DNA from: Eubacteriales bacterium
GTDB taxonomy: Bacteria > Bacillota > Clostridia > Oscillospirales > CAG-272
Assembly: GCA_045534135.1 (NCBI GenBank)
Contig: JAZSJE010000135.1
Coordinates: 1-30,211 of the forward strand
DNA length: 30,211 nucleotides
Reading direction: 5' to 3'
Within the stretch, counting starts at the first letter, position 1, and every line of letters begins with the position of its first letter. Of this stretch, positions 1 to 30,211 are shown piece after piece. The position numbers and the translations under genes were made by a program. The notes below the pieces were generated by a model that worked only from the letters and a program-made list of their open reading frames with translations, had not been told where the DNA came from and did not search any database.

Positions 1-527
1 GTGGTGGGAAGCAGCACGGGCTCCTTCATGGTGCTGTCGTAGTTGTCTATGAAATCGACAGCATCCTTGTCTATGCCCTTGAAAAGCTCACCGCAAAAGC
101 TGTCAAGCTTTACCTCGGTATAACGCGATGCCGCAAACTTCATGTTTGAGGAATACTGCTTACCAAAGCTTCCCTTGGAGTCTATAAGCGGGTGCAAAAG
201 CGACTCGTTTCCTCTTGTAAGTCTGACGAGAGTTTCGTATATTGCCATATCACCGTGAGGATTGAGCTTCATCGTCTGTCCCACGACGTTTGCGCTTTTC
301 GTTCTGTTACCCGTAAGAAGTCCCATTTTATACATAGTATAAAGAAGCTTTCTGTGAGCGGGCTTCAAGCCGTCTATTTCAGGGATAGCACGCGAAACTA
401 TAACGCTCATAACGTATGGCATATAGTTTTTCTCTATGGTGTCGGTTATAAGCTGAGCCTGAGCGGGTGCGTAAACTATTTCACCGGTATTTTTTGATTT
501 GCTTAATTTAGATGATTTTTTTGCCAT
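1..527 (-). CDS. Type IIA DNA topoisomerase subunit A (GyrA/ParC family), N-terminal part; runs off the window edge
   Basis: Not in the ORF track. Manual translation from ATG at 527 (RBS AAGGACGG upstream) gives MAKKSS...NYMPYVMSVIVSRAIPEIDGLKPAHRKLLYTM...NPHGDMAIYE...KGSFG...AASRYTEVKL, with the RA(L/I)P-DGLKP motif, HPHGD-like QRDR and catalytic-Tyr motif RYTE. Gyrase vs topo IV cannot be decided without the C-terminus. Confidence 0.95.
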   Translation of the reverse strand, partial: MAKKSSKLSKSKNTGEIVYAPAQAQLITDTIEKNYMPYVMSVIVSRAIPEIDGLKPAHRKLLYTMYKMGLLTGNRTKSANVVGQTMKLNPHGDMAIYETLVRLTRGNESLLHPLIDSKGSFGKQYSSNMKFAASRYTEVKLDSFCGELFKGIDKDAVDFIDNYDSTMKEPVLLPT

Positions 528-572
528 TTGGCTACCGTCCTTATTTTTATCTTGAAAAGCCCATCGGGCTGC

Positions 573-1607
573 TTAGATCTTTTTTACAGTGTGAGCTGCG
601 GCTCTTATCATTCTGTTGTAAAGAGCAAGCCCCAGTCCGTTCTGTGGCGGAAGATGAGCATATATTATGTCAGCTCCAAGCGTGTCTGCCTGACGTAAAG
701 CTCCAAAAAGTCGCTGTCCCTGTGTAGCAAGATCGGAGCTTGAGCCCACGTCAATAAACCTTGCGCCCTTAAGCTCGGGTATCTCCTCGGTGTAGCAAAG
801 AATAGCGCAGCTTTCACTTTTTGCCGCGTTGCGAAGAAATTCTATGACCTTATCTTCTTCTCCGTCAAGCAGCACGAGAGGCGAGGCGGGGGCGTAGTGC
901 CTGTATTTCATTCCCGGTGAAAGCGGACGCTCGTTTTTAGCGAGTCCCTCTGTGACCGCAGGAGAGATCTCCACGCTCTGGCATACACAGCCGAGCGCGT
1001 CTGCTGTAATAGCTCCCGGGCGAAGAAGGATAGCCTTGCTGCCTTCAAGCTTCACTATAGTTGATTCCAGTCCTATTTCACATTCTCCACCGTCGATTAT
1101 TGCGTCTATTTTTCCGTGCATATCGTTCAGCACGTGGTCGGCTGACGTAGGGGAGGGAGAGCCTGATATATTCGCAGAGGGAGCAGCGATAGGTCTTCCT
1201 GCCGCGCTTATGAGCGCTCTCGCTATTTTGTGAGCCGGACAGCGCACAGCGACCGTGTCAAGTCCACCCGTTACCTCGTGGGGAACGGTATCCTTTTTAG
1301 GCAGTATTACCGTAAGGGGACCGGGCATAAAGGCTCTCGCGAGTGCATAGTAGGTGTCGGTCGTGAGGGCGTAGTCCTCAGCATCCTCAGGTCTTGCAAT
1401 GTGTATTATCAAGGGGTTGTCCGAGGGGCGCCCCTTTGCTTCGTATATTTTGCGCGCGGCATTCTTGTCGGTAGCATCCGCGCCTAGTCCGTAGACGGTT
1501 TCAGTGGGGAAAGCGACAAGACCACCGCTTTTTATGATCTCTGCACATCTGCCAATAGCATCTGTGTCGGGATCTTCCAAAGTCAACTTAAAAAATTCGG
1601 TATTCAT
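573..1607 (-). CDS. sua5: L-threonylcarbamoyladenylate synthase (Sua5/YwlC type, with C-terminal Sua5 domain)
   Basis: VAFPTETVYGLGA, KGRPSDNPLIIH, PGPLT, AAPSANISG, STIV and SPGMKYRHYAP motifs. Confidence 0.97.
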   Translation of the reverse strand: MNTEFFKLTLEDPDTDAIGRCAEIIKSGGLVAFPTETVYGLGADATDKNAARKIYEAKGRPSDNPLIIHIARPEDAEDYALTTDTYYALARAFMPGPLTVILPKKDTVPHEVTGGLDTVAVRCPAHKIARALISAAGRPIAAPSANISGSPSPTSADHVLNDMHGKIDAIIDGGECEIGLESTIVKLEGSKAILLRPGAITADALGCVCQSVEISPAVTEGLAKNERPLSPGMKYRHYAPASPLVLLDGEEDKVIEFLRNAAKSESCAILCYTEEIPELKGARFIDVGSSSDLATQGQRLFGALRQADTLGADIIYAHLPPQNGLGLALYNRMIRAAAHTVKKI

Positions 1608-1616
1608 TTTGTTCCT

Positions 1617-2690
1617 TTAAAGAGCTTCTGCGTTTTTTAGCTTTTCGGCGGTGTCTGCCGTAATGAGCGCGTCTATCATAGCGCCTATGTTTCCGTTGAG
1701 GAAGCTTTCAAGCGAGAAGATAGTCATTCCTATTCTGTGGTCGGTTATGCGGCCCTGGGGATAGTTATAGGTGCGTATTCTTTCGCTTCTGTCACCGGTG
1801 CCGACCTGACTGCGTCTGTCTGAGGCTATTTTCTCGTTTTGCTCGGTGACCTTCATATCGTAAAGCTTGGTCTTAAGCATTTTCATCGCCTTATCGCGAT
1901 TTTTGAACTGGCTACGCTCCTCCTGACATTCTATAACTATTCCAGTTGGCTTATGCGTGAGTCTTACAGCTGATTCGGTCTTGTTTATGTGCTGACCGCC
2001 CGCACCGCTTGATTTGCAGGACTCAATTATTATGTCTGCGGGATTTATCTCTATCTCTACATCCTCAACCTCGGGAAGTACGGCAACAGTCGCGGTAGAG
2101 GTCTGTATTCTGCCCTGAGATTCGGTTACAGGCACACGCTGTACGCGGTGAACGCCGCTTTCAAATTTAAAACGCGAGTAGGCTCCGTCACCCTCTATCA
2201 TAAAGGTGATCTCCTTAAATCCGCCAAGCTCGGTTTCGTTTGCGTTCATAAGTGAGGTCTTAAATCCGCTTGCTTCGGCATACATGGTATACATTCTGTA
2301 AAGCACACCCGCAAAGAGAGCCGCCTCCTCTCCGCCCGCACCGCTTCGTATCTCGACCATTACGTTCTTATCATCGTTGGGGTCGCGGGGCAAAAGGAGT
2401 ATCTTAAGCTCGTCAAAAAGAGAGTCAAGTCGCAGCTTTAGCTCCTTGTATTCGGCATTTACCATCTCACGCATCTCGACATCAAGATTATCGTCGAGCA
2501 TTTCGCGCAGCCCCTCATACTCGGAGGATGCCGATTTGTATTCGCGGTATTTTTCAATTACCGGAGTCAGTGACTTGTATTCCTTCATGAGCGAAGTGAA
2601 TTTTTCCTGGTCCGAGAATATATCGGGAGAGGCAAGCTCCTGCTCCATAGCAATATAGCGCCCTTCGGCATCCTTGAGTTTTTCTAACAT
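1617..2690 (-). CDS. prfA: Peptide chain release factor 1
   Basis: GGQ motif (SSGAGGQHINKT), RF1-specific PxT tripeptide (RVPVTESQGRIQTS), GAGGEEAALF, RSERIRTYNYPQGRITDHR. Confidence 0.98.
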   Translation of the reverse strand: MLEKLKDAEGRYIAMEQELASPDIFSDQEKFTSLMKEYKSLTPVIEKYREYKSASSEYEGLREMLDDNLDVEMREMVNAEYKELKLRLDSLFDELKILLLPRDPNDDKNVMVEIRSGAGGEEAALFAGVLYRMYTMYAEASGFKTSLMNANETELGGFKEITFMIEGDGAYSRFKFESGVHRVQRVPVTESQGRIQTSTATVAVLPEVEDVEIEINPADIIIESCKSSGAGGQHINKTESAVRLTHKPTGIVIECQEERSQFKNRDKAMKMLKTKLYDMKVTEQNEKIASDRRSQVGTGDRSERIRTYNYPQGRITDHRIGMTIFSLESFLNGNIGAMIDALITADTAEKLKNAEAL

Positions 2691-2713
2691 AGGTTCCTCT
2701 TTAAAACTTGAAT

Positions 2714-4090
2714 TTATCGGTCAAAATTGTAAAAAGCCTTTATAGCTCTGTGGGTTTCGTATACGTCGACCTTGGAAACGACCTCGTAAGGAGCGTGCAT
2801 AGCGAGCACAGGTACTCCAAGATCTATAGTTTCAATATTGTGCTTTGCTATATATTTAGCAACCGTTCCGCCTCCGCCCGCGTCTACGCGTCCGAGCTCA
2901 GCCGACTGCCATACGACACCGTCCTTCTCCATAGCGGCACGCAACCATGCTATAAATTCGGGATTTGCGTCGTTTGTGCTGCCCTTACCGCCGCTTCCTG
3001 TGTATTTGGTGAAGATAGTACCGCAGCCCATCATAGCTGAATTCATCTTCTCAAAGACCTCGGGGAAGGTGGGATCGAAGCATGCCGAAACATCTGCGGA
3101 AAGACACTTGGAGCTTGCTCTGAGAAGTGCGGGTGAGATACCCATAGCCTCAGCGATAGCATTTATAATATCAAGCATAAGATCGCTCTGCATGCCGCTG
3201 ACACCGTCGCTTCCTGTTTCCTCCTTGTCGGCAAGAATACACATGAGCGAGTGAGCGTTTCCCTCATCTATCGAGTCAAACATAGCAGTGAGCGAGGGAT
3301 AAGCGCAAACGCGGTCGTCGTGACCGTAAGAGCCGATGAGCGAGCGGTCAAAGCCTATATCTCTTGCCTTTGCCGCGGGAACGACGCAAAGCTCGGAGGA
3401 GAAGAAATCCTCCTCGCCAATCCCGTATTTTTCGTTTATCAGTGCCATCACAGCGTTCTTTACAGAGTCCTCCTCACCGTCGGGAATATTTCCTACAAGA
3501 ACGTTGAGCTGCTCGCCCTTTATGCCCTCCGAGAGAGGAAGCTTTGCCTGCTCACGTCCGAGGTGGGGAAGAAGATCGGAGATATAGAATATCGGATCCT
3601 CGTCGCACTCTCCTATGCATACGTCTATCGTTGCGCCGTCCTTGGTGATAATTACACCGTGAAGCGCGAGGGGAGTTGCTACCCACTGATACTTGCGGAT
3701 ACCGCCATAGTAATGTGTTTTAAAGAACGCCATGCCCCCGTCCTCATAGAGAGGGCACTGTTTAAGATCTATTCTGGGCGCGTCAATGTGAGATGCGGTG
3801 ATTCGAAGTCCGCCTCGCGCACCGTCGTCACCTATGGTGAAGATAAAGAGATTTTTGCCTCTGTTGTTGTAGTAGAGGCGATCGCCCTTTTTTATCTTGT
3901 CGCCAAATTTATACTCACGAAAATCCTTTGCCTCGAGCATGTCGATAGTAGTTTTTACCGCCTCGCGCTCGGTCTTTGCGCTATCGAGAAACTTTTTGTA
4001 TCCCTCGGCATAAGCGAAAGCACGTTCTGTTATCTCGTCGCCCGCTTTCTTATAAACTGTTTCCTTTTTGTAAAGTATATCCTTGTTCAT
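2714..4090 (-). CDS. M18 family aminopeptidase (aspartyl aminopeptidase-like)
   Basis: SHIDAPRIDLK, THYYGGIRKYQW, YGHDDRVC, DKEETGS and MHAPYE metal-ligand motifs. Confidence 0.93.
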   Translation of the reverse strand: MNKDILYKKETVYKKAGDEITERAFAYAEGYKKFLDSAKTEREAVKTTIDMLEAKDFREYKFGDKIKKGDRLYYNNRGKNLFIFTIGDDGARGGLRITASHIDAPRIDLKQCPLYEDGGMAFFKTHYYGGIRKYQWVATPLALHGVIITKDGATIDVCIGECDEDPIFYISDLLPHLGREQAKLPLSEGIKGEQLNVLVGNIPDGEEDSVKNAVMALINEKYGIGEEDFFSSELCVVPAAKARDIGFDRSLIGSYGHDDRVCAYPSLTAMFDSIDEGNAHSLMCILADKEETGSDGVSGMQSDLMLDIINAIAEAMGISPALLRASSKCLSADVSACFDPTFPEVFEKMNSAMMGCGTIFTKYTGSGGKGSTNDANPEFIAWLRAAMEKDGVVWQSAELGRVDAGGGGTVAKYIAKHNIETIDLGVPVLAMHAPYEVVSKVDVYETHRAIKAFYNFDR

Positions 4091-4101
4091 GTTTAACTCT
4101 C

Positions 4102-4680
4102 CTAATCATTGTAGTATGTATCACGGTAGTATTCGATATTATCATTGATCTTTTTTACGTATTTTTTGGTTTCGGGAAACGGAATTTCCGTAAGCCTTCC
4201 GTTGCTGTCTGTGTATCTTTGGTCAGCGAGCCATTTCGCAACATTGCCCTCGCCACCGTTATACGCGGCAAAGACGGTGTTCCAATCGTAAAATTTTTCG
4301 AAAAGATATTTCAGATAATAAGTCCCGTAGCGTATGCTTACCTTTGGGTCGTAAAGCTCGTTTACCGACAGATTTTCGTTTAGATGCTCAAATGATGATA
4401 GCCAGATAAAGGTTGAGGGAAGCATCTGCATAAGGCCTATTGCTCCCGCGCTTGATATGGCATTGGGATCAAACCCGCTTTCAACGTTTATCACGGATAA
4501 AATTATATATTCGGGTATATTGTATTCCTTTGCGTATATTTCTATGTATTCCTCATACTTCATAGGATGACGTATTTTCTGTACGAGTCCTATCCCAAGA
4601 TTTATCAAAACCGAGAGCAGGATAGCGCATAAGAGAATTATAGCTATTACGACAAGGCGTTTTTTTGTTTTTTGTACCAT
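4102..4680 (-). CDS. Membrane-anchored lytic transglycosylase (SLT domain)
   Basis: N-terminal TM helix; catalytic INVESGF, GLMQ, G-x-x-YL and AAYNGGEGNV motifs. Confidence 0.93.
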   Translation of the reverse strand: MVQKTKKRLVVIAIILLCAILLSVLINLGIGLVQKIRHPMKYEEYIEIYAKEYNIPEYIILSVINVESGFDPNAISSAGAIGLMQMLPSTFIWLSSFEHLNENLSVNELYDPKVSIRYGTYYLKYLFEKFYDWNTVFAAYNGGEGNVAKWLADQRYTDSNGRLTEIPFPETKKYVKKINDNIEYYRDTYYND

Positions 4681-4694
4681 AAATATCCTTTCGG

Positions 4695-5291
4695 CTAAAT
4701 GAGCCCGAGAGTTGCAAAAAGCTTAAGAGCGTCATTTTTGAGCTGTTCACAGTTGCCTGTATTGTTGAGAACGAAATCCGAGTTTTCTACATAAAAGCTG
4801 TCGTCCTTTTGAGCCATTATGCGAAGCTGTGCGCGCTCGGGAGAGAGTGAGTCGCGCTCTATTATTCGCTCAAGCCTGATGTCTTTAGGAGAGATGACCG
4901 AAATTACCGTCGAGCATTCCTTGTGAAAACCTGATTCTATAAGCGTAGGCGCATCTATCGCAACGGCACGGTGTCCGTTTTTTTCGTGCTCGTGAATTAT
5001 TTCTTTGATCCTTGCGATCACTCTGCTTAGCACGGTTGAGTTTAGAAGATCGAGCTTTTCCTGGGAGTTAAATACTATTGCTCCAAGCTTTTCTCGATCA
5101 AGACTGCCGTCAGAAGCGAAAATACCGTCACCGAATGCAAGGCGGAGCGCGTCAAGACATTCGGAGGGAGGGAGAAGCATATCGTGATATACGCTGTCCG
5201 CGTCTACTGTGGGCACACCCATATCACAAAAAAGCTGACACAGAAGTGATTTTCCTGAGCCCGTAGGCCCCGTAATGCCTATTATCTTCAT
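4695..5291 (-). CDS. coaE: Dephospho-CoA kinase
   Basis: IIGITGPTGSGKS P-loop, DAD, LDREKLGAIVF, DAPTLIES; RBS AGAGGAGG. Confidence 0.96.
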   Translation of the reverse strand: MKIIGITGPTGSGKSLLCQLFCDMGVPTVDADSVYHDMLLPPSECLDALRLAFGDGIFASDGSLDREKLGAIVFNSQEKLDLLNSTVLSRVIARIKEIIHEHEKNGHRAVAIDAPTLIESGFHKECSTVISVISPKDIRLERIIERDSLSPERAQLRIMAQKDDSFYVENSDFVLNNTGNCEQLKNDALKLFATLGLI

Positions 5292-5337
5292 GGCTTCCTC
5301 CTCTAAAGCTTCATTTTGATATAATATATCACTCTAT

Positions 5338-5366
5338 ATTATAACTCATTTTTGCTTTTTTTTCAA
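5338..5366 (-). promoter_or_regulatory. Sigma-A-type promoter for the coaE operon
   Basis: Minus strand TTGAAA (5366-5361) - 17 nt - TATAAT (5343-5338), about 45 nt upstream of the coaE start. Confidence 0.75.
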
Positions 5367-5434
5367 TAGCTTATGCACATATTTTTGACCCATAGCATAA
5401 ATAATTTGAGAAGTGCCAAATTTAATGTAAGCGG

Positions 5435-5463
5435 TTGACAAAATTTGTCGTGTGTGCTATCAT
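5435..5463 (+). promoter_or_regulatory. Sigma-A-type promoter with extended -10 for the eutH'-MFS-GDPD-GH92 operon
   Basis: TTGACA (5435-5440) - 17 nt - TATCAT (5458-5463), preceded by TGn. Confidence 0.8.
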
Positions 5464-5488
5464 AATCATAGTAAAATCAAGGATTTTT

Positions 5489-5980
5489 GTGCTTGGAATA
5501 ATAAAATTTCTTACGGGCACAGAGGTAATAGAGGGGCTTGCGACCATTGATGAGGGTGCTGCCGTATGTCTTAATTTCGCTATAGTAATGACGGGTTCTT
5601 TCCCACTGATATACATTATTTCAAAGCTCCTCAAAAGACTTATACAGAGGGTAGACAAGGCGGCGGATATCAACGAGGTGTCGGCTGTCGGCTTTGTGCC
5701 ATGACCCGCGACCAACGTGACTATCTTTGGAATGATGAATGATATGGACAAGAAGGGAGTTTTGCTGAATTTGGTATTTGCCGTATCCGCCGCATTTACC
5801 TTTGCGGGACACCTTGCGTTTACCATGGCTTTCCTCGGAGCAAATACAGCTTACATAGGAGCAGTCATAGTGGGTAAACTTATATCGGGAGTATTTGCTT
5901 TAGCCCTGGCGGCGATTATACATAAGCGCCAGACGGCAAAGAATATAAGTAAGACGGTGCTAACAGAAGAAAATACGTAA
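5489..5980 (+). pseudogene. eutH: EutH-family (ethanolamine permease-like) transporter remnant: N-terminal half missing, in-frame TGA at 5702-5704
   Basis: Track ORFs 5435-5704 and 5717-5980 share one frame. The joined translation ...LGIIKFLTG..EGLATIDEG...GSFPLIYIISKLL...INEVSAVGFVP*PATNVTIFGMMNDMDKKGVLLNLVFAVSAAFTFAGHLAFT matches the EutH C-terminal pattern from memory (NxxxFGMMKDMxxxGKxxNxAFAVSAAFxxGxHLGF). About 163 codons only. Confidence 0.8.
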
Positions 5981-6004
5981 ACACTTTTTAAAGGACGGGG
6001 TTTT

Positions 6005-7414
6005 ATGAAACTGAATTACAAAAGAACGATTTTTGTAGGCTTTGCATTTTTTCTCATCAGTGCGTTCTGGCAAGCGTACGATGCCATTGTGCCACTGATA
6101 CTTACAAACCACTTTGGTATGTCACAGAGTCTGTCGGGTGTAATAATGTCGCTTGACAACGTTCTGGCAGTATTTATGCTGCCGCTTTTCGGTGCGCTCT
6201 CGGACAGAACGAATACGCGCTTAGGAAGACGTAAGCCCTTCGTGCTTTTCGGAACCGTTGCGGCGATAATAAGCTTTATTACACTTACAATCGTTGATAA
6301 TTATCAGCTTGCGAGAATCAGACTTCACTCGATTCCCTCGGATATGATAGCCGCAGGTGACAACGCTGAAAGCATAAGCGCAGTCTGGGAAAAAACGCTT
6401 GAGATAACTCTGGAAAATCCGCTTCCTCTTATCATTTTTATAGGCGTTCTTCTTGTTGTTCTCATATCAATGGCGACCTTCCGCTCTCCCGCGGTAGCTC
6501 TCATGCCCGATGTTACGCTGAAGCCCTTGCGCTCAAAGGGAAATGCGGTGATCAATCTTATGGGCGCGGCAGGTGGAATTTTGGTGTTGACGCTCGGTAT
6601 CGTTTTCAATACCTCGGCTAATAAGCACATGGAATATACGGGCTACGTGCTTTGCGTGTGCGCTATTATGCTTCTCGGCTTTATTCTGTTTATGACCTTG
6701 GTCAAGGAGAAAAAATGGGCGCGGGAGATGGAGGAGGAAAGCGAAAGACTTGGTCTTGATGCTCCCGAAAATACGGAAAACGAAGGTAAAAAAGAAGCAA
6801 GGCTTGGACGCGCAGAGCTTCGTTCTCTCTTTTTGATACTTGCATCGGTTGCCTTGTGGTATATCGGATATAATTCGATAACCAGTAAATATTCGGTATA
6901 TGCATCTACCATTTTGAAGATGGATTACAATAAGACGCTGATAATTGCGCAGATAGCAGCCATAGCCTCATATATTCCCGTTGGCTTTATTGCTTCGAAG
7001 ATAGGCAGAAAAAAGACTATACTTGCCGGTATAGTAATGCTTGGCGGTTCTTTCTTCGTGGGTAACTTTATATCTCCCGGTATGAGTGGAATAGTTATGT
7101 ATCCCGTGTTTGCCCTTGCGGGTATCGGCTGGGCTACAATAAACGTAAACTCCTTCCCGAAGGTAGTAGAGCTTGCGAAATCGGGAAATACGGGAAAATA
7201 TACGGGATATTACTATACGGCATCTATGTCCGCACAGATAGCGGCGCCGATACTTTCGGGCTTTCTTTACGATATAAACATGAGAGTGTTCTTCTTCCTT
7301 TTCGCTACGGTATTCGTGGCGGGCTCATTTGTGACGATGTTCTTCGTTAAGCACGGAGATTCAAAGCCACAAAAGCAGGGGGCACTCGAAAGCCTTGGCG
7401 CGGATGAGGACTAA
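6005..7414 (+). CDS. MFS transporter, GPH/SLC45-like sugar(-conjugate):cation symporter
   Basis: About 12 hydrophobic segments; GALSDRTNTRLGRRKPF loop motif, RSPAVALMPD, KIGRKKTI. Confidence 0.9.
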   Translation: MKLNYKRTIFVGFAFFLISAFWQAYDAIVPLILTNHFGMSQSLSGVIMSLDNVLAVFMLPLFGALSDRTNTRLGRRKPFVLFGTVAAIISFITLTIVDNYQLARIRLHSIPSDMIAAGDNAESISAVWEKTLEITLENPLPLIIFIGVLLVVLISMATFRSPAVALMPDVTLKPLRSKGNAVINLMGAAGGILVLTLGIVFNTSANKHMEYTGYVLCVCAIMLLGFILFMTLVKEKKWAREMEEESERLGLDAPENTENEGKKEARLGRAELRSLFLILASVALWYIGYNSITSKYSVYASTILKMDYNKTLIIAQIAAIASYIPVGFIASKIGRKKTILAGIVMLGGSFFVGNFISPGMSGIVMYPVFALAGIGWATINVNSFPKVVELAKSGNTGKYTGYYYTASMSAQIAAPILSGFLYDINMRVFFFLFATVFVAGSFVTMFFVKHGDSKPQKQGALESLGADED

Positions 7415-7423
7415 GGGGGATAT

Positions 7424-8248
7424 ATGAATCCTTGGATATTAGCACTTTTGATAACCTTGGGGGCAGCGATGTTGCTGTTTTTGATATATCTGATTTTGAT
7501 AGCTCCCGGGAAGAAAAACGGAATTGAAAAATACAAGGGCGCAAAATTTGCCCACAGAGGATTGCACGGTGCGGGAATAGCTGAAAACTCAATGAGCGCG
7601 TTCCGCGCGGCTGTCGAGGCGGGCTACGGAATAGAGCTTGACGTGCGTCTTTCAAAGGATGGGACGTTGGTAGTTTTCCACGATGATACGCTTGAACGTA
7701 TTGTCGGTAGGGAGGGCAGAGTTGACGAGTTTGACGCGGACGAGCTTTGTAAAATGCAGCTTTCGGGCACGTCGGATACTATACCTCTCTTTAGCGACGT
7801 GTTGAAAGCGGTAGACGGAAAAGTACCGCTGTTGGTCGAGATAAAGGAGATGCCCGGTAATTCGGCTGTTTCAAAGGCAACAGCCGAGATGCTTTTGGCA
7901 TACAATGGTCCTTACGTGATAGAATCCTTTAATCCGCTGTCGCTTCATACTGTTGCGAAACGGATGCCGAGGGTTGCCAGAGGAATACTTTCACACAGAT
8001 ATTGCGAATATAAAAAATACAGAAATCCGCTTTATCTCATGCTACAGACGCTTATTTTTAACCGCATAGGCAGTCCTGCCTTTATCGCATACGATCACAG
8101 ACACGCAAGCTGTATTTCGCTTCGCCTGGCAAGAAAAATGGGCGCTGTGACCTTTGCGTGGACCATACGCTCAGCAGAGGAAGAAAAGGAAGCCTACAAA
8201 AACGGATTTGACGGTATTATTTTTGAAAATTACAGACCGAAAAAATAA
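7424..8248 (+). CDS. Glycerophosphodiester phosphodiesterase (GDPD) with N-terminal membrane anchor
   Basis: AHRG, ENS-x-x-AF, IELDVRLSKDG-x-x-VVFHD, LLVEIK and SFNP motifs; hydrophobic residues 4-27. Confidence 0.93.
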   Translation: MNPWILALLITLGAAMLLFLIYLILIAPGKKNGIEKYKGAKFAHRGLHGAGIAENSMSAFRAAVEAGYGIELDVRLSKDGTLVVFHDDTLERIVGREGRVDEFDADELCKMQLSGTSDTIPLFSDVLKAVDGKVPLLVEIKEMPGNSAVSKATAEMLLAYNGPYVIESFNPLSLHTVAKRMPRVARGILSHRYCEYKKYRNPLYLMLQTLIFNRIGSPAFIAYDHRHASCISLRLARKMGAVTFAWTIRSAEEEKEAYKNGFDGIIFENYRPKK

Positions 8249-8271
8249 AGGGGAAGGATCCAAATAAAACT

Positions 8272-10212
8272 ATGAAGCTTATAGATAACGTAAACACACG
8301 GCAGGGTTCTCGTAATTGCCGAAGATTTTCAAACGGGAACACACTTCCACTCTGTCAGATGCCATTTGGAATGATAGCCTTTGCGCCTCAGACCGACGGC
8401 AGAGATAGCTGGTTCTTTAATCCGGATTTTCCTATATGCGAGGGCTTGCGTCTTACACATCAGCCCAGCCCTTGGATCGGAGATCACGGAACGCTTTTGT
8501 TCTGCCCTCAGGCTGATATTTTATGTGATGAGCCGTCACGCGCCTATTCGGGTTACAGACCGAGCGATGCTGTTTTCGCACCCGATACGATATCGCTTTA
8601 TATGCTCCGCCCGCGCTGTCGATTTTCACTGACAACGTCGGACAGATGCGCTAAGCTCAGATTTGAGTTTGATCTTTCACCGATGAAGAAATACGTATCG
8701 GTCTTCAATATTATCGGTAACTGCGATTTTGAGGCAAGTGACGGATCTGTAAGCGGATATACCGACGGAGCTTGGGATTGTGCCGCAAAGAATTTCAAAA
8801 TGTTTGTGCTGATAAGATCAGAGTTCATAAGGGCAGAGAATGTCATAATAAAGGACGGCTGCCTACATATAGCTCTTGATGAAGATGCTTCTGTCTGTGA
8901 GCTTGATCTGGCTATGTCCTATATAAGTGCCGATCAGGCAGCCTTGAATATGAAGGAGATAGAGAAGGATAGCTTTGAGAGTCTGCGTCAAAAATGCGCG
9001 GAGCGTTGGGAGGAATATCTTTCCCGCGTGACGATAGATACTGACGATGATGACGAGCGAAGGACCTTTTATTCCTGCATGTACCGCACGGGACTGTTTC
9101 CTCATAAGGCCTATGAGATAAATGAGGATGGCGAGGACGTTCATTACAGTCCGTACGTCGAAGGCGCGCGCAAGGGCAGAAGATATGCCGATACGGGCTT
9201 TTGGGACACCTATCGCACACCCTTTCCGCTCTTTAGCATAATTGCCCCCGATCTTTATCGCGACGTTATCGAGGGAGCGCTGAGCGACTGCGAGGAATGC
9301 GGATTTTTACCGCGCTGGGTATCTATTGCGGAGGTTGGCTGTATGCCCTCTACGCTTATAGATTCTGTCCTGGCTCAGGCTGTTACCTGCAAGCTTATTG
9401 ATGACTCTGTCGCAAAAAGAATACTTAAGGCTATGATGCATCATGCCAATGTGCCCTCACCTGATGAGAGATTTGGCAGAAACGCGGTCGATAAATACAA
9501 CGAATACGGCTACGTGCCCTGCGATGCGGCTAAGGAGAGCGTGAACCTCACGCTGGATTTTGCGTACGGTGACTATTGTATCGCGGTTATAGCCAAAGCG
9601 CTTGGCGAGGAGGCTATATACGAAGAATATTGTGCGCGTGCGAGAAGATATGAGAAGCTCTTTGATGCCGAGTGCGGATTTATGAGAGCAAGGCTTGAAT
9701 GCGGAGAATTCAAGAGCGATTTTGATCCTGCGTCATGGGGAGGGGATTATACCGAGGCGGCTGCTTGGCAGACTACATTCTCGGTCCCGCATGACCTTGA
9801 CGGACTTGCGGAGCTTTACGGAGGAAAGGAAAAGCTTATCGCTAAGCTTGACGACTTGTTCGCGAGCGCACCGATATATCGCGTTGGCGGATACGGGCAG
9901 GAGATACACGAGATGACAGAGATGTCAACCGTCGAGCTTGGACAATGCGCTATAAGCAATCAGCCAAGCTTTCTGCTTCCGTTCATTTACGCGTATTTCG
10001 GCGATATGGAAAAGACTAAATACTGGGTAGAAAAGATATGCCGCGAGCATTTTTCATACGGATTTGATGGCTTCCCCGGTGACGAGGATAACGGCACCAC
10101 GGCAGCATGGTACGTATTTGCAAAGCTTGGCATCTATCCCGTATGTCCTGCGGATGACAGGTGGGTGATTTTTGATAAATCTCCTAAGGCAAAAATAAAC
10201 AAAAGAGGATAG
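8272..10212 (+). CDS. GH92 alpha-1,2-mannosidase, no signal peptide
   Basis: LTHQPSPWIGD, GFWDTYR, YTEAAAWQ (catalytic acid), IHEMTEM, SNQPSF and PGDEDNG (catalytic Asp pair). The Trp and His-Glu equivalents of Bt3990 W88/H584/E585 that mark alpha-1,2 specificity are present. Confidence 0.92.
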   Translation: MKLIDNVNTRQGSRNCRRFSNGNTLPLCQMPFGMIAFAPQTDGRDSWFFNPDFPICEGLRLTHQPSPWIGDHGTLLFCPQADILCDEPSRAYSGYRPSDAVFAPDTISLYMLRPRCRFSLTTSDRCAKLRFEFDLSPMKKYVSVFNIIGNCDFEASDGSVSGYTDGAWDCAAKNFKMFVLIRSEFIRAENVIIKDGCLHIALDEDASVCELDLAMSYISADQAALNMKEIEKDSFESLRQKCAERWEEYLSRVTIDTDDDDERRTFYSCMYRTGLFPHKAYEINEDGEDVHYSPYVEGARKGRRYADTGFWDTYRTPFPLFSIIAPDLYRDVIEGALSDCEECGFLPRWVSIAEVGCMPSTLIDSVLAQAVTCKLIDDSVAKRILKAMMHHANVPSPDERFGRNAVDKYNEYGYVPCDAAKESVNLTLDFAYGDYCIAVIAKALGEEAIYEEYCARARRYEKLFDAECGFMRARLECGEFKSDFDPASWGGDYTEAAAWQTTFSVPHDLDGLAELYGGKEKLIAKLDDLFASAPIYRVGGYGQEIHEMTEMSTVELGQCAISNQPSFLLPFIYAYFGDMEKTKYWVEKICREHFSYGFDGFPGDEDNGTTAAWYVFAKLGIYPVCPADDRWVIFDKSPKAKINKRG

Positions 10213-10219
10213 CAAGGAT

Positions 10220-11833
10220 ATGAAAGTAAGAGTTATACAGCCGAGATATTCGTTTGCTCCCAGTGAGGTGAACGACTGTCGTGCCGAGCTGATAGATCAG
10301 CTTAATGCTTGCGATGAAAGCCTGGATTTGATAGTTCTTCCCGAATACAGCGACGTGCCTGCGGATATTCACGGAGCTGACGCTTTCCATGCGGCGATCG
10401 AGGAATTTAATTCTGAGTTGCTCGGTCTTGCTTGCGAAGCTGCCAGAAGATGCGGAGCTCTTACCTTTGTTAACGCGGGTCATCTTACAGAGGGCGGCTG
10501 GAGAAATACCACGCACGTTTTCGGACGTAACGGAGAGGTGCTTGGCAGGTACTACAAGGCGCATCCCGCTCCCAGCGAGGTGAGAGGTGGAGAGAAAGGC
10601 GGATACGGTATGGACGTATCCTACAGCTATTCCTTTGAGGAGCCGTACACCTTGGATATCGAAGGCGTAAGATATGGCTTTATGACCTGCTACGATTTCT
10701 ATTTTTATGAGAATTTCGCATCTCTTGCCAGAAAAAACGTTGACGTAATAATAGGCTGCTCGCTTCAGCGCACGGATACGCATCAGGCGCTGTCTATAAT
10801 CAACAGATTTCTCAGCTATAACACGAATGCCTATCTTATCCGAGCATCGGTATCACTGGGTGAGGACTCAGCGGTGTGCGGTGGAAGCACGGTGATAGCA
10901 CCCGACGGGACTGTGCTTGCGGACATGGAAAGCCGTGTGGGCTGTATTACATGCGAGATAGATCCAAAGAAAAAATACTATAAGGCTGCGGGATATAACG
11001 GAATGCCCAAATCGCATTACGAATACATGGAGGAGGGACGCCGTCCATGGCTTTATCGAAACGGTGGAGCGTCTGTAGTGCCATTTGAGGACGTTATGGG
11101 ATATCCAAGGCTTTGTGCGCACAGAGGCTTCAGCACGGTAGCACCCGAAAACAGCATGCCCGCATTTGGAGCAGCTGTGGCACTCGGTGCCGAGGAGATA
11201 GAATTTGATATATGGGCGACAAAGGACGGAGTGCTGGTGTCCTGTCACGATGATACTCTTGAGCGTGTCAGCAACGGTCAGGGAAAAATATACGAGCATA
11301 CCTACGAGGAGCTTAAGGCGCTTGATTTCGGTGTAAAGCACGGAGAACGCTTCAGGGGGCTTCGGATAGCTACCTTTGAGGATATACTGAAAAAGTTCTC
11401 GGCAAGAGCTATTATGAATATCCACGTTAAGATATGGGACTGCAATTTCCAACAGGATATGCTCAGGGAGATAGTAGCCCTTATCAGAAAATACGATGCT
11501 CAACGACACGTGTATTTCATGACTGTAAATGACAGGATGATAAAGAAGGCAATGGAATACGCACCCGATATTCCGTGCTGTGTCGGCTGGGACGGAAATA
11601 CCGACAAAATGTCTATGGTAGAGCGCGCAACCGCTCTGGGCGCAAAGAAGATACAGCTTTTTAAGCCTTATTTTGATCAGAGCACAGTAGACGAAGCTCA
11701 CAAACGGGGAATACGCTGCAACGTTTTCTGGTCGGATGATCCTAATGAGGCAAGAGAGTACCGCCGCATGGGGATAGATACTATCCTGACTAACGATTAT
11801 CTTTTGATATCAGAGGCGTTGAGGGAGGACTGA
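10220..11833 (+). CDS. Two-domain protein: N-terminal carbon-nitrogen hydrolase (nitrilase/amidase superfamily) fused to C-terminal GDPD
   Basis: N-domain has the intact Glu-Lys-Cys triad (VLPEY, YYKAH, TCYDF). C-domain has AHRG, PENSMPAF, EIEFDIWATKDG, CHD, NIHVK and ILTN. Confidence 0.88.
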   Translation: MKVRVIQPRYSFAPSEVNDCRAELIDQLNACDESLDLIVLPEYSDVPADIHGADAFHAAIEEFNSELLGLACEAARRCGALTFVNAGHLTEGGWRNTTHVFGRNGEVLGRYYKAHPAPSEVRGGEKGGYGMDVSYSYSFEEPYTLDIEGVRYGFMTCYDFYFYENFASLARKNVDVIIGCSLQRTDTHQALSIINRFLSYNTNAYLIRASVSLGEDSAVCGGSTVIAPDGTVLADMESRVGCITCEIDPKKKYYKAAGYNGMPKSHYEYMEEGRRPWLYRNGGASVVPFEDVMGYPRLCAHRGFSTVAPENSMPAFGAAVALGAEEIEFDIWATKDGVLVSCHDDTLERVSNGQGKIYEHTYEELKALDFGVKHGERFRGLRIATFEDILKKFSARAIMNIHVKIWDCNFQQDMLREIVALIRKYDAQRHVYFMTVNDRMIKKAMEYAPDIPCCVGWDGNTDKMSMVERATALGAKKIQLFKPYFDQSTVDEAHKRGIRCNVFWSDDPNEAREYRRMGIDTILTNDYLLISEALRED

Positions 11834-11834
11834 A

Positions 11835-12707
11835 ATGAAAAACATATTTATTGTCGGAAGTATTAATACCGATCTTGTAATAAGCGCTCCATATTTTCCT
11901 AAAAAGGGCGAAACGCTTACAGGAAGTGATTTCTTCAGTGCGCATGGCGGAAAGGGAGCAAATCAGGCGGTTGCCGCAGCGAGAGCGGGCGGTAGCGTCT
12001 TTATGTGCGGATGCGTGGGTAACGATAGCTTTGGAAAGGATGCGATAGACTCCTTGAGGGCTGACGGCATAGATACTCAATTTATCCGTGTGGACGACGG
12101 AGCCCCTACAGGTACGGCTGTGATCGTTGTTACCGACGGTGATAACAGAATAATACTTGACCGCGGGGCTAACGCGCGACTTACGTGCGAGGATATTGAC
12201 AGAGCGTTGACCGATGCGCGTGAGGGAGATATATATCTTACGCAGCTTGAAAACCCGATAGAGGTGATAGGCTACGGATTGAAAAGGGCAAAGGAAAAGG
12301 GTATGTACGTTATTCTCAATCCCGCCCCCGCTGATAAGGATATAGCGCCTTATCTGCGCTACTGTGACCTTTTTACGCCCAACGAGAGTGAAACCGAGCT
12401 GTTTGGCGGAAAGGAAAGGCTTCTTAAGACGCTTGATGCCACACTGCTTATTACACTCGGCTCGCGGGGTTTTGAGATAACCGATAAAAACGGAAGCAGA
12501 CGCTATCCCTGTATAAAGATAAAGCCTGTTGATACTACTGCGGCAGGCGATACGCTTTGCGGCACCTTGGCAACGAAGCTTGCCGAGGGTGAAGCACTTG
12601 ACGAGGCGGCACAGTACGCGTCCCTGACGGCATCTATCGCCTGCACAAGAAAGGGTGCTCAGCCCTCTATACCGACCAGAGCAGAGGTAGAAGCGTATAT
12701 AAAGTGA
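11835..12707 (+). CDS. rbsK: Ribokinase (PfkB family)
   Basis: GSINTDL, GGKGANQAVAAAR, VGNDSFG, QLE, NPAP, PNESE and DTTAAGDT motifs typical of the ribokinase subgroup. Confidence 0.87.
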   Translation: MKNIFIVGSINTDLVISAPYFPKKGETLTGSDFFSAHGGKGANQAVAAARAGGSVFMCGCVGNDSFGKDAIDSLRADGIDTQFIRVDDGAPTGTAVIVVTDGDNRIILDRGANARLTCEDIDRALTDAREGDIYLTQLENPIEVIGYGLKRAKEKGMYVILNPAPADKDIAPYLRYCDLFTPNESETELFGGKERLLKTLDATLLITLGSRGFEITDKNGSRRYPCIKIKPVDTTAAGDTLCGTLATKLAEGEALDEAAQYASLTASIACTRKGAQPSIPTRAEVEAYIK

Positions 12708-12716
12708 TAAAAGCTG

Positions 12717-12745
12717 TTGCAGATACGCGTGTTTTGTGATATAAT
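12717..12745 (+). promoter_or_regulatory. Sigma-A-type promoter with extended -10 for rbfA-nrnA
   Basis: TTGCAG (12717-12722) - 17 nt - TATAAT (12740-12745), preceded by TGn. Confidence 0.75.
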
Positions 12746-12778
12746 ATGTTCAGTTAAATTTATTAGTGAGGAAAAGAT

Positions 12779-13153
12779 ATGGCAAATTACAGACGCGGAA
12801 GAATAAACGATGAGGTGAAGAAGGAGCTTTCACTTATACTCAGAGAGGTCAAGGACCCCAGAATAAGTGATGCCTTTATAAGTGTGACCGCAGTTGAGGT
12901 CAGCGGGGATCTTAAATTCGCAAAGGTTTATTATTCCGCTATGATGGGAGATAAAAAGGAAGTGGCGAAGGGACTTAAGTCCTCAGCGGGCTTTATCCGC
13001 CGCGAGGTAGCGAGAAGGCTCAATCTTCGTATGACTCCTGAATTCAGCTTTTATGAGGACCATTCCATAGAGCACGGAGCGCACATCTCAAAGCTGCTTA
13101 ACGGTATTGAGATAACTCCCGAGGAGGAGGAAAACGGTGACGACACACTTTAA
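12779..13153 (+). CDS. rbfA: 30S ribosome-binding factor A
   Basis: RRGRINDEVKKELS, KDPRI, VTAVEVSGDLKFAKVY, GFIRREVARRLNLRMTPEFSF-x-x-D-x-SIEHG. Confidence 0.97.
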   Translation: MANYRRGRINDEVKKELSLILREVKDPRISDAFISVTAVEVSGDLKFAKVYYSAMMGDKKEVAKGLKSSAGFIRREVARRLNLRMTPEFSFYEDHSIEHGAHISKLLNGIEITPEEEENGDDTL

Positions 13154-14135
13154 AACACTGAGCTTTGACGGGCTATGTCAGAGGCTGTGTGAGAACAAAA
13201 AAACGCTCATCATATATCATATACGCTCGGATGCCGACGCGGTAGGCTCTGCATTCGCGCTAAGAGAGCTGATGAGAATAATGGGCATACCCGCATATTG
13301 CGCTTGCAGTGACGAGATCCCCGAGAGATTGCAGTTTCTTACAGACGGAGTGCAGGGAAGCGTGCTGCTCCATGAGGATATCCAGATAGACTACGAGCGA
13401 GTTGTAAGCGTTGATAGCGCTTCCCCCGCGCAGCTTGGAGAGCTTTTTGGACGCTTACGTCGTGACGTTGATATAATGATAGACCATCATGCCAACGGGA
13501 GCATTTATGCCGACAATTATGTTGATCCCGAGGCGTCGGCAACGGGTGAGATCATTTATGCCGTTGCGAAGCGCCTTTGCGAGATGGGAGAAATAGAGGC
13601 TATCCCGTCGAGAGTAATAAACTGTGTCTATGCGGCAATAAGCTCTGATACGGGAGGATTCCGTTACTCAAATGCTACCCCAAGGACTATGCGCACAGCG
13701 GCTGAGCTTATCGAGGCGGGTGTTGACTCTGCCGAGATCAACAGACTTCTCTTTGATTCAAAATCGCTTAAGCAGATACAGGCGGAGGGTGAGGCTATAA
13801 GAAGACTTCGCATGCACGCTGACGGGCGTATAGCATCTACGCTTTTACCGTATAGTGTAAAGTCGGCTATGGGCTTTGAGGACGAGCACTTGGGTACGCT
13901 TATAGATATTCCTCGCTCGGTTTTCGGTGTGGATATCGCATTTGCGATCCGTCAGGAAAGCGAGGAGGGAAGCTTCAGAGTTTCCATGCGCTCGGCAATT
14001 GATTTTGACGTGGCAAGGATATGTGCTGTGTTCGGCGGCGGTGGACATAAGAGAGCCGCAGGCTGCACGGTCGAGGCAGACAGCATACTTGACGCAGAGG
14101 CAAAAATACTTGAAGAAATCTATAAAAGACTATAA
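13137..14135 (+). CDS. nrnA: DHH/DHHA1 phosphoesterase (bifunctional oligoribonuclease/PAP phosphatase NrnA type)
   Basis: H-x-x-x-DADAVGS, VD, DHH, SDTGGF, SMRS and FGGGGH-x-x-AAG motifs; overlaps the rbfA end. Confidence 0.9.
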   Translation: MTTHFKTLSFDGLCQRLCENKKTLIIYHIRSDADAVGSAFALRELMRIMGIPAYCACSDEIPERLQFLTDGVQGSVLLHEDIQIDYERVVSVDSASPAQLGELFGRLRRDVDIMIDHHANGSIYADNYVDPEASATGEIIYAVAKRLCEMGEIEAIPSRVINCVYAAISSDTGGFRYSNATPRTMRTAAELIEAGVDSAEINRLLFDSKSLKQIQAEGEAIRRLRMHADGRIASTLLPYSVKSAMGFEDEHLGTLIDIPRSVFGVDIAFAIRQESEEGSFRVSMRSAIDFDVARICAVFGGGGHKRAAGCTVEADSILDAEAKILEEIYKRL

Positions 14136-14170
14136 AAAAAGGCACGCAGTGCCTTTTTTTATAGTCTTTT
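14124..14170. terminator. Intrinsic terminator, perfect 22-bp inverted repeat
   Basis: AAAAGACTATAAAAAAAGGCAC (14124-14145) - GCA - GTGCCTTTTTTTATAGTCTTTT (14149-14170); overlaps the nrnA stop codon. Confidence 0.85.
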
Positions 14171-14182
14171 TTTAAAAAAGTG

Positions 14183-14211
14183 TTGACAAACGAAAGTCAA
14201 TGTGATATCAT
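14183..14211 (+). promoter_or_regulatory. Sigma-A-type promoter with extended -10 for the SPFH-RHH pair
   Basis: TTGACA (14183-14188) - 17 nt - TATCAT (14206-14211) with TGn; RBS GGAGG before 14242. Confidence 0.8.
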
Positions 14212-14241
14212 TTTAATATCAAACGATCTTGGAGGTTAATT

Positions 14242-15270
14242 ATGCAAGAAAAAATCATAACTAATAAAAAGCACGGAATGCTGGTGCTCGTATTGACCTT
14301 GCTTTTGCTTTTGTCAGCTGTTCCCATGGTGATAGTCGGCTCCATAATGGCAGAGGATATTGGAAATCCCTTGGGTTGGGTATTCCTTGGAATCGGAATT
14401 GCCATATTTTGTATCGGTTGGCTCCCGCTATGCGGTCTGCGTGTACTTAAGCCGCAGGAGGCACTCGTGCTTACCCTTTTCGGTAAATATATAGGCACGC
14501 TTAAGGGAGAGGGCTTTTACTGTGTAAATCCATTTTGCGGCTCGGTAAATCCCGCGGCAAATACAAAGCTCAATCAAAGCGGTGACGTTACTACCAAGTC
14601 GGGAAATATCTTTTCGAAGGGGAAGGGCACGCAAGGAACGAATATCTCTGACGAGAGCAAGAAGATATCGCTTAAGATCATGACGCTCAACAACAACCGC
14701 CAGAAGATAAACGATTGCCTTGGAAATCCTGTTGAGATAGGAATTGCGGTCATGTGGCGCATAGTAGATACCGCAAAGGCTGTATTTAACGTAGATAATT
14801 ACAAGGAATTTCTTTCGCTTCAGTGTGATAGCGCTCTGCGCAACGTTGTTCGCATATACCCTTACGATGTGGCACCGGGTATTGACACTACGGGCGACGG
14901 AGTTGCCGACGAGGGAAGTCTGCGTGGATCGAGCGAGGTGGTCGCTCAGAGAATACGCGAGGAGATACAGAGCCGTGTCGAGGAAGCGGGAATTGAGATA
15001 ATAGAGGCAAGAATAACCTATCTTGCTTATGCTCCTGAAATTGCTGCTGTGATGCTTCAGCGTCAGCAGGCATCTGCTATTATTGATGCTCGTAAGATGA
15101 TAGTTGACGGAGCTGTGGGAATGGTTGAAATGGCGCTTGCGCGTCTTTCTGAGAATAATACTATAGAGCTTGATGAGGAAAGAAAAGCGGCTATGGTTTC
15201 AAATCTGCTTGTAGTTCTTTGCGGAAACCGTGATGCTCAGCCGATAGTAAACTCGGGAAGCTTGTATTAA
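14242..15270 (+). CDS. SPFH (band 7/prohibitin-like) domain membrane protein
   Basis: Two N-terminal TM helices; FGKYIGTLK-x-x-GF-x-x-VNP, [25 protein letters not shown]-x-[18 protein letters not shown]. Confidence 0.92.
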
Positions 15271-15280
15271 GGTGGTGCGT

Positions 15281-15484
15281 ATGAACGATTTTCCTAAAAA
15301 ACAGATACCGTTAAGACTTTCGCCTAAGCTTTACGACGCAATAGCGGCATGGGCAGACGATGATTTCCGTTCGGTGAATGGGCAGATAGAATATCTGCTC
15401 AGTGAGTGCGTGAGGCAGAGAAAAAAGAACGGCAAGTACGTATCTGACGAGATAGACGTGCCGCCCGAATTGGATATATCCTAA
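15281..15484 (+). CDS. Arc-like ribbon-helix-helix DNA-binding protein
   Basis: [35 protein letters not shown], a beta-strand then RS-x-N-x-Q-I helix pattern. Start moved to ATG 15281 (RBS AAGGTGG). Confidence 0.82.
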
Positions 15485-15487
15485 AAC

Positions 15488-15519
15488 AAAAAAGAGGTTC
15501 GATATAGAACCTCTTTTTT
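15488..15519. terminator. Bidirectional intrinsic terminator between convergent genes
   Basis: AAAAAAGAGGTTC - GATATA - GAACCTCTTTTTT. Confidence 0.88.
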
Positions 15520-15522
15520 ATT

Positions 15523-16206
15523 TTAATTTGCGAACGGAATATCAAAGTTTATATCCGAAACGTCAACAAATCTTGCCGATCTTATAACCACGTCAATACC
15601 GGGTCTGTCATTTCTGTCAACGGTTACTCCGGCTATTTCATCAACCGTGTCCATGCCGTAAACAACGTATCCGAACGCGGCATACAGACCGTCAAGAGAA
15701 GGATATGTCTGGTGAACTATAAAGAACTGTGAGGATGCCGAGTCCATACTAATATCTGTACGCGCCATGGAAACTACGCCACGGATATGCGAAAGATTAT
15801 TGGTAAAGCCGTTGGCATTAAATTCTCCCTTTATAGTATCCTTGGATCCGCCAAAGCCCGTGCCGTCGGGATCGCCGCCCTGGATCATAAAGCCTTCAAT
15901 TACGCGGTGGAAGATTATTCCGTCGTAGAATTTATCTGAAACGAGCTTTTTAAAATTCTCTACGGTCTTGGGTGCTACATTGGGGAAAAGGCGGATGAGG
16001 ATAGAGCCCTTGCCCGAAACCTCAATAAGCACGTAATTTGTGGGATCGTCGCTTATCTTCAGATCTTCAATCGAGGAGGTCGATGAAAGGTTAATGTCGT
16101 CCATGCCGGGCGCAAGATGAGTATCGGTGTCGGTCTCTGAATCGCAGGATACGAAGCAGAGAAGCATTGCACATACAAGTATTATTGCACAAATGATCTT
16201 TTTCAC
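15523..16206 (-). CDS. Cyclophilin-type peptidyl-prolyl cis-trans isomerase, predicted lipoprotein
   Basis: APKTVENF, FHRVIEGFMIQGGDP, VSMAR, SASSQFFI and LDG-x-YAAFG motifs; signal peptide ending FVSC followed by an acidic linker. Confidence 0.93.
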   Translation of the reverse strand: MKKIICAIILVCAMLLCFVSCDSETDTDTHLAPGMDDINLSSTSSIEDLKISDDPTNYVLIEVSGKGSILIRLFPNVAPKTVENFKKLVSDKFYDGIIFHRVIEGFMIQGGDPDGTGFGGSKDTIKGEFNANGFTNNLSHIRGVVSMARTDISMDSASSQFFIVHQTYPSLDGLYAAFGYVVYGMDTVDEIAGVTVDRNDRPGIDVVIRSARFVDVSDINFDIPFAN

Positions 16207-16247
16207 GGTTATCTCTCTTTCTTTATTTTTATATTATTTACCTAAAT

Positions 16248-16276
16248 AGTTTAGCAGATTTTTTTCATTCTGTCAA
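16248..16276 (-). promoter_or_regulatory. Sigma-A-type promoter for the PPIase gene
   Basis: Minus strand TTGACA (16276-16271) - 17 nt - TAAACT (16253-16248) with TGn. Confidence 0.7.
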
Positions 16277-16291
16277 GCCTTGGATACTAAT

Positions 16292-16321
16292 TTCATAATT
16301 TATGCAAACAAGGGATATACT
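16292..16321 (+). promoter_or_regulatory. Sigma-E-type (mother cell) promoter for ytvI
   Basis: TTCATA (16292-16297) - 16 nt - GATATACT (16314-16321) fits ATA-N16-cATAnnnT; ytvI is sigma-E-controlled in B. subtilis. Confidence 0.55.
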
Positions 16322-16341
16322 TAAAGCAAGAGGTGATGAAA

Positions 16342-17421
16342 ATGCTCGACAGAGAGGTCTGGCAGACAAGGGCAGGTAAGCTTACGTGCGCAGCGATAGT
16401 CCTGCTTGGAGTGTACGTTCTTTTCAGATACGGAATGGGGCTTTTAATTCCCTTTTTGTTTGCTTGGGCGATAGCTATTCCCGTGTCCGCGCTAGCGAAA
16501 AGGTCACAAAAGCGATTTGGCGGAAAAAGGCGCGCATGGGTATATTTTTATATGTTCGTTTTCTTTGGCGCTATATTTCTTATAGCTACAGTGATCATAG
16601 GCAAGATCATCGGCGAGGCAGTCGAGTTTCTTACCTATATTTCAGAAAATGGAGATGCGCTTGAGGAAAGTCTTGATAAAATCATGTCGTTGCCGTCTAA
16701 GATCCCGCTTCTTAATAAGCTTGGGCAGATAGACCTTGATGGACTTGGAAGCTATATATCTGGGGCCGCAAAGAGTATAGTTGAACGGATGGCTGCCATG
16801 GGCGGTGAAACGGTGATGTCTGTAATGGGACGAGCAATAGCGGGTACACCGCGAATGCTTATATCGATTGTTGTGGCGGTGCTGTCAAGCGTATATCTGG
16901 CGCTTGATTACGATAATATAAAGGAGTATCTGTACTCGCTCATGTCGGCGGACAGCAGGAGAAGGACTATGGCATTGATAGACAGGATAGGAAAGGGAAT
17001 AAGGGGATATCTGGGTGCCTACGGAAAGATATTTCTTATAACCTTTGGAGAGCTTTATATCGGGCTTTTTCTGCTTGGAAGAAGCTATGCCTTTCTTGTG
17101 GCGATAGCAGTTGCGTTTTTTGATATACTGCCGTTTTTTGGGGCGGGAATGGTGCTCATTCCTTGGAGCATTATCCTTTTTGCAAGCGGTAACTACGGTG
17201 TCGGAGTGGGTATGCTCGTGCTTTTTGGCATTATTGCGGTGGTGCGACAGATAATAGAGCCGAGGCTTATAGGAAAAAGCATAGGAATACACCCGCTGGC
17301 ATCGCTTTTGTCTATGTTTGTGGGATTCAGACTTTTTGGCTTCTGGGGAATGATGATAGCTCCCGTCGCAGTGCTCGTAGCGAAGGAAATACTCGAAAGC
17401 GCAAGAGCAGACGGGCGATGA
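16342..17421 (+). CDS. ytvI: Sporulation integral membrane protein YtvI (AI-2E family)
   Basis: Multiple TM segments; L-x-PFLFAW-x-IA, FDILPFFGAGMVLIPW, VRQIIEPRLIGKSIGIHPL and FG-x-x-GM-x-x-AP motifs. Start set at ATG 16342 (RBS GAGGTG); the track uses 16333. Confidence 0.85.
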   Translation: MLDREVWQTRAGKLTCAAIVLLGVYVLFRYGMGLLIPFLFAWAIAIPVSALAKRSQKRFGGKRRAWVYFYMFVFFGAIFLIATVIIGKIIGEAVEFLTYISENGDALEESLDKIMSLPSKIPLLNKLGQIDLDGLGSYISGAAKSIVERMAAMGGETVMSVMGRAIAGTPRMLISIVVAVLSSVYLALDYDNIKEYLYSLMSADSRRRTMALIDRIGKGIRGYLGAYGKIFLITFGELYIGLFLLGRSYAFLVAIAVAFFDILPFFGAGMVLIPWSIILFASGNYGVGVGMLVLFGIIAVVRQIIEPRLIGKSIGIHPLASLLSMFVGFRLFGFWGMMIAPVAVLVAKEILESARADGR

Positions 17422-17428
17422 GATAATA

Positions 17429-17462
17429 AAAAAGCACATAGTCAAAAGGCTATGTGCTTTTT
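17429..17462 (+). terminator. Intrinsic terminator after ytvI
   Basis: AAAAAGCACATAGTC - AAAA - GGCTATGTGCTTTTT (one G-U pair). Confidence 0.85.
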
Positions 17463-17577
17463 GGATTAAACGTGTTAAAAGGTGTCCGATTCGACTTATA
17501 TCAAAGGAAACAGAGCTTCATTACACTATTACTTATTACTTTGCCAAATCTCCGAGTTAGTGAGGAGTGAAAAAAGT

Positions 17578-17607
17578 AAATCCCCAAGGACAAGTCCTCG
17601 GGGATTT
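17578..17607 (-). terminator. Intrinsic terminator abutting the tRNA 3' end
   Basis: Minus strand AAATCCCCGAGGA - CTTG - TCCTTGGGGATTT followed by ACTTTTTT. Confidence 0.8.
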
Positions 17608-17681
17608 GGCTGGGATGGCCGGATTTGAACCGACGAGTGCCAGAGTCAAAGTCTGGTGCCTTACCGCTTGGCGACATCCCA
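17607..17681 (-). tRNA. tRNA-Gln (anticodon UUG), CCA encoded
   Basis: TGGGATGTCGCCAAGCGGTAAGGCACCAGACTTTGACTCTGGCACTCGTCGGTTCAAATCCGGCCATCCCAGCCA: 7-bp acceptor stem, anticodon stem CCAGA/TCTGG around CT-TTG-AC, GTTCAAATC T-loop, 75 nt. Confidence 0.98.
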
Positions 17682-17698
17682 ATAAAATACCGACAGTT

Positions 17699-17727
17699 AT
17701 TATACCACACATCTTTTCCGCTGTCAA
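17699..17727 (-). promoter_or_regulatory. Consensus sigma-A promoter for tRNA-Gln
   Basis: Minus strand TTGACA (17727-17722) - 17 nt - TATAAT (17704-17699) with TGn. Confidence 0.88.
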
Positions 17728-17829
17728 GTTTTTTTGATTTTATTTTCTAAAAGCTTTATATGAATGATAGATGTATGTTGATCGGTGCTATGTGCATTGC
17801 TTTTAAAGCTGTGAATTTTAAAAGAGCAG

Positions 17830-17858
17830 TTGCATTTTGGTGTAAAAAATAGTATAAT
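17830..17858 (+). promoter_or_regulatory. Sigma-A-type promoter for HAD-murB-whiA
   Basis: TTGCAT (17830-17835) - 17 nt - TATAAT (17853-17858). Confidence 0.72.
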
Positions 17859-17885
17859 GTATATATAAACTGTTAAGGAGTGCAT

Positions 17886-18572
17886 ATGAGATACGATACC
17901 GTGCTTTTTGATGCGGACGGAACGCTTCTTGATTTTGCGAGAAGCGAGAGAGAGGCGCTTTGCGACATGCTTCGCTTTTATGGAATAGATCCGAGCGATG
18001 AGCAGATCAGCACATACAGCGAGATAAATGACAGACTTTGGAAAATGCTTGAGCGCAAGGAGATAGAGCGCAGCGTGCTGACCTATCACCGATTTGAGCT
18101 TTTCGCTCAGAAATTCGGTTATTCATTTGACGCTAAGGATGCCGCCGCAAGATATCTGGATATTATTTCAACCAAGGGATACATGCTCGATGGGGCAGAG
18201 CAGATGCTTGAGAGCCTTCTTGGAAAGGTTAGAATGTATATTGTTACCAACGGTGCCGCAAAGGTGCAGAGGGGACGCTATGCCCGCACGGGTATAGCAA
18301 AATATTTTGACGGAATTTTTATATCCGAGCTGATAGGCTTTAATAAGCCCGACGTGCGGTATTTTGATGCGATCGTGAGCGAGATACCCGCTTTTGATAA
18401 GAGCAAAACGATCATAGTAGGAGATTCACTCAGCTCTGATATAAAGGGCGGATGTAATTTCGGTATAGATACCTGCTGGTATACTCCCGACGCTGATAAA
18501 AACGGCGGCAGCGATCTGCCTACGTATACCGCTGTGAATTATAGTGAGGTAATAGATATAATTTTGGACTAA
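17886..18572 (+). CDS. HAD-superfamily hydrolase, YjjG-type noncanonical pyrimidine nucleotidase
   Basis: FDADGTLLDF, IVTNG, KP and GDSLSSDIKGG motifs; start at ATG 17886 after AAGGAG. Confidence 0.88.
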   Translation: MRYDTVLFDADGTLLDFARSEREALCDMLRFYGIDPSDEQISTYSEINDRLWKMLERKEIERSVLTYHRFELFAQKFGYSFDAKDAAARYLDIISTKGYMLDGAEQMLESLLGKVRMYIVTNGAAKVQRGRYARTGIAKYFDGIFISELIGFNKPDVRYFDAIVSEIPAFDKSKTIIVGDSLSSDIKGGCNFGIDTCWYTPDADKNGGSDLPTYTAVNYSEVIDIILD

Positions 18573-18585
18573 GGAGGAACGTGCT

Positions 18586-19485
18586 ATGGAATGGGGCGGC
18601 TTGATCGACCTTCTGAAAAGTGAAGATATAGCTTATGCGGAAAATAAATGTGTAGCTTCCTATTCCAGCTTTAAGGTTGGCGGTAAGGTAAGGATAGCGC
18701 TGTTTCCCGATACGAAGGAAAAGCTGATAGCACTGCTTGACTCGCTCAGAGCGGGTGATTACAGATACGAGATTATAGGTAACGCCAGCAATATACTTTT
18801 TGCCTTTGATCACTTTGACGGAGTATTTGTTTTTACGGGCGGAGTAGCTGCCATAGAGGTGGATAAGGAGAAAACATATGCCGATTGCGGAGTGTCGCTT
18901 ATTGCTCTTTCGAGAGCTGCGGCTGACAGCTCTCTTTCGGGGCTTGAGTTTGCTTACGGTATCCCGGGGCTTGTCGGAGGATCGGTCTATATGAATGCGG
19001 GGGCATACGGCTCTCAGATATCCGATGTGCTTGAATACAGTGATGCATTTGATATGAGCAGCGGAGAGATAAAGCGTATTTGCGATCACGCGTTTTCCTA
19101 TCGCGACAGCATATATATGCAAAACAAAAACCTTGTCTGCCTTGGCGCCCGTTTTGTCCTGAAAAAGGGAGATGAAGAAAAAATACGCGCTCTGATGGCA
19201 GAAAATATGGCATCAAGGCGAGAGAAGCAACCTATCGAGTATCCCAGCGCGGGAAGCTATTTTAAGCGGCCTGAAGGGAATTTTGCGGGAAAGCTTATAG
19301 AGGATTGCGGACTTAAGGGAAAGAGAATAGGTGGTGCTGAGGTATCGAGTAAGCATGCGGGATTTATAATAAATCGCGGTGGAGCGACCTTTGGCGATAT
19401 TCTCGAGCTTGAAGAAAAAATAAAGGAGAGCGTTATGAAGCGATTCGGTGTGGAGCTGGAGCGTGAGGTAAGGCTTATAAGATAA
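18586..19485 (+). CDS. murB: UDP-N-acetylenolpyruvoylglucosamine reductase
   Basis: SFKVGG, GNASNIL, GIPGLVGGSVYMNAGAYG, YRDS, QP-x-x-YPSAGSYFKRP, KHAGFIIN and LEREV motifs. Confidence 0.97.
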   Translation: MEWGGLIDLLKSEDIAYAENKCVASYSSFKVGGKVRIALFPDTKEKLIALLDSLRAGDYRYEIIGNASNILFAFDHFDGVFVFTGGVAAIEVDKEKTYADCGVSLIALSRAAADSSLSGLEFAYGIPGLVGGSVYMNAGAYGSQISDVLEYSDAFDMSSGEIKRICDHAFSYRDSIYMQNKNLVCLGARFVLKKGDEEKIRALMAENMASRREKQPIEYPSAGSYFKRPEGNFAGKLIEDCGLKGKRIGGAEVSSKHAGFIINRGGATFGDILELEEKIKESVMKRFGVELEREVRLIR

Positions 19486-19488
19486 GTT

Positions 19489-20409
19489 ATGTCATTTACT
19501 GATGAGGTCGTAATGGAGCTTTTGGAAGCGGAGCAGGGTAGGACCTGCTGTAGAAAAGCGCTTCTTTTTGGACTTTTCTTCGGTGCGTCTACCGAGAAAA
19601 ACAATATAATAAATGCGGATTTTCGCTCGCAGGAGATAGCAAACGCGGCAGCGGAGATCCTCAAAAAGCAATTTTCCTCAGCTCCCGAGGTGCTTGCGGT
19701 AAAGCGCGCGGGAAGAACAATGTGGAGAGTCAGGGCGACTACTAAGGCATTGTCCGCTTTTTTGCAAAACACGGATAGGGAGGACGATGGGCAGTCGCTT
19801 TCAGGATTAGTTGGATTCAGATGCGATGCTTGCGCACGTAGCTTTTTGCGAGGTGTTTTTGTGTCCTCGGGAAGCATCAACGATCCTAAAAAGGGTTATC
19901 ATCTGGAGCTCTCAATAAACGGCGCAAGGCGTGCCGAGCGAGTCAAGCGATTTCTTTCTGACGAGCTTATTGAACCAAAGACAGTGCAAAGAGCGTCAAA
20001 AATAGGCTTGTATTATAAGAAAAATATGCAGATAGCGGATATTCTTTATTATCTTGGCGCAATGCAGAGCGGATTTGATTTTTCTAACGTTTGTATAGAG
20101 AGGGATATAAGGAACATTGAAAACAGAGCTACAAACTGTGTGGCAAGAAACATATCGCGCGCGGTGGAGGCATCGTTAAGACAAGCAGAGGCAATAGAGC
20201 TGCTTGAACGCTCCGGAAAGATGCCAAAGCTTGGCGAGGAGCTGCGCTATACGGCACGGCTACGGCTTGAAAACCCCTCGATGTCCTTGACCGAGCTTGC
20301 TCTTTTGCATGATCCGCCGATATCAAAATCGGGACTTAACCGTCGACTTGTGAAGATCTTGGAGGAAGCGGAGCTGCTGAGAACGGGAAAAGAAAAGGCA
20401 GAGAATTAA
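19489..20409 (+). CDS. whiA: DNA-binding protein WhiA
   Basis: MSFTDEV, FLRGVF-x-x-SGSINDPKKGYHLE, N-x-x-TANI-like (NRATNCVARNISRAV), LRL-x-NP-x-x-SL-x-EL and SKSGLN-x-RL motifs. Confidence 0.93.
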   Translation: MSFTDEVVMELLEAEQGRTCCRKALLFGLFFGASTEKNNIINADFRSQEIANAAAEILKKQFSSAPEVLAVKRAGRTMWRVRATTKALSAFLQNTDREDDGQSLSGLVGFRCDACARSFLRGVFVSSGSINDPKKGYHLELSINGARRAERVKRFLSDELIEPKTVQRASKIGLYYKKNMQIADILYYLGAMQSGFDFSNVCIERDIRNIENRATNCVARNISRAVEASLRQAEAIELLERSGKMPKLGEELRYTARLRLENPSMSLTELALLHDPPISKSGLNRRLVKILEEAELLRTGKEKAEN

Positions 20410-20423
20410 AATTCTCTGCCTTT
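20394..20423. terminator. Bidirectional terminator between whiA and the convergent 628-aa gene
   Basis: AAAGGCAGAGAAT - TAAA - ATTCTCTGCCTTT; overlaps the whiA stop codon. Confidence 0.8.
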
Positions 20424-20441
20424 ATTATTTTGCTTGATCTA

Positions 20442-22328
20442 TTAGTTTGCGGGAGCTGCTGCTGTGCTGCTGAATCCGGGAATTCTGCATGGACCCTCGG
20501 CAACATTTGAAAAATCGGTTCCGTCTGTGGTGTAGAACAGGTAATCCTTGCCCGCCTTATCCTTGATGTAAATGTAACCCTTATTTCCGCTTCCCATCTT
20601 TACGGTAGGAGCTACAGCGGGAGTTGCGTCCTCAAACTCTGCTATCTCTGCGGTAGCACTTTCGGTAGCTATATATATTACCGTATTGCCCTTTGCATCA
20701 GTCTTAGAGAAGAAGATGGAATCTGCACACTGGGACATGGAATTGATATCAACCTTTGAGTCGACCGTCAAAGGCTTTCCTGTAGAGGAATCATAGTAAG
20801 AGATATATCCAAGGTTACTTCCACCGTTACGCATGATGTAGAGATCGCCGTTTTCAATAATGCAGAAGCTGTGTATGAAGTTCATAACAGTTTTTGAGTC
20901 CTTTGCGTAATTGTCGCTGTCAAGAGGTGTACGCATAAGGTTTGTGGTGGTCTTGTCCACATAGTAGAAATATTCGTTATCGGGAGAGAACTGACCCTTT
21001 GCGTCTGCGATCTTCTTTGTGCCTGCTTCTGTGAGAACAAAGGTCGCTTCAACCTGCTCTGTCGTAGGATCGCCTTCCTCGTCAAGCGTGGTGACCTCTC
21101 TGTCGCACTCAAAATAGGTGTCGATAAAGGTTTCGGGACATGCGATTCCGTTGCCTGTGTATACGGGGGTGAAGGTTCCCTCACCGAGAAGTATAGGCTT
21201 CTGCGCGCCGATCTGATAGAGGTAAGTGGATACGGTCGTAGGACCGTCCTCGTAGGATTCCTTCTTAGTAGCGAAGATTATCTCTGTTCCGTCAACGTTG
21301 ATACCGTTAATGTCATCGAGAGCACCGTAGGAGTTGAGAGATGCGACTGTGCCACCGCTGAAGGTTTCACCCTGGTCCTCAGTATAAACGTATACGAGGG
21401 ACTGCGTGGTGAATACGTCCTCATCAATGTCATAGCCCGAGTATTTGATTCCGTAGATGTAAGAGCCGTCCATGGACATCTTGACGGGAGTAAAGTCATT
21501 TGCGGGAGTTACGGGAAGTGAAATTCCGTCACTGAAGTAGTAGAGGTATGTGTGGTTATTGCTTGCATCGGTAGTGGTGTAAGCAACGGTGTTTGCGTCG
21601 CCCGAGATGAAGAAGTTTTTAGGTGTGATCCCCATGGAAGCGTTAGTACCGATTATGGGGAATTCCTCATCGAGAGTGTAGTGCATATAGAACTGATCGT
21701 CTCTGTAGATGATACCGGGCTCGTAGTCTGCGTAAGCGATAACCTCATCGGCAATCACGCGGACCTTTTCAAGCTCGTCGTCCTGGAGAATGTACATTTC
21801 AATTCCTGAGTCAGTGCCGTTAGCTACCTTGACTTCTACATATGCAAAAGCACCGTTAGCGGAGGGAGTAAGCTTTACTTCACCGCTGAAGGTCTCCTCA
21901 AGCACCTCACCGTTGGAAACTATGTGATATTTGCCCTTTGCGTCAACGAAGGTAGCGAATACATTGTCACTTGCTTCGAAGTTTTCAAAGGATGAACCGC
22001 AGGAGGATGTAAAGGCTATGGGTAAAATGATAGCCAGAGCCAAGACTACTGCCGCGATTATAATGATCGGACGCCAATTGAGCTGAGAAGAAGGTCTTCT
22101 TCTGCGTCTTTGAGGCGGTCTTTGAGATCCCTGTGAGGGTCTTTCCTGCCTGGGAGGAGCAGTTCTTTGCTGCTTCTCTGCGGATGCTGAGCCGAATGAG
22201 TTGAAATCGTCATCGGCTGAGTGCTCGGATCTGGTGAGAAAATCTTTTATTTTCGAGCGGGTAGAGCCCGTGTGAGCGTCCGCTCCGGCGGTCGCAAAAG
22301 CGGGGCGCATATTGTTTCTAAAAAGCAT
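20442..22328 (-). CDS. Hypothetical single-pass membrane protein with a large acidic, beta-rich extracellular region
   Basis: 628-aa ORF with RBS GGAGGT; low-complexity P/Q/R N-terminus, TM helix (IIIIAAVVLALAIILPIAF), then spaced ISGDA/MSMDG/FSPDN-type turns; consistent codon bias. Confidence 0.85.
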   Translation of the reverse strand: MLFRNNMRPAFATAGADAHTGSTRSKIKDFLTRSEHSADDDFNSFGSASAEKQQRTAPPRQERPSQGSQRPPQRRRRRPSSQLNWRPIIIIAAVVLALAIILPIAFTSSCGSSFENFEASDNVFATFVDAKGKYHIVSNGEVLEETFSGEVKLTPSANGAFAYVEVKVANGTDSGIEMYILQDDELEKVRVIADEVIAYADYEPGIIYRDDQFYMHYTLDEEFPIIGTNASMGITPKNFFISGDANTVAYTTTDASNNHTYLYYFSDGISLPVTPANDFTPVKMSMDGSYIYGIKYSGYDIDEDVFTTQSLVYVYTEDQGETFSGGTVASLNSYGALDDINGINVDGTEIIFATKKESYEDGPTTVSTYLYQIGAQKPILLGEGTFTPVYTGNGIACPETFIDTYFECDREVTTLDEEGDPTTEQVEATFVLTEAGTKKIADAKGQFSPDNEYFYYVDKTTTNLMRTPLDSDNYAKDSKTVMNFIHSFCIIENGDLYIMRNGGSNLGYISYYDSSTGKPLTVDSKVDINSMSQCADSIFFSKTDAKGNTVIYIATESATAEIAEFEDATPAVAPTVKMGSGNKGYIYIKDKAGKDYLFYTTDGTDFSNVAEGPCRIPGFSSTAAAPAN

Positions 22329-22379
22329 AATATACCTCCGTGGAGTATGAAAAATATATACAGTTACACATGATAATAT

Positions 22380-22408
22380 ATTTTAACATAATGTAGTAAG
22401 ATAAACAA
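22380..22408 (-). promoter_or_regulatory. Possible extended -10 sigma-A promoter for the 628-aa gene
   Basis: Minus strand TTGTTT - 17 nt - TAAAAT with TGn; weak -35, AT-rich context. Confidence 0.4.
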
Positions 22409-22555
22409 CAATATATTATTAAAAAACTATTAACAAACTGTGAATGATAACAATATATAGTGATATTTTTTGTGGTACGACACAGTATTTTGCGTTCTTT
22501 GACTGATCGCGTACAATGCAAAATAAGGAGTAGCGTCTTTTGTTTTTGGATTTGA

Positions 22556-22585
22556 GTAATATTATCCGATGCTCCCGCATAGTAT
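22556..22585 (+). promoter_or_regulatory. Sigma-E-type promoter for the spoIIIA operon
   Basis: GTAATA (22556-22561) - 16 nt - CATAGTAT (22578-22585); spoIIIA is a known sigma-E operon. Confidence 0.7.
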
Positions 22586-22621
22586 TTTACAAAGCAGAAA
22601 AGGAAAAAGGCAGGAAGAAAA

Positions 22622-23608
22622 ATGTCGACTGTTATCAATCAAAGAAAATCGGTAGTTAGTCCTTGTCGGACAAGCGAAATAAATGAGCGCCTGGAGAGCT
22701 TTTTGCCCTCTCACTTGCTTTCTGAGATCGAGTATGTGCGAAGGAGCCTTGCGGCAAATGAGCGGATAGAGGAGATACGGCTAAGAAGCGGAAGAAGGGC
22801 TTATCTGACATTGGGCGGAACGTATAGACGTAATCTCGCGCTAAAGGGAGCTACCGACGCGTCCGAGCTTACACACGTTCTTGACCGTATGTGCGACGGC
22901 TCACTTTATGCCTATGGAGAGAGTATTAAGCGCGGATATATTTCACTTGACGGAGGAATAAGAGTAGGAGTGTGCGGACGCGCCTCGGTGGAGGGTGGAA
23001 GAATACTTGGGATATACGATATTTCCGCTCTTAACATAAGGCTACCGTGCGGCAGAGTGAGCATTGACAAATGCTTTTTGAATAGAATACGCAGAAGTGT
23101 GGAAATGGGTGAGGGTGTACTTATTTACTCGCCGCCTGCGGAGGGAAAGACTACTTTTTTACGCAGCCTTGCGCTATCCTTAGCTGAGGGAGAGAATGCG
23201 CTCAGGGTTTGCGTTGTGGATACCCGTGACGAACTGGCTGCGTTTGAAGGCGAGGCGTCTGCGTCACTTGATATTTTGTCGGGATATCCGAAGGCTGAGG
23301 GAATACGGATAGCCACCGCGTTTATGAATCCTCAGGTCATAATATGCGACGAGATAGGTGATCTTAGCGAGGCGGAGGCTATCGTGGATGCTCAGAATTG
23401 CGGTGTTCCGCTTATAGCCTCGTCGCATGGCAGAAGTGTTGAGGGGTTGCTGCTAAGGCAGGGAATGAATAAGCTGCACAGCGTAGGCGCGTTTGGCCTT
23501 TACGTCGGCATACGGATAGGAGGTCTTGGTGGAAGCTTTGAATATAAGACTCAGTGTAGAAAGGAGATAGGCTTTGAGAATGATAGGGATCGTGCTTCTA
23601 TGTCTTAG
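22622..23608 (+). CDS. spoIIIAA: Stage III sporulation protein AA (ATPase)
   Basis: IEEIRLR, SLYAY-x-E-x-I-x-x-GYI, RVGVCG, Walker A SPPAEGKTT, VD-x-R-x-ELA, Walker B IICDEIG; first gene of an 8-gene operon. Confidence 0.92.
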   Translation: MSTVINQRKSVVSPCRTSEINERLESFLPSHLLSEIEYVRRSLAANERIEEIRLRSGRRAYLTLGGTYRRNLALKGATDASELTHVLDRMCDGSLYAYGESIKRGYISLDGGIRVGVCGRASVEGGRILGIYDISALNIRLPCGRVSIDKCFLNRIRRSVEMGEGVLIYSPPAEGKTTFLRSLALSLAEGENALRVCVVDTRDELAAFEGEASASLDILSGYPKAEGIRIATAFMNPQVIICDEIGDLSEAEAIVDAQNCGVPLIASSHGRSVEGLLLRQGMNKLHSVGAFGLYVGIRIGGLGGSFEYKTQCRKEIGFENDRDRASMS

Positions 23609-24044
23609 CGGATTATGGCTCTCAAGGCTCTTGATCAAGCGTGAAGAAGAAAAGGTCAGGTGTGTCAGCAGCTTGGTGCATCTGATGGAGAGCGCCAAGA
23701 CCGCGGTTGAAAATTACTCCATGACGGCATCGCAGATACTTAGTTCGGTTGGTGAAGATCTGATCAGGGCTTGTGGATACCGTGCGAGCTTTTTGCCTAA
23801 AAGCTTTTTGGAGATGAGCGAAAATTGCGATATTGCGGACGAGGAAAGCAGAAATGCCTTTTGTGAGTTCTCACGTGATTTTGGAAAAAATTACAGATCG
23901 GCTCAGGCGAAGAAGTGTGAGGAGTGTCTGACAAGGCTCAAGATCAGGGAATCTGAGCTTGCCGAGCAGCTAATACCGAAAAAAAGACTTATAAGGAGTG
24001 TGTGTATCTCGCTTTCCTTGCTTGCGGTGATATTGCTTTTGTGA
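23574..24044 (+). CDS. spoIIIAB: Stage III sporulation protein AB (divergent)
   Basis: Operon position, N- and C-terminal TM helices, FG-x-x-Y-x-x-x-Q pattern; TTG start with RBS AAGGAG. Confidence 0.72.
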   Translation: MRMIGIVLLCLSGLWLSRLLIKREEEKVRCVSSLVHLMESAKTAVENYSMTASQILSSVGEDLIRACGYRASFLPKSFLEMSENCDIADEESRNAFCEFSRDFGKNYRSAQAKKCEECLTRLKIRESELAEQLIPKKRLIRSVCISLSLLAVILLL

Positions 24045-24057
24045 TTAAGGATTGGAT

Positions 24058-24252
24058 ATGGAAATAGGACTTATACTGAAAATAGCGGGAATAGGAATAC
24101 TTGTTTCGATCATTTCATCGATCCTTACGAAATCGGGTAAGGACGAGCAGGCTATGATGGTAAGCGTAGCGGGAATAATTGTAGTAATGGTGATGCTCGT
24201 TGAGGAAATAGGCACACTGTTTGAAGCTATACAGACTGTATTCGGATTGTGA
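24058..24252 (+). CDS. spoIIIAC: Stage III sporulation protein AC
   Basis: MEIGLILKIAGIGILV...L-x-KSGK-x-EQA...AG; ATG 24058 after AAGGA. Confidence 0.92.
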   Translation: MEIGLILKIAGIGILVSIISSILTKSGKDEQAMMVSVAGIIVVMVMLVEEIGTLFEAIQTVFGL

Positions 24253-24253
24253 T

Positions 24254-24676
24254 ATGGATCATATAACTGAGCTTTTTAGAGTGTGCGGGATCGCAATGCT
24301 CAGCACGATAGCATTGGCTGTGGTCGGAAGACTTTCGGGCAACGCGGGGATTTCTTTGCGTATAGGCGGAGGGGTGTTGATATTTGGCATTCTTGTTTTG
24401 CTTATTCGTGAAAATATATCCGCTCTTGAGGATATACTTAGTCTTTGGCGATACGGTGAAGGAGGCTTCATCGGGGAGGCCTTTTCTCTCATGCTTAAGG
24501 CATTGGGGGTCGCATTGCTCAGCAAGTTTTGTGCTGACGTTTGCCGCGATTGCGGAGAGGGAACTCTTGCGGGAGGAGTAGAAAGCGTGGGACGAGTGGT
24601 AATGGTATCGCTTTGCTTACCGTTGCTCGCGAAAATTTTGGACAAGGCTGCCCAAATGTTGGATATGGGCTTTTGA
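24254..24676 (+). CDS. spoIIIAD: Stage III sporulation protein AD
   Basis: MLKALGVA-x-L-x-x-F-x-ADVCRDCGE-x-x-LA-x-x-VE-x-x-GR motif; ATG 24254 directly after the AC stop. Confidence 0.88.
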   Translation: MDHITELFRVCGIAMLSTIALAVVGRLSGNAGISLRIGGGVLIFGILVLLIRENISALEDILSLWRYGEGGFIGEAFSLMLKALGVALLSKFCADVCRDCGEGTLAGGVESVGRVVMVSLCLPLLAKILDKAAQMLDMGF

Positions 24677-24688
24677 GGGACGGACAAA

Positions 24689-25840
24689 ATGAAAATAGAA
24701 AAAATAGGGGTCTTTTTGCTTTCTGTTTGCTTGGCTTTTGCGATGATGGGCTTTAGCGCCTTTGCGCGGGAAGATGATCTTGAAGCATCTATCCCCGAGG
24801 ATGAGTGGGAGGGGTTTCGGGATTCCTTGCCGTCTGACGTGACGGACAGGTTACCCGACGGCGCGCTCGATACGAGCGGAGGGCTTGCTGAGAGCGTGGC
24901 GGAAATGAGCACGGGAGAATATATCGTGTCTGTAGTGCTTGACGTGCTCGGAGTGGGGTTGTTTGAAGCCGCGAAGCTTTTTTTGGCGCTGCTTTGCGTT
25001 CTGGCGCTTTCGGCTGTTATGGGTACTGTGAGTGTGGGGCTTGAGAGCCAGGGTCTGTCCGGCGCTATGCGCTTTTGCTCATCGGCGGCTCTCATGTCGG
25101 TCGTAGTGTATACGCTCTACTCGCATTTCTCTTTGTTGGAGGATTTCTTTGGTAAGCTATGGACTATGGTCGGCGCTATGATACCTGTCACGTCGAGTAT
25201 ATGGGCTATGGGAGGAAATGTCAGCACTGCGGCTACGGGAAGCGCTTGGTTTTACGTGATGATTACCGTGTGCCAGACGCTTATGTCGGGTACGGTGATA
25301 CCCGTTTGCTGTGTGCTTTCGGTGCTTGGACTTTGCGACTCCTTTTCCGAGGAGGTAAAGGTGGGTCGGATAATGAGCGCGATAAAAAAGATATATAATT
25401 TTCTGCTCGGCTTTGTAATGACCGTGCTTCTGGCTTCTTTGGCGGCTCAGACGTCGCTCTCGGCTTCGGCTGACACGGTTGCGGCGAGAAGCGCGAGGCT
25501 GATGAGTGGCACTCTTATTCCCGTGGTGGGCGGAAGCGTCGGAGAAACCTTTAGAACACTTGCGGGTGGAGTATCTTATCTGAAAAACATTTTCGGCATC
25601 GGAGGGATAATCATGATAGCCTTGCTGGTGGTTCCTGTTTTGCTGACAGTACTGTTGACAAGATTTGTATTTATGCTTGCGGGTGGAGTAGCGGATATGA
25701 TCGGATGCTCAAATGAGGCGAGATTGCTTGAAAACCTCGGTGACGTGTACGGAACTATGCTTGGAGTGGTTGCCTGTGTATCGGTGATATTTATACTGGG
25801 GCTGTGCATGTTTATACAGACTGTTGTGGCGGTGGCGTGA
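24689..25840 (+). CDS. spoIIIAE: Stage III sporulation protein AE
   Basis: Signal peptide plus multiple TM helices; LIPVVGGSVGE, YLKNIFGIGGII and D-x-IG motifs. Confidence 0.88.
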   Translation: MKIEKIGVFLLSVCLAFAMMGFSAFAREDDLEASIPEDEWEGFRDSLPSDVTDRLPDGALDTSGGLAESVAEMSTGEYIVSVVLDVLGVGLFEAAKLFLALLCVLALSAVMGTVSVGLESQGLSGAMRFCSSAALMSVVVYTLYSHFSLLEDFFGKLWTMVGAMIPVTSSIWAMGGNVSTAATGSAWFYVMITVCQTLMSGTVIPVCCVLSVLGLCDSFSEEVKVGRIMSAIKKIYNFLLGFVMTVLLASLAAQTSLSASADTVAARSARLMSGTLIPVVGGSVGETFRTLAGGVSYLKNIFGIGGIIMIALLVVPVLLTVLLTRFVFMLAGGVADMIGCSNEARLLENLGDVYGTMLGVVACVSVIFILGLCMFIQTVVAVA

Positions 25841-26325
25841 TGAAAGAGTATTTTGTTGGTATCATAGCTATAACATTTCTGGGTGGGATCATGATAATGC
25901 TTTCTCCGCAAGGATATACAAAGCATTTGCGCTTGCTTTGCGGACTTTGCAGTGCCGCGCTTATCCTTCTTCCGCTGTTTTCCTTTGTAAGCGGTGGCGG
26001 AGGCGCTATAGAGGACATAGCGGATATATTTTCGCAGGAAGAATACCAAAAGGAATATTATGAGGAAATTTATAATGGCTCATTGCTCTTAAGTGAAAAA
26101 GAAAATGCGGAAAAAATACTTAAAGCTGAGATAAAACGTGCTGTTTCGACAAATAATGATAATTTTGACGTTAACATAGTTATAGATAAAAACAGTGATG
26201 AAATTTACATAAGGTCGGTAGAGATCATAATTCGGGCGTCGGGGGTAAGTATAGATCCAAGAAGTGTTGAAAAATACATAAAAGAAACGTTGGGCTGTGA
26301 ATGCGTAATAATATATGACCTTTAA
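25840..26325 (+). CDS. spoIIIAF: Stage III sporulation protein AF
   Basis: Coupled ATG overlapping the AE stop; L-x-P-x-G-Y-x-K-x-L-x-L-x-x-GL motif, two TM helices and a soluble domain. Confidence 0.78.
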   Translation: MKEYFVGIIAITFLGGIMIMLSPQGYTKHLRLLCGLCSAALILLPLFSFVSGGGGAIEDIADIFSQEEYQKEYYEEIYNGSLLLSEKENAEKILKAEIKRAVSTNNDNFDVNIVIDKNSDEIYIRSVEIIIRASGVSIDPRSVEKYIKETLGCECVIIYDL

Positions 26326-26383
26326 AAACAATTATTGAAAAATACAATAATTATATTAATACTCTTTTATTATAGGGGATATT

Positions 26384-26887
26384 ATGGAAAAAGAAGCGGC
26401 AAAAAATACAATTATTAAAAATATAATGTCTAAAAAAATATTTTTTATACTTTTGTTGGCTGTGTGTGGAATTTTGCTTATGACACTTGCCGGAGGCGAG
26501 AGAGATAGCACTGAAGGTGAGCTTAACGTCAGCAAACTTGATCCGGGGCAGTACGCAAAAGAGGTAGAGGAGCGCGTCGAGGAGCTTTGCAACAGGATAG
26601 ATGGGGTAAGCTCTACCTATGCGGTCGTAACTCTTAAGGGAGGTTATCGAGCTATATATGCCTCGGACTTTCAGTCGGGCAGCAGCAATTTAAAAAATCA
26701 GACTGTCATAATCGGTAGCGGATCTGCCGAGCAGGGCTTGCTTGTGGGCTATGAAAACCCCGAGATATCGGGCATTGGCATAGTCTGCTCGGGTGGGGAC
26801 GATTTCAACATAAGGAAAAATATAATTTCCGTGATCTCCTCGGCGTTTAACGTGAGCAGCAACAAAATTTTTGTGGCGGGCAGCTGA
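26384..26887 (+). CDS. spoIIIAG: Stage III sporulation protein AG
   Basis: TM helix, LE-like VEERVEEL-x-x-RIDGV, P-x-I-x-GIGIVC-x-GGD, V-x-S-x-F-x-V-x-SNKIFV. Confidence 0.85.
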   Translation: MEKEAAKNTIIKNIMSKKIFFILLLAVCGILLMTLAGGERDSTEGELNVSKLDPGQYAKEVEERVEELCNRIDGVSSTYAVVTLKGGYRAIYASDFQSGSSNLKNQTVIIGSGSAEQGLLVGYENPEISGIGIVCSGGDDFNIRKNIISVISSAFNVSSNKIFVAGS

Positions 26888-26890
26888 CGA

Positions 26891-26920
26891 GTCATATTAC
26901 CTTGCCGCTGTAAATATATA
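26891..26920 (+). promoter_or_regulatory. Candidate internal sigma-E-type promoter upstream of spoIIIAH
   Basis: GTCATA (26891-26896) - 16 nt - AATATATA in the AG-AH intergenic gap; the last -10 position is A rather than consensus T. Confidence 0.5.
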
Positions 26921-26958
26921 TGTAGCGTAGTAAAAAAGAAATTTCGGAGGAAACTGTT

Positions 26959-27528
26959 ATGAAAATCGAAAAATTGAAGGGAAAGATCTCCTCGTTTTGC
27001 CGCAAGGTTGGTAAAAAGAACATGATAATAGCCGCCTGCTTTGTGCTTGTCGCTTTTACGTTGGTTATGAGTATTTCCTTTTCTGACGGCTCGGAGGCTG
27101 GGTACGATTACAGCCAGGGTGTTGGAATGCAGCCTGAGAGCGACAAAAATCAGAATAATAATCAAAACCAGGAAAACGCGAAGGATACCTACTTTTCCAG
27201 TGTTCAGGTAAACCGTCAGCGCACCCGTGACGAGGCTTTGGAGGTCCTTCAGGGCGTTGTTGACAACGAGCAGTCGAGCGCGACAGCTAAGGAGGAGGCT
27301 CTTGCTGAGATCAACAAGCTCGCAAAGGTGATGGAGGCGGAATCTAACATAGAAACCCTGGTAATTGCTAAAGGCTTTTCTGAGTGCGTTGCTGTTATAA
27401 GTGACGATAGCGCAAACGTTGTGGTGAAAAGCGAGGGGTTGCAGGCGTCGCAAATAGCTCAGATCAACGAGATCGTTTATGAGCAGGCGGGAATTTTGCC
27501 CGTAAACATAAAAATAATCCAAAGATAA
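26959..27528 (+). CDS. spoIIIAH: Stage III sporulation protein AH
   Basis: YF-x-x-x-x-x-x-R-x-x-x-RD, E-x-NIETL-x-x-AKGF-x-x-CV, V-x-VVVK and QI-x-EIV motifs; last gene of the operon. Confidence 0.9.
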   Translation: MKIEKLKGKISSFCRKVGKKNMIIAACFVLVAFTLVMSISFSDGSEAGYDYSQGVGMQPESDKNQNNNQNQENAKDTYFSSVQVNRQRTRDEALEVLQGVVDNEQSSATAKEEALAEINKLAKVMEAESNIETLVIAKGFSECVAVISDDSANVVVKSEGLQASQIAQINEIVYEQAGILPVNIKIIQR

Positions 27529-27589
27529 TTCACCGCACCGCGTTTTTTTGAATATACTTTACTGCGGACCGCGTAGGAGGTATATTGAT

Positions 27590-28681
27590 ATGGGCAAGCA
27601 AGCAGAGAGAATAATAAAATGTGACAAAGAAAAGACGTTTTTTGCCGCCGCTAACAGTGCGGAAGGCTTTGTTAGCTTTTATGATGAAATTTTCGGTAAT
27701 GGGAGCATAGAGCGGAGATATCTTATAAAGGGTGGCCCCGGTACGGGAAAGAGCACTCTTATGAGAAGGATAGCGCAAGTGGCGGCTCTGAATGGAGCTG
27801 ACGTTGAATACTACCGTTGCTCCTCCGATCCTGATTCCTTGGACGGGATCCTTATTGAGGGGAGAGTGGCTTTAATAGATGCCACCTCTCCTCATTGCGT
27901 TGAGCCCGAGGTTGTGGGCGCTAGAGATGATATTATAAATCTCGGGGCTTTCTGGGACTCGAATGGACTTTCAAAGCACAGAGAAAGAATAATTCAGCTC
28001 TCGCGCGACAAAGGTGAGTGCTATAAAAGGGCGTATGAGCTTCTTTTGGCAAAAAGAGCGCTGCGACGTGATGCGAGAAGCCTTTTTGCTCCTTACTTTG
28101 ACTGCGAAAAAATGCAAAAATATGCCGCGGGAGTAGTAAAAAAGCTACCGAGGGGAAAAGGATTTTTGGCTAAAGTCGGTCTTTGCGGTGGAATAGGAAT
28201 GGCGGGTGGGGTTTATCTTGATACCTACGAGAAATGCTGCGAGAAGGTTTGCTTTGTCAAGAGCTTTTTCGGTGAGGGATCACGGCTGCTTTCGATGATA
28301 ATAGACGAGGCGCGCGCAAACGGAAATGCGTTAAGGGTATCGTATGACTATTTGGAGCCCGAGCTTCCCAACGCGGTTTACTTTGAGGATTGTAATCTCT
28401 CCTTTGTGCTTGCGCGCCAAAATAAGGATACCGAGGTGCCTAAATATATAAATATGAAGCGTTTTGCTGATTTATCTACCGTGAACGGAAAAAATTTGTC
28501 GGGTGAATATAGAGCAAGAGAGCGGATTTTGGAGCAGATATCGGATATGGCTGCCCAGAGGTTTATGGAGGCGGGAGAATATCATTTTGAGCTTGAAAAT
28601 ATATATAGTCGGCATATGGACTATGAAGAGCTTGACGGATTTTCGAAAGATCTTTGCAAAAAAATGTTGGATCAACTTTAA
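27590..28681 (+). CDS. Uncharacterised P-loop ATPase (PRK06851-like family)
   Basis: FAAANSAEGF-x-SFY, IKGGPGTGKST, CSSDPDSLD and DAT-x-PH motifs; start at ATG 27590 after AGGAGG (the track start 27548 has no RBS). Confidence 0.8.
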   Translation: MGKQAERIIKCDKEKTFFAAANSAEGFVSFYDEIFGNGSIERRYLIKGGPGTGKSTLMRRIAQVAALNGADVEYYRCSSDPDSLDGILIEGRVALIDATSPHCVEPEVVGARDDIINLGAFWDSNGLSKHRERIIQLSRDKGECYKRAYELLLAKRALRRDARSLFAPYFDCEKMQKYAAGVVKKLPRGKGFLAKVGLCGGIGMAGGVYLDTYEKCCEKVCFVKSFFGEGSRLLSMIIDEARANGNALRVSYDYLEPELPNAVYFEDCNLSFVLARQNKDTEVPKYINMKRFADLSTVNGKNLSGEYRARERILEQISDMAAQRFMEAGEYHFELENIYSRHMDYEELDGFSKDLCKKMLDQL

Positions 28682-28729
28682 AATCACAGATGCGAAGGAG
28701 GCGGATTTTGCCTCCTTATTTGTGATTTT
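28680..28729 (+). terminator. Probable terminator after the ATPase gene
   Basis: AAGGAGGC (28695-28702)/GCCTCCTT (28710-28717) stem nested in outer arms AAAATCAC/GTGATTTT; weak U-tract. Confidence 0.6.
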
Positions 28730-28825
28730 GCCAAATTTTTGAGTCAAAATGTATATAAATTGGGTTTAAAATTTGGAAAAAAAGACGATTTTTTAGTTTG
28801 GTTTGGATAAAACACACAATAAACC

Positions 28826-28854
28826 TTGACAAAACGAAGCTTATATTGTAAAAT
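28826..28854 (+). promoter_or_regulatory. Sigma-A-type promoter for the secreted protein gene
   Basis: TTGACA (28826-28831) - 17 nt - TAAAAT (28849-28854); RBS AAGGAG before 28920. Confidence 0.8.
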
Positions 28855-28919
28855 TAAGATGTGAGTTTGTCCGTGTTGTGCAGCGCGGATATCTAAAATA
28901 AATTGTAAGGAGAAAAAGT

Positions 28920-30149
28920 ATGAAAAAGACACTTTCAATTTTGTTGATCGTAGCAATGATTTTCACGCTTGTAGTTGTGGCTATTCCCGCAGGTGCAGCG
29001 GAAGGCTCGTCTACACCAACTCTTGATCCCAGCAAAGTGGGAAATACTGTGATTACTGATGCTAACAGAGAAGCGTATCAGGATAAACTTTTTGAGGAAG
29101 GATATATTCCTCTGGCAGATGCATTATGGCCCGAGTACACCGATAGATTCGGTGAGGGCAAGGTAAAGTTGTTTAACAGCATTTTTGAGGGCGGTGAGGA
29201 TATCGCTGACGGCGGCAAGTTCTTCCTTATTGAGGATGTTACAGCTGCTAAGACCTATAACAGTAGGGCTGTTCTCAGAAATGATGGCTCCTCTGAGCAT
29301 TGGGTAGATAATTTCACTCTTGACGGATGTGGATACTCTCTTACTATAAATGCTCCCTTGTTCCAGGTAAACAACAATACCACTATCAAGAACCTTACCT
29401 TCAAGGGAACTCTTGCGGAAACAGGTAATAAGTGCGGAAGCTTCGCGGCTATCAACATGTGGGAGAACCACGGCTTCGCTTACTTTGAGAACGTTACCTC
29501 CGAGCTTACGATAAATTCTAACAACAGAGCTACCCACCAGAGAATGGCTGCTCTCACCATCGCGGGTGAAAGCTGTACCTTTAAGAATGTAAAGGTAATT
29601 GGTGACCACACACTCAACGCTAACGGCGGTGTAATGGATAATATCGGTGCTATCGCAGGTGAGGTATGGGGCAATACCGTATTTGAGGATTGCTACGTTG
29701 GCGGTACTACCTACATCAACTCTACCAATACTTCCAGAATCAACGGTATCGGTGGCTTTGTAGGAACCGCAAGCGGAAAAGTTACCTTCAAGAACTGTGT
29801 AAACGACCGTAATATCGTGATCAGCCCCGAAACCGTTTTCGTAAGTACCAACGTTCTTTATGACGGTTGCGACAAGGACGGCGACGGTCAGCAGGATAAG
29901 GATACCAGAAACCAGGATCTCAGGATAGGCGGATTTGCAGGCGTAACTGCAGAGACCACGTTTGAGAACTGCGTAAACAACGGTGCCATTACCGTTGGTG
30001 GTAAGTTTGCTCTTGATCGCACAAGCTATAAGGTTAATGATGTTAACAAGATCCACATTGGTGGTCTTGCAGGCTCTATAAGTGGAGCTCTTACTATGAG
30101 CAACTGCGTAAACAACGCAGCTATCACCGTTTCTATTAACAATCTTTAA
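28920..30149 (+). CDS. Secreted/surface repeat protein (probable beta-helix, GLUG-like GG-x-x-G repeats); probably continues past the apparent stop
   Basis: Sec signal peptide (MKKTLSILL...PAGA/A); repeats IGAIAG..VFEDC, IGGFVG..TFKNCVN, IGGFAG..TFENCVNNGAITV, IGGLAG..MSNCVNNAAITV. Confidence 0.8.
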   Translation: MKKTLSILLIVAMIFTLVVVAIPAGAAEGSSTPTLDPSKVGNTVITDANREAYQDKLFEEGYIPLADALWPEYTDRFGEGKVKLFNSIFEGGEDIADGGKFFLIEDVTAAKTYNSRAVLRNDGSSEHWVDNFTLDGCGYSLTINAPLFQVNNNTTIKNLTFKGTLAETGNKCGSFAAINMWENHGFAYFENVTSELTINSNNRATHQRMAALTIAGESCTFKNVKVIGDHTLNANGGVMDNIGAIAGEVWGNTVFEDCYVGGTTYINSTNTSRINGIGGFVGTASGKVTFKNCVNDRNIVISPETVFVSTNVLYDGCDKDGDGQQDKDTRNQDLRIGGFAGVTAETTFENCVNNGAITVGGKFALDRTSYKVNDVNKIHIGGLAGSISGALTMSNCVNNAAITVSINNL

Positions 30150-30211
30150 CCCGCGGCGAGTCTACAGATACCGTAAGAAGGACAGAAGACTCCTCTTGAG
30201 GATGATCTTGC

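Follow-up and report, generated by a model that had tools for sequence, protein, structure and literature searches.

The question raised by this locus is what a protein that joins a nitrilase-superfamily amidase to a GDPD might do, and whether both halves serve a single substrate. The gene lies in a stretch of 30,211 nucleotides, which we call the window. All features given with coordinates below are on the + strand.

One reading frame encodes both halves

The continuous frame of 537 amino acids described in the initial annotation was recovered intact. It runs, with its stop codon, from 10220 to 11833, contains no internal stop, and gave a 100% self-match in its own genome (C179). Reading of the sequence identified a Shine-Dalgarno-like AGAGGA (10204..10209) 10 nt 5' of the ATG. 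A scan of the window for promoters and terminators returned hits at chance level only. Similarly, an Rfam search found a single tRNA, distant from the fusion gene, and nothing else. Neither a transmembrane segment nor a signal peptide is predicted, and the fusion protein is soluble and cytoplasmic.

The translation holds all of the motifs first noticed: E-K-C, both GDPD histidine motifs and E-x-D. Note that LPEY starts at residue 40, YKAH at 112, CYD at 157, AHRG at 300, EFD at 328 and CHD at 342. Conservation of each residue was counted across 162 full-length family members, and residues are called invariant with reference to a 32-sequence family alignment. Both catalytic sets are kept in 142 of the 162 proteins. 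With every catalytic residue present, and conserved across the family, both active sites are intact in this protein, as originally proposed.

The amidase half

The N-terminal half matches PF00795 (CN_hydrolase) at residues 23-249, scoring 66.4 bits against a Pfam cutoff of 23.2. Together, Pfam, VIA-align and stand-alone homologues place the domain, including its C-terminal extension, at residues 1 to ~282 (10220..11065). The tetrad consists of Glu42, the predicted catalytic base, in LPEY (10343..10345; Glu in 157/162), Lys113 in YKAH (10556..10558; 158/162), Glu120 (10577..10579; 157/162), and Cys157, the predicted nucleophile, in TCYD (10688..10690; 157/162). Glu120 corresponds to the second catalytic Glu of nitrilase-superfamily amidases and, like Lys113, is invariant in the 32-sequence alignment. 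All four residues are intact together in 156 of the 162 proteins.

The structure model has a four-layer alpha-beta-beta-alpha fold, with pLDDT mostly above 90 for residues 1-270. Solved nitrilase-fold structures match model residues 1 to 276-291 with Z of 25-27 (VIA-align). The closest of these relatives are all C-N hydrolases; near ones include a glutaramide-bound amidase, yeast Nit2 with alpha-ketoglutarate, formamidases and D-carbamoylase. The half falls outside each of the equivalogs searched. Scores were 34.1 bits for the NCBIfam deaminated-glutathione/omega-amidase model (cutoff 355), 39.6 for formamidase (cutoff 406), 24 for aliphatic amidase (cutoff 427) and 22.2, with E 6.8e-5, for the Lnt model TIGR00546 (cutoff 132.9).

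The GDPD half has a variant metal site

The remainder of the protein, residues ~288-537 (11081..11830), is a GDPD TIM-barrel domain. This is evident from the match to PF03009 at residues 301-526 (129.7 bits against a Pfam cutoff of 23.6) and from the structural match to 2pz0 (Z 32.7, rmsd 1.5 A over 237 residues, model range 295..535). The half scored 131.6 bits with the UgpQ-type equivalog NF006989, which has a cutoff of 264, and so does not reach that model. Solved relatives of the same fold include B. subtilis GlpQ, S. aureus lysophosphatidylglycerol phospholipase D and phage tail GDPD domains.

The catalytic residues His301 and Arg302 in AHRG (11120..11125; 148/162 each) and His343 in CHD (11246..11248; 148/162) are all present. 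The E-x-D metal ligands are Glu328-Phe-Asp330 (11201..11209; 151/162 and 153/162). The canonical Glu-Asp-Glu triad is incomplete: Glu328 and Asp330 are there, while a phmmer alignment to 2pz0 puts His402, in NIHVK, where 2pz0 has Glu, in NIEIK (His402-Val-Lys404, 11423..11431). The same His occurs in 154 fusion-length rows of the alignment, and in 29 of 35 stand-alone members of the sub-clade. On these alignments, the exchange of His for Glu marks a whole GDPD sub-clade. Since His is able to bind metal, the site is probably a variant rather than dead.

Across the family, GDPD catalytic residues have been lost at least six times independently. In each case the GDPD domain itself, the amidase tetrad, and the segment with Arg274, Pro276 and Tyr279 were kept.

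The junction between the halves is short

A distinctive linker had been proposed to join the two domains. The quoted sequence is indeed present but most of it is an extension of the amidase fold: stand-alone N-half relatives also carry the segment, and structural matches to nitrilase folds reach model residues 276-291. Residues 250-282 (10967..11065) make up this conserved extension, in which Arg274 is found in 157, Pro276 in 160 and Tyr279 in 157 of the 162 proteins. Stand-alone N-half homologues, of 265-288 amino acids, cover the whole amidase domain. Only residues 276-284 (11045..11071) have a pLDDT below 50. They form a hinge, yet contain the conserved residues Pro276, Trp277 and Tyr279. 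We conclude that the true connector between amidase and GDPD is a few residues long. The model of the whole protein has a pLDDT of 91.6 and a pTM of 0.59, and the packing of one domain against the other is not confidently predicted.

The fusion is widespread but patchily distributed

A search for the architecture, suggested in the initial annotation, found it to be widespread. There were 202 matches in species-representative genomes, which derive from different studies and assemblers. The best 120 database proteins listed are all collinear with the fusion over their full length, at 66-84% identity, far more than chance could produce, and full-length members of the family extend down to ~30% identity. 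In the ESM Atlas, 13 clusters of at least 50 members have the same architecture. Several genomes hold two copies; the window's own genome is one with a second full-length paralogue. The fusion is thus old and maintained. In an even sample of 250 genomes of the class, the N-half profile matched 20 (~8%), in 13 of 157 genera, mostly from herbivore and human gut metagenomes. The distribution is wide but patchy.

Four apparent members with an intact GDPD and a degenerate amidase (P0201, P0234, P0238 and P0242; 19-23% identity) are probably not of the family. P0201 and P0234 are tandem-GDPD proteins.

The initial annotation also knew of no characterised enzyme with this architecture, and we found none. 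No listed chain among solved structures aligned to both halves, no account of the architecture was found in open-access papers and preprints, and database names are automatic only ("hypothetical protein" or "GDPD/predicted amidohydrolase").

Two proposed sequential steps on one compound

The architecture, residue conservation, folds, location and distribution are established by the analysis; the activities, the order of the steps and the substrate's identity are inferred. That a single substrate bears both an amide and a phosphodiester, as previously proposed, is plausible. Our best explanation, to which as a whole we give not quite an even chance, is that two steps act sequentially on one small compound which bears a phosphodiester as well as an acyl or amide group. 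If the N-half works as other nitrilase-superfamily amidases do, Cys157 would attack the carbonyl to form a thio-acyl enzyme, with Glu42 as the base, and with Lys113 and Glu120 positioning and polarising the substrate. The bond hydrolysed would be a non-peptide amide, or possibly another acyl C-N or C-O linkage of a related type. The barrel, for its part, would use metal-assisted acid-base catalysis, as in characterised GDPDs, to break a glycerophosphodiester-type bond. This would involve His301, His343 and Arg302, with Glu328, Asp330 and, unusually, His402 as the metal ligands. The substrate may be a small compound, either imported or made in the cell; a wall-polymer fragment would be one example, and a glycerophospho head group with an N-acyl or other acyl substituent another. 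The amidase would be the constant activity; the GDPD would recognise and, in most members, cleave the phospho-alcohol part. Retention of the GDPD domain, despite repeated loss of catalysis, fits a domain that also binds substrate.

The age and maintenance of the fusion, the genomes with two copies, the folds and Pfam scores, and the lack of a transmembrane segment or signal peptide all count in favour of this explanation. A single shared substrate is further suggested by fusion of the same GDPD sub-clade to a second acyl-hydrolase fold, PF00144, in P0182. Conversely, there is no close characterised homologue, the NCBIfam equivalogs score far under their cutoffs, no gene partner is conserved, confidence between the domains is low, and nothing supports channelling. 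In addition, the three stand-alone N-halves examined (L095, L116 and L127) lie away from GDPD genes, so that split but adjacent halves were absent there.

A broader form of the explanation is offered tentatively, since we hold it to be doubtful. The family could be dedicated to a class of acylated or amidated glycerophosphodiesters not so far counted among gut nutrients, such as N-acyl-glycerophospho head groups or acylated fragments of wall polymers. It would hydrolyse them in two steps in the cytoplasm, with the GDPD doubling as a recognition module. Such a role would explain how the domain survived at least six independent catalytic losses.

Logically, the two activities could instead be independent and share one polypeptide, the fusion providing co-expression or a common oligomer rather than a shared substrate. 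The GDPD would then scavenge ordinary glycerophosphodiesters for glycerol-3-phosphate, and the amidase would act on an unrelated small amide, in the manner of an omega-amidase or carbamoylase. Consistent with this, the N-half is near small-molecule amidases (yeast Nit3, mouse Nit2, D-carbamoylase and the glutaramide-bound amidase), and ordinary GDPDs (such as 2pz0 and the UgpQ-like 2otd) are the nearest relatives of the GDPD half. Both halves also exist as stand-alone, non-adjacent genes, and neither a conserved pathway partner nor confident inter-domain packing was found. However, maintenance of the fusion down to ~30% identity, across many genera, would be surprising if the halves had no functional connection. 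The joining of the same GDPD sub-clade to another acyl-hydrolase fold, and retention of the domain after its catalysis was lost, point the same way. We consider independent activities to be unlikely, though well worth keeping in mind.

It is improbable, in our judgement, that the nitrilase-fold domain acts on an ester. In this scheme, as in the first half-reaction of Lnt, Cys157 would take an O-linked acyl group and the GDPD would then free glycerol-3-phosphate. A lysophospholipid, an aminoacylated glycerophosphoglycerol, or a D-alanylated teichoic-acid fragment would thereby lose its acyl or aminoacyl group. The fusion in P0182 is relevant here, since PF00144 is a serine beta-lactamase-fold family of esterases and amidases, and the attached GDPD is 52% identical to that of the fusion described here. 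FmtA, a PF00144 protein, removes D-Ala esters from teichoic acids, and GlpQ, one of the solved relatives, degrades wall teichoic acid; lysophosphatidylglycerol phospholipase D and the phage tail domains also lend some weight to the scheme. The match to Lnt itself is weak: at 22 bits it stays far under the cutoff of 132.9 and does not exceed the scores against true amidases. Furthermore, the closest structural relatives are all C-N hydrolases, and the protein is cytoplasmic with no membrane segment.

The local operon does not recur beside other copies examined

The gene sits in a tight co-directional cluster, in the order MFS, GDPD, GH92, fusion and PfkB, with gaps of 1-23 nt. The first gene encodes an MFS transporter (6005..7414). 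It is followed by a separate GDPD gene (7424..8248), whose product has the canonical Glu-x-Lys and is anchored in the membrane at its N-terminus, and by a GH92 glycoside hydrolase of 646 amino acids, without a signal peptide (8272..10212; stop codon TAG at 10210-10212). After the fusion comes a PfkB-family kinase, probably a ribokinase (11835..12707; TIGR02152, 304.1 bits against a cutoff of 299.65). The PfkB ribosome-binding site, GGGAGGA (11823-11829), is inside the last codons of the fusion.

This arrangement might suggest that the fusion and its neighbours together degrade GPI bridges, mannosyl-inositol-phosphoceramide or similar mannosylated lipid conjugates. The GH92 family is annotated as alpha-mannosidases, the fusion is between GH92 and PfkB and 3' of the transporter and the membrane-anchored GDPD, and the short gaps and ribosome-binding sites are consistent with co-translation. 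However, by tblastn, MFS, GDPD, GH92 and PfkB genes were beside the fusion in 0 of 80 other loci, and in 0 of 5 further loci from the same genus. A sensitive search found GH92-like genes in 6 of 81 fusion loci. Among 30 other genomes of the genus, a GH92 orthologue was found in one, which gave no match to the fusion. Since the fusion and GH92 both lack signal peptides, a substrate linked to membrane or protein could reach them only after import as a soluble fragment. Moreover, small polar amides are the substrates of the nearest relatives of the amidase half. Pathways of this kind are therefore very unlikely. The GPI bridge and phosphoceramides, named as candidates in the initial annotation, are likewise a poor fit to a soluble cytoplasmic protein related to small-molecule amidases and ordinary GDPDs; the cytoplasmic location in particular makes GPI or membrane-lipid substrates unlikely.

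Wider surveys of the neighbourhood gave a similar picture. When 912 flanking ORFs were clustered, no cluster spanned more than 12 of 77 loci, and in a Pfam tally of 135 immediate neighbours no family occurred more than three times. Two-round HMM searches found AraC at 16 of the 81 loci, with no other family at more than seven. Hence, no partner gene recurs in more than ~20% of loci, and neighbours give no consistent clue. We conclude that, striking as the local arrangement with GH92 is, it is no basis for proposing a conserved pathway. On the contig of the paralogue, ORFs of 273 and 645 amino acids resembled the window's GDPD and GH92 genes in length and suggested a duplicated operon. This idea was rejected, because the 645-residue product has no relation to GH92 and the GDPD belongs to a different type.

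The chance that a sequencing or assembly error joined two adjacent genes is negligible: the sole point in its favour is that the source genome is a fragmented MAG (255 contigs, 72% complete), and it is ruled out by the 202 genome matches from different studies and assemblers, the 120 collinear proteins, the paralogue in the same genome and the conserved junction.

Finding the substrate would give a function to thousands of gut-microbiome proteins now called "hypothetical", and could uncover how acylated phosphodiesters from lipids or cell-wall polymers are scavenged. With its His-for-Glu site and repeated decay, the GDPD provides a natural example of how an enzyme domain becomes a module for binding.

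Comparison with known systems

The halves belong to well-known families and their chemistry is not new. It is the combination that is a conserved and widespread architectural variant. The N-half shares its fold with the Nit/omega-amidase branch (yeast Nit3, 1f89; mouse Nit2, 2w1v), with the P. horikoshii amidase PH0642 (1j31 and 6ypa), and with the S. aureus CN hydrolase 3p8k, at Z of 25.8-27.3 over 246-253 residues. These small-molecule amidases have the same Glu-Lys-Glu-Cys tetrad and a similar C-Y-D..F.E after the Cys. The best sequence-profile matches are 3p8k (6e-18) and 1f89 (2e-17), although identity is only 15-20%. Unlike these enzymes, the fusion has a conserved extension (Arg274, Pro276, Trp277 and Tyr279) and a GDPD partner.

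The classic Rosetta-stone fusion NitFhit, from C. elegans (1ems), is alike in having a Nit domain N-terminal to a P-O-bond hydrolase. Its Nit domain ranks among the top structural matches of the N-half (Z 27.3, profile E 1e-10). Instead of a GDPD barrel, the partner in NitFhit is a HIT-fold dinucleoside polyphosphate hydrolase. NitFhit is eukaryotic, and there is no evidence that the two are related as fusions. It also serves as a caution, because a fusion need not mean one shared substrate.

On the GDPD side, the T. tengcongensis enzyme 2pz0 has the same TIM barrel at 28% identity. Like this and the UgpQ-like 2otd, both cytosolic, the fusion has the His, Arg and His residues, the E-x-D ligands and the x-K Lys, and no signal peptide. 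It differs from them in having His402 in place of Glu and an attached amidase. Parallels are found in P0182 and P0180, where GDPDs 51-52% identical to that of the fusion, with the same His at the third-ligand position, are each joined to another hydrolase: a PF00144 beta-lactamase fold and a HAD phosphatase respectively. Both proteins are also uncharacterised, and their partner folds differ from the nitrilase fold. Hence, the His-x-Lys GDPD sub-clade has been joined to an acyl- or phospho-hydrolase more than once.

Domain structure of the fusion protein

The open reading frame at positions 10220-11833, on the forward strand, encodes 537 amino acids without interruption. An AGAGGA ribosome-binding site is located 10 nt 5' of the ATG. 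Pfam searches identify CN_hydrolase (PF00795, residues 23-249, E = 3e-18, 66.4 bits against a cutoff of 23.2) and glycerophosphodiester phosphodiesterase, or GDPD (PF03009, residues 301-526, E = 2.6e-37, 129.7 bits against a cutoff of 23.6). Every motif quoted in the initial annotation was found. In the amidase half, LPEY, YKAH and CYD supply Glu42, Lys113 and Cys157. Nitrilase-superfamily amidases typically have a second catalytic Glu; here it is Glu120, which does not vary across an alignment of 32 family sequences. In the GDPD half, AHRG, EFD and CHD supply His301 with Arg302, Glu328 with Asp330, and His343. With these residues present, both active sites are intact, as originally proposed.

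The protein has no hydrophobic segment (the maximum Kyte-Doolittle score, using a 19-residue window, is 0.98). Signal-peptide-like N-terminal extensions occur in only 2 of 167 members, P0121 and P0166, from one small clade. The family is essentially cytoplasmic. The two extensions are 23-25 residues long, and a few family members may be exported; in P0166, the GDPD site has also decayed.

An AlphaFold2 monomer model, built on the family alignment, has a mean pLDDT of 91.6 and a pTM of 0.59. Each domain, but not their mutual orientation, is modelled with confidence. In structural comparisons, nitrilase-fold amidases match model residues 1 to 276-291, with Z scores of 25-27. These include the NitFhit Nit domain (1ems), a P. 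horikoshii amidase (6ypa), Nit2 (2w1v), Nit3 (1f89), a Nesterenkonia amidase, and formamidases. GDPD structures match from residues 284-295 to 534-537, and the best is 2pz0 (Z = 32.7, rmsd 1.5 Å, 237 residues). Hence, residues ~250-282, initially described as a distinctive linker, are part of the amidase fold. Stand-alone homologues of the N-terminal half (265-288 aa) also include this segment, and those of the GDPD half mostly begin only ~10-20 residues ahead of the YPRxCAHRG motif. The segment is strongly conserved: of 162 members, 157 retain Arg274, 160 retain Pro276, and 157 retain Tyr279. Disorder in the model is confined to residues 276-284. A tail that is conserved, yet unmodelled, suggests a contact invisible to monomer prediction. 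It may lie between subunits, as seen in other oligomers of the nitrilase superfamily.

Distribution of the fusion

A search of 5.8 billion proteins gave 3159 matches among 8000 scored candidates. The best 120 of these 3159 are all 535-572 aa long, contain PF00795 and PF03009, and share 66-84% identity with 99-100% of the query. Among 1.84 billion representatives, clustered at 50% identity, full-length collinear members reach down to ~30% identity. Among GTDB contigs, with one genome per species, relatives are encoded by 202 stretches, of which 80 were kept. These 80 are from metagenome-assembled genomes (MAGs) of roe deer, sheep, goat, water deer, cattle, horse, and human-associated samples, produced by varied studies and assemblers. 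A second full-length paralogue, 53% identical, is present in the window's own MAG (1.63 Mb, 72% complete). Together, the collinear relatives, independent MAGs and paralogue exclude an assembly artefact that merged two genes. We conclude that the fusion is genuine and widespread.

Using the full protein as a query, we detected the fusion in 8 of 24 further genomes from the same genus and in 2 of 16 sampled from other families of the order. A profile of the N-terminal half detected it in 20 of 250 genomes sampled evenly across the class. These 20, which include the window's own genome, fall in 13 of 157 genera. The gene is accessory.

The fusion is often duplicated. At one locus (L080:6526-9787), two copies lie in tandem, sharing 65% and 60% identity with the query, with 40 bp between matches. 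Contig C9 of genome G023 carries copies at 4797-6401 and 60262-61839. In genome G049, the gene is split into overlapping ORFs, of 412 and 136 aa, within the GDPD half (L111:702-2325, reverse strand); the break is a frameshift or a sequencing error. Copies 58-63% identical (L068 and L028) are found in MAGs with the labels Kiritimatiellia and Acidiphilium, reflecting either mis-binned contigs or transfer of the gene from Clostridia to other lineages. The window's MAG (G000) has 13 matches: two fusions, one weak amidase-half match, and ten GDPD-half matches, among them the window's stand-alone GDPD. These are many phosphodiesterases for so small a genome.

Genomic context

The fusion is fourth of five tightly packed, co-directional genes. 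The others, all on the forward strand, encode an MFS transporter (6005-7414), a stand-alone GDPD with an N-terminal hydrophobic membrane anchor (7424-8248; Kyte-Doolittle 2.86 at residue 8), a GH92 protein (8272-10212) and a PfkB kinase (11835-12707). The GH92 protein, 646 aa without a signal peptide, covers positions 36-680 of the 749-position TIGR01180 model. The kinase barely attains the ribokinase model, and its ribosome-binding site sits within the last codons of the fusion. Directly 3' of the kinase are the housekeeping rbfA and DHH/DHHA1 genes (12779-14135, forward strand). These are immediately upstream of the fusion at two other loci (L039 and L042), a weak recurrence of the chromosomal neighbourhood. 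A 133-aa ORF (5422-5826, reverse strand) is divergent from the MFS gene, a position at which one might expect a regulator; Pfam gives no match for it at E up to 0.01. Promoter and terminator scans were at chance level. Rfam detected no element near the operon; its sole match in the window is a tRNA gene (17610-17681, reverse strand, 61.6 bits).

Not one of the four partners (MFS, GDPD, GH92 and PfkB) is beside the fusion in any of 80 other loci, all from the GTDB species-representative contigs; the very closest relatives (78-84% identity) are on metagenome contigs. The same was true of five further same-genus loci (15-19 kb of sequence each). Three neighbourhood analyses were concordant: 912 flanking ORFs were clustered, Pfam families were tallied over 135 directly adjacent genes, and HMM searches were run in two rounds. 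Of 30 other genomes of the genus, one has a GH92 orthologue (51% identical), and no fusion match was obtained there. The arrangement does not generalise. The commonest neighbour is an AraC regulator (16 of 81 loci). All other families, namely MBL-fold, ABC exporter, APH-like kinase, C26 hydrolase, GH20, NIF3, sialate esterase, GH92-like and second GDPD genes, occur at no more than 7 of 81 each. Loosely, the theme is one of islands for glycan and ester degradation. The paralogue's contig, carrying GH4, GH43, AraC and another GDPD, was considered as a copy of the window's operon and is not a duplicate.

Variation and decay of the GDPD site

The third metal-ligand position reads NIEIK in 2pz0 and NIHVK in the fusion, so the third ligand would be His402. 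The same residue is found in 154 fusion-length rows of the alignment, in GDPDs fused to HAD or PF00144 domains, and, among stand-alone members of the His-x-Lys sub-clade, in 29 of 35. The window's stand-alone GDPD retains the canonical Glu (Glu-x-Lys rather than His-x-Lys). His402 appears to be a trait of the sub-clade, not a lesion.

Both catalytic sets are kept in 142 of 162 full-length members, a sample weighted to 120 close homologues. In 14 members, the amidase tetrad is kept and the GDPD site is degenerate; for one, P0130, the sole change is Asp344 to Asn. The reverse pattern has one genuine example, P0140. Four further seeming cases, at 19-23% identity, are probably outside the family, and two of these (P0201 and P0234) are tandem-GDPD proteins. 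On a tree from a quick maximum-likelihood search, the GDPD-degenerate label changes 11 times, and at least six changes are forced by well-supported branches. Such lopsided, repeated losses suggest that the amidase is the constant activity. Retention of the GDPD domain, after loss of catalysis, would imply that it also serves in something other than catalysis, for instance binding or assembly.

Possible functions

Our best reading, still tentative, is that the fusion acts as a cytoplasmic two-step hydrolase of a small compound with an acyl or amide group and a glycerophosphodiester. Cleavage of the acyl or amide bond, and of the glycerophosphodiester, would both occur on one molecule in the cytoplasm. 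Consistent with this, the two hydrolases have stayed fused across long evolutionary distances, a second acyl-hydrolase fold has independently joined GDPDs of the same sub-clade, and the GDPD domain outlasts its catalytic residues. However, no partner gene is conserved in the loci surveyed, and the model shows no confident inter-domain interface (pTM 0.59). Nor was a split-but-adjacent form found: no GDPD gene adjoins the stand-alone N-terminal half at the three loci examined (L095, L116 and L127).

The main rival, on balance unlikely, is that two unrelated scavenging activities share one polypeptide. NitFhit is a caution here, being a fusion that can defy a single-substrate account. Less probable again is a chemical variant, where the Cys domain would strip an ester-linked acyl or aminoacyl group, like the first half-reaction of Lnt, from lysophospholipid or teichoic-acid-type fragments. 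The GPI bridge and phosphoceramides, first suggested as substrates and here considered together with the GH92 operon, are very improbable, contradicted by the lack of GH92-operon co-occurrence and by the cytoplasmic location.

Comparison with known enzymes

By sequence profile, the N-terminal half most resembles an uncharacterised S. aureus CN hydrolase (3p8k, 6e-18), yeast Nit3 (2e-17), Nit2 and D-carbamoylases. By structure, many small-molecule amidases tie, and no NCBIfam equivalog is close to its cutoff for this half. The closest matches of the GDPD half are 2pz0 and the UgpQ-like 2otd; this half scores 131.6 bits with the UgpQ model, under the 264-bit cutoff. Among the matches listed, no solved chain aligned to both halves. 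Other His-x-Lys GDPDs are fused to a HAD phosphatase (P0180, 486 aa), to a PF00144 beta-lactamase-fold acyl-hydrolase (P0182, 663 aa, GDPD 52% identical), or to further GDPD copies. Barstar-GDPD (P0228) and DUF1667-GDPD (P0257) fusions also occur.

A full-text search of open-access papers and preprints found no paper on an amidase-GDPD fusion. At NCBI, the proteins are named "hypothetical protein", and names elsewhere, as at IMG, are automatic (for example, "GDPD/predicted amidohydrolase"). In the ESM Atlas, 13 clusters with at least 50 members each have this architecture, and their names are automatic only. Hence, as the initial annotation supposed, no characterised enzyme of this kind was found in the literature, structures or database names. 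The family is visible in databases, and we found no experimental characterisation. We conclude that the amidase-GDPD fusion is a new architecture, made from two known kinds of enzyme, rather than a new type of system.
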